In this document: piece after piece, positions 1 to 64,000 of the stretch | How positions within the stretch are numbered: position 1 is the first letter of the stretch | How the letters are laid out: each line of letters begins with the position of its first letter | IMG/VR virus record: IMGVR_UViG_3300013902_000009 | Span: 35,818 to 99,817 of that record | DNA length: 64,000 bases | Reading direction: 5' to 3' (one strand) | Source of the DNA: a virus | Taxonomy: Duplodnaviria > Caudoviricetes | Notes under the pieces: model-generated | Database searches by the model: none | What the model was told of the DNA's origin: nothing | The model's input: the letters and a program-made list of their open reading frames with translations, nothing else | Made by a program: the position numbers and the translations under genes

Positions 1-74
1 TAGTGATGGCTACAGACGAAATAAAAGAAGCATTATTTCCTAAAGAGGAAGATAACAAGTCTAAGGAGGCTTAG
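1..74 (+). CDS. 3' end of a hypothetical protein (partial, ...VMATDEIKEALFPKEEDNKSKEA*)
   Basis: Frame open from position 3 to TAG at 72-74, directly upstream of ATG at 77. Confidence 0.5.
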   Translation, partial: VMATDEIKEALFPKEEDNKSKEA

Positions 75-76
75 TT

Positions 77-460
77 ATGAGTAGAATAGCTGACAGCGTT
101 ATAAAAATTGATGCACCTGTCAATAATAACTTCTTTAAGAGTTGGTTTATGTTTTTAGAGCCTTTCCATCACTTAACAGATAAAGAGATGGATGTTATGG
201 CTTCATTCGCTAAGCATAGATACGAGCTTGGTAAATCAATAAAAGATGACGCACTGCTTGATAGATTTCTATTTAGTGAAGAAGTTAAGCGTCAAATAAG
301 GGAAGAGCTTGGTATGACCGCTAATAATTTTCAAGTTGTTATGGGTAAGTTTAAAAAGAAGGGGGTTATGCTTGAAGGTAAGATTAATCCAAAACTTTTG
401 CCTAATCTTGATTATGATAATCCAAGCTGTTATAAGTTAATGATTTACTTCAAGCTATGA
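77..460 (+). CDS. conserved crAss-like phage protein, possible winged-helix DNA-binding protein
   Basis: 127-aa ORF; LTDKEMDV...EVKRQIREELGMTANNFQVVMGKFKKKG resembles a wHTH; ATGA overlap with next gene. Confidence 0.6.
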   Translation: MSRIADSVIKIDAPVNNNFFKSWFMFLEPFHHLTDKEMDVMASFAKHRYELGKSIKDDALLDRFLFSEEVKRQIREELGMTANNFQVVMGKFKKKGVMLEGKINPKLLPNLDYDNPSCYKLMIYFKL

Positions 461-726
461 AAAATCATAATGAAGATATAATTAAGGATGTAGCAGAAAA
501 GACAGGTTATTCTTACGATACAGTATTAGGAGTATATAATACCTACTTCAAACAAATGAGGAAGTGTATGGAACGTTATGACTTCTTTACTAACTTTAAA
601 CCAGAAGATTATAAAGGGTTAAAAACTAAATTTCCTTTATTTCAATTAGGTTATCTTTATATATCATTAGAAAGAGTATTAAAAATAAATAGAAAGAAAA
701 TATGGAGTCTTATAAATACCGTTTAA
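457..726 (+). CDS. HU/IHF-like DNA-binding protein (divergent)
   Basis: EDIIKDVAEKTGYSYDTVLGVYNTYFKQMRKCM matches HU helices 1-2; FPLFQLGYL resembles the L.GFG strand. Confidence 0.55.
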   Translation: MKNHNEDIIKDVAEKTGYSYDTVLGVYNTYFKQMRKCMERYDFFTNFKPEDYKGLKTKFPLFQLGYLYISLERVLKINRKKIWSLINTV

Positions 727-1070
727 TCAAAGAGTTTTGTGACCTTGATGTCAATATGGACAAGCTCGATATGTTTATCGAGGCGAAAAAGCAGGAAGGC
801 GTTGACGTGCATAAAGCATATCCGCATCATATAGAGCAGAAGGATGCTATGCTTGACTACAGCAAGGCTCTTGCCAACAGGCTTATGGAAGAGTGTATAC
901 TTTCGGAGTTTATGGATGAGGTGAAGAAATCCATAAACATAGACGAGCCTGAGGAGAAGAATCCCAGTGAGTCTCAGGAGGAACTTAACAAGGCGATCGA
1001 GGAGGCTGTTGTCAAGTCAATCAAGGAGTGCTTCGGGATTGATGTAAAGGTTGATATTAAAAATCTGTAG
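702..1070 (+). CDS. small helical protein resembling the crAss001_48-like family, with acidic tail
   Basis: RL..E...L.....KL..FI ... Q..AM..Y...L..R pattern. Confidence 0.5.
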   Translation: MESYKYRLIKEFCDLDVNMDKLDMFIEAKKQEGVDVHKAYPHHIEQKDAMLDYSKALANRLMEECILSEFMDEVKKSINIDEPEEKNPSESQEELNKAIEEAVVKSIKECFGIDVKVDIKNL

Positions 1071-1072
1071 AT

Positions 1073-1492
1073 ATGATTAAGGCGAAAAGGATTACACCGA
1101 TGTTTAACCGCATCGTAACAACAGCTGATAGGGTTGAGGTTGACCAGAAAGTTAATGGTATAATTATACCAGAGAAACTTAAAGGTGGATATAGTGAATA
1201 TCAAAGAGTTATAGCTGTTGGCTCAATGGTGCACAACCTTAAAGAGGGAGATTTGGTTTGTATAGACCCTTCTGCGTATGGAAGACCAGTACATAAGGAG
1301 CATATAGATTCAGTTAAAGGACTTTCCGAAGACACAGTGCAAATGGCTTATTATATTCCTACTATAGAGGTTGACGGTAAAGAATGTATGTTTATAGCTG
1401 ATAGGGATATAGCTTATAAAGTAGAAGAGTACGAGGATATTAAAGACGAGGATAAACCCTTGGTTATAACGCCCCCTACAATAATTAGTTAG
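1073..1492 (+). CDS. groES: GroES/Cpn10-like co-chaperonin
   Basis: ITPMFNRIV, NGIIIPE, RVIAVGS, LKEGDLV and IEVDGKECMFIADRDI correspond to GroES motifs. Confidence 0.8.
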   Translation: MIKAKRITPMFNRIVTTADRVEVDQKVNGIIIPEKLKGGYSEYQRVIAVGSMVHNLKEGDLVCIDPSAYGRPVHKEHIDSVKGLSEDTVQMAYYIPTIEVDGKECMFIADRDIAYKVEEYEDIKDEDKPLVITPPTIIS

Positions 1493-1510
1493 TTGTGTAT
1501 TTTATATTTC

Positions 1511-1542
1511 GCCCTGCCCTTATGGGCGGGGCTTTTATTTTT
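1511..1542 (+). terminator. intrinsic terminator after groES-like gene
   Basis: GCCCTGCCC-TTAT-GGGCGGGGC hairpin followed by TTTTATTTTT. Confidence 0.8.
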
Positions 1543-1549
1543 GATTAAT

Positions 1550-2104
1550 ATGAATCTTTTACAATACAAAGATTATAAAGTTACTATAAGCGATGAAGCT
1601 TGGTTAGTTCCATCTATACGTAAGTTATTTACTATGGATAAAACTAAAAACAAAGATGTTTTTCTTAACCAGATGACATATATTTACTTTTATGCTGATG
1701 TAAGGAGTGATTACAACTATATAGATGACATTGATGAGAAGTCATCAACGATAATATCAAACGAAGGGCTTCCAAAGGATTTCAAGGTTACGCCAGAACT
1801 CGATAATGCTATTGAGGATTATATAAGGCTAACAACTACAACGTCTTCGGCTCTTTTAAGGGATTCTATGATTGCCGCTGAACGTCTTCGTAAATTTCTT
1901 GTTAGTGTAGATTATAATGAAAGGGACGATAAGGGCAAGCCAGTATATGCTGTAAATACTGTAACTTCTGCTTTGAAGTCAATACCTGAGATAGCCAAGT
2001 CTATCAAAGAGACGGAGAGGATAGTCAATCAGGAAATGCTTGAGGCTGGTAGGGCAAGAGGTGGTAACGAGCATAAAAAACTATTTGAAGATGGAGCGGT
2101 ATAG
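1550..2104 (+). CDS. conserved crAss-like protein upstream of terL (possible terminase small subunit)
   Basis: Likely ATG at 1550 (MNLLQYKD), because the ORF-track start at 1493 runs through the terminator; function inferred from position only. Confidence 0.55.
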   Translation: MNLLQYKDYKVTISDEAWLVPSIRKLFTMDKTKNKDVFLNQMTYIYFYADVRSDYNYIDDIDEKSSTIISNEGLPKDFKVTPELDNAIEDYIRLTTTTSSALLRDSMIAAERLRKFLVSVDYNERDDKGKPVYAVNTVTSALKSIPEIAKSIKETERIVNQEMLEAGRARGGNEHKKLFEDGAV

Positions 2105-2375
2105 TGAGATTAAAAAGTTGGTTAGATGGGGAGAGTTGTTTCTTGGAGACAAACTTGGAGGAAATAGGCTAATATTGTCTGTTGAAGACAAGCCTAACAA
2201 AAAATTTCCTGCTTACCATAATTTGAAGGTTATTATATACGATGTTAAAAGTAGGAGTGAGAAAACGCTCATGTGTGGTTATGAAGGTACATATAGAACC
2301 GTAGGTGATGTAGATTCTATGCTTGACAGGCTTGCCGTTGATTTCATTAGTAAACTAATGTCTTATGGAGTATAA
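2091..2375 (+). CDS. hypothetical protein
   Basis: ATG at 2091 (MERYSEIKK) overlaps the upstream gene end; its stop overlaps the terL start. Confidence 0.55.
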   Translation: MERYSEIKKLVRWGELFLGDKLGGNRLILSVEDKPNKKFPAYHNLKVIIYDVKSRSEKTLMCGYEGTYRTVGDVDSMLDRLAVDFISKLMSYGV

Positions 2376-5300
2376 TTCAAAACAGACACCGTTTGAGTCG
2401 CTCGGTCTTGATAAGGCTGCCGAGGAAGTTAGGCTTCAATATGATGATTTTGCTAATAATGTGCCTTTTATAAATTGGATGTTAGGTGCGCGTCCTAGAG
2501 CAAAAGACTTACCAAGAGACGAGTCTGGTAGAATTATAATCGATATAACAAAGCCTCATATACTTGAGGATATGGATTATTTCAGACCGACAGCCATACA
2601 TTACCAAAAGACGGGTAAGCTGTGCGACTTCAAACCTAACGGCAACCCAAACAGCGATTACGGCGCTTGGGTTAGGGAGGAGACGCGCAGGTGTCTTGAG
2701 GGTTACATTAGACCAAGCGACGGCGAGTGGATTACAGGCGACTACTACTTCTTTTTGAATTACTGCCCGATACAGCTATCAAAGAGAGGTAAAGGTAAGA
2801 AAGCCAACCGTGTGGTTGACTTCCCTTTTGTTTGGGACGGACATTATCTTATAACGCATTATCTATACAAGGCGAGAATGAGCGGGCATCACGCTTGGGA
2901 GTTAGCCCGCAGAGGTTCAGGCAAGGCGCATCCTTATGATGAGTTTGTATATACACCAGATGGACTAAAGCGTTGGGGTGATATCAAAATAGGTGATACT
3001 CTTTACGGAGACGACGGGTTGACAACAAAAGTTGTTGATATTCCTTTCGACGGAGTATCCCCTGTTTATGAGGTGACGCTTGCCTCAGGAGAGAATGTGA
3101 GATGTTCAGAAGGGCATTTATGGAGGGTTAGAAGCCATACAAAAAAGAAAGAGTTAGTTATATCAACCAAGGAATTGATTGGCTTATACAAGAGAAAACG
3201 CAAGGTTTCTGACAGAAATCCCAAGGGTATAGAGTATGATTGCACAATTCCGTTAAGCAAAGGTGTTGACTATCCATACAAAGAGACAAAGGTAGATCCG
3301 TATGTTTTTGGTTTGCTTCTTGGTAACGGCAGTTTTAGGATTCCAAACTGTAAGGACAAGACATACTTTACAGCTCCAGACGATGATTTTGAGGTGTATA
3401 AGGAATACATTCCATATAAGTGGATAAAATATTCAAACACAAAGTTTGGATACAACTTAAATGTGCCGGGCTTTGGAGATATACTTAAAGGATACGGTTT
3501 GTTCTACAAGAAGTCCGAGAATAAGTTTATACCGGATGAGTATAAGTTCAATTCAAGAGAGGTCAGGATAAACATACTGAAAGGCATATTGGATTCCGAC
3601 GGCACCGTTTATAATAAAAGAGGCTCAATAGATTTGGCGTTATCCTCAAAAAGACTCATAGAGGATGTCAGGTGGATTCTCGCTTCGCTTGGTATAAACT
3701 ATTCAAAGATAAGGGTTAAGCACACGTTTTATAAAAATAAGGATGGCGTCAGGATTGACTGTTTGGATTCATACAGAATATCAATATTTTCAGAAATAGA
3801 GTTGTTTAACCTTCCACGCAAACTTTCCTTATGGAACCAAAGGAGTCTCACAAATTATGGCAGGAGCAAATATACTGGAACAAAAATAGTTGATATACAA
3901 TATGTAGGTGAACAGAAAGCCAAATGTGTAACGGTTGATAATGATTCGCATTGCTACTTAATCAACAACTTCATCGTGACGCATAACAGCTTCTTGGGTG
4001 CTTCACTGCTTGCCAAGAGGTTTATATTGGGTGAGTCTTATGAGGTTAACCGCAAGGTGCAGTGCGTTGTGACTGCGTCTGAGAGAAAGTATCTTACTGG
4101 AGCAAACCAGATTCTTGATATGTTCCAGACTTATATAGATTTCTGCGCGACATATACAGAATGGCCTTATTTGCGTCTTATGGATTCCAAACAGAATCTC
4201 CAGTGGATTATGGGTTACAAAGATGTAGATACGGGTGTATCAAAAGGTACTCTTAATTCGGTAATAGGCATATCTTCAAAAGATGACGACTCCAAACTGA
4301 GAGGTTCGCGAGGTGTTTTGTATCTAATCGAGGAGTGCGGTACTTTTGCGAGGCTGCTTGATACATACAATACAATACGTCCTTCCGTTGAGGATGGAGA
4401 TAGTGTTTTTGGAATGCTTTTCGGATACGGTACGTCTGGTTCGAGCGAGTCTGACTTTAGGAGTTCTCAGGAGATTATGTATAACCCGGACGGATATAAT
4501 GTGATGTCGCTTGAGAATGTATACGACAAGGTCGGGCAGGGCAGAAGCAGATTTTGCTATTTCTTTCCGGGTTATCTAAATAGATCTGAATGCTATGATA
4601 ATGATGGTAACTCTGATGTATCAAAGGCTCTGGTTGAAATACTTAAGGATAGATATGTAACCAAGTATAACTCTACAGACCCGAACACTATAACGAAGCG
4701 TATAGCGGAGATACCTATAACCCCTCAAGAGGCTGTGTTGAAAGTTATGGGTAATCTATTCCCAGTCAGTGATTTAAATGCGAGATTGAATCAGCTTGAC
4801 GCCAATACATCCGAATATAACGATGTGTATACAGGAGAACTTATATTTGACAATAAAGGAGATGTTAAGTTTGCTCCTACTTCTGATATGCCTATACGTG
4901 TGTGGCCTACAAAAGACAACAAGGTTAATGGAGCCATAGAGTTCTACGCGATGCCGGAAAAGGATTCAAACGGCAAGGTTTACAGGGAGAGGTATATATT
5001 AGGACATGACCCAGCCGATAATGATGTAGCTGATACGATGTCTTTGACTTCAACGTTTGTATTGGACTTGTGGACAGACAGGATAGTTGCTGAATATACT
5101 GGCAGACAGGATTACGCTGACGACAACTTCGAGATAGTGAGGAAGCTGTGTATGTTCTATAACGGTAAGTGCTTATACGAGCAAAACAAGAAGGGTATAT
5201 TCGCTTATTTTTCTAAGATGAACTGTCTGTATCTTCTTGCTGATACACCTGAGTATCTGAGGGATAAGCAGTTGATTAAGTCGATAGGTTACGGCAATAC

Positions 5301-5652
5301 AAGCAAGGGAGTTAACGCTACACAGCCTATCAATAATTTCGCCGACAATTTAATTAAGGAGTGGCTTATCAAGCCTGTCATGATTAATATCGAGGAAGAA
5401 GGCGAGGTTAAAGAAGTGCAGGTTAAAAACCTTGTGTTTATCAAGAATAGGGCTTTGTTACAGGAGTTGATTTCGTATAATCCTTACGCAAACTTCGATA
5501 GAATACGTGCTTTAGGTATGCTCATGCTTTACCGCGAGCAGTATATGGTGCTTTGGGGAGGAGAGGTTCGCAAGGATAACAATATAGCTGATGATAAAGC
5601 ATATCTTGGTAACGATGACTTTTTTAGTAAAAATTACAGGCATAAAGGTTAA
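2365..5652 (+). CDS. terL: terminase large subunit (intein-containing)
   Basis: Spliced Walker A ARRGSGK/S, Walker B LYLIEECG, motif GYGTSG, RNase H-like nuclease YILGHDP...FDRIRAL; followed by portal. Confidence 0.95.
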   Translation: MEYNSKQTPFESLGLDKAAEEVRLQYDDFANNVPFINWMLGARPRAKDLPRDESGRIIIDITKPHILEDMDYFRPTAIHYQKTGKLCDFKPNGNPNSDYGAWVREETRRCLEGYIRPSDGEWITGDYYFFLNYCPIQLSKRGKGKKANRVVDFPFVWDGHYLITHYLYKARMSGHHAWELARRGSGKAHPYDEFVYTPDGLKRWGDIKIGDTLYGDDGLTTKVVDIPFDGVSPVYEVTLASGENVRCSEGHLWRVRSHTKKKELVISTKELIGLYKRKRKVSDRNPKGIEYDCTIPLSKGVDYPYKETKVDPYVFGLLLGNGSFRIPNCKDKTYFTAPDDDFEVYKEYIPYKWIKYSNTKFGYNLNVPGFGDILKGYGLFYKKSENKFIPDEYKFNSREVRINILKGILDSDGTVYNKRGSIDLALSSKRLIEDVRWILASLGINYSKIRVKHTFYKNKDGVRIDCLDSYRISIFSEIELFNLPRKLSLWNQRSLTNYGRSKYTGTKIVDIQYVGEQKAKCVTVDNDSHCYLINNFIVTHNSFLGASLLAKRFILGESYEVNRKVQCVVTASERKYLTGANQILDMFQTYIDFCATYTEWPYLRLMDSKQNLQWIMGYKDVDTGVSKGTLNSVIGISSKDDDSKLRGSRGVLYLIEECGTFARLLDTYNTIRPSVEDGDSVFGMLFGYGTSGSSESDFRSSQEIMYNPDGYNVMSLENVYDKVGQGRSRFCYFFPGYLNRSECYDNDGNSDVSKALVEILKDRYVTKYNSTDPNTITKRIAEIPITPQEAVLKVMGNLFPVSDLNARLNQLDANTSEYNDVYTGELIFDNKGDVKFAPTSDMPIRVWPTKDNKVNGAIEFYAMPEKDSNGKVYRERYILGHDPADNDVADTMSLTSTFVLDLWTDRIVAEYTGRQDYADDNFEIVRKLCMFYNGKCLYEQNKKGIFAYFSKMNCLYLLADTPEYLRDKQLIKSIGYGNTSKGVNATQPINNFADNLIKEWLIKPVMINIEEEGEVKEVQVKNLVFIKNRALLQELISYNPYANFDRIRALGMLMLYREQYMVLWGGEVRKDNNIADDKAYLGNDDFFSKNYRHKG
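2926..3987 (+). mobile_element. class 3 (Ala1, WCT) intein with LAGLIDADG homing endonuclease, 354 aa
   Basis: Starts AHPYDEFVYTPDG; block B CSEGHLW; block F KCVTVD; ends FIVTHN before Ser+1; endonuclease motifs FGLLLGNGS and LKGILDSDG. Confidence 0.92.
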
Positions 5653-5691
5653 AAAGGTATTAATCTAATTGTCTGTATTATTATTGTTGCT

Positions 5692-5699
5692 TATTTTTG
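5692..5699 (+). promoter_or_regulatory. Bacteroidota-type -7 promoter element upstream of portal
   Basis: TATTTTTG matches TAnnTTTG, 22 nt before the ATG. Confidence 0.55.
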
Positions 5700-5721
5700 T
5701 GGCAGTTAAATATTTATAGAT

Positions 5722-8136
5722 ATGAGTTTTGACTTTGGTTTTCCGAGGCAGCAGCTTCCATTCTCTTCCAAGACTAAGGCTTGGAGGAAGCGTTGCGTCG
5801 ATTGGGGGGCCGACAAATCCATAGGTGACGACAATCCTGTAAGGAAGTCTATGTATCATAAGATGATAAACTATGACTTGCTTAACGGAAAAACACATAT
5901 AGAGGATATGATGAATGTCGTTAACCCAGATAGGATTGACGCCTCATACATACCGTCAAGTATACAACATTATCCTATAATGAACTCAAAACTTAACGTC
6001 TTACGAGGTGAAGAGTCAAGAAGAGTTTTTGATTATAGGGTTATAGTAACAAACCCGACGGCCATAAGTGATATAGAGCGTGAGAAGAGAGACGCTTTAA
6101 GTCAATCATTACAGCAAGCTGTGATGGATTCATCAATATCTGAGGAAGATTTTAATGCTAGGATTCAGGAGATTTCAGACTATTTTAATTATAACTATCA
6201 AGATACTAGGGAATTTAGGGCTAATTGCTTACTCAATCATTATTGGAAAGAATACAATATGCCATTAATGTTTAATAGAGGTTTCGTTGATGGTTATTGT
6301 GTTGGTGAAGAAATATACCAATGTGATATAGTCGGTGGTGAGCCAGTTATAAGTCAGATAAATCCTAGGATAATTAATCTCTATATGAATTCGTATTCTT
6401 CAAGGGTTGAAGATGCCGATGTTGTTGTAATAGAGAATTGGTGGTCTCCAGCTAAGGTTATAGATACATTTCATGAGCAATTAACTTCGAATGAAGTTAA
6501 GCGTATCGAGGAAGCATATATGACAGAAACTAATGGTGAGAATACTAGCGATAGTGAAGAGGCTGCAAGAGGTTTTATAAGGCTTACAGATGGCTATCAA
6601 TCACCCGAAGAACGTTATGATAATAATGATAACGTATCAGCTTCTGTTCTTTTTGGTGATGAAACGGTACACTCTTTAACTCCTTATGATAATAATGGTA
6701 ATATAAGAGTAGTACAGGTTTATTGGAAGTCAAGAAGGAAAGTAAAGAAGGTTAAATCTTACAATCAAATAACAGGAGAAGAGGAATATAATCTATATCC
6801 TGAGACATATATTTGCAATAAAGACAAAGGCGAGGAAGAGCAGGTATTGTGGATTAACCAAGCTTGGGAAGGTACAAAGATAGGTAAGGATATATATGTC
6901 AATATGAGACCTAGGCCTATACAGTATAATTCTATGAGTAATCCTTCAAGATGTCATTTTGGTATTGTAGGTTCAATCTATAATATAACAGGTGACAAAC
7001 CTTTCTCTTTGGTTGATATAATGAAGCCATATTCATATTATTATGACTTCATACATGATAGGCTAAATAAAACAATAGCAAAGAATTGGGGTAAAATCCT
7101 ACAGATGGATATAGCTAAAGTGCCAGAGGGTTGGGATGTAGACAAGTGGATGTATTTCGCCAAGGTAAACTCAATAGCTGTTGTGGATTCATTCAAGGAA
7201 GGTAATAAAGGTGCTGCTACAGGTAAGCTTGCCGGTGGTTTAAATAACGCATCAACTGGAGTTATAGACCTCGAATTAGGTAATTCTATACAGCAACATA
7301 TAAATCTACTTGAGTACATCAAGTCTGAGATGAGTGAGGTTGCAGGAATATCAAAACAAAGAGAAGGTCAGATAAGTAATAGAGAAACCGTAGGAGGCGT
7401 TGAGAGGGCTACTCTTCAATCTAGTCACATCACAGAATGGTTATTTATAATACATGATGATGTCAAGAAACGCACTATGGAATGCTTTCTAGAGACGGCT
7501 AAAATAGCTTTGAGAGGACGTTCTAAGAAGTTCCAATATATACTTCCTGATAATGCTATTAAAGTTATAGATATAGATGGCGATGAGTTTGCAGAGTGCG
7601 ATTACGGTATAGTAGTTGACAATTCTAGCGATATACAACAGCTAAAGTCGCAGATAGATACGCTTGCACAGGCGGCTTTACAGAACCAATTGCTTTCCTT
7701 CTCTACGCTTATGAGGATTTACTCTTCTTGCTCTCTTTCTGAAAAGGTTCGTCTTATAGAGCGTGACGAGAAACAGAGGCAGCAACAGGCCGAACAGGCG
7801 CAGCAACAACAGTTGCAAGCACAGCAACAGATTGCGCAAATGCAGCAGCGGGAAAAACAAATGGAGTTACAACTTGAAGATACATTAAATCAAAGGGATA
7901 ACGAAACTAAAATTGTTGTTGCTACTATAGGCGCTCAATCAAAACAAAGCGAATCAAATGATGGTATAGTTGAACCTACAGAAAGTGAAAGGCAAAATCT
8001 TCAGGAGAAAATACGTCAGTTTGATGAGCGACTTAAATTAGATAGGGAGAGGCTAGAATTTGACAAAAATAAGTCAAAGGAAGAATTGAGGTTAAAAGAG
8101 AAGCAAATAAATAAACCAAATAAAACTGTTAAGTGA
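5722..8136 (+). CDS. portal protein
   Basis: 804 aa directly after terL; crAss-type FPRQQLPFSSK, IQHYPIMNSKLNVLRGEE and ISKQREGQISNRETVGGVER; Q-rich C-terminal coiled coil. Confidence 0.92.
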   Translation: MSFDFGFPRQQLPFSSKTKAWRKRCVDWGADKSIGDDNPVRKSMYHKMINYDLLNGKTHIEDMMNVVNPDRIDASYIPSSIQHYPIMNSKLNVLRGEESRRVFDYRVIVTNPTAISDIEREKRDALSQSLQQAVMDSSISEEDFNARIQEISDYFNYNYQDTREFRANCLLNHYWKEYNMPLMFNRGFVDGYCVGEEIYQCDIVGGEPVISQINPRIINLYMNSYSSRVEDADVVVIENWWSPAKVIDTFHEQLTSNEVKRIEEAYMTETNGENTSDSEEAARGFIRLTDGYQSPEERYDNNDNVSASVLFGDETVHSLTPYDNNGNIRVVQVYWKSRRKVKKVKSYNQITGEEEYNLYPETYICNKDKGEEEQVLWINQAWEGTKIGKDIYVNMRPRPIQYNSMSNPSRCHFGIVGSIYNITGDKPFSLVDIMKPYSYYYDFIHDRLNKTIAKNWGKILQMDIAKVPEGWDVDKWMYFAKVNSIAVVDSFKEGNKGAATGKLAGGLNNASTGVIDLELGNSIQQHINLLEYIKSEMSEVAGISKQREGQISNRETVGGVERATLQSSHITEWLFIIHDDVKKRTMECFLETAKIALRGRSKKFQYILPDNAIKVIDIDGDEFAECDYGIVVDNSSDIQQLKSQIDTLAQAALQNQLLSFSTLMRIYSSCSLSEKVRLIERDEKQRQQQAEQAQQQQLQAQQQIAQMQQREKQMELQLEDTLNQRDNETKIVVATIGAQSKQSESNDGIVEPTESERQNLQEKIRQFDERLKLDRERLEFDKNKSKEELRLKEKQINKPNKTVK

Positions 8137-11100
8137 TGGATGAAATAGTAAAAGGTGTGGTTGAAACCACTTCTGTTCCTGAAAATGTGGAACAGCTCGT
8201 AAAGATAAATATTAAAGATGGCAAAGCATCTGCTACTCTTTTTGCTAACCCTAATGGTTCGTCTATAAAGAGAAGACTTGATGAACTTGAGGAAAGATTT
8301 AATAATCTTAAGACTATTAATTACGAAGAACTTTACGGTCCGGGTAATATTGATATAAAACAAGGAGGAGGTTCTTCTGGTGGAGGAGAAGGAGATGTAA
8401 CAAAAGTTTACGTCGATGAGCAAGATGAAAAAACTCTTACTAAAGCTAAAGAATATACAGATAGCAAGGTAGGTAGTGAAATAACAAATTTGAGAGATTA
8501 TGTCGATAAGACATCAAGTACAATACTTGAGCAAGCTAAAGAGTATGCTGATTCTCTATCTTATGGAGGAGGAGAAGGAGGCGACAAAGCTACTGTTGTT
8601 CTAATAGATGCGGTTAATAGAGCTTCACAAGCTCGTACCGAAGCTTATACAGCTCATAAAGAAGGCAAGGCAATCGTACTTAAGTGTGCTGCAGACAAAT
8701 ACATTCCAATGACAGTTACTGCTGAATCTAATGATTCTGTAGATTTGAAAGGATTTGATTTGAGTTATTCAGGATACGAGTATATTCCAGAAGTAACTTT
8801 GGTTACTCGTATGTGGACGCTAGATTCAAAAGGATTGAATTATACTGAAAAATCAGTACCTATTAACTCTTGTAGAACATTTGATTGCACAGGTTCTTCT
8901 AATGTATCTAATATATTTAATTATGCTCTTGATACCTATAATAAAGGATTGAGCGTAATACTTAAAGTTAACACTAATACATTTGTATTAGCTAATACTG
9001 CAACAAGTGATTCACTCATAGGATATTCTTTCCAGTTTAATCCGGGAAAGCTAGAGAATGGAGAAAGTGGTATTGTTAGTGTAGATATAGTTAGATGGAG
9101 ATTAACCTCATCTGGTGTTACTAGGGATTCATTTAGTACAGAAGGTGGAGGAGGAAGTACTGGTGGAGGTGTAACTCTTACGCAGTATTATTCAACGAAT
9201 ACAGTTGCTAAAAATACATTGCCATCTAATCCTAGTGACGACCCTACTTTTTGGAATCAAACTAAACAAACAGTTGATTCGATATGGGCAGCACAAAAAG
9301 CAACAGGATACGATTGGACTATGTGGAAGCTTCTACCTAAAGATGGAGAAGATGGCAAGCCCGGTAAAGATGGAGATGATGGTATAACTCCAAATACATC
9401 ATTTAAAAGCATGGTGTTTAAAAGGACTAATACTAAACCAGATGCGCCAGATGCTAGTGAAGGGTCTTATAATAATCCAGTTCCTTCTGGTTGGTCTGAT
9501 GGTGCTCCTTCTGGTGAAGAACAACTTTGGATGTCAACAAGAATATTCTCTTCTGATGGAGAATCACCTCAGCAATCTGCTTGGACTACACCTTCTGCTG
9601 TAAGCGATAATGAGTTTATGGATTATGAGTTCTCTTCTAAGGAAAATCCCGGAGAACCTAACAAGAAAACCCCTTCTTCTCCAGAACTTAATACTAACTG
9701 GAGTAACGAGGCTGACACAAGCACTATATGGATGGCTATGAGACAAGTAAGTAATGGTGCTTATGCAGAAGGTAGTTCTTGGAAGATAATGAAAATTAAG
9801 GGAGAGAAAGGAGAGGATGGTACTAGTGTAAAAATTAAAGGTAAACTAAATAGTACTGACGAACTGCCAAAATCAGGTAATACAATTGGTGACGCCTATC
9901 TAATAGATGGAGATTTATGGATTTGGGATGGAGATTCTTGGGAAAATGTTGGCAAAATAAAAGGAGAGAAGGGAGATGATGGCAATGATGGAAAATCTCC
10001 ATATTTACATATAAAATACTCGAATGATGGAGGTAATACATTTACCGATAATAATGGTGAAGTTCCGGGTGATTATATAGGAATGTATTGGGATTATATA
10101 ATAGATGATAGTTCCGATACAAGTAGCTATACATGGAAATACGTAAGAGGTGAAGATGGTTTTGGTTACGAGTATATATTCAAGCTTACAGAAACTTATG
10201 AAGCTCCAGATGTGCCTCAAATTGGTGATGATTATGATGATTACTTACCTACTGGCTGGACTGATGACGCTGGTGACGTATCTGAAGATATGCCTTTTTG
10301 CTGGGTATGTTATAGAAGAAAAATATCAGGACATTGGAGCGCATATAAAGGAAGTTCAAAAACACCGGGTAAAGCTGCTTTATTCTGTTCTTTTGGAACG
10401 TCTGGAGTAGACGCTATAACTGTTGACTTTACAAACGATGTAGATGGTGTAAATCTTACCTATGAAGGTAAAGTTGATGGAGAGCAAACTGTATCAACTT
10501 ATGTAGGAGCTTTTGAAGGAGAAGATGCAGCCGAGATTAAAAAGATAGAATATACACCAATTTCTGGCGTAACAATATCTACATCTACAACTGGTAGCGG
10601 AATAGATAATTATCCCGGAATAATAACTGCAACATTTGCTGATGGTTCTGAAGCTTTAAAAGAAGGTATAAATAGTATTGATGTTAAAGTTACTATTAGA
10701 TGTAAAAATGCTACATCTATAGAGCATGTGTCTAAAAAAACCTTTAAAGTTTTAGGCAATAAACCGGGCGCTCCCGGACAGGATGCTGTAACGTATAGAA
10801 TTATTACAAATGTACACTCTGTAAGAAAGTTTAGTGATGGAAGTTACGATACCGATTCTATCTCTGTAAAAAAGGTAGAAAAAAGGGTAGGTAGAGGCGA
10901 TTTTGTCGAAACTACAGAAGGCGTAATTAAATACTGTATAGATACTTATGACGAAAGCAAGGCTGTTACAATAGCTTTAAATACTGGAGTATCTGTAGCT
11001 AATATAAATAAGTTTATATCTTTCTATTATTATGTTGATGGTAAACTAGCAGATGGTCCAGAAGATGTTCCTATAAACGTTGACGGAGAGATGGGTGCTA

Positions 11101-13211
11101 CTAATAAAATAGTTAGCGAGAAGGTATATTATTATGTATCTAACTCATATATTAATTTGCCTAGCTCTATATCTTCGGCTGACTGGTCAGAAACACCTTT
11201 TGATTTGGAGCCGGGTCAGTATCTTTATATAAAAAAGGTACGTACTTGGGAATCTGGTGATGTAACATACGATTACTCTTGGACTAGATCCGGTCTTGAT
11301 GGATTCTCTAACCTTCCTTTTATATCAACTGTATTTACTATAAGTAGTTCTCAACCATCTACTCCTTCTGGTGGAACATATAGCAAACCATTGCCAGATT
11401 CTACATCTTGGTCTGATGGAATACCTAGTGGTTCTGGTACTATCTGGCTGTCTACTAGAAAGTTTACGGTTGACGGAGCGAATCCACAAGAGGCTACTTG
11501 GTCAACGCCTATCAAAGCTACATCTGATATAGATTCAAGTGGAAACGGTTGGAATATAAGATATTCATCTCTGACTGCATGTCCTAAAGCTCCAGATGTA
11601 GATGTTGCTTCTGCTTGGCATACAACTCCTCTTGCAGCAGATATTTGGGGTGCCTTCCAAAAGGTAGCTAACAATATTAAAAGCCCTTGGAATGTTAGGA
11701 GAATATATGGCGAAGGTATAAAAATAGAAGCTGAGACTACATCGGCTGCAACTCCTTTTATGGGCGAATGGAATGCAGATACAGAATACTACGGAACAAA
11801 AACTAGAACAGATATAGTTAGGGTTAGTGGTACTTCTGGCGCTGATGATCCAAATACTTACTATTACATAGCTAATAAGGCTAAGAATTTTGATGGAGAA
11901 ATAACTCCTCAACCGGGTACAACAGCAGGCGAAGCATATTGGCTTAAGTTTGGTGCTAACTTTGATAATATAGCTACTGGATTCTTGTTTAGCGAGAAGA
12001 TATCTACTCAGATTATTGACGCAGTAAATGCTAAAATTGATAATCTTGATGTAGATAATTTGGTGGCTAAAAAGTTAAGAACAAATGAGAGTGGTAATCT
12101 TATATCTATAGAGAATAATAAGATATTATCTTTAACATCTGACGCTACAACTTTTACTGTTGATCCAGAAATTGAAATTACGTCAAGCCTTGGACTTTCT
12201 TGTGATAATACGGTATCGTATTCTGGCAACAAAACAATTTATGGCACATCAATAACGTCTACTTCCAATTCTGTAATAAGTCAAACTGTAACGTTAACAA
12301 CTATATCTAGAAAAAATTTTAATGGATATCTTAAATCAATCGTAGCTAGTAAAGATAGAATACGTATAGTTATTAGTGGAGCCAATATAACATATTTTTC
12401 TGCTGGGTTTACAATTACAGCAAAAGGAAATTCATCATCTTCTACACCTATTACTTTAGCTAGTTGCACTGTAGTTAGAAGGTCATTATGTTATGATTAT
12501 ATTGAAATTAAACCAACAAGTGTAAAAAAGCTACCATTAAGTGATGGAGATATATTTACTATAAGTATAAATTATAGTTATGTTATAACTAAACCTAATT
12601 CGAGCACAACTACAATAGGTGCTACTCTGATTGATGGTGGAACTATTAAAATATTTGATAATGATAATATATTTATTGGAAAAGACGGAATGAGGATAGG
12701 CTCAAATTTAGGAGGACAAAAAATTCTTATGAGCGTTAATAGAGAATCTAATGATATATTATCAATATCAGATGGCGATAATGATATTTTTACAATAGGA
12801 AGTTCGTTAAAAGTAAACACTGATAGCAGGGGGTTAGTTGAATTAAATAATCCAATGATTTATAATATTGGTAGTAATACATCAATAGCTAAAGATGATA
12901 TGGATAAAATTTACTCTTGCTTTGTTAATGGGACTCCTGTTTATTTAAAAGGTGTATATGATGCAACTTTTGGTTCTAATACTAGAACTGTTTCATATAT
13001 GTCTATGATAGAAAGTATGTATCCAGCAAGTAGTTTAACTACAGGTGGAACATGTACATTCTTGGCTACGTGTGGATTACATGATATGAGTAACTTAACA
13101 GATACAACAGATTATAGATTAAATATATTCATTAAAGGTTCTATAAGTACAGTAAGTGGTGGCATATTTAGCGGAGCTGCTACTGTATCAATTTATCAAC
13201 ACACTGTATAA
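8136..13211 (+). CDS. large tail/virion fibre protein with collagen-like G-X-Y tracts and internal duplication
   Basis: DGEDGKPGKDGDDG, KGEKGEDG, PYLHIKYSNDGG...YIG...YTW fibre module, Gly linkers; S/T-rich beta C-terminal region; ATG at 8136 overlaps the portal TGA. Confidence 0.75.
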   Translation: MDEIVKGVVETTSVPENVEQLVKINIKDGKASATLFANPNGSSIKRRLDELEERFNNLKTINYEELYGPGNIDIKQGGGSSGGGEGDVTKVYVDEQDEKTLTKAKEYTDSKVGSEITNLRDYVDKTSSTILEQAKEYADSLSYGGGEGGDKATVVLIDAVNRASQARTEAYTAHKEGKAIVLKCAADKYIPMTVTAESNDSVDLKGFDLSYSGYEYIPEVTLVTRMWTLDSKGLNYTEKSVPINSCRTFDCTGSSNVSNIFNYALDTYNKGLSVILKVNTNTFVLANTATSDSLIGYSFQFNPGKLENGESGIVSVDIVRWRLTSSGVTRDSFSTEGGGGSTGGGVTLTQYYSTNTVAKNTLPSNPSDDPTFWNQTKQTVDSIWAAQKATGYDWTMWKLLPKDGEDGKPGKDGDDGITPNTSFKSMVFKRTNTKPDAPDASEGSYNNPVPSGWSDGAPSGEEQLWMSTRIFSSDGESPQQSAWTTPSAVSDNEFMDYEFSSKENPGEPNKKTPSSPELNTNWSNEADTSTIWMAMRQVSNGAYAEGSSWKIMKIKGEKGEDGTSVKIKGKLNSTDELPKSGNTIGDAYLIDGDLWIWDGDSWENVGKIKGEKGDDGNDGKSPYLHIKYSNDGGNTFTDNNGEVPGDYIGMYWDYIIDDSSDTSSYTWKYVRGEDGFGYEYIFKLTETYEAPDVPQIGDDYDDYLPTGWTDDAGDVSEDMPFCWVCYRRKISGHWSAYKGSSKTPGKAALFCSFGTSGVDAITVDFTNDVDGVNLTYEGKVDGEQTVSTYVGAFEGEDAAEIKKIEYTPISGVTISTSTTGSGIDNYPGIITATFADGSEALKEGINSIDVKVTIRCKNATSIEHVSKKTFKVLGNKPGAPGQDAVTYRIITNVHSVRKFSDGSYDTDSISVKKVEKRVGRGDFVETTEGVIKYCIDTYDESKAVTIALNTGVSVANINKFISFYYYVDGKLADGPEDVPINVDGEMGATNKIVSEKVYYYVSNSYINLPSSISSADWSETPFDLEPGQYLYIKKVRTWESGDVTYDYSWTRSGLDGFSNLPFISTVFTISSSQPSTPSGGTYSKPLPDSTSWSDGIPSGSGTIWLSTRKFTVDGANPQEATWSTPIKATSDIDSSGNGWNIRYSSLTACPKAPDVDVASAWHTTPLAADIWGAFQKVANNIKSPWNVRRIYGEGIKIEAETTSAATPFMGEWNADTEYYGTKTRTDIVRVSGTSGADDPNTYYYIANKAKNFDGEITPQPGTTAGEAYWLKFGANFDNIATGFLFSEKISTQIIDAVNAKIDNLDVDNLVAKKLRTNESGNLISIENNKILSLTSDATTFTVDPEIEITSSLGLSCDNTVSYSGNKTIYGTSITSTSNSVISQTVTLTTISRKNFNGYLKSIVASKDRIRIVISGANITYFSAGFTITAKGNSSSSTPITLASCTVVRRSLCYDYIEIKPTSVKKLPLSDGDIFTISINYSYVITKPNSSTTTIGATLIDGGTIKIFDNDNIFIGKDGMRIGSNLGGQKILMSVNRESNDILSISDGDNDIFTIGSSLKVNTDSRGLVELNNPMIYNIGSNTSIAKDDMDKIYSCFVNGTPVYLKGVYDATFGSNTRTVSYMSMIESMYPASSLTTGGTCTFLATCGLHDMSNLTDTTDYRLNIFIKGSISTVSGGIFSGAATVSIYQHTV

Positions 13212-13248
13212 ATTTATACGTATTATTATTTAGTAAAGAATATCTTAA

Positions 13249-13860
13249 ATGAAGAATAACTTTCTAATTATTTGTGCTTTCCTTATCGTTTTGGCGTTTG
13301 GTATTATTTTACTTCAAAGCCAAACGATAAGGAAGTATAAATATGATATTTCCACGCTTGCGTCTAATAATAAAGCGTTAGCTGTACAGTTAGATTCATC
13401 TAATAATATTGCAATTGAGTTTAAGAATACTATAGAATCGCTTGAATATTATAACGACTCTATATCCTATAAATTAAAAAATGCATATGAGAAATTGCGT
13501 ATTAAGGATAAAACAATGAAGCGTCTTGAGTATATCGCATCAACGGCGTTAATACGTGACAGTATTATCGTTAAAGATACTATCTTTGTTGAGAATTATC
13601 ATCTTGACACATCTATTGTAAACAAGTGGTACAATATAGACGTTAAGCTGAATTATCCAAATAAAATTGAGGTTAAACCAAAGATTGTAAGCGAAAAGTA
13701 TATAGTGTCGCATGCATCGAGGGAAACCATCAATAAACCGAAAAAATTCTTCTTATGGAGGTTATTCCAAAAGAAGCACAATATTGTAAGGGTGGAAGTT
13801 GTTGAGGAGAACCCGTATATAACAAATACACAAACAAAATTTATAGAGATTGTGAAATGA
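13249..13860 (+). CDS. membrane-anchored coiled-coil protein, spanin (Rz)-like
   Basis: N-terminal TM helix, coiled coil, RDSIIVKDTIF and KKFFLWRLF; adjacent to holin-like gene. Confidence 0.55.
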   Translation: MKNNFLIICAFLIVLAFGIILLQSQTIRKYKYDISTLASNNKALAVQLDSSNNIAIEFKNTIESLEYYNDSISYKLKNAYEKLRIKDKTMKRLEYIASTALIRDSIIVKDTIFVENYHLDTSIVNKWYNIDVKLNYPNKIEVKPKIVSEKYIVSHASRETINKPKKFFLWRLFQKKHNIVRVEVVEENPYITNTQTKFIEIVK

Positions 13861-14174
13861 GCGAATTACTTATCACTATTGTTACAGCGGTAATATCCTC
13901 AGCCGCATCAGGCTGGGCCGGTTGGTTCTTTGCGAGGAGAAAGTATAATGCAGAGGTTGAGTCAAACGACTTGCAAAACCTAAGAGATAGGGTGCAGGTT
14001 GTAAATGACATTATAGCCACCTTAAAGACTGAGCTTGATAGAATCAACGACGAAAATCAAAAACTTCGTGACGAAAATGACTTGATGGACCGTAAGATAA
14101 CAAACCTTACAACCATTATTTTAAATCATGGAATAAACATAAAAAAAGAGTTGAAAGATGTTGAAGAATCTTAA
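13857..14174 (+). CDS. holin-like membrane protein
   Basis: N-terminal TM (LLITIVTAVISSAASGWAGWFF), RRK, then coiled coil; 105 aa. Confidence 0.55.
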   Translation: MSELLITIVTAVISSAASGWAGWFFARRKYNAEVESNDLQNLRDRVQVVNDIIATLKTELDRINDENQKLRDENDLMDRKITNLTTIILNHGINIKKELKDVEES

Positions 14175-17100
14175 TGTAATAAAATCGGAGTACGCACCAA
14201 AGGATACTACTGCTCTTTGGCTTAAAAAAGAGGGTAATAAGGCATTGCTTCTTTGGTTTGACGGGATAGAATGGGCGCCATTGACTGCAGATGTTAAGGG
14301 TGATTCTGTTATAGGAGATATACCATCTGGTGTAAATACAAGAGGTACATCTGCTGAGTTTTTTAAGTCTCTTCTAGATGAATTTAATAATGGAAATATA
14401 GAACTAAATGGATTTTTCCAAGGGCAGGTAGAAATGTCTGACCTTCCATGTGACATAGGGAATGCAGAAGCTACAATACAAGTTATAGAGGGATTAAATG
14501 GCACTCCTATATTTAATGTTGAAGTAACTACTACGTCGTATGATGAAAAATACTCGCCATATAGATGGGATTATTCGTCAAGAAACGGCACGTTTGATTC
14601 TTGGAATGCTAGAACTATAGGTGATAAAGCTGATAAAACCGTTGTTGATGAGATATCTAAAAAAGTGGCAAGTCTTGAAGGATTCTTTACTGATGGCAAG
14701 GCAAATACAGCTTTGACTTTGGAAGGATTTAATAAAGACAATTACTATACTAAATCAGATACGGATAATAAGGTAGCTTCTGTGGTTAATGGATTGTCAT
14801 GGAAAGAAGCAGTCGATAATGTCGCGATGTTGAAGGCCATTAAATCCCCTAAAGAGGGTTGGACTATATCTATAAAAGATACAAATGCTATCTATCGTTT
14901 CGATGATAATAACAGCGCTATAGAAGATTCTTCTGATAGCAATATAATAGTGGCTACTGATAAAACAGCTGGAGCTTGGGTACTGCTTGGTACTGCTGTA
15001 TATTCTGTTGCTACAGATAAAGCTGATGGTTTAATGAGTAAGTCTGATAAGGCTGCGCTAGATAAGACTGTAACTGATATTTTAGACTTGAATACTACGG
15101 TATCTAATAAAGCTAATAAAAGTGATATTCCAGACGTAACAGGCTTCGCTAAAGCAAAAGATGTAGAAGATACTTATGCTAAAAAAACAGATATTCCAAA
15201 TATAAGCGATTTGCAAAAAACCGCTGATGCTGATGCTAAGTATGTAAGTAAAGATGGATACGTTGCATTTAGTCAAGAAGAAAAAGACAAACTAAATGGA
15301 TTGAAGAATTATACTCTTCCAATAGCCACAGATGAGGTTTTGGGAGGTATTAAGGTTGGTTCTGGTATTAACAAAACTGATGATGGTATAATTTCTGTTG
15401 ATGTTAGTGGCAAGCTTGATAAAACAGAAGCTGAAAGCACCTATGCTAAAAAAGATGATATTCCTAATGTATCTGGTTTTATAACAGAAGCTAACGCTGA
15501 TAATAAATATGTAGCCAAGGATGGTTATATAGAATTTAGTCAAGAAGAGAAAGATAAACTTGGTAGCCTTGAGAATTATACGCTTCCAATAGCTACCGAT
15601 AAATCCCTAGGAGGAGTCAAAATCGGTTTTGGTATAAATAAAGATGCTGATGGAGTTATATCTGTAGCGACTGTTGATATAGATGGTAAGCTAGACAAGA
15701 CTGAGGCTGAGAATACTTATGCTAAAAAGACTGATATACCTACAGTTCCAGACGTATCAGATTTTATTACAGAGACTAATGCTGATGGTAAATACGTAGC
15801 AAAAGAAGGCTATACTGCTTATACAGAAGAAGAGAAGACTAAGCTTGCAGGGCTTAATAATTATACTCTTCCACAAGCAACAGATAGTACTCTTGGTGGG
15901 GTAAAGATAGGTTCTGGTATTAATCTAGCTAATGATGGTACTATTTCAGTAGAAGCAAGCAGTTCAACTCTACCAGATTCTGTATTTTTAGATATGGTAA
16001 GCTATGGTATTGAGTGGGATACAGAAGTCGCTGATTCTGCTTGTACTCGTATTGGTAATATGTCTATGCATAAAACACTCCCTATTCAATCTGGATTTAA
16101 GGGTTGTGTTGCCAAAGGAAAAGATATACAATACTATCTCGATCCTAATGATTGGTCTAAAAAAGCTGATGGTTCTGCTTCCGTGCTTGATGGTACAGAT
16201 GGAGATGTACGTGTAGATACTGGCTGTAAGTGGTATTATAAAGGATTTGAGAGTGGTACCAAACGTCAATTTAGGATGTCTCAAACACAAGTTGATTCTA
16301 CTTGGGTTGAGGTTCCTAGAATGCTTGTAAGTGCTTGGGGTGTTACTCTTGATAGAACTGATTCTACTACACCTAAGGCTCGTGTTGTTATGAATACGAC
16401 TGCCAATTTTAGAGGTGGTAAGTATAGCTTAGATGGTTTTGATAAGTATCTTACAACGCTTCCTTGTAGAAGTAATCTTGGCAAACCTACTACTTATGTT
16501 TCTAGACATGATATGAGAACTTACATAGCCAATGCTGCTAACAACCAAGAGATACTTTGTTATGATTTCTATAAGGCTCTTGTTTGGTGTTATTATGTGG
16601 AATATGCTAATTTTAACTGTCAATTACCTTTTAATGCTGAATTAACAAGTGAAGGTTATCATCAAGGTGGACTTGGTAATGGCTTGACCACTTTTGATAA
16701 TTCAGCTTGGCAAGGTTTTAATAGTTACAATCCTATTACTCCTTGTGGTTATCTTAATGATATTGGTAATTTTAGCGGAATAAAAGAATTATCTATTCCA
16801 GAAATAGTTATAAATGATACTTTAACTATCAGTGATAAATTAACCCCTTGTAAATACAGAGGTTTTGAAAATCTATTCGGGGATTGTTGGAAGAATCTTG
16901 AAGGAATTGTTTTACAAAAACCAGATGCAGATTCTGCCAATGTTATATATGCTACATCCGATAATACAAAGTTTGACGATGAGATTTCCAATAAGGAGAT
17001 TCGTGGGATTGAGGCAAAAACGGAAGGACATATAAAGACATTTGTGTTTGGTGATAAGGCTGAGATTATATCTGCGACAACTGGTGGCAATGCCTCTACA

Positions 17101-17268
17101 TATAAAACTGATTATCATTCTACTAATAAGGATACAAGTAAAAAAACGGCCCTCTTTGGTGGCTCTGCTTTTAACGGTCTTGATGCGGGTTTTGGTTATT
17201 TGTATTCCAGTCGCAATGTCGGTGATGCCAATACTTATCAGGGTTTCTTTAGTGTTATAAGATTATAA
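14158..17268 (+). CDS. tail fibre / receptor-binding protein with C-terminal DGR-target (C-type lectin/Mtd-like) domain
   Basis: ATDKADGLMSKSDK, three YTLP.AT...LGG.K.G repeats, YGIEWD...RIGN...H.TLPIQS, YRGFENLFGDCW and terminal ALFGGSAFNGLDAGFGYLYS...ANTYQGF. Confidence 0.85.
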   Translation: MLKNLNVIKSEYAPKDTTALWLKKEGNKALLLWFDGIEWAPLTADVKGDSVIGDIPSGVNTRGTSAEFFKSLLDEFNNGNIELNGFFQGQVEMSDLPCDIGNAEATIQVIEGLNGTPIFNVEVTTTSYDEKYSPYRWDYSSRNGTFDSWNARTIGDKADKTVVDEISKKVASLEGFFTDGKANTALTLEGFNKDNYYTKSDTDNKVASVVNGLSWKEAVDNVAMLKAIKSPKEGWTISIKDTNAIYRFDDNNSAIEDSSDSNIIVATDKTAGAWVLLGTAVYSVATDKADGLMSKSDKAALDKTVTDILDLNTTVSNKANKSDIPDVTGFAKAKDVEDTYAKKTDIPNISDLQKTADADAKYVSKDGYVAFSQEEKDKLNGLKNYTLPIATDEVLGGIKVGSGINKTDDGIISVDVSGKLDKTEAESTYAKKDDIPNVSGFITEANADNKYVAKDGYIEFSQEEKDKLGSLENYTLPIATDKSLGGVKIGFGINKDADGVISVATVDIDGKLDKTEAENTYAKKTDIPTVPDVSDFITETNADGKYVAKEGYTAYTEEEKTKLAGLNNYTLPQATDSTLGGVKIGSGINLANDGTISVEASSSTLPDSVFLDMVSYGIEWDTEVADSACTRIGNMSMHKTLPIQSGFKGCVAKGKDIQYYLDPNDWSKKADGSASVLDGTDGDVRVDTGCKWYYKGFESGTKRQFRMSQTQVDSTWVEVPRMLVSAWGVTLDRTDSTTPKARVVMNTTANFRGGKYSLDGFDKYLTTLPCRSNLGKPTTYVSRHDMRTYIANAANNQEILCYDFYKALVWCYYVEYANFNCQLPFNAELTSEGYHQGGLGNGLTTFDNSAWQGFNSYNPITPCGYLNDIGNFSGIKELSIPEIVINDTLTISDKLTPCKYRGFENLFGDCWKNLEGIVLQKPDADSANVIYATSDNTKFDDEISNKEIRGIEAKTEGHIKTFVFGDKAEIISATTGGNASTYKTDYHSTNKDTSKKTALFGGSAFNGLDAGFGYLYSSRNVGDANTYQGFFSVIRL
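15166..15953 (+). repeat. three tandem intragenic repeats (~89-92 aa)
   Basis: E.TYAKK.DIP...KYV.K.GY...EEK.KL..L.NYTLP.ATD..LGG.K.G.GIN...DG.ISV starting at 15166, 15433 and 15709. Confidence 0.9.
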
Positions 17269-17328
17269 TAATAAAAAAAATATAAAAAAGGTTGTTCAAT
17301 ATCATATATTGACATTTACTAAAAAAAA

Positions 17329-17363
17329 GCCTTATTTAGTGGTAATGCTAATAATGGTACTAA
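17329..17363 (+). pseudogene. remnant of DGR template repeat (5' fragment)
   Basis: GCCTTATTTAGTGGTAATGCTAATAATGGTACTAA aligns without gaps to 17149-17183; 8 of 12 mismatches are at template adenines. Confidence 0.65.
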
Positions 17364-17375
17364 AAATATGATTGT

Positions 17376-18200
17376 ATGGAAATAAAACAATATTTTAAAA
17401 CAAATGATGAACCAGTGATATTAAATAGGCTTGGTAATAACCAGTACATTTATACACAAGTTATAGAAACTGGTAACGAGGATGTTACCGATAAGGATGG
17501 TAACACAGAAAATAAGCCTTATTGGATTTGTGTTTGGGTACAACTTGCAGGCGTACCTAACTACAAGTCATGCGTTAAAGGTATAATCCGCAACTATTAT
17601 TCAGCAGAGGACGAGCTTAAATTTATCAATATAGGCTCAAAACTGCAACTAGACTTTGATGTTAACGAGGATGAGTTTGAGGAATACAAGGAGTACCTCA
17701 ATACTGTTAATACCATTAAAGTAAGAACACGAGCTGATTTTGGTATTGATGAGCCTGATGTGCAAAAGGTAGACAAGGTAAAGTCGTCAGATATGACGGA
17801 ATTAATTAAACTGATGGCGAATACGGTTACTATAGATGACTCGAAAGCTCTTACTATAAAGTCTATATATCCTAGATTTGAAGAACTTATAGGTCACGTT
17901 GTAAATAAGGATTCTAAACTGCTTTACAATGATACTCTTTATAAGGTATTGCAAGAGCATACTGTAGCATCCGAGCATAAACCGGGTGTAGGTACAGAAT
18001 CACTCTATACTGAGATTTGTGAGACTCATAGCGGTACCGCTGATGACCCTATTCCTTACAATAACAATATGGCTCTTGAGAATGGTAAGTATTACTCACA
18101 AGACGGAGTTATCTATAAGTGTACAAGAGATACTATTAATCCTATATATAATCAACTCAAGGATTTGATAGGAATATATGTTGAAGTTTACGAAGGTTAA
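17376..18200 (+). CDS. fibre-associated protein with C-terminal carbohydrate-binding-like module
   Basis: LYKVLQEHT...PG..TESLYTEI...DDPIPY...MALENGKYY.QDG..YKCTRD motif seen in phage fibre-assembly / CBM5/12-like proteins. Confidence 0.55.
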   Translation: MEIKQYFKTNDEPVILNRLGNNQYIYTQVIETGNEDVTDKDGNTENKPYWICVWVQLAGVPNYKSCVKGIIRNYYSAEDELKFINIGSKLQLDFDVNEDEFEEYKEYLNTVNTIKVRTRADFGIDEPDVQKVDKVKSSDMTELIKLMANTVTIDDSKALTIKSIYPRFEELIGHVVNKDSKLLYNDTLYKVLQEHTVASEHKPGVGTESLYTEICETHSGTADDPIPYNNNMALENGKYYSQDGVIYKCTRDTINPIYNQLKDLIGIYVEVYEG

Positions 18201-18214
18201 TTAAACTTTATATT

Positions 18215-18346
18215 ATGGGTACTAAAACAAAATCCGATAGCAAGCAAAAACAAAAGAAAAAGACTGGTAGACCAAAACCAATGGTGTCAAAAGCAGGTCT
18301 AACTAAAAATAAGTATTCTTGCGGTGGACGAATCAAAAATTCTTGA
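18215..18346 (+). CDS. 43-aa basic microprotein (not in ORF track)
   Basis: MGTKTKSDSKQKQKKKTGRPKPMVSKAGLTKNKYSCGGRIKNS*; AT-rich leader; fills the gap between two genes. Confidence 0.65.
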   Translation: MGTKTKSDSKQKQKKKTGRPKPMVSKAGLTKNKYSCGGRIKNS

Positions 18347-18740
18347 TAGATACATAATTAACAAGCTATTTGTTATAACACTTAAATACGCTCCGGCATT
18401 AATGTCGATATGTTGCATACTAAATACTACCGGAGCGTATTTTGGTTACGAAATGGGTTGGCTAAGTTTTATATCTGGAATATCTTTGATACCTTGGCTC
18501 TTCCTTTTGTTAGCTTCGAGAGTTTTTAAATTTTGTGTATATCATAGGTTTATGCTATATTATATAGCGATTGACAATATTGTAAATATAATTGACTATC
18601 ATATTGGTATTCCTGTTGATGATTACAATATACTTATGATTCATTATATTATACTCGGTGTTATTATGATGATTGCTGTTTATAAACATACTAAAAAGAT
18701 TCACAATGAACGTAAAAGACAAAATAAAAAGACTGCATGA
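18324..18740 (+). CDS. multi-pass membrane protein (about 4 TM)
   Basis: Several hydrophobic helices and a basic C-terminus; GTG start uncertain. Confidence 0.65.
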   Translation: MDESKILDRYIINKLFVITLKYAPALMSICCILNTTGAYFGYEMGWLSFISGISLIPWLFLLLASRVFKFCVYHRFMLYYIAIDNIVNIIDYHIGIPVDDYNILMIHYIILGVIMMIAVYKHTKKIHNERKRQNKKTA

Positions 18741-20157
18741 GGTTGTTGTGTCCCAAAAGACACCCACGGATACTAATGTCTTGTGGATTAAAAAGAATGT
18801 AAATTCAACATTTACATTTTATATTAACGATGGAATCGATTGGGTGACACCATCCTCAAGCTCTTCTTCTGGAACGGAATTATCAGATAAGCAGTTGAAT
18901 GCAATATTTAAAGCTGATAAGATTGTAATAGATGGCGATGGCAATATGTTTCTATCAAACGACGGAACGTATAAATCGCTTGATTCATTCTTGGAAGGAT
19001 ATGCTAAGCTTACAGATATACCTCATTTTACATCGGAGCTAAATAATGATAAAGGCTTTATTACCGAGGTGGACCTGAAAGAAATTTCATATACAAAGAG
19101 TGAAATTGATAACAAAATATTAACTAACGGTGGTTTTAGCGCATCACTTTATTATACAAAGGAAGATGTAGATAATATCGTTAATAATAAAGCAAAGCAA
19201 CTTGAAGCTTTTGATTGCTCCGCATTCTTTAGATTACAAGTTGGTGACGATTGTAGTAAAATATACGCTGCTTTAGAGACAGCTGTTAAGAATAAGAGAA
19301 GACTATATACTACTGTAACAAAGTATGATACAGATACAATATATAAGGAAGTATTCTCAAATTTTGAAAGCTACTATGATGTAGATGATGTATTGTCACC
19401 ATCTGTAAGAATACATGCTCTACTTGATGATGGCCGTATTGAATATGTTACTATAGGTAGCCCAGAGGCTTCAGATAGGACAAATAGTAAATATGCTATT
19501 ATTGAAGAAATCGGTGTATCTGGCAGTCAATATCAACAATATGATTGTACTTACTTTTTTGTATCACCAGAAGGTACTATCGTTGATGAGCATTATGATG
19601 AGTTAGTAAATGCAATTAAAAAGGGGTATTTCCTTTATACTACATATAGTATCTATAAAGATGAAGCCGATAAATATATACAAGTAATTCCTAGCGTAGA
19701 TGATTATAATGCTCCGTGGATTGATTTGATCGCTTTTAATGATTGTGTTGGAGACGAAGGCAACGTAATTGTTGAGTATGTATATATTAGGGAAAATAAT
19801 ACTGAGCAACAAGGTAAGACTATTATAGAGTCTAAAAAAGACAAGCTTCTAGTTGATGATACTATACTTAAGACAGTAAACGGTCAATCTCTAATTGGTT
19901 CTGGTGATATTAAGATAGAATCAGATGTGACATATGTTAATGTACCAGAACTACAAGAAGATTATATGGTACAATCTGGAGAGGAAAATAAAGAGATTAT
20001 ATATACTATTGAAGTAGGCGATACGGTGTATTCTATAACAGGAGATTCAACTCTGCGTTGGATTAATAGTGACGCTCCTGTTGCTAGCGCAAATTGCACT
20101 TATGTAATCTCTGTTATTGGAACGTTTGCGGTATGGGGTGAATTTCCAAAAGAGTAA
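18706..20157 (+). CDS. virion fibre/spike-like protein
   Basis: Likely ATG at 18706; PTDTNVLWIKK, DGDGNMFLSNDGTYK, SELNNDKGFIT, YTKSEID and LKTVNGQSLIGSGDI fibre motifs. Confidence 0.65.
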   Translation: MNVKDKIKRLHEVVVSQKTPTDTNVLWIKKNVNSTFTFYINDGIDWVTPSSSSSSGTELSDKQLNAIFKADKIVIDGDGNMFLSNDGTYKSLDSFLEGYAKLTDIPHFTSELNNDKGFITEVDLKEISYTKSEIDNKILTNGGFSASLYYTKEDVDNIVNNKAKQLEAFDCSAFFRLQVGDDCSKIYAALETAVKNKRRLYTTVTKYDTDTIYKEVFSNFESYYDVDDVLSPSVRIHALLDDGRIEYVTIGSPEASDRTNSKYAIIEEIGVSGSQYQQYDCTYFFVSPEGTIVDEHYDELVNAIKKGYFLYTTYSIYKDEADKYIQVIPSVDDYNAPWIDLIAFNDCVGDEGNVIVEYVYIRENNTEQQGKTIIESKKDKLLVDDTILKTVNGQSLIGSGDIKIESDVTYVNVPELQEDYMVQSGEENKEIIYTIEVGDTVYSITGDSTLRWINSDAPVASANCTYVISVIGTFAVWGEFPKE

Positions 20158-20162
20158 TAATT

Positions 20163-20318
20163 ATGACTGCATTTAGAATACTATTAATGATGCATAAGCA
20201 TCAAAAGACAGATACAATCAAGCTTTCCCCAAAGAAGTTAGAGTTTGATTATAAAGAGGACTCAAAAGATCTAAGTGTAGAATCAAATACTGAATGGTCT
20301 ATAAGTGTAAACAAATAA
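20163..20318 (+). CDS. 51-aa protein consisting mainly of the N-terminal half of a BACON domain (not in ORF track)
   Basis: MTAFRILLMMHKHQKTDTIKLSPKKLEFDYKEDSKDLSVESNTEWSISVNK*. Confidence 0.7.
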   Translation: MTAFRILLMMHKHQKTDTIKLSPKKLEFDYKEDSKDLSVESNTEWSISVNK

Positions 20319-20320
20319 TT

Positions 20321-20380
20321 ATTTTTGTTTATATTTTTGTTTATATTTTTGTTTATATTTTTGTTTATATTTTTGTTTAT
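20321..20380 (+). repeat. perfect 12-bp tandem repeat x5 (ATTTTTGTTTAT)
   Basis: Five exact copies; the last AT forms the ATG at 20379. Confidence 0.95.
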
Positions 20381-22067
20381 GGCAACAAATTGGGTAAAAT
20401 TAAGTAAGAGCTCAGGCTCTATGAATGATTCAGTAACAGTTACAGTTAATGAATATACTGGACGTTCTGACCGTGGTAGTACTATTACTGCAAAAACAGC
20501 AGGTGGTGCCACGGATACTACCTCTGTTACACAGAAAGGCAAAGCAGAGTTTATTAGCGTTGGTACATTGACTTATAATGCAGCAGCTAAAGGTAATAAT
20601 TCTGATGGTTCTGATACTATACAGATTACTGGTACTGCTAATACTGCTAATATCAAAGTAGTAGAGGAAACTCTTAACGTATCTAATCCACTCTTAAGTG
20701 GTAGAATCATTGACAATGCTACATATAAAATTCAAGTCAATGCTGTTAATGATACCTCTTGGGATGGTGAAACAGATACTGGTATTGATGGCGACCCCGG
20801 TAAGGATGCACAATATACATTTACTATTGATGTAACTATTCCTGAGAATAAGTCAGAGAAGACTAAAACACTTCAATTTAACCTAAAAAATGGTAATTCA
20901 AATGTTTCTACTGAAGCTATTACTATTAATCAAGCTGCTGGTAAGAAGACTTACGGTGATATTACACTTACAGTAGGTTCTTATCAGCAGATTCCTGCTT
21001 CTGGTGGTACTGTTGATGCTCCTTCTATTTCATACTCTCAGCCTTGGGGTTGGAATGGCGCAACCTCAGGTGGTGGCACTATTACTACAGGTGGTACTGT
21101 AACTTTTGCATTTGAAAACGAGGCAGTTGCTAGTGGAGATTATGAATGGACACTTAATCCTACTACAGGTGAAGTAGAAGGAGTTGATCAAGATAATTAT
21201 GTGACCGAAATACATTCAAGTAATGTTATTATTTCAATTAATAGTAATGGTAAGATTGCATCTAAAACAGTTGCTGTAACACAAGAAGCTAACAAGGTTA
21301 CTTATTCTGTTACAAACGTTACTCTTGGAGATACAACAGATATTCCAGCTTCTGGTGGTACAGTATCTTCTACTACAGTTACAGCTAAGGGTTCCAAGAC
21401 TTATACATCTGGTTCTAAAGAAGAGAACATAACTCTTACTAATGGTTCTGATGATTGTGCTATTACTTGGAGTTCTGCTATTACGGCTGCTTCACTTGGC
21501 ACTACAGTCACTAATAGAACCAAAAAGGGCACTCTTACAGCTACAGTTGCTTGGAAGACAGCTGCTACCAATACTGGTTCCGTAGATGTATATCAGGCTG
21601 CTAACACGGCTACTTACAGTGACATCACATTTGATTCTGCCGTTACTACAACAGTATCACTTAAGGCTGATGGAACTCAAAGTCGCAATATGACTGATAA
21701 CTCTAATGTTGGTGCTAAGCAGACTGTTACTTACACTTCTGGTGCTACTAGAACTGAATCTAGCTCTACTTCAAAGGTTGTATTTAGCTTTACACCTACA
21801 GTTAAGACTGCTGCTACAGGATTCGCTTTATCTTCTGATGGAATTGTTTCTGTTGGTGCAAACCCGACAACTACATCAAGAGGCGGTTTTGTAGTTACGG
21901 TTGCTGTTGAAGGCGAGGGTGGCAAGACTGCTACTAGAGAATTTACATTTAATCAGCAAGGTAGTAGCTCTTATATTACAATTACTCCTGATAGCCTCAC
22001 ATTTGCCGCTGCTGGTGAAGAGAAGACTATTACAATTGATTCTAATGACAGTTGGACTCTTGAATAA
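20379..22067 (+). CDS. BACON/Ig-like repeat virion protein 1
   Basis: Starts with a BACON C-half (WVKLSKSSGS..VTVTV...TG..R...IT...VTQ), has IPASGG...Q.AN repeats, ends with a BACON N-half (ITITPDSLTFAAAGEEKTITIDSNDSWTLE). Confidence 0.8.
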   Translation: MATNWVKLSKSSGSMNDSVTVTVNEYTGRSDRGSTITAKTAGGATDTTSVTQKGKAEFISVGTLTYNAAAKGNNSDGSDTIQITGTANTANIKVVEETLNVSNPLLSGRIIDNATYKIQVNAVNDTSWDGETDTGIDGDPGKDAQYTFTIDVTIPENKSEKTKTLQFNLKNGNSNVSTEAITINQAAGKKTYGDITLTVGSYQQIPASGGTVDAPSISYSQPWGWNGATSGGGTITTGGTVTFAFENEAVASGDYEWTLNPTTGEVEGVDQDNYVTEIHSSNVIISINSNGKIASKTVAVTQEANKVTYSVTNVTLGDTTDIPASGGTVSSTTVTAKGSKTYTSGSKEENITLTNGSDDCAITWSSAITAASLGTTVTNRTKKGTLTATVAWKTAATNTGSVDVYQAANTATYSDITFDSAVTTTVSLKADGTQSRNMTDNSNVGAKQTVTYTSGATRTESSSTSKVVFSFTPTVKTAATGFALSSDGIVSVGANPTTTSRGGFVVTVAVEGEGGKTATREFTFNQQGSSSYITITPDSLTFAAAGEEKTITIDSNDSWTLE

Positions 22068-22085
22068 GTCTAATATATATCCAAT

Positions 22086-22114
22086 GAATGTAGGGGATAA
22101 AATCCCCTACATTC
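22086..22114 (+). terminator. 13-bp perfect hairpin between the BACON genes (terminator or processing site)
   Basis: GAATGTAGGGGAT-AAA-ATCCCCTACATTC; weak U-tract. Confidence 0.6.
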
Positions 22115-22144
22115 TATTATTATTAATAGTTAAACAAATTTATT

Positions 22145-24751
22145 ATGGCTAAACCTGCGTGGATAGAAATAATTAATGGCGCATCTGGTAGTGGGTCTAC
22201 AACTAGGACGTTAAAAGCAAAAGCTCATACTGGTAGGTTAAGTAGGTCAGGTTCTATTAAAGGCACTGTATCAAGTGGAGAATCAGACACTGTTTCTCTT
22301 TCGCAAATTGGAGCAAACGAATTTATTAGTATTAATTTGCAATCGTATTCTGTTACAGCCTTGGGAGGAGTTGTAACAATTACTGGTACAAGCAATTCTC
22401 CTTCTTTAAAGATAACCAATCTAAGTAATGCGAGCATTATTTCTAGCAGGTCTTTAAAGATAAATGGAACGACTTATACTTGGGATGGAGATTCATCTCA
22501 TTTAATAGCAAACGACCCCGGTGCTGCTAATACGTATTCTTTTGAAATATCATTAAGTATAACTGAGAATCAAACCGAAAGTTCTAGGTCTACTTCTTTT
22601 TATTTGAGCGATTCTGGCTCAACAGTTGTTAAAACTAGTACTATATCTATAACTCAAGCTGCTGGTGTTAAAACCTATGGAACAGAAGATTTTACTCTAA
22701 ATTATAATATTTGGGATATTCCAGCATCTGGTGGAACAGCAAGTTGTATATATTCATTCACAATCCCTTGGGGTTGGAATGGCAAAACGTCTGGAGGAGG
22801 TACACTAACACAAAATGATGAGCATACTATAGAGTTTAATTATAGAGATGACGGTCCAGATTATCCTTTTGATTGGAGTTTAGATAGCAATACAGGAGAT
22901 ATTACAGTTGCTAGTCTAGGAACAAATGAGACTACTAGCAGTAGTGGTAATATATATATTCAAGCTACTGTTACTATACAGGGTAAGACAATTTATGCAG
23001 AAGATTATGTTGAACAGCAAGCTAATGAAGTTTCCTATAGGTTAGGTGATATAGAATTATCAGTTGATGATATTCCCGCATCCGGAGGAACAGCTAGCGT
23101 TAATTTTATATCAGGAATTGGTTATACTAATTATTCTTCCGGAGAATCATCAACAACCTCTCTGTTTAGTAGTAGTGATGTTTCTATTGACCATAATGAT
23201 GTATCTGCAGATAATCTTGGTACCACAGTAAAGAGTAGAACTAAAGTAGGAACTCTTAATGTTATAGTTACTTGGAATGGTGTTACAGAATTCCCAAGTC
23301 TTGATGTATATCAAGAAGCGAATAAGATAGAAAATACCACTTATGAGGGAGGAGAAATTACTTATGAAGATGTTTCTATTGGAGAAATTACAGATGGATA
23401 TATACCAGCATCGGGAGGAACGGCTACCGCTACAGCGGGAGATGGAAGTCAAAGTTGGTCACGTACAAGTGAAACTAAAATTAATCATTATACATCTGGA
23501 GAACGTGAAGAACTTTTACACGATTTTGCTAGATCGGGTACTGATAAAATATCACCTTCTGTAGATTCTATTAAAGCTGTAGCTGCTTCAAGAGGAACTA
23601 CTGTTGGTTCAACAATAACTTTAAAAACTCAAACTGTTACTTGGATTGGAGAAGGAGGTTTATCTAAGTCTGGTGTCATAGTTATATATCAAGAGGAAAA
23701 CAAGGTAGAAGAAACTTCAACAGAAGGAGGCAATGTTAGTTATTCTGACTTAGTAGCTGGAGATATTACAAATGGTATAATTCCTGCATCTGGTGGAAGT
23801 GCAACTGCAACGGCTGGGAAAGGAAGTGTAGTGAAAGCGATAGAATCTACATATAATGTAAATACATATACATCTGGTTCCATAGACAGAGTTTTAGCTA
23901 ACGCAGGTTCTTCTGAAACTATCGAAGTAGAGCCTTCTGTAAGCTTAATTTCCGCTACTGCTTCTTCTAAGGGTACTACCATATCAGAGCAAACAGTTGT
24001 AAAATCACAAGATGTTACTTGGGAAACAGGTAATTTGTCTGTTTCTGATAATATGTATATTTATCAAGAAGCAAATACAAAATCTATTTCTGAACTAAAA
24101 ACCAATATAGAAACGTTAAATGTTCCAGCGGAAGGTTGTACATATTCATTGCAAGAAATAATAAATCCATTACAATATTATGTTTATACATCTGGAGAAA
24201 AGAAAGAAATAACTCCGATGTGGTTCGGATACGAGCAAGGAGCAAATAGTAATACTTATAATTTCATTACTATAGAATATAACAATATTAGTTTTGGCGA
24301 AAATGATGGAGATGCTAGAAGTGGTGTAGTTACTATTACAGTTAACACTATAGATGAAGATGGTATTGTAGATTATTCTAGTATTATAGATGTTGATATA
24401 TCATTTATTCAGGAAAAAAAGCTTAAAAAACCATCAATGGTTATAGACCACAATGAGTTCTATGCAAATGGAAATTTAACATTTGATAATAATACAACTA
24501 TTGCGATACTTAAAGTTACAGATAATGATAATGCTGGATGGTCAATACATCCATTTTCACAAGGAGCATGGTTATTAATAGATTCTTCGTCACTTGTTAT
24601 TTCTGGTACAGGCGCAAGTGTTATATCTGTTACTGTAAAAGTAAATGAAACTCTTGAAGATAGAAATGGTAATATATCCCTTTATAGCGGAGAAGATCAA
24701 GTCGATAGCGTATCCGTTACGCAATTAGCAATTTCTAAAATTAATCTATGA
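22145..24751 (+). CDS. BACON/Ig-like repeat virion protein 2 (paralog of 20379)
   Basis: Starts with a BACON C-half (PAWIEI..ASGSG...HTGR.SRSG), has four IPASGG repeats and a C-terminal BACON (W...SGTG..VISVTV..N....R.G.I...V.VTQ); shares PWGWNG with the upstream gene. Confidence 0.8.
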   Translation: MAKPAWIEIINGASGSGSTTRTLKAKAHTGRLSRSGSIKGTVSSGESDTVSLSQIGANEFISINLQSYSVTALGGVVTITGTSNSPSLKITNLSNASIISSRSLKINGTTYTWDGDSSHLIANDPGAANTYSFEISLSITENQTESSRSTSFYLSDSGSTVVKTSTISITQAAGVKTYGTEDFTLNYNIWDIPASGGTASCIYSFTIPWGWNGKTSGGGTLTQNDEHTIEFNYRDDGPDYPFDWSLDSNTGDITVASLGTNETTSSSGNIYIQATVTIQGKTIYAEDYVEQQANEVSYRLGDIELSVDDIPASGGTASVNFISGIGYTNYSSGESSTTSLFSSSDVSIDHNDVSADNLGTTVKSRTKVGTLNVIVTWNGVTEFPSLDVYQEANKIENTTYEGGEITYEDVSIGEITDGYIPASGGTATATAGDGSQSWSRTSETKINHYTSGEREELLHDFARSGTDKISPSVDSIKAVAASRGTTVGSTITLKTQTVTWIGEGGLSKSGVIVIYQEENKVEETSTEGGNVSYSDLVAGDITNGIIPASGGSATATAGKGSVVKAIESTYNVNTYTSGSIDRVLANAGSSETIEVEPSVSLISATASSKGTTISEQTVVKSQDVTWETGNLSVSDNMYIYQEANTKSISELKTNIETLNVPAEGCTYSLQEIINPLQYYVYTSGEKKEITPMWFGYEQGANSNTYNFITIEYNNISFGENDGDARSGVVTITVNTIDEDGIVDYSSIIDVDISFIQEKKLKKPSMVIDHNEFYANGNLTFDNNTTIAILKVTDNDNAGWSIHPFSQGAWLLIDSSSLVISGTGASVISVTVKVNETLEDRNGNISLYSGEDQVDSVSVTQLAISKINL

Positions 24752-24780
24752 GGAATTGTATAATATTTGTTTAAACAGAA

Positions 24781-24798
24781 TGAGTAACTTGTTACTCA
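24781..24798. promoter_or_regulatory. palindromic operator-like site TGAGTAAC-TT-GTTACTCA
   Basis: Perfect 8-bp inverted repeat; half-site TGAGTAAC recurs at 24855-24862. Confidence 0.5.
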
Positions 24799-24810
24799 AA
24801 AATTATTTAG

Positions 24811-24846
24811 AATCCCTTACTGGAATATCTCCAGTGGGGATTTTTC
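24811..24846 (+). terminator. intrinsic terminator ending the fibre block
   Basis: AATCCCTTACTGGA-ATATC-TCCAGTGGGGATT plus T-run. Confidence 0.7.
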
Positions 24847-24887
24847 ATTTTATATGAGTAACGTTATGCATGCAATAATCTATTCTA

Positions 24888-24895
24888 TAACTTTG
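24888..24895 (+). promoter_or_regulatory. Bacteroidota-type -7 promoter element
   Basis: TAACTTTG(C) matches TAnnTTTG, 44 nt before ATG 24940. Confidence 0.7.
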
Positions 24896-24939
24896 CAATC
24901 GTAGCTACAAATTAAGTTTAACACTAAAATGTATTTATT

Positions 24940-25830
24940 ATGGCAGAGGATTCAACAAAAACTTATGTATTCGGGCAGGATAGCTCGTTTGGTATGCTTG
25001 GAATGCTTGCACCACTTCTACAACAGAGAGGTATAGACCCTTCCGTATTAGCTTGTATGAAGAATAATAACAACGGATTCGGTGAAGGCGGTTGGTTTAT
25101 GTGGATTATCTTCCTTTTCTTCCTTATGGGATGGGGAGGTAATGGTTGGAACGGACGCAACGGCAACCAATCAGAATGGCTTGCAAGCCAACTAAACAAT
25201 GATTACGGCAGAGACGTATTGCTTCAGGCAGTAAATGGTAACGGTAACGCTGTTAGCCAGTTGGCTACAACACTTAATTGTGACATTAATTCCGTACAGA
25301 CGAGCCTTAACAATATCAGCAACGCAGTAGGCATGAATGGACAACAGATTATCAACTCACTACAGATGGGTAATAATCAGCTTGCTTCACAGTTAGCTCA
25401 GTGCTGCTGCGAGAACAAATTGCTTGCTACACAGCAGGGTTACGAAAATAGGATTGCAACTCAGGAGCAAACATGTACACTTGGAGGTAAGATAGATAAT
25501 AGCGCAAATACTATAAGCTCTCAGATTGCTGCTCAGACTACTTTCCTAAGTGATAAATTCTGCGATTTGGAGAAAAGGGAAATGCAAAGCAAGATTGACG
25601 CCTTAAGAGAGGAAAGGTCAACATTGTTAAGCAATATCAATAATGCTCAGCAAACAGCAGCGATACAGCAATATGTTGCAAACGTTGTGGCTCCTATAGC
25701 AGCTGATGTTAACGCTATTAAAGCTGCACAGCCTCCTACTGTAGCGGTACCTTATCCGCAACTTACGGCTGTACCTTCTGTTTATGCAGCTAATCTTTAT
25801 GGTTATAATACACAAGGTTTGTGGGCTTAA
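24940..25830 (+). CDS. uncharacterised membrane-anchored coiled-coil protein with GWGG and CCC motifs
   Basis: GWFMWIIFLFFLMGWGGNGW TM segment, N/Q-rich heptads, QLAQCCCENK; resembles a family seen in gut phages/prophages. Confidence 0.8.
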   Translation: MAEDSTKTYVFGQDSSFGMLGMLAPLLQQRGIDPSVLACMKNNNNGFGEGGWFMWIIFLFFLMGWGGNGWNGRNGNQSEWLASQLNNDYGRDVLLQAVNGNGNAVSQLATTLNCDINSVQTSLNNISNAVGMNGQQIINSLQMGNNQLASQLAQCCCENKLLATQQGYENRIATQEQTCTLGGKIDNSANTISSQIAAQTTFLSDKFCDLEKREMQSKIDALREERSTLLSNINNAQQTAAIQQYVANVVAPIAADVNAIKAAQPPTVAVPYPQLTAVPSVYAANLYGYNTQGLWA

Positions 25831-25847
25831 CAATTGGAGGAGAGGAT

Positions 25848-26180
25848 ATGCTTAACCAATATCTTTTTTATAGCAATAGAAGCGGCATACCTCGCATAGA
25901 GACGGAATCAGTTACTGTTGGCACATCAAGCGTTGACTTTACCGTTACTTCAAGAAAAATATTTGGTAATCAATTTAGTGGATTGATTCTAGTGAAGATG
26001 TCGCAGGCTATACCTTCGGGTACTACAACTACTTTACCAATAACATTAACTTCGGCTTCCGGTATAAAAAACATAACTACATATAATGGAGCTAATATAA
26101 CTGTTGCTGATTTTAAAGGAGTAGGTATATACGTTATGTATTATGATTCAAATACTGGTGTATTACAACTAGTAGGATAA
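25848..26180 (+). CDS. small all-beta protein, companion of the CCC gene
   Basis: ATG at 25848 preceded by GGAGG; NRSGIPRIE...FSGLILV...QAIPSGTTTTLPI. Confidence 0.7.
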   Translation: MLNQYLFYSNRSGIPRIETESVTVGTSSVDFTVTSRKIFGNQFSGLILVKMSQAIPSGTTTTLPITLTSASGIKNITTYNGANITVADFKGVGIYVMYYDSNTGVLQLVG

Positions 26181-26206
26181 ATGTTTAACTAAAAATAAAA
26201 AGACAG

Positions 26207-26734
26207 ATGTTCCAGTCAGTAAGACAAAATAGTCAGGTATATTTACTCCATAAAGGAGATAATCCTTATGTTGAGATTGGCACTATAACTTCTGTTCCAC
26301 AGATAAAGCCAAAATATACTATACCTCAAACATTTGGTCAAAACGAAATGATTGTTAATCTTACGGTTAATGTAAATGGAGTCAATCATAATTTTAAGGA
26401 TTTGCCTTCTAACCTTGATATAGCAGATGTCTATATGGGTGCAGATTGCGTATCTATATCCGATAGTAGAGATGCAATCAATAGTGAAGTACTATCGCTT
26501 AAGAAGAAAAGTATGGATATTATAGATAGTTATGAAAAACATAAAAGTTTAATTTCTGTTTATGATAATATACTTAAGGATATAAATCCGGAGTTTGCTG
26601 AAAGACAAAATCAACGTGAGGAGATTGAGTCGCTAAAAGCAAGAATCGTATCTATGGAGAATAATACAAATCAATTACTTGAGACTAATAAGCTTCTGCT
26701 TGAACGTCTGTCTAAATTAACAAAGGAGAACTAA
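26207..26734 (+). CDS. hypothetical protein, beta N-terminal domain plus coiled coil
   Basis: MFQSVRQNSQVYLLHK...INPEFAERQ..EEIESLK. Confidence 0.7.
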   Translation: MFQSVRQNSQVYLLHKGDNPYVEIGTITSVPQIKPKYTIPQTFGQNEMIVNLTVNVNGVNHNFKDLPSNLDIADVYMGADCVSISDSRDAINSEVLSLKKKSMDIIDSYEKHKSLISVYDNILKDINPEFAERQNQREEIESLKARIVSMENNTNQLLETNKLLLERLSKLTKEN

Positions 26735-26737
26735 ATT

Positions 26738-26923
26738 ATGTCAAGAATGTGGGAAATACGTGAGAATGCTACACGCTCAAGAAGGAGTGGAAGAAATGTA
26801 AATGATGTCGATTACGACGACGAAGATGATGATGACTCTTATGAGTGTGGTTATGATGACGGTTATAGAGCTGCAATGAAGGCTATGGGACGCAAGCGCT
26901 CAAGGCGAGGCGAAGTCGAGTAG
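26738..26923 (+). CDS. 61-aa highly charged protein
   Basis: Arg-rich ends, acidic core and YECGYDDGY motif; upstream AGGAG. Confidence 0.65.
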   Translation: MSRMWEIRENATRSRRSGRNVNDVDYDDEDDDDSYECGYDDGYRAAMKAMGRKRSRRGEVE

Positions 26924-26927
26924 AGTT

Positions 26928-26968
26928 GGAGGGGTGGGTTAGATTTAACTTACCCCTTCTTTTTTTTT
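26928..26968 (+). terminator. intrinsic terminator
   Basis: GGAGGGGTGGGTTA...TAACTTACCCCTTC followed by a long T-run. Confidence 0.75.
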
Positions 26969-26987
26969 ATTCTTTAATTGGTTCAAT

Positions 26988-27401
26988 ATGGGAATGAGAT
27001 TGGATTACAATGCTAAACTTCCATCTGGCATGGAAGAATACATAGAGTCTTACGGTTGGCATTTCTCTAAGAGGATGTGTGACTGGGCGTGTTCAAGAAT
27101 GTACAAAAGCATAAATGGTAAAAAAGAATATATTAATCCATATACAAAGGACTGGGTCGAGCAGTTATTGCGTAATTGGTCTATTAGTATAGACTCAGCT
27201 TATATATATGATGCAATATATATAGCTAATATGTGCAAGGCTGACTTTTTCGGTTCTAGTATATCAGACGACCAACGTTTAGCATATTATGTTGGTGACG
27301 TAATAAATGACGCTGATGGGTATGATGGTATGGTTTTTACTAGATTCTATGCTGATTGTATAGGTAGTGGTACCCCTATAAACTGGGAGGATATGATTTG
27401 A
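26988..27401 (+). CDS. conserved helical phage protein of unknown function
   Basis: YIESYGWHFSKRMCDWA...YD..YIANMCKAD...D.DGYDG..FTRF.AD....G.PI.WEDM. Confidence 0.75.
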   Translation: MGMRLDYNAKLPSGMEEYIESYGWHFSKRMCDWACSRMYKSINGKKEYINPYTKDWVEQLLRNWSISIDSAYIYDAIYIANMCKADFFGSSISDDQRLAYYVGDVINDADGYDGMVFTRFYADCIGSGTPINWEDMI

Positions 27402-27428
27402 TTTAGTTATTTGTATTGTTTATATTTG
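27397..27428 (+). promoter_or_regulatory. Bacteroidota-type promoter (-33 TTTG / -7 TATATTTG)
   Basis: TTTG at 27397-27400, 20-nt spacer, TATATTTG at 27421-27428. Confidence 0.65.
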
Positions 27429-27447
27429 TCAATAAATCTTTTTCGAC

Positions 27448-27753
27448 ATGATGAAAACCTTGCGCAGCGGATTGTGCTGTATCATCAACGAGATAGATAG
27501 TGGTAATTCTGAGCTTTCAAAGAAAGACGAGGAAACCTTATCTACTTTGATTAAACAGTTTGTAAAGACTGATCTTCCAATGAGTAAGTATCAGGCATAT
27601 CATTATTTAAATGTAAGTAGAGCTACATTTGATAGACTTGTTAAGGAGGGCAAGATTGTGTCGGGAAGGAAATTGATTGGCTTTAAGGAGAAGGTTTGGT
27701 ATAAAAGAGACCTTCTCCATATAAATAATACAAGAAATGGAAATCAAAGTTAA
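27448..27753 (+). CDS. excisionase/AlpA-like HTH DNA-binding protein
   Basis: MSKYQAYHYLNVSRATFDRLVKEGKI..G.K..G....W...DL. Confidence 0.75.
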   Translation: MMKTLRSGLCCIINEIDSGNSELSKKDEETLSTLIKQFVKTDLPMSKYQAYHYLNVSRATFDRLVKEGKIVSGRKLIGFKEKVWYKRDLLHINNTRNGNQS

Positions 27754-28198
27754 ACGTGTTAAAAAGACAGACAAGGTGACTATTGGTACATTAAGTATCA
27801 ATGGAGTGTACGTGTGTGATACACTTGAAGATAAAGATAGAGGATTGAAATCTACTGATAGCCTTATAGATATAAATAAGGTTAAAGTAAAATCCGAAAC
27901 CGCAATACCTTTTGGTAAATACAACGTGACACTTAAAGTAAAATCGCCTAGGTTTTCATCAAAGCCTTACTATAATAAGTTTTGTGGTGGGTTCCTACCT
28001 AGGCTACTTGATGTCAAGGGGTTTAGTGGAGTGCTAATTCATCGAGGAGTTAACGAAACGCATACAGAAGGTTGCATACTTGTTGGTAAAGCTTCTGGTA
28101 ATATACTAACAGATAGCCAAAGGTGTTTTGAGAATCTGTATAAACAACTCAAAACAGCATCAGATAAAGGCGAAATGATTACAATATCGATTGAATAA
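27737..28198 (+). CDS. DUF5675-family protein, putative lysin/peptidoglycan peptidase
   Basis: TIGTL..CDTLED, ETAIP.GKY, LPRLLDVKGFSGVLIHRG...TEGCILVG (His/Cys motif of YkuD-like fold). Confidence 0.75.
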   Translation: MEIKVKRVKKTDKVTIGTLSINGVYVCDTLEDKDRGLKSTDSLIDINKVKVKSETAIPFGKYNVTLKVKSPRFSSKPYYNKFCGGFLPRLLDVKGFSGVLIHRGVNETHTEGCILVGKASGNILTDSQRCFENLYKQLKTASDKGEMITISIE

Positions 28199-28228
28199 AC
28201 TATTAATATAAACATTAATGGTTTATTA

Positions 28229-28265
28229 ATATGTTTGCGTCTAGATTAACGCAAACATATATTTG
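28229..28265 (+). promoter_or_regulatory. promoter of the capsid operon overlapped by a 12-8-12 inverted repeat
   Basis: TTTG at 28234-28237, 20 nt, TATATTTG at 28258-28265; ATATGTTTGCGT-CTAGATTA-ACGCAAACATAT. Confidence 0.7.
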
Positions 28266-28290
28266 CGTAAAAATGTAAACATATACGATT

Positions 28291-29460
28291 ATGGGAGAAG
28301 ATTTTAATTTTGGAAGCATACTGGATGAGTCTGAAATCAATGACTTATTTAGTAGTGGTGAAGAGGCTAAATTAGAAGAAAAACCAAATGTAAATAAGGA
28401 AGGAGTAAAAGAGTCTCAAAACCAAGAAGAAGAAAAAGAAAGTAAAGAAAGTGTCACCGAGGATTCTATAGATAATTTATTTAATCCAGAGGGCGTAGGT
28501 GGCGATAAGAAAAATACAGAGGAAAGAGAGGGTTCGTCAACTAAGACGACAGGCGCTTCTCCCAATAATTTTTCTTCCATCGCCAAAGCGTTGAAAGAGG
28601 ACGGCCCGCTCTCTTCTGTTGATGATAAGTTCTTTGACACAATTAAGGATGCGCAAGGATTTAGTGATGCTATTGAGGAAGAGGTAAAGAATAGACTTGA
28701 TGAGTCTCAGAGACGTATTCTTGAAGCTCTTGATAATAATATTGAGCCTGATGATATACGTCAATACGAGAGCACTTTAAGATATCTTGATTCAATAACT
28801 GATGAGAATCTAAATGACGAAAGCGACAAAGGTGTAGAGTTGAGAAAAGCTTTGATTTATCAAGACTTTATCAACAAGGGTTATTCGAAAGAGAAAGCCA
28901 CTAGGATGCTTAATAAGATTGTATCCGATGGAACTGATATCGAAGATGCTAAAGACGCTCTTGAAGCTAACAGGAAATATTATAAGGATTCTTATAATGA
29001 CTTGCGCGATGAAGCAAAACGTGAAGCTGATGCTAAGCGAGAAGAATACCGTAAGATTGATGAATCTCTCAAAAAGTCTATAATGGATGATAAAGAGGTT
29101 ATTAACGGTATAGGTGAGCTTGATAGAACGACAAGGCAGAAAGCTTATGATGCTATTAGTAAACCCGTATATAAGGATAATAATACTGGAAGAGTTTATT
29201 CAGCTGTACAAAAGTTTGAAAAAGATAATCCAGTCGAGTTCCGAAAAGTTATGGGTCTAGTATACGCGCTTACAGATGGCTACAAATCATTTGATTCCTT
29301 AGTTAAGTCAAAGGTTGAGAAAGAAAAAAAGAAGGGTATAGCCGAATTGGAGCGAGTGATTAACTCAACCCCTAGAAACGGTGACGGTACGTTTAGGTTA
29401 GCGAATGGAGGTGGAGATGATAACTCATTCCTTGATGGCATAGTTGCCCTTGATTTATAA
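28291..29460 (+). CDS. acidic helical protein upstream of MCP, probable scaffolding/capsid assembly protein
   Basis: Very acidic disordered N-terminus, coiled coils, position immediately before MCP. Confidence 0.65.
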   Translation: MGEDFNFGSILDESEINDLFSSGEEAKLEEKPNVNKEGVKESQNQEEEKESKESVTEDSIDNLFNPEGVGGDKKNTEEREGSSTKTTGASPNNFSSIAKALKEDGPLSSVDDKFFDTIKDAQGFSDAIEEEVKNRLDESQRRILEALDNNIEPDDIRQYESTLRYLDSITDENLNDESDKGVELRKALIYQDFINKGYSKEKATRMLNKIVSDGTDIEDAKDALEANRKYYKDSYNDLRDEAKREADAKREEYRKIDESLKKSIMDDKEVINGIGELDRTTRQKAYDAISKPVYKDNNTGRVYSAVQKFEKDNPVEFRKVMGLVYALTDGYKSFDSLVKSKVEKEKKKGIAELERVINSTPRNGDGTFRLANGGGDDNSFLDGIVALDL

Positions 29461-29478
29461 ACTAATTCATTTGTTTTT

Positions 29479-30993
29479 ATGGCTTTACAAAAATTTGAAA
29501 CGCGTGAGTTCAGCGGATGGGCAACTAACATCACCAAGAAGAACCACATTGACACGCTTTATCCAAGGTGTCCTCAGATGGTTGCCGACTTCATGGTTGA
29601 GTTGCTTTCCCGCAATTTTGGAATGTCGCTTGAGTCTATTCTTAATAGATTCCCTACTAAGGAGTTTGAGAATGACGAGAAGTTCTGGTGGGATGTTATA
29701 GGCTCTTCAAGACGTAACATTCCTCTAATCGAGGCAAGAAAATTTGATGGCACAGTTGTTACATCAGCTGATTCTGGTGTTGGCGCAAACGGCGAGCCTT
29801 TCTTCCTCGTATTTGGTGAGAAGTACTTCTTTGATGGTGAAGTTATTCTTGGTAATCTTAACGAAGTTTTTCCTCTTAGAATAGTTGCTAAGGAGAAGCT
29901 TGAAGGCACTAATTATGTTTATGAGGTAGAGCTTATCAATGGCAGAACTGACGGTATGCCGGGTGCTAGACTGCTTGCTGGAGAGAAGTTCAGTTATGCT
30001 TACGCTCCTGTTGAGAGAGGCCTCTCCAAGGGTGTCGGCGGAGTTCGCTATGTGTCTCCTTCAACGATGTCTAACGAGTTCTCCACAATCCGTATCAAGG
30101 ATGAGGTTTCCGGCGACGTTTACGGACACAAGATTGCCATGGGTGTCCCTGTGGTTAAACAGACCGAGAGCGGCAAGATGCAGAAAACCACAGACACGAT
30201 GTGGATGCACTACTGGGAGTACGAGTTCGAGAAGACTTGGAGAGAATACAAGAATAACGTGTATGCTTATTCTACCTCAAACCGCAATGCAAACGGTGAG
30301 TATCTAAACTATGGTAAGTCTGGTGAAGTTATTCGCATGGGTGACGGTCTGCTTGCACAGCTTAAGAGAGGAAACGTAGTTTACTACAATAAGTTTAGTC
30401 TTAAGCTACTCGAAGACACTCTTCTTGCTATATCTACTGCTAAACTTGAGCTTAGCGAGCGTAAGTTTGTTTTGCGTACTGGCGAAAGAGGTGCACTCCA
30501 GTTCCACAAGGCTGTAAGAGATACCGTTTCTGGTTGGACTGAATTTACTTATAACGGCGATAATCTCGGTGTCGTAAAGAAGGATAATTCACCTCTTCAT
30601 CAGAATGCTTTGCAGGCTGGCTATCAGTTCACCAAATTCTTGGGACCTAATGGTATTGAGCTTACTGTAGAGATAGACCCATTCTATGATGACCCGGTTA
30701 TGAATAAAGTTATGCATCCTAACGGAGGTGTAGCTCAGTCTTATCGTTACGATATCTTCGATATAGGCACTTCTAACCATCCTAATATATTTAAGGTTGG
30801 AGTTAAGGGACAGCCAACTGAAGCTAGAAGTATAATGTGGGGTATTAGAGACCCTTATACAGGTAGGTGGGGCAACCCTAACGCCTCATTTGAGGATGAC
30901 AAGGCTATCATAACCAAGTTTGGACAGTTCGGCTTGTGCATACTCGACCCTACGAGAACGGCAAGCATAATCCCTTCGCTTCTTAGCGAATAA
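29479..30993 (+). CDS. major capsid protein (crAss-type)
   Basis: 504 aa; KF...F.GW..ITKKNH, WDVIGSSRRNIPL, APVE..LS..VG, NEFSTIR, G.SG.VI..GDGL, RKFVLRTGERGA.QF. Confidence 0.95.
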   Translation: MALQKFETREFSGWATNITKKNHIDTLYPRCPQMVADFMVELLSRNFGMSLESILNRFPTKEFENDEKFWWDVIGSSRRNIPLIEARKFDGTVVTSADSGVGANGEPFFLVFGEKYFFDGEVILGNLNEVFPLRIVAKEKLEGTNYVYEVELINGRTDGMPGARLLAGEKFSYAYAPVERGLSKGVGGVRYVSPSTMSNEFSTIRIKDEVSGDVYGHKIAMGVPVVKQTESGKMQKTTDTMWMHYWEYEFEKTWREYKNNVYAYSTSNRNANGEYLNYGKSGEVIRMGDGLLAQLKRGNVVYYNKFSLKLLEDTLLAISTAKLELSERKFVLRTGERGALQFHKAVRDTVSGWTEFTYNGDNLGVVKKDNSPLHQNALQAGYQFTKFLGPNGIELTVEIDPFYDDPVMNKVMHPNGGVAQSYRYDIFDIGTSNHPNIFKVGVKGQPTEARSIMWGIRDPYTGRWGNPNASFEDDKAIITKFGQFGLCILDPTRTASIIPSLLSE

Positions 30994-31001
30994 TATATAT
31001 G

Positions 31002-31037
31002 CAATCGGAGCAAGTGGGTAAACCACTTGCCCGGTTG
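31002..31037 (+). terminator. hairpin after MCP (terminator or stabiliser)
   Basis: CAATCGGAGCAAGTGG-GTAAA-CCACTTGCCCGGTTG. Confidence 0.6.
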
Positions 31038-31089
31038 ATTTATACAATCAAAATATTGAATCAAATCGAAAATAACAGGAGAAGATTTT

Positions 31090-32055
31090 ATGGAAGAGTT
31101 GATACAGATTGACACTACAGAAAAGGCAGAGATGCCAATGCAAGAGGTAGGTAAGCCGGGTAGAAAACCAAAAATTAGGTTAGACAGAGAAGCTGATAAA
31201 AAAGTAGTAGCTGATGAACCTATAAATTGTCTTAGGAATGAAAGGGTTACAGTAAAGTTTATACCAAACGAGACTGGAGGGCTAGATAAGAAGCATCCAT
31301 ACTACGGAGGTAAAGTTGAAGGGGCTTTTACTATGCTTACAGTCCCTATGCTTAAAAACGGAACTATAACCAACCCACTTACAAAGGCAGAGAAGGAATA
31401 CCTTGAGGAGATAATGCAGTTGGATTATGGCGCATTGTCTGTATATAAGAAGGAAGATAATTATTGGGAGAACCTTATGGTAAGACTTGGTAAAGATGAT
31501 ACAATATTGGATTTGTCTATACCTACAGACTATATTAAGTATAAGGTTTTGCTTGCAAATAAAGATATTGTTTGTCCTTCAATGAAAGACCTTGAGGAAA
31601 AACCTAAGGCTACATACCAATATGTTATGGTTAGTGATACTGACGTATTCACCGAGACTTCAAATAGAACTTCAAATAAGATGAAGTGTTATGAAGAATT
31701 TGGTAGGGTTAGAGATGAAAAAGATGTATTGAGGTGTATCATACATACAATCACTGGAAGGCAAGTTGATATAAACTCCAAGATTGAGTTTATGCGCGAC
31801 AAGATTGTAGATATGATTGATAATAACCCTAAGAGATTCCTTGAAGTAATAACAGACCCGCTGCTGCACATTAAAGTAACACTTATGCGTGGCATTGAGG
31901 AGAAAGTAATATCAAGGCGTGGTGAGTATTATTACTATGATGGGCAACCTCTTTGCGGAGATAATGAAGCTCCAACAATAACTGTAGCTGCAAAGTATCT
32001 TGGGCTTCCTAAAAATCAGGAATTGCTGTTTTCGATTCAAGCTAAAACAAAGTAA
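31090..32055 (+). CDS. conserved crAss capsid-module protein following MCP
   Basis: NCLRNERV.VKF, LT..EK.YLE, LDLS.P.DYIKYKVLLAN; synteny. Confidence 0.75.
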   Translation: MEELIQIDTTEKAEMPMQEVGKPGRKPKIRLDREADKKVVADEPINCLRNERVTVKFIPNETGGLDKKHPYYGGKVEGAFTMLTVPMLKNGTITNPLTKAEKEYLEEIMQLDYGALSVYKKEDNYWENLMVRLGKDDTILDLSIPTDYIKYKVLLANKDIVCPSMKDLEEKPKATYQYVMVSDTDVFTETSNRTSNKMKCYEEFGRVRDEKDVLRCIIHTITGRQVDINSKIEFMRDKIVDMIDNNPKRFLEVITDPLLHIKVTLMRGIEEKVISRRGEYYYYDGQPLCGDNEAPTITVAAKYLGLPKNQELLFSIQAKTK

Positions 32056-32060
32056 AGGAT

Positions 32061-32705
32061 ATGACTGCTGATGATTTCTCTATAGAGTTTGATTTGCTCT
32101 TTAATAATATAGCTTCAAATAAAGCTCCGGGTCTTAATGATTACGAAAAGAGTCTTTTTCTTACACAAGCACAAGAGCTTATGGTTAGAGGATTATACTC
32201 TTCTGGAGAGCAATCTTTTGAATCTACAGAGGAACTTACATCATATCTATCAAGTATTAGCAAACGAATGAGTTTTGCTTCTTTTAAGCAAGGTAATTTA
32301 TATGGCTGGACTACTTATACTGTTGAGATTCCATCAAAGGTTTGGTATATAACCCTAGAGAATGGTATTGTTGATAATCTTCCAGTTGAAGTAATACCTA
32401 TTAAACAGGATATGTTTTTACGAACTGTAAGGAATCCATTTAGGGGTCCGACAAAAAAGAGGGCGTTAAGGATTACCCGTACAGACGGAGACGCTACCAG
32501 ATTGTCGGATATAATACCAAATAAAGATGGTGTACTACAGTCGTATCAGATACATTATATAGAGAAGCCAAAACCTATCGTACTTGAAGACAATATTGAG
32601 ATTGATGGCGAGATTCATAATAAGCAGACATGTTGCTTGCCTGAGAATATGCACAGAATGGTGCTTATAAGGGCTGTAGAACTCGCTAAATCTATATGGC
32701 AATAA
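32061..32705 (+). CDS. tail ring / structural protein
   Basis: FS.EFDLLFNNI.SN.APGLN.YEKSLFLT.AQ, NPF.GP, Y...P.PI.L, C.LP...H...L.RAVELAK. Confidence 0.75.
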   Translation: MTADDFSIEFDLLFNNIASNKAPGLNDYEKSLFLTQAQELMVRGLYSSGEQSFESTEELTSYLSSISKRMSFASFKQGNLYGWTTYTVEIPSKVWYITLENGIVDNLPVEVIPIKQDMFLRTVRNPFRGPTKKRALRITRTDGDATRLSDIIPNKDGVLQSYQIHYIEKPKPIVLEDNIEIDGEIHNKQTCCLPENMHRMVLIRAVELAKSIWQ

Positions 32706-32731
32706 ATGTTTAACATTAACTATAGTTGATT

Positions 32732-33541
32732 ATGAATATTTCTACAAATCAGGTGCTTCACCTTTTTGAGGGTACGGCTGTAAAGACCGATACTAAAGTT
32801 GCTGGTGTAAAGCCAGCTTCGTATTTGAAGATTACTCAGTCTGACGGTAAAGTAAAGACTTCGCCACTGTTTACTGAGGTAGTATCTACTCAGAATATTA
32901 CTGGTGGATTTCTTAAAAAGAATAAGACTACTCTTTCAACAGAATCGTTTGAGGCCACTAAGGGAAATTGGTATTCTCTTACTCTTCGTTATGGCGGATT
33001 CTCAATTGAAGATAGTAATACTTTGACTGTTTCCTATCAGGCAACTTCTGATGGAGACGATATCGTAAAAGCGCTTGGCGATATGCTTAAGGCACAAGTT
33101 GATAAAGTCCTTGTTAATGAAAAAGGTGTACCAGCCCTTACTGTTGAATCAGCTGCTAATAGCGTAAGTGTCACTGATGAGGACCCTATGTATAATCCTT
33201 CACGCTTTGATGTTAATAATATCAAGTGTCTCGGTCTTGAAATTAGCGTTGAAGATGATGTTCCAACAGATAACGATTTCAATCTTAAGGTTGAAACTAT
33301 TGATTCTGCAACTAAGGATGGAGCCAAGTATGCTTGTATGGAGCATTTTGCTATGGGTGAGCGTGGTGGTCAGACTAACTATCGCGGATGGCCTTTCTAT
33401 CACGAGGTAGGAAGTTACCTTATTGACCCTACGAAGAAATACGATGCTACAATCTATCATCTTCGCTATTTTGGTGATATTCAGGATTACCATTCAACCG
33501 ACTTTGATGTGATTGTGCTCAAGGCTTCAGCTAAGCAGTAG
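32732..33541 (+). CDS. putative auxiliary capsid (decoration) protein
   Basis: STNQV.HL N-terminus, MEHF.MGERG...YR.W and DP.K.YD...L.Y; followed by a strong terminator; synteny with crAss001-type module. Confidence 0.6.
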   Translation: MNISTNQVLHLFEGTAVKTDTKVAGVKPASYLKITQSDGKVKTSPLFTEVVSTQNITGGFLKKNKTTLSTESFEATKGNWYSLTLRYGGFSIEDSNTLTVSYQATSDGDDIVKALGDMLKAQVDKVLVNEKGVPALTVESAANSVSVTDEDPMYNPSRFDVNNIKCLGLEISVEDDVPTDNDFNLKVETIDSATKDGAKYACMEHFAMGERGGQTNYRGWPFYHEVGSYLIDPTKKYDATIYHLRYFGDIQDYHSTDFDVIVLKASAKQ

Positions 33542-33582
33542 AATTGACGTTCTTTCTTTTCATAATGGATAATTGTTTGATT

Positions 33583-33622
33583 AGTGGAGAGTAGCCGTGA
33601 GGTTATTCTCCACTCTATTTTT
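33583..33622 (+). terminator. intrinsic terminator
   Basis: AGTGGAGAGTAGCC-GTGA-GGTTATTCTCCACT then T-rich tract. Confidence 0.75.
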
Positions 33623-33666
33623 ATTAATACATACTTAACCAACTTTTACCTTGGCTTGTTTTTCCC

Positions 33667-33674
33667 TATATTTG
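33667..33674 (+). promoter_or_regulatory. Bacteroidota-type -7 promoter element
   Basis: TATATTTG(C), 21 nt before ATG 33696. Confidence 0.65.
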
Positions 33675-33695
33675 CGTCATTAACAAACGTTTGAT

Positions 33696-34490
33696 ATGAC
33701 TACATACGGACAAATGATTTATTATTGCCTTGATATGGTAAAGGCATTCAGTGATGATACACAAGTTACTGAGGAGCATGTTATGTTCCTACTTGATAAA
33801 TATCGCGCTATGGTATTAAGACAAACATATAATAGTGGTAAAGCTAAAGATGGAACTAATATATCTTCTGAAAATTATCAATCAATACCAATAGATAAGC
33901 TTACTATGGTAAGACCTGATAATCTTGAGTATAACGTATATTCTGATGATGGATTAGATTATATCTTTGAAGGTAGTGATACTCACTTTAAAAGTAATTA
34001 TAAGTATAGCAAGTATATTAAAATTCCTGCTATACTACCCGGTTTTATTCCAAAGGTTTATATAACCGACTTATTTAAGAGTATAGCTACTTATGTCGAT
34101 AATGATAGGTTTGAATATACTAATTGGCATAAATATCTTAAAAACTTCATATATGCAACTATAGGAATAGATAGACATCTATACCTAAAAAGTAAGAATA
34201 CAGAAAGGTTAGGTATGGTTAAAAAGGTTAATCTATATGCTGCATTTGAGAATCCTTCTGAAGTTTATGCAATAACAGAACCTAATAAAGATATATATGA
34301 TTGCGCATTCCCAGTAGAAGATGCATTGTTACCAAATATAATAGCTATGGTAATCAAGGATATACTTGGTGCTGCTTATCGTCCAGCCGATAAATATAAT
34401 AACGCTGATGATGATTTGGCTAATATAGCATCATTTATACGTCAGAACATGAAGCAAAGGTATGTAAAGGATTCGCAAGATGGAGATTAA
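33696..34490 (+). CDS. tail ring protein
   Basis: TY.Q.IY..LD..K..SDD...TEEHV.FLL..YRA..L.Q.Y, NYQ.I, FENP, FP.E..L...II..V...P.D..NNA.DD. Confidence 0.75.
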   Translation: MTTYGQMIYYCLDMVKAFSDDTQVTEEHVMFLLDKYRAMVLRQTYNSGKAKDGTNISSENYQSIPIDKLTMVRPDNLEYNVYSDDGLDYIFEGSDTHFKSNYKYSKYIKIPAILPGFIPKVYITDLFKSIATYVDNDRFEYTNWHKYLKNFIYATIGIDRHLYLKSKNTERLGMVKKVNLYAAFENPSEVYAITEPNKDIYDCAFPVEDALLPNIIAMVIKDILGAAYRPADKYNNADDDLANIASFIRQNMKQRYVKDSQDGD

Positions 34491-34995
34491 GTTAGATAAG
34501 TACGGAAAGAAAATAAGAGGTAAAGAGAGGTTTATTAAAGCCTATACTATGAGGGATATTTGGTTGTGCTATGTTAGGAATAGAGACAAGTCTAAAGCTG
34601 CATATCTAAATAGAAATCAACATAATAAAGTATTAGGCGAGATAATACAAGGTATGATTGATAAACTTCTCAAAAAAGGTATAGTACACCTTGGGGATAA
34701 CATAGGCTTTATAGAGATAAGGAAGAGAAAGAAAGAGGCTTGGATTTGCAAAGATGGAGTTATTAGGAGTACATACCCTCTTGATTTTAAGACTATAAAT
34801 CTATCAAGAATTAGTGACGATGAGTATATACCTAGTTGTAGATTATTCGATAGAGGTTATGTATTTAAAACTAGATTTGCTTCTGGTAAGGCTAAGGTTA
34901 AGAATAAGGAATACATTGAGTTTCGTACCACTCCTTCTTTTAGAAAGAGATTACACGATCTTATAGTTGAAGGTAAAATAGATGCACTTATATGA
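34480..34995 (+). CDS. IHF/HU-like protein of the crAss tail module
   Basis: Basic; LL..G.V.L....G.IEIRK...F......RK.L...I; conserved position before the tail tubular gene. Confidence 0.65.
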   Translation: MEIKLDKYGKKIRGKERFIKAYTMRDIWLCYVRNRDKSKAAYLNRNQHNKVLGEIIQGMIDKLLKKGIVHLGDNIGFIEIRKRKKEAWICKDGVIRSTYPLDFKTINLSRISDDEYIPSCRLFDRGYVFKTRFASGKAKVKNKEYIEFRTTPSFRKRLHDLIVEGKIDALI

Positions 34996-35930
34996 AAAGT
35001 AAATTTACAAACATAAGGTTAATCCTTGAGAAGTTACGTAGGAATCCAATGCTACGTAAGTTGCCGCTTGAGACAATAGTTGATTACACAGAAGATTTTA
35101 TGAGAATAGTTGGTTGCCCTTGTGAATTTGTTGAAAAGACATGTATTGTCAAAATAGACAAATACAAAGGTGTGCTTCCAGATGATTTTCATGAAGTTAT
35201 ACAAGTTAGAGAAGCATCTGACTATTTAGCTAAGAAAGACTACCTTACTAATGAGGTTTTAAAGAATATTATGTATTCTGTTCAGAATAGATTCGATGAT
35301 GATTATGGAGAGTTAGCAATACAAATTGAATGGGATGCAAATGAGGCTAGTCTTGCTAAACTGTATTCTCTAAGAGATATTGATTTTGGAACGTACGGAA
35401 CTATATGTATTAATCTAGATGTGGATAATCAACAAGACGTTAATGCAGATATGTCTAAATATCTGTTTAATTCTAATTACCGCTCAATGAGGTCGTCTAC
35501 AGATTCATTCCATATGAATAGTCAGCCTAAAAATTGCAGAGAGCTTACTTATAAAATCGAGAATAATAGAATATTTACGTCAGAAGAATATGGATACTTA
35601 GAGGTTTCGTATCGAGCATTAGCTATAGACGAAGATGGGTTACCGCTAATACCGGATAATTCTAAGTTTACTAGGGCTCTCGAATGGTACATTAAACAAG
35701 AATATTATACGATTCTTTTCGAATCTAGCGAAATTGACGCTAGGGTGCTACAGAATACTCAACAAGAATATTGCTGGGCTGTAGGTGCTTATGAGAGCGA
35801 ATGTCATTTGCCTACTATTGACGAGATGCAGTCAATAACAAATTCTCTTAATCAGTTGGTAGTGCGTATTAATGAGCATGATAAATCATTCCTACACGAA
35901 GGTACTAGGGAATATTTAAGGAGGAAATAA
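34992..35930 (+). CDS. tail tubular/ring protein (P22 gp4-like slot)
   Basis: I..I...L.R.P.L......E....Y..DF..IVG.P, LP.DF..VIQV, TYKI....I.TS...G...VSY.A...DEDGLPLIPDN..F.RALE.YIK. Confidence 0.8.
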   Translation: MKSKFTNIRLILEKLRRNPMLRKLPLETIVDYTEDFMRIVGCPCEFVEKTCIVKIDKYKGVLPDDFHEVIQVREASDYLAKKDYLTNEVLKNIMYSVQNRFDDDYGELAIQIEWDANEASLAKLYSLRDIDFGTYGTICINLDVDNQQDVNADMSKYLFNSNYRSMRSSTDSFHMNSQPKNCRELTYKIENNRIFTSEEYGYLEVSYRALAIDEDGLPLIPDNSKFTRALEWYIKQEYYTILFESSEIDARVLQNTQQEYCWAVGAYESECHLPTIDEMQSITNSLNQLVVRINEHDKSFLHEGTREYLRRK

Positions 35931-35931
35931 T

Positions 35932-38900
35932 ATGGAGGTAAATGTAGCTGAGTTGAAAAACAAAGGTATGGTTAAGGACTACTCTATAAGTAAACAACTT
36001 GACGAGTATGCTTTTGATAATTTCAATATAAGAATAACCCCAAACGAAGATAATACAGGACTTTCTATAACAAACGAGAAAGGCCCTGCTAGATGTCTTG
36101 TTGAATCAATAGAGAAAAAGCTTGCTATAAACAGAATTTACCATACTATAAATAACGGTAGTATTAACTTTACGTTAGATTATAGGAATACATCAGATAT
36201 AAAGTTTAATGTTATCTGCAACAAAATATCACTTTATGGAATAAATGTAAAGGTTGGTTCTGGTGGAAAAATATTCCTAAAGAAAACAAATAGTGACAGA
36301 AGTGGTTTTGTAATGTTTTCTAATAATGAAGGTATAACCGTTGATGGTAAAACATTAAAAAACATATATATCAAAGAATCTGACTTTGGTAAAATTGATT
36401 CAAATACTAATATACAGACATTTACAGATATTAATGTTGAACTTATAAACATTCTTGTTATTGATGCAGAAAAAGAAATATCATTTGTGAACTCCTATGA
36501 TTACGAAGCTTCTTTTGTTACGGAATCAGTAACTATACCAAGTGGAAATTTAATATTTAATCGTAATCTAAACTGTATATTAATACGTTCTGTAAGTCTT
36601 GAAGGTTCAGTTGATTATATTAGTGATAATACTTATATATACATACAAAACTCGACATATAGAAATTATATCAATTCTGGGAAAACTCTTCCTACAAGCT
36701 CTATAAGTATTAGTGAGAGTATTACTGGTAAGTATTGCGGATATTGCGAAACCGCTGATGGTATAGTTGTCTTTACAGAAGATGAAGGTACCAATTATAT
36801 CTATATACTATCAATGGAGGATGGTGAATTAAAGACATATATTTTTTATAGGGGACCACTCAATATAACTCCAGAAAATAAAATAGAGGCTATATTTAGA
36901 TTCGAATCTGAGGATATCCAAAAAGTATATTGGGTTGATGGAGTTAATCAGCCTAGGGTTATAAACATTGCTAAGCCGGTAGATTACGACAAAGGTAATA
37001 CTCAATTTGATTTCATCTCTACGGTAGATAAAATTCCAAAAATTGATATATTAAAGGTGTATAATTCGTCTGGGTTATTCCCTTCTGGCACAATTCAATA
37101 TGGAGTTTCTTATTATAATAAATTTGGTAGTGAAACTTCTCTTCTTTGGTTAAGTACAGTACATTATATAACCTTTAGTGATAGGGCTGCAAAAGCAGAT
37201 GAAAATGTTGCTTGCCAATTTAGATTGAAGATACTTAATCTTGATACCAAATTTGATTACGTAAGAGTATATTCTGTATTAAGAACCTCTTTAGATACGC
37301 AACCTGTAGTGAGTATTGTTGGAGATTATAATATATCAAAAAAGAAAAAAATTATAGTCTATGATGGAAATACAAATGTAACCAATGTTGACCCTTCGAT
37401 TCTATATTATATAGGAGGAAGAGAATTTACGGCGTCAACATTGGCATCAAAACAGGATAGGTTATTTCTTGGAAATATAAAGCTTACTGGAGATTCAATC
37501 CCGAATAATATTAAGAGTATTATTAAATCTTCTATAAAAACCCCTTATAGCAAAGTATTTTTTGATGCTTCAATGATTTCTTTTGATTATAAATCAATAG
37601 GAATGGATTTAGAATCATCATCGTATCCTTATAGATTACAGACTCTATGCGGTAAGGAGCATTTCTCTTATTTTAAATACGGAGAGACATATAGGTTTGC
37701 AATACAATTTCAGACAAACAAAGGTATTTGGACTCAACCTATTTGGATTGGGGATAAAAAATGCTTGTTAAGGCCAAAAGTTGATATAGTAGGAGGTAGA
37801 ATTAACCTACCTACGGCTACTTTTACTCCTACCGATGAGTTAAAAGAAGCTTGCGCTAACTATAGTATGTATCGAATACTTATGGCAGAAACCTCTTCGG
37901 CTACTCGAAATGTACTAGCACAAGGAGTTTTGAGTCCTACTGTATTTAATCTTAAAGATAGGATTAATAACTCACCATACGTTGCTTCTAGCTGGATTAT
38001 GCGTGCTACTGGAGATGTAGCATCGAGGCTTGGAGAATCAGCTTATGAAGAAATACAATCTATGGATAAAGATGCTAAACCTTCATTCGATGCTAGCGAA
38101 ATTGGTAAGACTGTATCATCTGAGAGTGGTACAATAGTATCTCTTATGTTTTCTTGGGATATAGAAAAAGTAAAACAATTCTGGGCTAAACAAGGCGCTG
38201 ACACAAATGTTAGTAGGGTATGGCATTATCTTACTAAAACATTTGGAAATATAATCAAATATGGAACATCGCTAGGATTCGGTTGGGGTCCTGTTGGTGA
38301 TTGGGTTAAATATAAATATTGCCTTATTGTTGCTTACCAATATGTAGATAATCAGATAGATCCAGATAGTATTACTATACATTGTGAATCTAGGACTAGC
38401 CTAAACAAGATGTGGAGTAAAGTTAGGAGTTATGTCTTGCGTAACCTTAATACGGATATAGCTGACGATATATCAAAAAGTGAATTTAAAAAGCTATGTA
38501 GACACGATAAGACTTCTATAACCGGTTGGACAAATCTTGAATCTACTCCTGATGGGGATTCTACTCTTGATTATCTATTGATGCTTTATCCAAAGGGGAA
38601 GGATGCAGGGCTAATATTTAGAGAGTATTCCTTGTGGGGTATGTATAAAAGGCTTAATATAAAGACGTATCAAGGAGAAACAGAATCTTATGCTAATAAG
38701 GTAAATAATAGTGGTTATTTTGTTGATGATAGTATAGTTACTTTTCACTCACCTGATATAGAAGCAAACCAAGAACTTATTAATGGCACAAACCTTAGTA
38801 TGCGCATTGTTGGTTACGTTCCTATAACGGCAGGACAAAATGATGCCGAATTTGACGTGTCAACAAAAGGATTAAGCGATTATGCATCAAAATCAAACTT

Positions 38901-41433
38901 ATCTGGTAATGTATGGAATAATATATCAGAAAGTTATCACACGCTACGTAGTGCTTACCTTTACGAAGATAGTGGTTGGTTCTCAAATAATGACAGAACT
39001 TACCCATCTAAACTTATAGGTAAGTATAAGATATATATGTGGCATAAAAGTAATTCCATTAATGGAATAGCTAGTAATTCGTACCCATCAGAAAAAGGTG
39101 ATGATAAATTTCTTTATGTTCCGTCTGAGATTAAACGTAAAGTATTTGCGTCTAAGAGATTTTCAATGTATAACGTATTCTTTGATAATCCAATTAATGT
39201 AACTATATCAAAGCCTTCGATTATATATGATGATAATACAACAAGAAGCATACAAGCTTGCGGTAGTGATATTTATTATTATGGCGATGTTGATACACTT
39301 CTTACTAGACGAGGCGAAATAACTGGAGCGTACGTAAAAGAAACTGGCGATAATGGTTATGATGTAGAATACGATAAAACATCAGATGATGAAGTATATA
39401 TAAAATCTTATGACCCTATACGTATAAAGTATAAATCCCAAAGTCACGTTGTATTTGCTATGACAGATAACGACATGACTTACTATAGACTCCCAGAAAT
39501 GGGTTATGATGGTACTGATGTTTTACCAGAAGGTGAAATATATCCTTGGATAGAATCAGCATGGGTTATAGATGAAGATTATATATTTTTAGGTTTATTC
39601 GATAATGTAAAATCAGCTACAAATAAGCTTAATAATGTATTTAGCGAGGTGTCTAAATATAAAGATAAAACACTTGTTGTTGCCATACCTTATGGATATA
39701 CATCAAAACGCTATGAAGAATACTATATAGTAAACGTATCCGACAATAAAGTAACAGTTGATAAACCTGATTTTACAAACGAAGACAAATCTGATAAAGG
39801 TCAGGATGTAACAGATATACCTATGAAGGTATTAAGGTTGTGCAAGTGGGATTTACCTTATGTTGTACAGTCAAGCAAAGACGTTATCTTACTTGATGAT
39901 TTACATAATATGAGATGGCGAAAAGATGGAGAAACGGTAAAATATAAACAACTCTCTCTTAAAAATAAAGAGAAACCGATATATCCGTATCTTTATCTTG
40001 CTGAGCTTTATAGGGAGATACCGTATGATTCACTCTATGGTGGTTATAACGAAAACCAAATGGAGAATATTAAATGGGTTGTAGCTTCTACTCCTTATCC
40101 TATTTATAAGGATATACCAAGAATGGGTGGAGACACGTATTATCAAAGATGGGACTGCCTTAAAACATATCCTTCAAGTGAAGAGGATAGCAACTCAGTA
40201 GTTGATATTACTTCGTTTATGGTTGAGACCCACACCATGCTTGACAGCAGGTGTGATATTAATAGAAGGAATACAAAGGTTACTCTTGCTAGGCCAACTA
40301 ATTATAACTTATTTAATCCGGCATATAATCAGACAGATAATATATTCAGTTATAGCATCCTTGATGATAAATATGACTTGGATAAATTTGGCAATCAAGT
40401 AGTTTGGTCTAATGCTAAGATAGATACAGATGATGTAGATAGTTGGACTAATATAAATATGTTAAGTTCACTAAGTCTTGATGGAAGTAAAGGAGACGTT
40501 ATTAGATTAATTAATTTTAACGATTCTATAATTGCTTTCCAAGATAAGGCAATCAGTGTTATTAACTATAATAACCCAACTCAAATAAGTACAGAATCTG
40601 GCAACCCAATAGAAGTAGTAAATAGTGGGTTAGTTAATGGTTATTCTGTAATAACTGGCTCCAATGGCTGTCAAAACAAATGGAGTATATGCAAGGGAGG
40701 AAATGGTATCTATTTTATTGATGACATAAATAAGTCTATGTTTTCTTTTAGTAGGGACGGCTTGCAATCAATATCTGCAAAGGGCTTCTCGCAATGGTTT
40801 AAAGATAATATAGATTTTAATAATAGGTTTAATACATATTATGATGCGCTTACAAAAGACGTCTATGTAACAAATAAAAGGTATTGTCTATCTTATAACG
40901 AACAGCTTGATGCATTCTCTTCATTCTATTCTTATGAAGGAATAAAAGATATATTTAATATAGGAGGGGAATCATACTTTATTGGACCTTCTGATGGAAT
41001 AGGTTTATATAAGTTTTTTGGTGGGGATTACGGCAAGACTTTTGACGATAATACAATTGGTTGGAGTGTTACCTATAAAGCTAATCCAGAACCTATGACT
41101 GATAAAGTGTTTACAAATCTAGAATATACGGCTGATGTAATTGACGGAAAAGTAGATAATGTAAACTATTCCGAAGGACTTCCATTACGTAGCCTTGATA
41201 TTTGGAATGAATACCAAAAAGGAAGTGTTGACTTTACAAAACAATATAATGCACTGCAACGTGATAACGCAAGAAAGTTTAGATTATGGAGGGTACAACT
41301 ACCGAGAGATGAAATGTCTAAAAATAAGTTAGATAGGATAAGGAATACTTGGTGCTACATCAAGTTAACAGATGATAATCCACTTGGTAAAAAAGTTGTA
41401 CTTCATAATGTATTACTTAAGTATTATAAATAA
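35932..41433 (+). CDS. tail stabilisation / muzzle protein (P22 gp10-like slot)
   Basis: 1833 aa; KGM.KD.S.S, A..N.NIRI, KVYWVDG.NQPR.INI, FK.GE.YRF..QF, GGDTY.QR.DCLKTYP, K.F.NLE, RKFR.WR..LPR, R.RN.W..IKL. Confidence 0.85.
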   Translation: MEVNVAELKNKGMVKDYSISKQLDEYAFDNFNIRITPNEDNTGLSITNEKGPARCLVESIEKKLAINRIYHTINNGSINFTLDYRNTSDIKFNVICNKISLYGINVKVGSGGKIFLKKTNSDRSGFVMFSNNEGITVDGKTLKNIYIKESDFGKIDSNTNIQTFTDINVELINILVIDAEKEISFVNSYDYEASFVTESVTIPSGNLIFNRNLNCILIRSVSLEGSVDYISDNTYIYIQNSTYRNYINSGKTLPTSSISISESITGKYCGYCETADGIVVFTEDEGTNYIYILSMEDGELKTYIFYRGPLNITPENKIEAIFRFESEDIQKVYWVDGVNQPRVINIAKPVDYDKGNTQFDFISTVDKIPKIDILKVYNSSGLFPSGTIQYGVSYYNKFGSETSLLWLSTVHYITFSDRAAKADENVACQFRLKILNLDTKFDYVRVYSVLRTSLDTQPVVSIVGDYNISKKKKIIVYDGNTNVTNVDPSILYYIGGREFTASTLASKQDRLFLGNIKLTGDSIPNNIKSIIKSSIKTPYSKVFFDASMISFDYKSIGMDLESSSYPYRLQTLCGKEHFSYFKYGETYRFAIQFQTNKGIWTQPIWIGDKKCLLRPKVDIVGGRINLPTATFTPTDELKEACANYSMYRILMAETSSATRNVLAQGVLSPTVFNLKDRINNSPYVASSWIMRATGDVASRLGESAYEEIQSMDKDAKPSFDASEIGKTVSSESGTIVSLMFSWDIEKVKQFWAKQGADTNVSRVWHYLTKTFGNIIKYGTSLGFGWGPVGDWVKYKYCLIVAYQYVDNQIDPDSITIHCESRTSLNKMWSKVRSYVLRNLNTDIADDISKSEFKKLCRHDKTSITGWTNLESTPDGDSTLDYLLMLYPKGKDAGLIFREYSLWGMYKRLNIKTYQGETESYANKVNNSGYFVDDSIVTFHSPDIEANQELINGTNLSMRIVGYVPITAGQNDAEFDVSTKGLSDYASKSNLSGNVWNNISESYHTLRSAYLYEDSGWFSNNDRTYPSKLIGKYKIYMWHKSNSINGIASNSYPSEKGDDKFLYVPSEIKRKVFASKRFSMYNVFFDNPINVTISKPSIIYDDNTTRSIQACGSDIYYYGDVDTLLTRRGEITGAYVKETGDNGYDVEYDKTSDDEVYIKSYDPIRIKYKSQSHVVFAMTDNDMTYYRLPEMGYDGTDVLPEGEIYPWIESAWVIDEDYIFLGLFDNVKSATNKLNNVFSEVSKYKDKTLVVAIPYGYTSKRYEEYYIVNVSDNKVTVDKPDFTNEDKSDKGQDVTDIPMKVLRLCKWDLPYVVQSSKDVILLDDLHNMRWRKDGETVKYKQLSLKNKEKPIYPYLYLAELYREIPYDSLYGGYNENQMENIKWVVASTPYPIYKDIPRMGGDTYYQRWDCLKTYPSSEEDSNSVVDITSFMVETHTMLDSRCDINRRNTKVTLARPTNYNLFNPAYNQTDNIFSYSILDDKYDLDKFGNQVVWSNAKIDTDDVDSWTNINMLSSLSLDGSKGDVIRLINFNDSIIAFQDKAISVINYNNPTQISTESGNPIEVVNSGLVNGYSVITGSNGCQNKWSICKGGNGIYFIDDINKSMFSFSRDGLQSISAKGFSQWFKDNIDFNNRFNTYYDALTKDVYVTNKRYCLSYNEQLDAFSSFYSYEGIKDIFNIGGESYFIGPSDGIGLYKFFGGDYGKTFDDNTIGWSVTYKANPEPMTDKVFTNLEYTADVIDGKVDNVNYSEGLPLRSLDIWNEYQKGSVDFTKQYNALQRDNARKFRLWRVQLPRDEMSKNKLDRIRNTWCYIKLTDDNPLGKKVVLHNVLLKYYK

Positions 41434-41437
41434 TTTT

Positions 41438-41470
41438 TATGGGTGGGCTAATAACCTACCCATAATTTTA
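41438..41470 (+). terminator. intrinsic terminator-like hairpin
   Basis: TATGGGTGGG-CTAATAA-CCTACCCATA then T-rich tract. Confidence 0.6.
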
Positions 41471-41505
41471 ATCAAACACTCGTTGCTTCTATTTCTCCTT
41501 ATTGT

Positions 41506-41513
41506 TAAATTTG
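41506..41513 (+). promoter_or_regulatory. Bacteroidota-type -7 promoter element
   Basis: TAAATTTG(C), 22 nt before ATG 41536. Confidence 0.65.
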
Positions 41514-41535
41514 CGGATATTAATAATTTATTGTT

Positions 41536-44301
41536 ATGGGTAAACTTACAGCCGAACAAAAAGCTGCTCGTAATGAAAAAATAGGTGGAGTGTTAGGTAC
41601 TGCATCAAGTGTAGCATCTAGCGCATCAGGTATTATAGGTAGTGCTATACAAAATTCTAAAATAAATGATACTACCGGTTACGAGGAGAATATAGAAAGT
41701 GTTAGGAATACAAACTTTGACGTTGGTGATTATGATACATTAATGAGTGTATATAATCCTCTCGCTCTTAATAATATGGTATCTTTCAAACAGATACGAG
41801 GCGGTTCAACCGCAGGAAGAGCAAGTAATGTATTATCAGCTACAGCTAATGGCGCAATGACTGGATTAACATTCGGGCCTTGGGGTGCACTTGCTGGAGC
41901 TGCTACAGGTTTGGCAACTAGCGTCGGTGGTTGGATAGCAGGTGATTCTAAAGCTAAGAGTAAAGTTGATGAGCTTAATGCTGAGAATCATATGGCATCA
42001 AATGAATATATAAATAACTTCTCTGCTAATGCTGAGAGAATTGGAAATAACATGTTTAGAAGCAAAATATTAAATCTAGCTGCCTGTGGAGGTTTGCTGC
42101 CAAGAAAATTTGCTTTTGGTGGATTACAACCCGATTATAGCAATGGAGTCACTTTAGTAAAAAATGGCGGAACACATGAGGCCAATCCTTACGAGGGAGT
42201 ACAAGTAGGTGTAGACCCACAAGGGGTGCCAAACCTAGTTGAGGAAGGAGAGGTTATATATGACGATTATGTATATTCAAATAGACTTAAGCCAACAAAG
42301 AAGCAACTTGAATCTATTTCTTTATCCTCTAAATATTTTGGCAAGACTTACGCAGAAATAGCGAAAGATATACAGAAGCGCTCGAATGAGATACCTAATG
42401 ACCCTATAGAGAGAAGAGGTCTTGAGGATGGTATGTATAAACTGAGAGCTATACAAGATGAGACAAAGCAGCGTATGGAGCAAAAGAGATTCATGCGTGA
42501 ATTTAATAAGTTATCTAATGATGATAAGTTTGCTCTAATTAACGGGTTAAATCAAGAAGCTCGACATATACAACAACAAAGATTGGCTGAGGAGCAAAAT
42601 CAAGAAGAGTTTAATCAATCTCAGCCAAACCAAGAAGCGGGTATTGCTGCACAAATGAATCAATACGCTAACGCAATTGGTAATTATGCTCATGGTGGTA
42701 ACCTATATCCTGATGGTGGAGATATAAAGATAGTCATACCTAGCGAACTTTATAAAGTTGCAGCTCTAAGAAATGCATATCAATCATACAAAGATGGAGC
42801 TGGTGTTGATTTTACAGAACTATTTAACACCACTAATACAATTAAGGTTCCAAAAGAAGTGCTTGATGAATTTGGATTAAACAAATCATTTAATGACTAT
42901 ACCGAATCTGACTTGAATAAGCTTTATGAGTTGAATGACTTTTATTCATATTATATGCCAGATGTAAACAATGGTTATATAAGCCTTGATGATGTTCGCT
43001 CTGCTTATAATAGATATTCTACTGGAGATTATTCTACGCAAGGAGAAATTGATGCAGCTGCTATTAATGGCGGAAGGTGGTATAATTCAGACTCTTATAA
43101 TGGAGGATTAAATAGTACACTTCTACCTATATCTGGTACAGATGAATATAGTGGTGGAGTAATTAACCCATCTGTTTTTGTAGGACATAAGGAGTTGCCT
43201 GATTCTAGTGAAATTACAAATAATGCAATCAATGATTTATATAACAGAATAAATGGAACAAGCGATAGACTTGCTGATGAGTTTCTTAATAAAATTGGTA
43301 AGTTCGGTCCTGTAGATGTAAATCCAGAACCCCCTGTTGAAGAATCAGTTATTGAGGATATACCTAAATATAGGGTTAATCCTATAAATATACCGAGCAC
43401 TAGTACCGGATTAATATCAGAAAGCGAACAGAATAAAATTCTAAAAGATGCTTTTAATAAAAATGAAGATCCTTTTGATTATTCTTTTATTGACTTAAGT
43501 GACATACTGGATAATAAAGACAATAATGATGAAAATAAGACTCCAGTTATAACTAATACAAAATTAAAGGAGAATTATCCTACATGGCTTCGTAATATGC
43601 CTTTACTTACTAGTTCAGGTTCTGTTTTAGGTGATTTGTTTGGTTTAAATAAGCCTGATTATTCACTTTGGGATAATGCTATAAAGGCAGCCAATAGGAT
43701 AAATTATGTATCTCCTACTCCACTTGGTAACTACCTTACATATAATCCTTATGATGTAAACTATATGCAAGGTAGAATAAATGCGCAGAACGCTATGGCG
43801 CAAAGGAATATACTCAATACAGCTAGTGGAAATAGAGGTGCAGCTATAAGTGGGTTACTTGCAACACATCAGCAAGGTTTAAATAATATGTCTGATATGT
43901 ATAGGCAAGCTCTTGAATATAATGACAAACAAAGACAAGCCGTTGCTGATTTTAATAGAGGTACAGATCAAATTAACGCACAGATGAGTTTACAAGCGCA
44001 GATGCAGAACGCACAACTTGATAGACAAAAAGTAAGTGATTTGATACAGCTAGCTGCGCAAAAGCAAAATATTCGCAATGCCTCTCAAGATGCTATTGCT
44101 GGAAATCTAACTAATCTTGCTACCCTTGCTGGAAAGTATGGCAAGGAGAATTTAGATTTAAACAACCTAAATCATCTTATCAATAACGATACTATAAGTA
44201 TTGGTTCTAGCGAGGATTCCAATATAAGTACAAATACTACTACTACTACCGCTGATACTACTAAAAAGAATGGGGGAAAACTAAAAAGAAGGAGAAGATA
44301 A
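41536..44301 (+). CDS. virion cargo/ejection protein with Gly-zipper transmembrane segment
   Basis: GAMTGLTFGPWGALAGAATGLATSVGGWIAG; NGGTHE.NP..GV..G.DPQG.PNLVEEGEVI motif; Q/N-rich helices; position after muzzle gene. Confidence 0.75.
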   Translation: MGKLTAEQKAARNEKIGGVLGTASSVASSASGIIGSAIQNSKINDTTGYEENIESVRNTNFDVGDYDTLMSVYNPLALNNMVSFKQIRGGSTAGRASNVLSATANGAMTGLTFGPWGALAGAATGLATSVGGWIAGDSKAKSKVDELNAENHMASNEYINNFSANAERIGNNMFRSKILNLAACGGLLPRKFAFGGLQPDYSNGVTLVKNGGTHEANPYEGVQVGVDPQGVPNLVEEGEVIYDDYVYSNRLKPTKKQLESISLSSKYFGKTYAEIAKDIQKRSNEIPNDPIERRGLEDGMYKLRAIQDETKQRMEQKRFMREFNKLSNDDKFALINGLNQEARHIQQQRLAEEQNQEEFNQSQPNQEAGIAAQMNQYANAIGNYAHGGNLYPDGGDIKIVIPSELYKVAALRNAYQSYKDGAGVDFTELFNTTNTIKVPKEVLDEFGLNKSFNDYTESDLNKLYELNDFYSYYMPDVNNGYISLDDVRSAYNRYSTGDYSTQGEIDAAAINGGRWYNSDSYNGGLNSTLLPISGTDEYSGGVINPSVFVGHKELPDSSEITNNAINDLYNRINGTSDRLADEFLNKIGKFGPVDVNPEPPVEESVIEDIPKYRVNPINIPSTSTGLISESEQNKILKDAFNKNEDPFDYSFIDLSDILDNKDNNDENKTPVITNTKLKENYPTWLRNMPLLTSSGSVLGDLFGLNKPDYSLWDNAIKAANRINYVSPTPLGNYLTYNPYDVNYMQGRINAQNAMAQRNILNTASGNRGAAISGLLATHQQGLNNMSDMYRQALEYNDKQRQAVADFNRGTDQINAQMSLQAQMQNAQLDRQKVSDLIQLAAQKQNIRNASQDAIAGNLTNLATLAGKYGKENLDLNNLNHLINNDTISIGSSEDSNISTNTTTTTADTTKKNGGKLKRRRR

Positions 44302-44302
44302 T

Positions 44303-45910
44303 ATGGCATATAATATAAAACCAACATATGAGCCAATGACGTTTCAGGAGATGTTACAGCCTTATGCTGTTTACGGAGCTGAAAGAGATAGGCAAGAAGA
44401 GGCTTATATGAAGCTTCTTGAAGACGCTAGAAGTCTTGAAGACCTAAAAGATAGCGATGTTGATAAGGAGGAATATAATAAATACGTTAACTTTAAGAAC
44501 AGAATAAATTCTATGGTTAACGAGATTGCTACTACTGGATTATCAAGACAAACTAGGAGTAACCTAAGCAAATATAGAGCTGAATATCAGACTAATTTTG
44601 CTAATATGGTTGACAAAATTAAAAGAAGGGGAGAATTAGTTAAGCAACAAAGAGAGTATTTATCAAAAAATCCTAATACCTTCTTTGATATTGATTATTC
44701 CGAGACACCTGCTAGTAAAGTTGTTGATAGTTCATCTTATATTCCTTATGATATGAATGAAGCGGCAAACAATATTGCTTCTAAGGTTTATACTATGATG
44801 TCTTCAAAAGGAGATGATGTAACTGAAGAGGATATGGATAATATAATAGCTTCAGAGAGACAAAAATATGGATACGACAACCTTGATGATAGAAAGAAAG
44901 CAATGGTTGATAACGCCATATCTTTGGGTATTATGACTGCCGACAAGACCTATACAGATAATATTAACAAACAAGCTATAGAGAATGCCAAACGTATAAA
45001 GGCAGAAGCTGATGCATACAAATCTATGTATGGTAAGTATAAGGGTACTGGTGCTCCTGTTGGAAGAACTAGTGGTTCGTCATCTTCTAAAACAAATAAA
45101 ATATCTTATTCGTTTAACGATGGAACAACAGTTGAGTTTAATAAGTCTAAAAACATAAACGGAGAAACAGTATGGACTTATAAAGGATATGATGGAAAAA
45201 CTAGAACTATAACTCAACAACAAGTTGATAATTTTGAAGGTGATAATAACTTATCTGCGGAAATATATAAGAATGTATCTGGTATATCCGGTATGTCCCA
45301 AAAGAATGTATTCGGTAAAAATATTACTGTAGTTGTTGACGTTGATGGAAACACAAAAGTTAAAAACAAAGATGGAAAGCTAGTAATACCTAAAAGCTAT
45401 GATGATAAAGGTTTATATATGGCTTTTACTGGAGAAAAAGAAGAGGACCTTAAACCTTTCATGAGGAATCAAAACACTGTTGTTAGATATAAACCAGATG
45501 GCAACACGTTGCCTACATCTGACTATAATAGTGATTATAAAGATAATTCAGGTGATGGTAAAAAGTATATCCCTATAAGTGATTTTAATATTAATATTTC
45601 TTCTAATACACCAGCTTCTTCTGGTGGATACTCTGAATTTGTATCTAAATACGAAGATGCAATGATAAGGTCTGGTAATCTTGGAAATAAAATAGATGAA
45701 TTTATAAAAAGACAGACAGGTTCTGATAGTGTAGAAGATGGATTAAGAATGCTTTATAGTAATGGTTTTGATATAAATATTGTTATGTATGCAAAACATG
45801 GTAATCCAAATAAAAGAGCATATCTTGAGATAAGCCTTAAATATGTAGGGTCTCAAGGTAGGATATCTAATACACAGCAAACAAATAATCAACCTGCAAT
45901 AGACGACTAA
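44303..45910 (+). CDS. putative virion cargo/ejection protein
   Basis: YEPMTFQEMLQP N-terminal motif, helical N-terminal half; 1-nt gaps to both neighbours. Confidence 0.65.
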   Translation: MAYNIKPTYEPMTFQEMLQPYAVYGAERDRQEEAYMKLLEDARSLEDLKDSDVDKEEYNKYVNFKNRINSMVNEIATTGLSRQTRSNLSKYRAEYQTNFANMVDKIKRRGELVKQQREYLSKNPNTFFDIDYSETPASKVVDSSSYIPYDMNEAANNIASKVYTMMSSKGDDVTEEDMDNIIASERQKYGYDNLDDRKKAMVDNAISLGIMTADKTYTDNINKQAIENAKRIKAEADAYKSMYGKYKGTGAPVGRTSGSSSSKTNKISYSFNDGTTVEFNKSKNINGETVWTYKGYDGKTRTITQQQVDNFEGDNNLSAEIYKNVSGISGMSQKNVFGKNITVVVDVDGNTKVKNKDGKLVIPKSYDDKGLYMAFTGEKEEDLKPFMRNQNTVVRYKPDGNTLPTSDYNSDYKDNSGDGKKYIPISDFNINISSNTPASSGGYSEFVSKYEDAMIRSGNLGNKIDEFIKRQTGSDSVEDGLRMLYSNGFDINIVMYAKHGNPNKRAYLEISLKYVGSQGRISNTQQTNNQPAIDD

Positions 45911-45911
45911 T

Positions 45912-48900
45912 ATGGCAAATATAGGACTTGAAGGTATAAGGCTTACTGACATACATGGTTATGACAAAAATGATTATCTCAATTATTATAATAACAATAT
46001 AAAGAGTATTGAGGAAACCAGTAAGTCAACCGGAACATCAACCGATTATGTCGGTAGTAACAAATATATAAACTATCTTATACGTAATAAGATGGGTAAC
46101 GACTGGTATGACAAGAATGTCAGAGGAAAATCTTATGCTGAAAAAGTAGGAGCATATAATGCTTTATTTTCTACTGATAAGATATCATCAACCGGTGTTA
46201 CCCAAACTCAAGATATAAGCAATGGGGTTGCTAATACATCTGTAGGTCATGATGGAATAGAAAACCAAGAAGGAATTAATCAAAATATAATAGAGACAGA
46301 GGCTAAAGCTCCATTATGGACTAGAGGAGACTTAACACCATACGAATGGAATCCATCTGGTAAAAGAAATCTATTTGAAAGAAATATTGGCGGTATGTCT
46401 GGTAAACCTCAACTATTTGGTTATAGAGATTGGTTTGCACAGAAAGCTAATGAGCCTACTAATTGGTACGATAATGAAGCTAAAGCCGAAAGGGTTTCTA
46501 ATATATTCAATGCTTTATATAATGAAAACTATAGACCTATAAACGATAAAGATATAAATACCCCTTATGGTGAAAGGAAAGCATTAGATTATAAAGAGTA
46601 TGTTGATAGTTTGATAGAAAGCAACCCAAGGCTTGCCAACGATATGTTTATTGAGTTTGAGAATACAAAACTTAATAAAATAAACGACTATAAAAACTTC
46701 CAAAATACTCCAGCTCTTCCTTGGACTCCAAACGAAATTAAAGACGTAATGTCTGAATATTATGCTAAAGAGATGATTCTAGGTAGCCAGAAGGCATCGG
46801 ATTGGTTATACGCTAAAGTGCATGACACAGTTTCTAAAAACCAAACTTTAGGGCAGAAAGCCAAAGCTGCTATATTAGGAGCTGTAGATAATACTGTTGG
46901 TACAGCAGTATCAGCATTAGGTATATTTGGAAACATATTATCACTAAACGCATTTAGCGGAGAAGGCGTAGAAGGAGTATCTGGTTTTGAAAACTTCTTA
47001 TATAAAGCATCTCAAAACCCTTTGACTGAGTGGGGTAACGGTTTGGTTATGACTGGTTCTTGGTGGCCAGAAGAGCAGGAGGAGAGAATGTCTACTGGTT
47101 ATAATACAAATGCTATAATGAGAAAAACAGGCACTGAGACTGATTTTCTCGATTTAAACACAGTATTTGATTTAGTTCAACAAACTGGTTTTACCACTGG
47201 CGCATCAGCTGCTGGTACAGTTATGTCTAAAGTATTAGGTACTGCTGTAAATAAAGGTACTGGAGCACTTGCTAGAAGAGTATTTATGAATAACGCTAGT
47301 AAGTTTGCTAAAGCAGCTGCATGGGCTGTAAATGCAGGAGGCAAAACTGTTGCTATGACTGTACCTGCTATGGCTTTAGGTGCGGGTGAAGGCTCTATAG
47401 ATATGCTTGATGTGATGAATCGCTCTAAGTATAACCTAGAAGATTATATAAGTAATCTTATGTATGGCGGAGCCAATATGAATCAATCAAGTTTTCTTGA
47501 TGAATACATAAAGAATAACATAGGACCAGAAGAGTTCGAGGAATACTACGAAAAGTATAGAAATAAAAATGTTGCGTTTAACCCAGAGGCTCCTGCTGAA
47601 TCACAGGAAGCGTTAAGCACAAGATTAGGAGCTGAGAGAAGAGCCTTATACGAGCAATATAGAAGAGAGGTAGCATCAAGACTTGCCAATAATCCTGAGG
47701 TTGTAGGTATGATTGGAGAGGCTCAAAAGCGCGCAGGAGCTCGTACGCTTTCTTTTGAGACAGTGCTTATAGGCGCATCAGATATGTTATTTTCTAATAT
47801 AGTAGGTGGAGCTTATAAACAGATTAAAAACAACGCTAAAAGAGCTGTTTTAGGACAACTTGCGGATACTCCAAATATAAGATTAACAAGAGGCGAGGCT
47901 GGAAAACTAGTAGCAAAAGCTATTCCTTATAATGTAGGTAAAAAGATAATATCTGGAGTTAAGGGCTCGTCAGAAGTAGCATCAGAGGTAATACAAGAGA
48001 TGGGACAAACAGCAGGCTCTGGTACTTTTGAGACTCTTGCTGACAACTATGCTGCTCAGTATATACTTAATATGTCAGACCCAGATGCTATAGAAACCCT
48101 TAGTGATACTTATTGGGGTAATATAGATGCTGCTCAACACATCATGAAAGAGAATTGGTTTTCAAAAGAAGCTATATTCTCAGGTATGATGGCTGCTGTA
48201 TCATCAGGTTTAGGTAATCCTACAGTAGGTAGAGGTACAGCTAACTTTATTAACAGAAGAGCTAGTGGTATTACTAATAAAGATAATATATTCTTAGATT
48301 GGCTTTCTGATATTAAGAATAATCCGGGAGACTATTGGAGAAATCCATACCTTGAAGCAGTACATGAAGATAAAGCAAGAGCTGTACGTTCAGCAGAAGA
48401 AGCTGATGAGATTAATAGGTGGCTTGCTAATCATGAAGAGCTTGCAAGTATGAATGATATTGAGCAGATGTATGCTTGGATAAACAAAGCAGCAGAAGCT
48501 TCAACTAACCCAGATAGTGATGCTGATTTCCGGGATGCTCTTATGGGGCAACGTATAGCCGGTATTATAATGATGGATAGGATTGGAGCAAAAGTGGGCG
48601 CTAAGGCTTTCCGCAAACAGGTTGAGTTCTTGTCAAATATAAGTGAGTCTGATGCGGAATCTATGGGTATATTTGCTCGCGCAAAGAATGAGCGCGGTAT
48701 ATCTAATGATATTGAATTAACTAAAGAAGAAAAAAAGGATATACTTGACTCAGTACATAAAAGAGCATCTGAGACTTACGAGTTATACAATAAACTGTCC
48801 GATGCTAGAAAGTTCCTTAATAGAGAGTTTGGTGAAGCTATAAGCGAGAACACAAAAGATGCTTGGGCTTTCAATATGATTATGCGTGACGATTGGAACA

Positions 48901-51900
48901 AACGCATAAGTGAGATAGCAAAAGATGTTAGAGAAGCTTATAATAAGTCTAATCTTGGTTATACAGCAGCTGAGACTTCATCAGAAGCCGAGAGAGCTCT
49001 TGCTAGATATGGAGATAAAGACTCAGCTAAGCTAATACTAAGTGCTTTTGCTGAACAAAAGAAAAATCTAAGAGAGAATAAAAAGAGTATACCTTTGTTT
49101 AGATATAAGACGGAAATGCGTCGTATAGATAAGAATATAAATGATGTAAAATCTGCTCTTAATGAGTTATCAAGAATAGATAAGGATATGGTTATTACAT
49201 CTGATAGAATATCTGGTCTTGACGCTCAATCTATGGCTGAACTTTTAAATCCTACTAATAAGAAAAGGTATTCAAGTACTCAACAAAAAGAAATAGACAA
49301 TTTTGTTAAAGCGAGCGGAATAACCAATGATATCCTTACGGAAATTAAGGATGCGTCTATACTTAGTCAAAGAATGGAATCATTCGATGAGGACTTTAAA
49401 GATATCGTTAAAGACCAGAACAATATGATGCTTTACGATAATAGCATCAGACTTGAAGCTGCGAAGAGGATGGTTACAAATAAAGCTGAAAGGGCTTTAA
49501 GAGCAACCAATTATGAGGCTTTTGAAGAGGAGGCTGATAAACTTCTTGACGAAAGAATAAGTATATATGAGGAGCAAGTATTAGGTGATGTATTGGGAAG
49601 AAGTAAGTTTTATAAAGATTGGATAAGGTTAAATAAGGATAGACAGAGAGATATCAGTGTAATTAAAAATATAGGAGCATATAACTCACTCGACAGAGTG
49701 TGTAGGAATCTATTCGACGCAGCATATTCAAAAGCGTTAAGAGATAAAGATACGTCAGTAGGACATATTATGGATATTCTTTCTGATTCTAACTTTAGAC
49801 AAGATGTATTTGATAGATATCAGATACCTACTGATGCAAATATAGATACGGAAACTCTTAATAATATAGTTAATGGAATAAACAGCTATACTTCAAATAT
49901 GGCTGCTATTGAAGAATTTGAATCAAAGCTTGAGCATGAGAAGAATCCTAATAATACAACCGAAAGCACAGTAGAGCTCGAACATGTAGGAAGGTTATCA
50001 ACTCTTATTAATAGAAACGTATTTGAATCAAAAAGAAGCGAATATGATAGGATATTTGGACTTAATGAGTTTATAGATTATATAAACGGGAAAAGAAAGA
50101 CAGTTCCGGGTTTAACATTTGATGATTTTGTAGCAATAGCAAACCTTTATGTTGATGGCAGAATAGGTGAGACTATATTTCATAATGATGTATTTGGTTC
50201 TAACTTTAATATGAAAAATATACGTCAAGCCGTATCCAAAATGGAGAAAGCACTTAATGATGCATTATCATCAAATAGGATTGATTCTGAGAATACAGTT
50301 AAGTATAATAACTCAAATATACTGCTTGAGACATATAAGTCTATTGTTGATATCTACAATAATGACGCATCCCTTCAAGAGTCTATGCGTAAAGACTTAA
50401 ATGAGCTCTATAATGATGATAGGTTCTCAAAAGTAGACACTACTATAAATAAATTTAATGGGTTAACTGGAAACTTTGGCTTAAAAGAAAATCTTACAAA
50501 TAGTGAATCGAAATGGTACGATAGGGAAGGTGTAAGGCAAAACATTATTGAGGCCGCGACTCAGCTTAAAGGTAAAAAAGATGGTGGTAATGCCATATTT
50601 ATAATAGACGATAGCATTGCAGAATCCAACACTACAGACTCAAACGATAGGCCAGTAATAGTAGCTGTTGAGGTTGAGGATGGTACAACAAATTCATTTA
50701 AAGCATACGGAAAGAGTTATATTAAAGTTGGCTTGTTGCAAAACTCAAGAATTAGCGCGCAACAGGAAAGGAATGAACTTGACGCGTTAAGGGCTACCTC
50801 TATTGTTGATAAGGACGGAATAGTCACAATAAAGGATAAAGACGGCAATACTATACCATATGTTGCAACAGGCTTGAAAGCTATCACTACAGACAATAAT
50901 AAAGGGAATAAAGAATCTTTGTCAACACAAAGAAAGTCTGTTGTTGATGTGCTTGAACAGATGTTAAACACAAGCGATATAAATATCATAAGACAAGAGT
51001 TAAAGGACGGAACAAAAGTAAGATTTGTTACTGTCAAGTATAACTTTAATCAATCGACAAATCAACTTATTGTTTATTATAACGACTTTGAGGGTAATGA
51101 AATATCCGAAACCTATAGTATAACAGACAATGATAGAATTGAATCATTGAGGTCTAAAAAGCCAAGCCCGTTGGTTGGAATTATAGATAGAAATGGAAAT
51201 CTTGTTAAATTCTTTGTTAGGGAACTTAATGATTACATAATAACATCAGTGGACAACAATGGAAATAAAATACGTCTTAATATAATAGACGCATTAAATA
51301 AAGTCAATATTCTTTCAGCAAAAGGATTAAAAGCTTCAAATCCAATCAAGTCTGCATTGATTGAAATTAGGCGCACTTTAATACCTGAGGATTCCGAAAG
51401 TATAGATACTTTAGTAAAACACATATCAAACTTTATAAATGATGGCGAGAATGTAGAGGAATTTAACAAATATGTTAAGCCTATAGTAGATAAGATGAAT
51501 AAAAATATAGGAAGACACGTAAACCTGTTACAACAAATAGGTGATAAGATTCCTTATATTTGGTTTAACATATCTCTTTTAACACAAAATAAATCAAAAG
51601 GAGCAGACGGAATAAGTCTTAGGTTATCTTATAGCGACATGGATAACAAGTCTGGTTTTATTGATATCCCTATAAGAAATTTACTTGGAGCTATAAAGGA
51701 TATTAATTCTGATACCCTAATCAATCCCGACACCTCTTCTTTTTTTGAAAACAACTCAATAGAAGGTGGTAGTTTAAATTCTGTAAATATGGATATACAG
51801 AATATTTTTGCAAAGGCTATCCTCGATGATGATATGAAATCATTTAGAAAAGTTGGAGAATATAATATAGCAAAAGCACAAGTAGTATATTCGAATTTAA

Positions 51901-53213
51901 GCACATACGAAGGATATAGAAGCAATCTTACAAAAGAAGACCACGAGAAAGAAATAGATAAGGTTATAGGTAATAATATGCTTATCGCTACAGATATGGT
52001 TCCAAAATCAAAGAAAGAAATATCTGGAGTGCTACATACTGAATCAAAATCTACCAATGATAATCTTGGCAATACAAGTATTAATGAAGCTGTAGCAAAA
52101 ATAGAAGAGCATATACTTACCGATAAAAAACTTGAAAGCAAAGGTATTGGTGCCACCACGTTTATACGAGATAAAGCTGATGAGGATTTATACTCAAATA
52201 TAACAAACGAAACATACGGTGACATAGCGAAATCTATAGGTACTTCAATAGATAAGTTGTTTAGGGTGATAATAAGTGAAAGAAATAAAAATAAGAATGC
52301 CACAGTAAAGGAATTGTCTGATTCTGTACACAAATGGGTTATTGAGAATACAAAGAAAACTAAGGATAGCAATAAATTCTGGGGTAGTTTCCCAAGTATT
52401 AGTAGGAATGATATCCAATGGTTTATTGAAAACTTCTATGAAAGTGTAATAAAAACAATAGAGAGTAGAGGTGAGACTATACTTCCTAATGAGTATATGT
52501 TTACAGAGACTATATATAACGAGAATGGTGAAAGTATAGATAATCTAACTTGCGTACCAGATATGATTACAGTTGATAAAAATGGAATGTATCATATATA
52601 TGATTATAAAACTGTAAGAATGAGTCTTGGTGCAAACTCTACATATACAAATAGGAATGGAAAACAATTTATAATAACTGGATTTAGTAATAATAAGGTT
52701 GTTAATAAATGGAAGCAACAACTTAATCTCTATAAAGCTACAATAGAGGCCTCTACTGGCAGAAAGGGTAGTGTCGCCTCTATGGAGATTATACCTATAG
52801 TTGTCGCTTATAATCCTGAGGGTGCATATGATGCGTACAATAGAGATGATATAGATTTGTCAAGAATAGGTAGAGAAGTATCAATATTTAAACGCAAAGA
52901 CGGAAGCGAAGTACAAGTAACGCGCGATAGTAGTATCTATAATAATTTTATCAACATAGAGCCTATGAAACTATCTGATATAAAATCTTACGATTGGGTT
53001 AATAGAGAGCCAGAAAAACCTGTAAATAAAGATGTTGGTATAGTACAGGTTGGTGAGTTTAAATCTAATGTAGCGCAGGATATAGACGCGAATACTAAAG
53101 AAATTAAAAATGAGGACATTCTTGATAGTACACAATGTGGAACGTTAAATATCGATATGAATCAGAATGTGACACTAGCTGGTACTGATGATATTTTAGG
53201 AGGGTTTGATTAA
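45912..53213 (+). CDS. giant putative ejected protein with C-terminal PD-(D/E)xK nuclease-like domain
   Basis: 2433 aa; Ala/Gly-rich membrane-like region; IGTSID, PDMITVD..G.YHIYDYKT and WKQQLNLYK. Confidence 0.75.
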   Translation: MANIGLEGIRLTDIHGYDKNDYLNYYNNNIKSIEETSKSTGTSTDYVGSNKYINYLIRNKMGNDWYDKNVRGKSYAEKVGAYNALFSTDKISSTGVTQTQDISNGVANTSVGHDGIENQEGINQNIIETEAKAPLWTRGDLTPYEWNPSGKRNLFERNIGGMSGKPQLFGYRDWFAQKANEPTNWYDNEAKAERVSNIFNALYNENYRPINDKDINTPYGERKALDYKEYVDSLIESNPRLANDMFIEFENTKLNKINDYKNFQNTPALPWTPNEIKDVMSEYYAKEMILGSQKASDWLYAKVHDTVSKNQTLGQKAKAAILGAVDNTVGTAVSALGIFGNILSLNAFSGEGVEGVSGFENFLYKASQNPLTEWGNGLVMTGSWWPEEQEERMSTGYNTNAIMRKTGTETDFLDLNTVFDLVQQTGFTTGASAAGTVMSKVLGTAVNKGTGALARRVFMNNASKFAKAAAWAVNAGGKTVAMTVPAMALGAGEGSIDMLDVMNRSKYNLEDYISNLMYGGANMNQSSFLDEYIKNNIGPEEFEEYYEKYRNKNVAFNPEAPAESQEALSTRLGAERRALYEQYRREVASRLANNPEVVGMIGEAQKRAGARTLSFETVLIGASDMLFSNIVGGAYKQIKNNAKRAVLGQLADTPNIRLTRGEAGKLVAKAIPYNVGKKIISGVKGSSEVASEVIQEMGQTAGSGTFETLADNYAAQYILNMSDPDAIETLSDTYWGNIDAAQHIMKENWFSKEAIFSGMMAAVSSGLGNPTVGRGTANFINRRASGITNKDNIFLDWLSDIKNNPGDYWRNPYLEAVHEDKARAVRSAEEADEINRWLANHEELASMNDIEQMYAWINKAAEASTNPDSDADFRDALMGQRIAGIIMMDRIGAKVGAKAFRKQVEFLSNISESDAESMGIFARAKNERGISNDIELTKEEKKDILDSVHKRASETYELYNKLSDARKFLNREFGEAISENTKDAWAFNMIMRDDWNKRISEIAKDVREAYNKSNLGYTAAETSSEAERALARYGDKDSAKLILSAFAEQKKNLRENKKSIPLFRYKTEMRRIDKNINDVKSALNELSRIDKDMVITSDRISGLDAQSMAELLNPTNKKRYSSTQQKEIDNFVKASGITNDILTEIKDASILSQRMESFDEDFKDIVKDQNNMMLYDNSIRLEAAKRMVTNKAERALRATNYEAFEEEADKLLDERISIYEEQVLGDVLGRSKFYKDWIRLNKDRQRDISVIKNIGAYNSLDRVCRNLFDAAYSKALRDKDTSVGHIMDILSDSNFRQDVFDRYQIPTDANIDTETLNNIVNGINSYTSNMAAIEEFESKLEHEKNPNNTTESTVELEHVGRLSTLINRNVFESKRSEYDRIFGLNEFIDYINGKRKTVPGLTFDDFVAIANLYVDGRIGETIFHNDVFGSNFNMKNIRQAVSKMEKALNDALSSNRIDSENTVKYNNSNILLETYKSIVDIYNNDASLQESMRKDLNELYNDDRFSKVDTTINKFNGLTGNFGLKENLTNSESKWYDREGVRQNIIEAATQLKGKKDGGNAIFIIDDSIAESNTTDSNDRPVIVAVEVEDGTTNSFKAYGKSYIKVGLLQNSRISAQQERNELDALRATSIVDKDGIVTIKDKDGNTIPYVATGLKAITTDNNKGNKESLSTQRKSVVDVLEQMLNTSDINIIRQELKDGTKVRFVTVKYNFNQSTNQLIVYYNDFEGNEISETYSITDNDRIESLRSKKPSPLVGIIDRNGNLVKFFVRELNDYIITSVDNNGNKIRLNIIDALNKVNILSAKGLKASNPIKSALIEIRRTLIPEDSESIDTLVKHISNFINDGENVEEFNKYVKPIVDKMNKNIGRHVNLLQQIGDKIPYIWFNISLLTQNKSKGADGISLRLSYSDMDNKSGFIDIPIRNLLGAIKDINSDTLINPDTSSFFENNSIEGGSLNSVNMDIQNIFAKAILDDDMKSFRKVGEYNIAKAQVVYSNLSTYEGYRSNLTKEDHEKEIDKVIGNNMLIATDMVPKSKKEISGVLHTESKSTNDNLGNTSINEAVAKIEEHILTDKKLESKGIGATTFIRDKADEDLYSNITNETYGDIAKSIGTSIDKLFRVIISERNKNKNATVKELSDSVHKWVIENTKKTKDSNKFWGSFPSISRNDIQWFIENFYESVIKTIESRGETILPNEYMFTETIYNENGESIDNLTCVPDMITVDKNGMYHIYDYKTVRMSLGANSTYTNRNGKQFIITGFSNNKVVNKWKQQLNLYKATIEASTGRKGSVASMEIIPIVVAYNPEGAYDAYNRDDIDLSRIGREVSIFKRKDGSEVQVTRDSSIYNNFINIEPMKLSDIKSYDWVNREPEKPVNKDVGIVQVGEFKSNVAQDIDANTKEIKNEDILDSTQCGTLNIDMNQNVTLAGTDDILGGFD

Positions 53214-53231
53214 TTAGTTATCAATAACGAT

Positions 53232-53280
53232 AAAAAAATAGGGATAATCGCAATGATTATCCCTATTTCCGTTTGTTTTG
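53232..53280. terminator. bidirectional terminator between convergent gene blocks
   Basis: AAATAGGGATAATC-GCAAT-GATTATCCCTATTT with an A-run on the left and a T-rich tract on the right. Confidence 0.8.
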
Positions 53281-53318
53281 TCTTTATTATAAACATTAGC
53301 ATTGCTGCTTGCGATTTA

Positions 53319-56300
53319 TTACTTAAACCATAATCGCTCCTGAGTTGGTATGCCTAACTTACTATTAGTCTTTTTATATCTATCAGCGACTTCTTGTGAA
53401 GAATAGAAGTCAAGCACTGTTATTTTATGCCCATTAACTCTTGCTATAGTTTTGCCGGGACCATCTAGTTCAAGTTGAAATTTCTTTAAATAGAAATTAA
53501 TCTCTCTTTCAAAAAATCCTCTTCTTGTAGTTTCTTCTGCTGATATAAGATTCTCCAAACCGTCAAAAAGAACTTTAAAACCACCTGAGAATATAACAGC
53601 ATTTGACAAATCAACAACTTCTCCACCCATTGCTACAGCATCGTTTAGAGTAAGCGCTTCACTAGATATTCCACGTAGAAGCTTATAAGCGAATCCACAG
53701 AAGTAATACATAGGATTATTCTTGTCATATGCTATATTACGCATTTGTAAAGCATCATTATGTTCATTCCATTCTTGCGAGCCATACTCGTAATATCCAA
53801 GTATATACGGCTTCCAGCCTTTAGTCTTATTACTATCGTAGTATTTATAGTGTATGCCTTTATCTATTACATAGACTATATCTCCTGCTTCTGCATTATC
53901 TGGAAGGTCTTGTAAGTAATATTGTGGATAATCAAGACTTTCCATATCGCTTGTTTTATATAGACTTCTTTGACTATTCCTTTTTGGGTATCCTTTCTTC
54001 TCCCAACGGTTATAATCTTCTTGATAACCATCATCATCAAACGTCTCAAAATCTCCGAATATACCGGGCTTTCTATATTTATTATGTTTACCCTCTCTTG
54101 CCTCTTTCGGTTGAGACATTTTCTCTCCCATTGACTTACGGTTTCCTCTACGGAATTGATATGCAAGCAAAACAAGAAAGAGATTAATTAAGTTAGAGAT
54201 TGCGCCAAAAGATAATGCAGCAAGCTGTGATGGGTCCCAACCGTTTTTTGTAAGATACTTTTTAAGCTTCTCATTCTTTAATGCGAAAGGAATAAGCATT
54301 GCTGTTACTGTAGCAAGTCTAAACCTATAATCCTTAAGGAAAGTCAAATCTTTTGTTGACGGATCTACTTTAGGCATAAACGCTGTAGTTAAAGCAAGGG
54401 CTTGTGTATTCATTATACCTGACATTAGTTTACCAGTTGACATATTGACATTATTAAGGAAGTCTCTCTGTATAAAAGCCATCAACCAACCTTTCATCTT
54501 AGCAAAAGCACCACTGGTTGCATTAAGCTGGAATTGAGTGGCGTTTATAGCTCCATAATAACCTTGTGAAATTGCTATATATTCATCAACTTCATTTATG
54601 AAATTGGCTTCATCATCTACTGTATAACTTATTCTTTTGAGTTCATTGCTAATTATCTTTAGTAATTCCGATTCATCCTTATAAGAGCCATCTTTATTTA
54701 TAAGGTTAATATTGATATCAGCATCTTCTGTAGTTCTTCTGTTATTACTAATAAATTCAGCTAGTGCAGATATGTAATCATTGTCGCTTGCGTGAAGAAT
54801 AACAGGAGATGAACTGTCATTATTATTCCTTATTATATCATCAAGAGCTTTTTTTGCTTCCTTAAGAAGATTAGCGTATATTACGTTACGCCTATCCTTA
54901 ACTAAACCTCCTTTAAGTATAGGATTGTTATCTTTATCAAAATCATAAGTCTGCTCAAGATTGAGTTTCTTTCCTGTAAAATCATAAACAAACCTACTCT
55001 TAAGATAAGTTCTATATATTATAGCAATAAGTGATGTGTCAGTCAAGTCATAGTTTGCCATCAAAACGTTAGTAAGGTGTCTGATCGGATTATACCTTTT
55101 CGAAAACTCACTTCTAACCCTTGGATTTCTAAACCTATCAAACCTATTCGTTAGTTTTTGATATCTATCCCAACTAACTTCCTTGTCTGTCACTTTACTC
55201 CAGATACTACCAGCCCAGTGTTTTGGATTAAACGTATCCTTAAACCAAGCCGAGATTAGATTTTTAGTCTTAAAGTCATATGTGTCACCAAAAAAGGAAG
55301 AATCTTTAAGAAATACACTTAATCCTCCGTATTTATTTTTAAGGGCTGACATCATATTAATACAGAGAAGCCTAACACATAGAATACCTGTTATTCTATT
55401 GAGTACCTGCATGAATTTTCTCCATCCCTTTTCGCGTATATCATTACCGTACACATATGTATTCATTATATCGTTACGCTCATTTTTACCAATTTCTTTA
55501 AGCCTAAGTGTATTGGTAAAATCTCCACCTCCTCTATTATCTGCCGTATAATCAAGTACTGACATGGACGAATACATCTGTTGGGCACCAAAGAATCTAT
55601 AAGCCATATCTGTATAGGCAAATAGACTACCAATCAAATCATCGCTTAACTCGCGATTATCCTCAACATCGTTTATTCCGTTTATTGGTATTCTTCTCAA
55701 TCCATCAGCGTAGAGAGATAACTCATCGTTAAATTCATTAAGCTCCGTATCTGTAGTTATATCTCCAAAAGCGTCTGATGTTACATCTTCACAAAGTAAC
55801 TCGGTAAATTGACTATTGTACAAATCTACTTGGTCTAACCTATGCGATAAATACTTACCTATAAAGCTCTTTTTATATTGTGGCCTCTTATACTCAACAA
55901 AATGTCTCTTACCGCTAACGTCTCCTGTAGAGCCAAATTCTTCTCTTTCTGACAAGCATTCCGAATCAATAGCGCGCTTGTACTCCATAATCTCGTTGTA
56001 TAAGTCAAGCCATTTGCCTCCATACTTTGCTATATTTGATTGAAACTCTTTATTTCTGTATTTTTCTGATGGTTTACCTATATTTGCATCTTCATAAGCT
56101 TCACGTATATAATCCTGCCATATAGAACTATTATCTCTATATTTATAGTATATACTTTTCTTCTTACTCGAAGGCATTCTTTGATAAACATCAAACTCTG
56201 TTACTTCTTTACCATTCTCATCTATAGTAAGCGTAGCCTTTGCTTCTTTTATAAACTGACTCTTAACAAGTCTATCTGCTACTCGCCTATCTATCCACAT

Positions 56301-58442
56301 CTGCCTGCGATTATATTCAGAGATGTAGTAGCCGCTAGGGGTCTCATTTGTATAATCTACTGGTATCCCTGTATTTATATTATCAAGATACCAAGTATTA
56401 TTTTTGGCGTGTACCACCGGCAAGCCTTTAATACTATCAATAGGAGCTATAACTTTACCATTTATTATGTAGTTTCCATTCTTTATTTCAACTTTTGGTG
56501 GGGCTATAACCTTTTCATAGAATGTATCTTCGTTAAAACCAGACTCTTTCAATTTGTGTCTTATATCTCTAAGTTGAGACAATTTATCGTCCCTATACTT
56601 CATAGATATAGTACGTCCCTTTCTAGCTATTTTATCCATAGCTTGGGTTAGAGAATCCTTTGAGAATCTTTTTGACCTTATAAAAGAGCTTAATCTACTA
56701 AGATTGCCTCCATCATATGAGAAATCCTTCATATAATTAGAAGCTAAATCATACATATCTACAGTATGAGATTTTTCAACCTCGGTGCTTAATCCGTTAA
56801 ATACAATCTTAGCAGGTATTGTAGTATTATCTCTTCCATAGGTAAACTCAAGAAGGGATGCTGTAAATATTCTGCTATAAGCCATTAAGTTCATAGCTAT
56901 TTTACCGTCAGAAAGTTCCTTATAGATATCATTTACTAGATTTAAAGTGTCAATCATAGAAGCAGACGGCTTGAGCTTATCAGCAACGCTATCTCCTAAG
57001 ATTTTAGCTTGCTCATATTTAATCTCAGTATTTGAAGCCAATGATTTATAAGATTCGCATATATCCTTGATTGAATCAAACAACTCAATACAACGCATTA
57101 GGTTATCCACATCAGTTCTTGACATGTCTTCTATACGGAAGTCTTTTGCTAATATTCTACTTAATACTTCATAATTTGTTTGAAAACTCTTCCATAGAGT
57201 ATCTATCGCATTGCTGGCTATTGTAGAAGCAAAAGCCTCATTCATTTCAGTTTCATTACGGTCTCCCAATAATTCCCCCGGTCTTAAACTCATATACTCA
57301 GACGTAGCAGCCATCTTGTAGCTTGCCTGCATAAGCTTGTTGTTGAGTATAGATATCCTCTTCATCGTTTGCTCTACAAACTTTGTGTTTTGGTTATCAG
57401 TGCGTAATGAATACAATTTAACAGGGTTTTCCAAAGCTTTGTCTATAGAGAATTTATCTTCGTTAAAAAGGAAACCACTAGCTATGACCTCTCCATATCT
57501 TTTAGCCAATGCTTTATCCCTCATAACCTTTGTAAGACCTAGCTTTGAGAATATTCCATGTATAAACGACTTGACTGAACTAATTAGGTTATTCCAACCA
57601 CTTACATTTTGATTCTGTAAAGCTTTCTTTACAACTATGCCGGCCAGTTCCAAATCTATGTTTTTAGGATCAGCCAAAGCTAAATCAATCTCATCCCTTG
57701 AAAACATTGAATCTAACCTGTCTCTCTTCCTCAAATCAGCTATGGCATCTATAAGTCTTTTGATGGCCTGTCTGTCTCTTGTAGCCATTACTGCCAAGTG
57801 GGCCGCCTCTTCTATAAGAGAGTCATTTATATCATTACTATTTGCTGATAGTTGTATAAGATGGTATAAACCATCAGACATTTTTGAAGCATTCTGTGTA
57901 GAGAATCTGCCATTATAATCAATACTACCAACAAAATCATATGCTACTCCCAACTCTTTAAGCCTGTCTTTTATAAGACTTGTAAGCTTGTTATTTTCAA
58001 TACGATTAGCAAGGGACTCCATAGCATCTTCGCTTCTTCTAATGATTCTAATATTTACTTTTCCATCATACTCATCAGATACACTAGGAATATAGTCTCC
58101 ATTTGCTTGTTCGGTATTAAACTTTTCAACGATATTGTTTAACTCAGACTCATTAATTGTTCCTTCGTACTTTTTTGCTAGTTGTTTAAACTCACTTGAT
58201 AGCTCAGTATCTAATCCTGCAAGTTTTAGAAATGAATGGGCAGTAATCTGCCCATTCAAATCGTATTCAGCATTATCCTTTGCAGCACTCATAAAAGTGT
58301 CGCTGTTAGCTATTTTATATAGCTCTATAGTTCTAGCTCTATCTTTTCCTGTTATTTCAAATAGATCATCCCAGAGCTTACTATCAACAAGCTTTCCATT
58401 TTTGCCTTTAACACATGGTTTTCTTACACAATAATCACTCAT
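53319..58442 (-). CDS. giant RNAP-associated virion protein with degenerate zincin-like motif
   Basis: Likely ATG at 58442 (MSDYCVRKPC); LIEEAAHLAV; lies just downstream of the vRNAP gene. Confidence 0.7.
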   Translation of the reverse strand: MSDYCVRKPCVKGKNGKLVDSKLWDDLFEITGKDRARTIELYKIANSDTFMSAAKDNAEYDLNGQITAHSFLKLAGLDTELSSEFKQLAKKYEGTINESELNNIVEKFNTEQANGDYIPSVSDEYDGKVNIRIIRRSEDAMESLANRIENNKLTSLIKDRLKELGVAYDFVGSIDYNGRFSTQNASKMSDGLYHLIQLSANSNDINDSLIEEAAHLAVMATRDRQAIKRLIDAIADLRKRDRLDSMFSRDEIDLALADPKNIDLELAGIVVKKALQNQNVSGWNNLISSVKSFIHGIFSKLGLTKVMRDKALAKRYGEVIASGFLFNEDKFSIDKALENPVKLYSLRTDNQNTKFVEQTMKRISILNNKLMQASYKMAATSEYMSLRPGELLGDRNETEMNEAFASTIASNAIDTLWKSFQTNYEVLSRILAKDFRIEDMSRTDVDNLMRCIELFDSIKDICESYKSLASNTEIKYEQAKILGDSVADKLKPSASMIDTLNLVNDIYKELSDGKIAMNLMAYSRIFTASLLEFTYGRDNTTIPAKIVFNGLSTEVEKSHTVDMYDLASNYMKDFSYDGGNLSRLSSFIRSKRFSKDSLTQAMDKIARKGRTISMKYRDDKLSQLRDIRHKLKESGFNEDTFYEKVIAPPKVEIKNGNYIINGKVIAPIDSIKGLPVVHAKNNTWYLDNINTGIPVDYTNETPSGYYISEYNRRQMWIDRRVADRLVKSQFIKEAKATLTIDENGKEVTEFDVYQRMPSSKKKSIYYKYRDNSSIWQDYIREAYEDANIGKPSEKYRNKEFQSNIAKYGGKWLDLYNEIMEYKRAIDSECLSEREEFGSTGDVSGKRHFVEYKRPQYKKSFIGKYLSHRLDQVDLYNSQFTELLCEDVTSDAFGDITTDTELNEFNDELSLYADGLRRIPINGINDVEDNRELSDDLIGSLFAYTDMAYRFFGAQQMYSSMSVLDYTADNRGGGDFTNTLRLKEIGKNERNDIMNTYVYGNDIREKGWRKFMQVLNRITGILCVRLLCINMMSALKNKYGGLSVFLKDSSFFGDTYDFKTKNLISAWFKDTFNPKHWAGSIWSKVTDKEVSWDRYQKLTNRFDRFRNPRVRSEFSKRYNPIRHLTNVLMANYDLTDTSLIAIIYRTYLKSRFVYDFTGKKLNLEQTYDFDKDNNPILKGGLVKDRRNVIYANLLKEAKKALDDIIRNNNDSSSPVILHASDNDYISALAEFISNNRRTTEDADININLINKDGSYKDESELLKIISNELKRISYTVDDEANFINEVDEYIAISQGYYGAINATQFQLNATSGAFAKMKGWLMAFIQRDFLNNVNMSTGKLMSGIMNTQALALTTAFMPKVDPSTKDLTFLKDYRFRLATVTAMLIPFALKNEKLKKYLTKNGWDPSQLAALSFGAISNLINLFLVLLAYQFRRGNRKSMGEKMSQPKEAREGKHNKYRKPGIFGDFETFDDDGYQEDYNRWEKKGYPKRNSQRSLYKTSDMESLDYPQYYLQDLPDNAEAGDIVYVIDKGIHYKYYDSNKTKGWKPYILGYYEYGSQEWNEHNDALQMRNIAYDKNNPMYYFCGFAYKLLRGISSEALTLNDAVAMGGEVVDLSNAVIFSGGFKVLFDGLENLISAEETTRRGFFEREINFYLKKFQLELDGPGKTIARVNGHKITVLDFYSSQEVADRYKKTNSKLGIPTQERLWFK

Positions 58443-58453
58443 AATATTTATTA

Positions 58454-61400
58454 TTAGCTTCCACAAACTATCTGATTGTTATCGTCAACGATGTTATCAT
58501 TCTTTGTCTGTACCGCAGCACTGTTAGCGGCATTAACAGTATCGTCTACTGTGCGCTCGTTAGCCGTGATTATATCCAGACTTGCCTTTTGAGTTTCTTT
58601 GATATTGTACTTACCAAACATATAAGCATTATTATTATTGATTAAACCTTTAACATCATTATCTATCTCATTCTTTACAAGTACATATACTGCATTTACA
58701 GAATCGGTAGAAACATTATTTACATCAAGACCTTTGCCGAATCTAACTATATCTCCAGTGTTTATAGAAGCTGCATCGGCTAATGCATAGATGCTCCCAT
58801 CGATATTTATTAAAGGTCTCAACGACATAATTTCTTTATTTCTGGTTAGACAACATTCGTCAAGTTGCTCTCCACTCAAAGATATAATATCATTGCTTTT
58901 ATTATCAAGCTTTGACACATCTTTAATATGAAAAGACATTTTCTTAACTATGTTTTCGTCACCGCAATGCATCATCATAAACTTGTATATGTCTTCTGCT
59001 TTAGTATCCTCATCAGATAGGTTTATCTGGCTATTTCCGTCAAACAAGTCAATATAACTGTAGTTACCATCTGCATTCATATAAAGCATATCAGGATTAA
59101 CCAATTCAAGTAGTTTATTCTTGTTTGAATCTAATCCTTTTGTGTAGTAGAAGTGCAAGAATAGGTCTTTAGCAAACTCAGGATATCTATCATATAGCTC
59201 CTTAAAACTATTTGCTAATCCTAACTTTTCCTCTTGAGACATACTGTATGAATACTTGATATCCATAACTTCGATGCTATCAATCTTGTCGCTATCAAAT
59301 TTAACAAAATCAAGATTCTGCATGAAATCATTTGAATGTATAAACTCTATAAACTCATCTTCTGTACTTCCATTTAGATAACGTTGGTTAATCCCATTAT
59401 CAGCGAATATACCAATAAAGTCGGAGATAAAGTCCTTTATGTATCTCTTGGCGTTTGATACTCCGTTTGATGATTTATACACGGGATTAAACAAACCAAA
59501 AGAAGAGGTTAGTCTTATTTTTGGAATATCATTAAGTATCATCTGTACCGTATCCCCACTTAAACCCCAAGGAGCTATCATATTAGCAGCATATTCTAGA
59601 CGCTCGGAATAAAACTCAGACAAATAAGGTGTAAACTTCCTCATCATATAGTCTATAGAATATCTTGTTATATTATAAACAATATTCTCATACTCAAAAG
59701 GATGTTTTGAGTATTTGTTAAGGAAGTCGCCTAAGTTTTTGTGAATCTCATTGATGTTACCGTCTTTACTCCAAGGATTATCCTTGTCGTTCCAATCGTT
59801 TGTTATAGGGTTTTCAAGATTATAATAAGATTCAATAGTTAAATGCTTAAGTTGTCTTCCTCCTTTCTGTATCGAAGAAATCTCATCTGCAAACCTTGAT
59901 TTAACAACGTTGGTTGATGTATTCCTTGTTGATTGTATGAAGCTACTAAGTTCCTTTGAGTTCAATATAATCCTATTGAATAATATAGCTACCTCTGTCT
60001 GCATATTTTTAGATGATATGTTTTCAGGATTGATTATACCTTCCATAAGATTGTTTTGAGTCAAAGCCATAGGGGAATACTCTGTATTGAGTAATCTATC
60101 AACATTTGCAATACTATAATCTTTACGTAACACAGCTTTGAGTGCGGTTGATACGTTATTGATTCCATTATAACGCATATACTCACAGGTTTTCCTTATA
60201 ATTGGTTGGTTAAACAACAAGGCTATATCGTCTGTAGTATAACCAAGCCTTAGGAGCATTCCTGCTGAGTCGGCTGTTATCGTATTTAGATTAAGATAAT
60301 TTAGCACTGGGTCTTTAACTGCATCAACAGAAGCTGCAAGCATCTCAGATAAAGCTTTAAGTGTATCAAGATTATTAACGCTTGTGTTGAGTAGATTACA
60401 ACCAATCTCAGATGTATTTATGTTTGATGTATTGCCATTAAGCTCTTTAATATTATTAGAATCAGCAAGGCCACCAAATAAAATCCTACTGTCATCGTTG
60501 AATCTTAGAGTTTTAAGTCTTGAAGAAATAAACGCGTTTACGTTATCATTAGCAAATATACCAATTAAATCACCGGCAGCTTGATTCATCTCCTTAAATA
60601 TAACAGAAGTTTCAGGCTCAGAATAGTCATAATCCTCATTATAATCAAGGTTTTTCTTTTCCTTGAGAAGATTCTTAAGATACTCATAGCCATTCTTTCC
60701 TTTGATTTCCTTATATTCATCGGTAGTTAGCAAGCCTTTAAGATATATTTCTTCCGCATGCATTGATACTCTTGCAAACCTTGCAGACTCACTTGCGTTC
60801 TTAAAACCACCTATAGCTATTCTATCAGAAGAGGTAGATTCGTTGGTTAATACAGATAAATACATGTCTACGAGCGCGTTGTTTATATCGTCTATAGACA
60901 TATCAAGTACATTTTCTACATTATAGCTAAATCCAGCCTTAGGGCCTTCTATTTTAACGCCTTTTAAACCCATCGACTTAAGAGTTTCGTCAAATATCTG
61001 TGACTTAGATTTATCAAGGGTTACTAGATTTGTCTCATTCCAATAATCGTGCAGAAATAACTTTTCTCCCGGTTGTTTACCAAGACTTGCCCTTAACTCA
61101 TCTTTTTCTGTCTCTGTCATAGAGTCTGCTTTAGCTTTAAGAATAGAAGATACCTTCTTACCGAACTCACTTCCTGTATAGAAATGAGTCCAAACATCAT
61201 AATTATCTATGTTTTCATTCTTAACACGATAATTATGTCTCATCAAATAAAGCTTATCTATATCAAAGTCAAAACCGGCTATTGTAGTGCACTCTGCTGG
61301 TAGCTTGATTGAGTTTGCGCAACCCTTCGGTGTTACCCTCTTGACGTGTAAACGCATCATGGAATACTCCTTTTCTGTAGGTATTCTATATGCTACAATA

Positions 61401-64000
61401 TCAAGTATGCCGGGAAATTTCTTTTCTATAATAGTGTTGCCATCTTTATCAGTCTTAAAAGTTCCGTCATTATTAACATAAGTGTCATAATCAAGTTTTA
61501 TCTGTCTACCGTTTTGTTCCTTATAAGAGAAGTCAAAAGGTATCTCGCATTCGTAACCACATAGTTTACCATCTTCTATGATTGCATTTAATTCCTGCGA
61601 TTCAACCCATTTATTACCAACTCCAAGAGAAGATGCTTGTACTACACTTCCACCGGGTACGGTCTGTCTTATAACACCTCTTCTAAACATGCTTATAAGC
61701 ATACTTTCGATATCGTTGGCACAACTAATTTCCGAGAAAGGTATTATAGGCTTTCCGTTAGAATCTAGTGTTATTCTATTAATAATAGCAGGGTTTGTTC
61801 TGTCATTATTAAGCAGTGAAAAAGCTATGTTTCTTGTCAACCTCTCACTATTATTAAGAGTGGAAAGGAATCCTTCAAAAGACTTAGCATATTTGGCTGA
61901 TTGTAATAGATTGAAATAAACCTTGAATTTATCCCCTTCAATCTCGGTCTTACCAATCTTATATATAACATCATCTTTTATTGCCGAGTCAATTATTTTT
62001 CTTCCTTGTGTACCAAATATTGATTCTCCGTCAGTATGGTCTGGTATATTAGATTGAATAAGCATGGAATCAAGCGGTAAACTATGGATTGTGCCTCCAT
62101 AAGTCTTGCCTGTCTCATCACTAAAATATTCTATCTGTTGACTCATTATCTCATCAAAAGAAGTAGAATCGTCGTTAGGAACTCTCAAATCAATCTTAGA
62201 ATCAGCTATTAATCGTCTTTGCTCTGCCGCTGTAGGCACATCTTCTCCTTTAATTATTTCTCCATTAGCGTTTTTACCATCAAGGATTTCACCGTTAGCT
62301 CCTACGTAACTTCCATTAAGCATCTTATATTGTAAATCATATTCCGAGAAGCAACCCTTCTTAACGCATTTTGTAGAAGCAATTAAATCAACGTTATTGC
62401 GTTTCATCCACATACCCATCTGGCGCAATTTGCTTCCATTAGGATACATTTCTGGTACTATAGGCACCTCAGCATATTTGAGTTGGAAAGGAATCCTTTT
62501 GCTGCCATTTATTTCGATACCGTCATTAATTGGCTTAATCGGTTGCATCACAAGCATAAGGCTATTTATTCTTGACATAGACTCAGCTGTAAGATTACCT
62601 TCGGAGTTAAAATTTGAAGCAGTACCTATAATCTTATTTATCTCTTGATAAGCCAATTCCTTGTTTTTATCCCAGAAAGGCTCTCCAATGCTAAGCAGTA
62701 TCCTTCTATAAGAATCAAGTGACCTATATGCTTCACCATCAGTTATAGTATTACTGTCAAACTGCTTCATATAAGAATTAGCAGCCTTAGATGCTTCACT
62801 TTCTGACATTGTTTTAAGGTAGCGTTTATACATTACGTTCCACATTGCCTTTCTTGTACTATCGCTTACTCCAATAGATATATCATTGAAATAAGCCACT
62901 TTCTGCGTGAAATCGTTACCAAATATAGGTTTGCCATCAAGATCAACAGCGTCTCTTATTACCTGATAACCATTAGTAAGTATGCCTTTATTTCTCTTTT
63001 GCATATCTTTAACACCTGCGAAAAATATAGGGGATACTTGTGTTAGGTTAACTATATTCATCATGCCAAACTTATAGTTCAACCAAAAATCACGTAGTAT
63101 CTCAGTTAGTTTCTCCTGTGGATTTTCAGAATTGCCTATGTATTGTTTAAAATTAATATACTCTCCATTATCGTTAACGTCAAGTATGCCATTATCTTCA
63201 AGAAACTTATAGAACTTATTGAATTGTCTATCAAGCTCAGGTTTTAATATATCATCAATAAAAGTATTCCTATTTATGATGTTACCTGATTTATCAATAA
63301 GTTTATCCCTTTCTTCTTTTGATAGATTATTAAGAAAATCAACAGTACCAAACTTACTTTCATTTCCTTTCTTTGTAAGAGTCTCCTTATCGTTAGCTTT
63401 CACTATAATACCCGATTGTTGCCAAGACTTGATAACCTTTTGCATATTAACATCAGATATAAACAGATTATATATACCATCGAGGATTTCACTTTCTTCA
63501 TAATGAAGCAGTCTGAAATACCTTGAAGCGTTATTATCGCCTGTTATAAAGGAAGGTATAAAAGCAAAGTTATTCCTTGGGATTTCCCCTCCCTTAAGCA
63601 TCATAGGAGTGTTAAGTATAGGAGTTCCAGTATATTCAGGTTTGGCAAGATTGTTTAGATAGGTAGTTATATCCATTAATACATGTTGCCTCCTATCGGT
63701 TCTTTCCGCCTCTAAATCATTCTCTCCCATATTGCGAATAACATCTATTTGATTCCTAAGAGATGTATAGTATTCAGATTGACCCGAAAGATAGAATAAA
63801 TCACTAAGTATTCTATTATAAATAACAGGTTTATTTCCTGTAAGGTTGGCAAAGACGGGGCTCTCAAGATATTTTGACTTAAGGAAATTCCTTAAATCAT
63901 TACCGTTAAGAGTATGTATTCTTTTAAATACAGACGTAGTACTTGAAGGTGATATTCTTGACGTCTGTCTTTTCCCTGCAAAGGTAAACATATTCTCAGT
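58454..64000 (-). CDS. virion-packaged two-barrel RNA polymerase, 5'-truncated by window
   Basis: TDGEAY, QLKYAE, GTQ.RK, PGGSVVQAS, IVAYRIPTEKEYSM, LPAE..TIAGFDFDIDKLY (DxDxD catalytic), LIGIFAN, LAASVDAVKDPVL..LN; frame open to the window end. Confidence 0.93.
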   Translation of the reverse strand, partial: TENMFTFAGKRQTSRISPSSTTSVFKRIHTLNGNDLRNFLKSKYLESPVFANLTGNKPVIYNRILSDLFYLSGQSEYYTSLRNQIDVIRNMGENDLEAERTDRRQHVLMDITTYLNNLAKPEYTGTPILNTPMMLKGGEIPRNNFAFIPSFITGDNNASRYFRLLHYEESEILDGIYNLFISDVNMQKVIKSWQQSGIIVKANDKETLTKKGNESKFGTVDFLNNLSKEERDKLIDKSGNIINRNTFIDDILKPELDRQFNKFYKFLEDNGILDVNDNGEYINFKQYIGNSENPQEKLTEILRDFWLNYKFGMMNIVNLTQVSPIFFAGVKDMQKRNKGILTNGYQVIRDAVDLDGKPIFGNDFTQKVAYFNDISIGVSDSTRKAMWNVMYKRYLKTMSESEASKAANSYMKQFDSNTITDGEAYRSLDSYRRILLSIGEPFWDKNKELAYQEINKIIGTASNFNSEGNLTAESMSRINSLMLVMQPIKPINDGIEINGSKRIPFQLKYAEVPIVPEMYPNGSKLRQMGMWMKRNNVDLIASTKCVKKGCFSEYDLQYKMLNGSYVGANGEILDGKNANGEIIKGEDVPTAAEQRRLIADSKIDLRVPNDDSTSFDEIMSQQIEYFSDETGKTYGGTIHSLPLDSMLIQSNIPDHTDGESIFGTQGRKIIDSAIKDDVIYKIGKTEIEGDKFKVYFNLLQSAKYAKSFEGFLSTLNNSERLTRNIAFSLLNNDRTNPAIINRITLDSNGKPIIPFSEISCANDIESMLISMFRRGVIRQTVPGGSVVQASSLGVGNKWVESQELNAIIEDGKLCGYECEIPFDFSYKEQNGRQIKLDYDTYVNNDGTFKTDKDGNTIIEKKFPGILDIVAYRIPTEKEYSMMRLHVKRVTPKGCANSIKLPAECTTIAGFDFDIDKLYLMRHNYRVKNENIDNYDVWTHFYTGSEFGKKVSSILKAKADSMTETEKDELRASLGKQPGEKLFLHDYWNETNLVTLDKSKSQIFDETLKSMGLKGVKIEGPKAGFSYNVENVLDMSIDDINNALVDMYLSVLTNESTSSDRIAIGGFKNASESARFARVSMHAEEIYLKGLLTTDEYKEIKGKNGYEYLKNLLKEKKNLDYNEDYDYSEPETSVIFKEMNQAAGDLIGIFANDNVNAFISSRLKTLRFNDDSRILFGGLADSNNIKELNGNTSNINTSEIGCNLLNTSVNNLDTLKALSEMLAASVDAVKDPVLNYLNLNTITADSAGMLLRLGYTTDDIALLFNQPIIRKTCEYMRYNGINNVSTALKAVLRKDYSIANVDRLLNTEYSPMALTQNNLMEGIINPENISSKNMQTEVAILFNRIILNSKELSSFIQSTRNTSTNVVKSRFADEISSIQKGGRQLKHLTIESYYNLENPITNDWNDKDNPWSKDGNINEIHKNLGDFLNKYSKHPFEYENIVYNITRYSIDYMMRKFTPYLSEFYSERLEYAANMIAPWGLSGDTVQMILNDIPKIRLTSSFGLFNPVYKSSNGVSNAKRYIKDFISDFIGIFADNGINQRYLNGSTEDEFIEFIHSNDFMQNLDFVKFDSDKIDSIEVMDIKYSYSMSQEEKLGLANSFKELYDRYPEFAKDLFLHFYYTKGLDSNKNKLLELVNPDMLYMNADGNYSYIDLFDGNSQINLSDEDTKAEDIYKFMMMHCGDENIVKKMSFHIKDVSKLDNKSNDIISLSGEQLDECCLTRNKEIMSLRPLINIDGSIYALADAASINTGDIVRFGKGLDVNNVSTDSVNAVYVLVKNEIDNDVKGLINNNNAYMFGKYNIKETQKASLDIITANERTVDDTVNAANSAAVQTKNDNIVDDNNQIVCGS

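Follow-up and report, generated by a model that had tools for sequence, protein, structure and literature searches.

Three neighbouring genes of the phage genome considered here meet at two boundaries, and at each of them a BACON domain is divided between the successive gene products. We consider it fairly probable (about 0.6) that these products are three polypeptides of one putative virion fibre, joined noncovalently by a rebuilt split BACON domain at each joint. The conservation of the split, the existence of natural fusions, the fold predicted for the two halves on one chain, the weakly predicted ends of the middle protein and the variability of the last one all fit head-to-tail joining by domain completion.

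The window, the whole stretch of 64,000 nucleotides that was analysed and to which all positions refer, belongs to the 99.8-kb genome of a gut phage that we place in the Crassvirales by its capsid protein, which is nearest to that of IAS virus (54% identity) and is the sole protein giving a placement. We refer to the three genes as adaptor, shaft and tip. The locus, a shaft homologue and the N-terminus of an anchor gave no match in nucleotide and protein searches of an annotated phage collection, PHROGs holds no family for the adaptor, the shaft, the tip or the domain encoded upstream of them, and the ESM Atlas returned matches to unnamed viral clusters only. The features of the locus are as follows.

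19930-20157, + strand: C-terminal domain (~75 residues) of a 494-aa fibre-like protein (gene 18673-20157)
20163-20318, + strand: adaptor gene, 51 aa (half-1 HMM, E 3e-12)
Adaptor residues 1-17: conserved N-terminal peptide, M-T-A-F-R-I-L-L-M-M-H-K-H-Q
20214-20315, + strand: BACON first half of the adaptor, residues 18-51
20320-20380, no strand assigned: spacer 1, the gap between adaptor and shaft, a perfect 5 x 12-bp tandem repeat (TATTTTTGTTTA)
20379-22067, + strand: shaft gene gp20379, 562 aa
20379-20537, + strand: N-terminal BACON second half of the shaft, residues 1-53
Shaft interior: about five Ig-like domains between the terminal halves
21963-22064, + strand: C-terminal BACON first half of the shaft, residues 529-562
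22086-22114, + strand: terminator-like hairpin in the 77-nt spacer 2 (13-bp stem, 3-nt loop, T-rich tail)
22145-24751, + strand: tip gene gp22145, 868 aa
22145-22306, + strand: N-terminal BACON second half of the tip, residues 1-54
Tip, up to about residue 400: region paralogous to the shaft
Tip: two ~104-aa repeats
24566-24724, + strand: complete C-terminal BACON domain of the tip, residues 808-860 (Pfam-matched part; PF13004, 47.1 bits)

Position of the break

The first ~34 residues of a BACON domain end both the 51-aa adaptor and gp20379, and the remaining ~53 open gp20379 and gp22145. The adaptor terminates in ...SNTEWSISVNK*, the shaft begins with MATNWVKLSKSSGS... and terminates in ...SNDSWTLE*, and the tip begins with MAKPAWIEIINGASGSGS... 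and ends in one complete BACON domain. A preliminary description of this DNA had given the coordinates and sequences of these three reading frames correctly throughout, had noted that both joints are split at the same point and had called the C-terminus of gp22145 closed, all of which agrees with our analysis. At both joints, here as in relatives, the stop codon, the spacer and the new ATG fall inside the BACON domain, which is thus at neither joint encoded continuously in one polypeptide. The N-terminus of gp20379 covers positions 42 to 93 of the 94 positions of the Pfam profile PF19190 ('Viral BACON'), which places the break near the middle of the domain. Using a separate HMM built for each half and run on the whole 99.8-kb genome, we carried out the mapping of half-matches that had been proposed and recovered two matches to each half and no more (first half, E 3e-12 and 1e-20; second half, E 2e-27 and 7e-12).

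The distance between the conserved Trp residues across the break from shaft to tip is 8 residues (TLE + MAKPA), and the same spacing is 7-8 in the uninterrupted BACON repeats of related proteins (for example 'SW TVSESLS WLSV'). When the adaptor and the shaft N-terminus are read as one chain, they match PF19190 with 33.4 bits (cut-off 25); the shaft N-terminus alone reaches 22.2 bits with PF13004, under the cut-off of 25, and the adaptor alone has no BACON match in Pfam.

Over ~410 residues gp20379 is a paralogue of gp22145 (36% identity, E 2e-53), and the N-terminal half-domains of the two therefore share one origin, so that the two breaks are not independent. This weakens the earlier argument that two identical breaks speak against decay; its conclusion stands, on the different ground of family-wide conservation and selection.

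Conservation of the split across relatives

The break falls at the same residue in all 24 of the IMG/VR relatives compared (24/24) and, apart from a few truncated or mis-started records, in the best 120 of 2823 shaft homologues (E<=1e-3), down to 43% identity. Nearly all of these best 120 start with the half-2 motif, mostly MAKPxW[IV], and end in SNDSWT[LI][ES]*, the exceptions being two truncated records and 13 in which a later Met was taken as the start. Among 150 representatives taken from 50%-identity clusters, 65 carry half 2 at the start, 61 carry half 1 at the end and 39 carry both. Within the shaft, conservation peaks in the two terminal halves, which exceed 98% of the body windows of equal size in this respect.

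First and second halves are balanced in this genome (2:2) and, by our own tally, in the complete relative G001 (4:4), which has extra proteins of 205 and 221 aa with both ends open. The fetched stretches of some other relatives are unbalanced, with 3:2 in L036, 2:1 in L038 and one first half lacking a visible partner in L043. Half 1 of the adaptor and half 1 of the shaft form distinct sequence classes, and so do half 2 of the shaft and half 2 of the tip. Two natural fusions, P0357 (...SNSNWEFD-MAKPSWITL...) and P0265 (...SNTNWNIKT-MAEWINIE...), are encoded by DNA free of a stop at the junction and retain the start Met, and in P0265 the Pfam BACON_2 match runs continuously across the junction. 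The split is selected and exact in position across a large family of hundreds of relatives.

At the distal end, the N-terminal 175 aa of the tip are 59-100% identical among proteins of 499-1076 aa, which carry several recurrent, unrelated C-terminal endings. The comparison supports the earlier proposal that gp22145 is the tip, and we regard this protein as a variable and exchangeable distal part that keeps its half 2.

The adaptor and possible alternative anchors

Orthologues of the adaptor (49-59 aa) are present in every lineage that has the upstream domain. For the adaptor reading frame, comparison with L041 gives a pN/pS of 0.11 and comparison within the 72% clade one of 0.34; stops abound in the other two frames, and by these sequence measures the adaptor frame is under purifying selection. 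The upstream domain, which has no family match in Pfam either, is in relatives a separate protein of 118-148 aa, always directly upstream of the small adaptor gene, and homologous C-termini (...VPEL.EDYMV...AVWGEFPK*) were found in L017, L036, L038, L041 and L042. In the window the gap between its stop codon and the adaptor ATG is only 5 nt. A search for longer proteins containing the adaptor, as in a possible fusion with the upstream domain, found none, which is weak evidence. That the 51-aa protein serves as initiator or anchor, as first suggested, is conjecture.

Some relatives have both a small adaptor and a head-fibre-like anchor, and one shaft might thus be mounted on alternative anchors. 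These anchors contain 3-4 repeats of PF25641 (Head_fiber_dimeric, the family of phicrAss001 gp29) and either terminate in half 1, as in L036 (532 aa), or are fused to a shaft, as in P0357; in the adaptor, the shaft, the tip and the upstream 494-aa protein no PF25641 match was found. BLASTP of gp29 against the L036 anchor aligned only the Ig-like domain (residues 55-118) and detected no similarity between the capsid-binding segment of gp29 (residues 1-58) and the anchor N-terminus. We therefore rejected a reading of the anchors as capsid-binding head fibres, because PF25641 matches the Ig-like domain of gp29 and not its capsid-binding N-terminus.

Predicted fold of the joined halves

We modelled the adaptor, the repeat-encoded linker and the shaft N-terminus with AF2 as a single chain, in which the halves are artificially tethered. 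Both halves were predicted with pLDDT 94-98 and the linker with less than 50. The best PDB match of this model, at the top of 984 chains, is the BACON domain of BoGH5A (3ZMR chain B), with Z 14.3 and an rmsd of 1.3 Å over 86 residues (24% identity, model range 18-127). On one chain, the halves are thus predicted to rebuild the canonical BACON beta-sandwich, an Ig-like fold; because AlphaFold knows the BACON fold, the model shows compatibility of the halves and not assembly. The missing first half of the domain is 33-35 residues long, about 40% of the whole, and has four predicted strands (E19-22, 25-28, 33-41 and 44-50). CfaA-CfaB (Z 11.2) and FimC-FimA (Z 9.6) are among the fold neighbours of the rebuilt domain.

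When the shaft was modelled alone, its body reached pLDDT 80-95 and its ends 64-68 and 51-62. The model resembles an extended string of cadherin-like domains, so that its two ends lie far apart, and this extended shape together with the low confidence of the ends speaks against closure of the shaft by pairing of its own N- and C-terminal halves.

Spacers between the genes

The five exact 12-bp copies of spacer 1 occur only there within the window, which has two further sites with one mismatch, at 1536 and 35693. Every 12-bp unit contains TAnnTTTG, the Bacteroides -7 promoter motif, and it is our guess that the repeat is a promoter. The counterpart of spacer 1 has 4 x 12 bp in L041 and 4 x 13 bp in L042, where the repeat variant is devoid of an exact TAnnTTTG and the spacer is 53 nt long; since the repeat sizes differ, relatives do not keep the frame that adaptor and shaft share in the window. 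In L017, which is more distant, the spacer is unrelated, 48 nt long and interrupted by two in-frame stops. Every lineage keeps the genes apart, with spacers of 2 to 102 nt, differing frames and stop codons within them.

In spacer 2 the hairpin has a predicted RNA folding energy of -21.5 kcal/mol (z -4.7), and L017, L036 and L038 have hairpins of unrelated sequence in the corresponding position (z -5.2 to -6.6). A TAA and a TAG lie in the tip frame, at most 30 nt upstream of the tip ATG.

Proposed assembly and alternative explanations

We infer association in trans, an order of assembly, a role for the adaptor peptide and a site of the fibre on the virion, and the proposed mechanism is the following. 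One chain would give about four N-terminal strands of the BACON domain, through the SNxxW strand, and the next chain would give the rest (W[IV]..SGxG..TGR..R..Q), and the two chain ends would meet within the loop that separates the conserved Trp residues. As the most probable order we propose adaptor (half 1), shaft gp20379 (half 2 ... half 1) and tip gp22145 (half 2 ... distal binding part). The 17-residue peptide of the adaptor probably tethers the chain to the upstream-encoded protein, the C-terminal domain of which always accompanies the adaptor gene. The conserved half-domain of the tip would allow phages to exchange distal parts while keeping the joint. Whether the split BACON is a general 'snap-fastener' of gut-phage fibres, by which adaptors, shafts, short links and tips are joined in a defined order, also across recombining phages, seems to us an even question.

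That the split is an artefact of assembly or sequencing, or the recent decay of one long BACON-repeat gene, has in its favour only that broken genes are generally frequent in metagenome assemblies. It can be taken as refuted already, since the same architecture recurs in lineages down to 43% identity and in hundreds of assemblies that are independent and of several sources, and since every piece is under purifying selection. Recoding by readthrough, frameshifting or ribosomal bypass, giving one long polypeptide and making the split only apparent, would suit the existence of fused homologues and the fact that adaptor and shaft are in frame in the window with a single TAA between them. We consider it very unlikely: readthrough of this TAA was rejected on the varying relation of the frames described above, spacer 2 combines 77 nt, a change of frame and target-frame stops just before the ATG, terminator-like hairpins stand between the genes, and an ATG with the MAKP motif is found exactly at the break in nearly every shaft and tip homologue.

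The other two explanations accept the split and differ from ours in what the halves do. The half-domains may be end modules that stay on their own chain or bind some other ligand, the DNA at the break serving mainly as a recombination site for module swaps; the tip genes, with a common N-terminal half and several unrelated C-termini, bear the classic signature of recombination at a boundary, and the unbalanced counts in some fetched stretches point the same way. This reading is unlikely in our view, as neither half has lost the core residues of a complete BACON domain or its canonical Trp spacing, and as the halves show stronger protein-level conservation than the body, give models of low confidence alone and of very high confidence together, and form one continuous domain in the natural fusions; moreover, recombination and docking are mutually compatible. 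The shaft may instead polymerise, as had been suggested, its C-terminal half 1 completing half 2 of another copy, with the adaptor as starter and the tip as cap. Both ends of gp20379 are open, its gene is flanked by the promoter-like repeat and the terminator-like hairpin, which would make separate and higher expression possible, and the doubly open proteins of G001 and the C-terminal first halves of L038 and L043 that lack a visible partner would also be accommodated. Against this stand the distinct classes of halves, which favour specific pairing over free self-pairing, the 2:2 ratio in this genome and the absence of a visible length-control device, and we hold polymerisation to be quite unlikely.

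Implications of the proposed split-domain joint

Crassviruses are the most abundant viruses of the human gut, and the way in which their many fibre proteins build the flexible fibres is unresolved in the only virion structure (PMC10172136). If the proposed joining by domain completion is true, the joint would explain how separately encoded segments find each other and how distal parts can be swapped while assembly is left undisturbed, which bears on host range and on the specificity of mucus binding. The joint would also explain the under-annotation of these proteins by gene callers and Pfam, because half-domains fall below thresholds. Gene fission normally cuts between domains, and it is therefore unusual for an Ig-like domain to be split naturally and for selection to keep it so in hundreds of lineages. 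If true, the joint would represent a natural joining principle for virion appendages of which we found no description in the searchable literature, as well as a ready-made modular connector for protein engineering.

Comparison with known systems

BACON-repeat proteins of crAss-like phages have been placed among fibre genes (de Jonge et al. 2019, PMC6949934), and the halves described here likewise sit among the fibre genes of a crAss-like phage; the words 'split' and 'truncated' are absent from that article. The joined halves share the sequence signature and the predicted fold of BACON (PF13004, PF19190, 3ZMR). In described BACON proteins, however, the domain is continuous in one chain and often forms tandem arrays, whereas here it is divided over two gene products. 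The preliminary description knew of no earlier account of this split architecture, and no paper describing it was found in the searchable literature.

In chaperone-usher pili (Fim, Pap, CFA/I) and in the type V pili of Bacteroidia, a neighbouring subunit completes an incomplete Ig-like beta-sandwich, giving head-to-tail fibres. An incomplete Ig-like beta-sandwich is also present here, and its completion by a neighbour is proposed. The analogy drawn earlier with donor-strand complementation is a loose one: pili donate one strand, the missing G strand supplied by a short N-terminal extension, an arrangement that was not found here, where the partner would supply about four strands (~40% of the domain) and half of the hydrophobic core. 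Pilus subunits use a periplasmic chaperone and an outer-membrane usher, whereas phages assemble in the cytoplasm, and neither chaperone nor usher was found by Pfam and PHROGs scans of the adaptor, the shaft, the tip, the 494-aa protein and five other nearby structural proteins. Pilus subunits and split BACON proteins have no sequence relationship.

Fragment complementation is known from split DnaE inteins and from the engineered SpyTag/SpyCatcher split of the Ig-like CnaB2 domain. As proposed for the BACON halves, two incomplete polypeptides fold into one domain in these systems, but the outcome there is splicing or a covalent bond, or the system is engineered; for the BACON halves there is no sign of covalent chemistry, and they would serve to join structural parts.

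The long tail fibre of T4 (gp34-gp35-gp36-gp37) is a multi-segment fibre joined end to end. The virion of phicrAss001 carries fibres that are docked by short peptides at their N-termini, and further fibre proteins are bound to its gp22 by joints that the structure leaves unresolved (Bayfield et al. 2023, PMC10172136). Like these fibres, the one proposed here would consist of separate gene products in a fixed order with an exchangeable, receptor-binding distal part. We found no description in the searchable literature of a fibre joint made by a shared monomeric Ig-like domain. By contrast with the known joints, which are contacts of complete and mostly trimeric domains, each joint proposed here would be one monomeric Ig-like domain shared by two chains.

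BACON halves in the window

The window comes from an IMG/VR virus record of 99.8 kb (bases 35818-99817) whose completeness was judged to be 98%. For the major capsid protein, searches gave a match to the crass capsid family, the nearest relative being IAS virus (54% identity), ahead of the Bacteroides crAss isolates, so that by its capsid the genome is an uncultured member of the Crassvirales. Three genes encoding parts of BACON (Ig-like) domains close a run of tail and fibre-like genes, and the capsid gene follows some 5 kb downstream of them:

Genes carrying BACON halves in the window (half 1, first ~34 residues of the domain; half 2, remaining ~53)
20163-20318: adaptor, 51 aa, C-terminal end ...SNTEWSISVNK followed by the stop
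20379-22067: shaft, 562 aa, N-terminus MATNWVKLSKSSGS..., C-terminus ...SNDSWTLE followed by the stop
22145-24751: tip, 868 aa, N-terminus MAKPAWIEIINGASGSGS..., C-terminus one complete BACON domain

Re-reading of the DNA confirmed the sequences initially described for all three proteins. The shaft N-terminus matches the Pfam 'Viral BACON' model (94 positions) over profile positions 42 to 93, so the domain is cut near its middle, and mapping with half-specific HMMs found exactly two copies of each half across the 99.8-kb genome. The shaft and the tip are paralogues over ~410 residues (36% identity, E 2e-53) and, on this homology, the half-domains at their N-termini have a single ancestry. The preliminary description took two breaks at the same position as an argument against random decay; decay is indeed contradicted, by family-wide conservation, whereas the independence of the breaks does not survive the paralogy.

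Conservation of the break

The three genes occur with cuts at identical residues in 24 of 24 IMG/VR relatives (about 72% identity), and the breaks are not peculiar to this assembly. Across the lineages compared, the spacers between the genes measure 2 to 102 nt, vary in frame and contain stops. The position is also kept among the 120 best database homologues of the shaft, proteins of 523-577 aa at 43-100% identity, of which many lie on ~100-kb contigs. Almost all of them start with half 2 (mostly MAKPxW[IV]) and end with SNDSWT[LI][ES] and a stop; in 13 exceptions the start was annotated at a downstream Met, and two others are truncated. Among the best 150 representatives of 50%-identity clusters, half 2 stands at the start of 65, half 1 at the end of 61 and both are found in 39; these proteins run from 400 to 1,700 residues, and their architectures otherwise differ. 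In conservation, both terminal halves of the shaft exceed 98% of the body windows of the same size. This conservation is the real argument, and judged by it the split is beyond chance or decay.

Compared with a relative (locus L041), the adaptor ORF shows 16 synonymous changes at 28 sites and 8 non-synonymous changes at 125 sites (pN/pS 0.11); the ratio within the 72% clade is 0.34, with stops closing the other frames. By these low ratios and closed frames, this small ORF is a real gene. Its residues 1 to ~17 are conserved and directly 5' of it, within a few bases, there is always a gene or gene end for a conserved ~75-residue domain (...VPEL.EDYMV...AVWGEFPK and stop), for which Pfam and PHROGs gave no family match and the ESM Atlas only unnamed viral clusters. 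The constant adjacency and the conserved N-terminus suggest that the adaptor links the shaft to this upstream protein.

In the window the ~75-residue domain forms the C-terminus of a 494-aa protein (18673-20157) and in relatives it is a separate protein of 118-148 aa, a fusion/fission difference exemplified by L017 (2230-3405 and 3419-3775). As listed, with a TTG start, the 494-aa gene shares its first 68 nt with a 138-aa ORF (18324-18740; hydrophobic, membrane-like); its true start is probably an internal ATG (MNVKDKIK...), where the matches in relatives begin as well. An N-terminal 'LW.K....W' motif common to several neighbouring fibre proteins may be a docking peptide.

Compatibility of the two halves

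At the shaft/tip break, eight residues (TLE and MAKPA) lie between two conserved Trp, against 7-8 in unbroken BACON repeats from related proteins. Two natural homologues carry the pieces fused, P0357 (920 aa; ...SNSNWEFD-MAKPSWITL...) and P0265 (554 aa; ...SNTNWNIKT-MAEWINIE...); both lack a stop at the junction and still carry the downstream gene's start Met, and in P0265 the Pfam BACON_2 match is continuous over the junction.

Using AlphaFold2, we modelled a single chain made of the adaptor, a 22-residue repeat-encoded linker (the single TAA of the adaptor/shaft spacer being read as a residue) and shaft residues 1-190. In this model, which with its artificial tether and a fold already known to AlphaFold gauges compatibility and not binding in trans, both halves reached pLDDT 94-98 and the linker <50. 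Among solved structures, the model came closest to chain B of 3ZMR, the BACON domain of Bacteroides ovatus GH5 (Z 14.3; 86 residues superposed at an rmsd of 1.3 A), with model residues 18-127 covering both halves. The full-length shaft alone had a body at pLDDT 80-95 and weak ends (64-68 and 51-62), and aligned to extended five-domain protocadherin ectodomains; as modelled, it is a rod of Ig-like domains with its two open ends apart. In these predictions the halves are compatible with each other and incomplete alone. Since Trp spacing, natural fusions and predicted structures agree, we consider that the two halves belong together.

Parts and combinations in relatives

In relative L040, an anchor ending in half 1 is followed after 2 nt by the shaft and, after another 2 nt, by a tip opening with half 2. 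In L036 the shaft is preceded by both an adaptor (49 aa) and an anchor of 532 aa that ends in half 1, and is followed by a 172-aa tip; P0357 is an anchor and shaft in one chain. The anchors of L036 and P0357 contain 3-4 copies of the Ig-like domain (PF25641) of the dimeric head fibre gp29 of phicrAss001 (about 50% identity in L036), and comparison with gp29 found its capsid-binding N-terminus absent from both, so that the fibres may sit on the head or on the tail.

The complete relative genome G001 holds, by our count, four first and four second halves. Two further short proteins, each composed of half 2, one Ig domain and half 1, are encoded ~10 kb from its main cluster by adjacent genes:

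Link genes of G001 (locus L044, G001:C1:36800-39600)
2120-1455, minus strand: 221 aa
1403-786, minus strand: 205 aa

They form minimal 'link' units with both ends open; a half-HMM search of the whole window genome found no equivalents.

Tip residues 1-175 are conserved (59-100% identity) among proteins of 499-1076 aa that carry several recurrent, mutually unrelated C-terminal endings; a constant attachment module bearing an exchangeable distal binding part usually shows this sequence pattern. Three tip proteins (P0121, P0122 and P0123) are 100% identical over their first 175 residues and measure 868, 972 and 1076 aa. The 104-aa steps equal a ~104-residue repeat present in two copies in the window's tip (about residues 395-605), which points to fibre-domain copy number varying between near-identical phages.

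Spacers and putative expression signals

The adaptor/shaft spacer is a perfect tandem repeat of 5 x 12 bp (20320-20380), with 4 x 12 bp in L041 (3950-4000) and 4 x 13 bp in L042 (4026-4078), two close relatives. The Bacteroides -7 promoter motif, TAnnTTTG, is present in every 12-bp unit; within the window, the exact unit (five copies) is confined to this spacer, and two sites with one mismatch lie elsewhere, at 1536 and 35693. The shaft/tip spacer (77 nt) shifts the reading frame and contains a strong terminator-like hairpin. In four lineages the shaft gene has a hairpin 3' of it, of unrelated sequence in each (z -4.7 to -6.6), so the expression levels of shaft and tip may differ. Downstream of the intergenic hairpins in relatives stands TAACTTTG or TACCTTTG, ~20-25 nt ahead of the next ATG (L036, 7669-7770 and 8290-8385; L040, 8105-8179); as both match the TAnnTTTG motif, terminator-promoter cassettes between these fibre genes are suggested.

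Assembly model and alternatives

We propose, with a probability of roughly 0.6, that adaptor, shaft and tip are joined non-covalently and in order: half 1 of the adaptor and half 2 of the shaft would rebuild one BACON domain, and half 1 of the shaft and half 2 of the tip another. First halves of the adaptor type and of the shaft type fall into distinct sequence classes, as do second halves of the shaft and tip types, which fits specific, ordered pairing. These classes, together with the 2:2 balance of halves, argue against self-polymerisation of the shaft, an improbable arrangement with which the separate expression signals and the proteins open at both ends are nevertheless consistent.

That the conserved ends are mainly recombination boundaries, with no complementation in trans, is unlikely; it accommodates the variation of the tip but not the fold-level evidence, and such boundaries can coexist with joining in trans. 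Recoding into one chain is effectively excluded: the spacer repeat differs in the closest relatives (4 x 12 or 4 x 13 bp), which rules out readthrough of the adaptor/shaft stop and makes the common frame in the window coincidental. An assembly artefact or decay has a negligible chance, likewise effectively excluded. The split first described is confirmed, and the interpretation given to it is supported in part.

Comparison with known systems

The split, well supported by comparisons and fold predictions, recurs widely across an important group of viruses, and the proposed joint is easily testable. In the paper on crAss-like phages and their BACON repeats there is no mention of split domains (PMC6949934), and the phicrAss001 structure leaves fibre-fibre joints unresolved (PMC10172136); full-text searches, whose partial journal coverage does not prove novelty, found no description of a split BACON joint. 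The domain is a BACON in sequence and in predicted fold, without the usual continuity in one chain. The analogy with pilus donor-strand complementation, drawn at the outset, holds in principle, as the next subunit would complete an Ig-like fold that lacks a part. Membership in that system is rejected: about four strands would be supplied here and one there, and there is no homology. Pfam and PHROGs scans of the adaptor, shaft, tip, 494-aa protein and five other nearby structural proteins revealed no chaperone or usher. The long tail fibre of T4 is likewise a multi-segment fibre but differs in the kind of joint. Completion of an Ig-like fold between subunits is of a known kind; the variation here, as read from sequences and models, is a half-and-half split that would serve as a conserved fibre joint.
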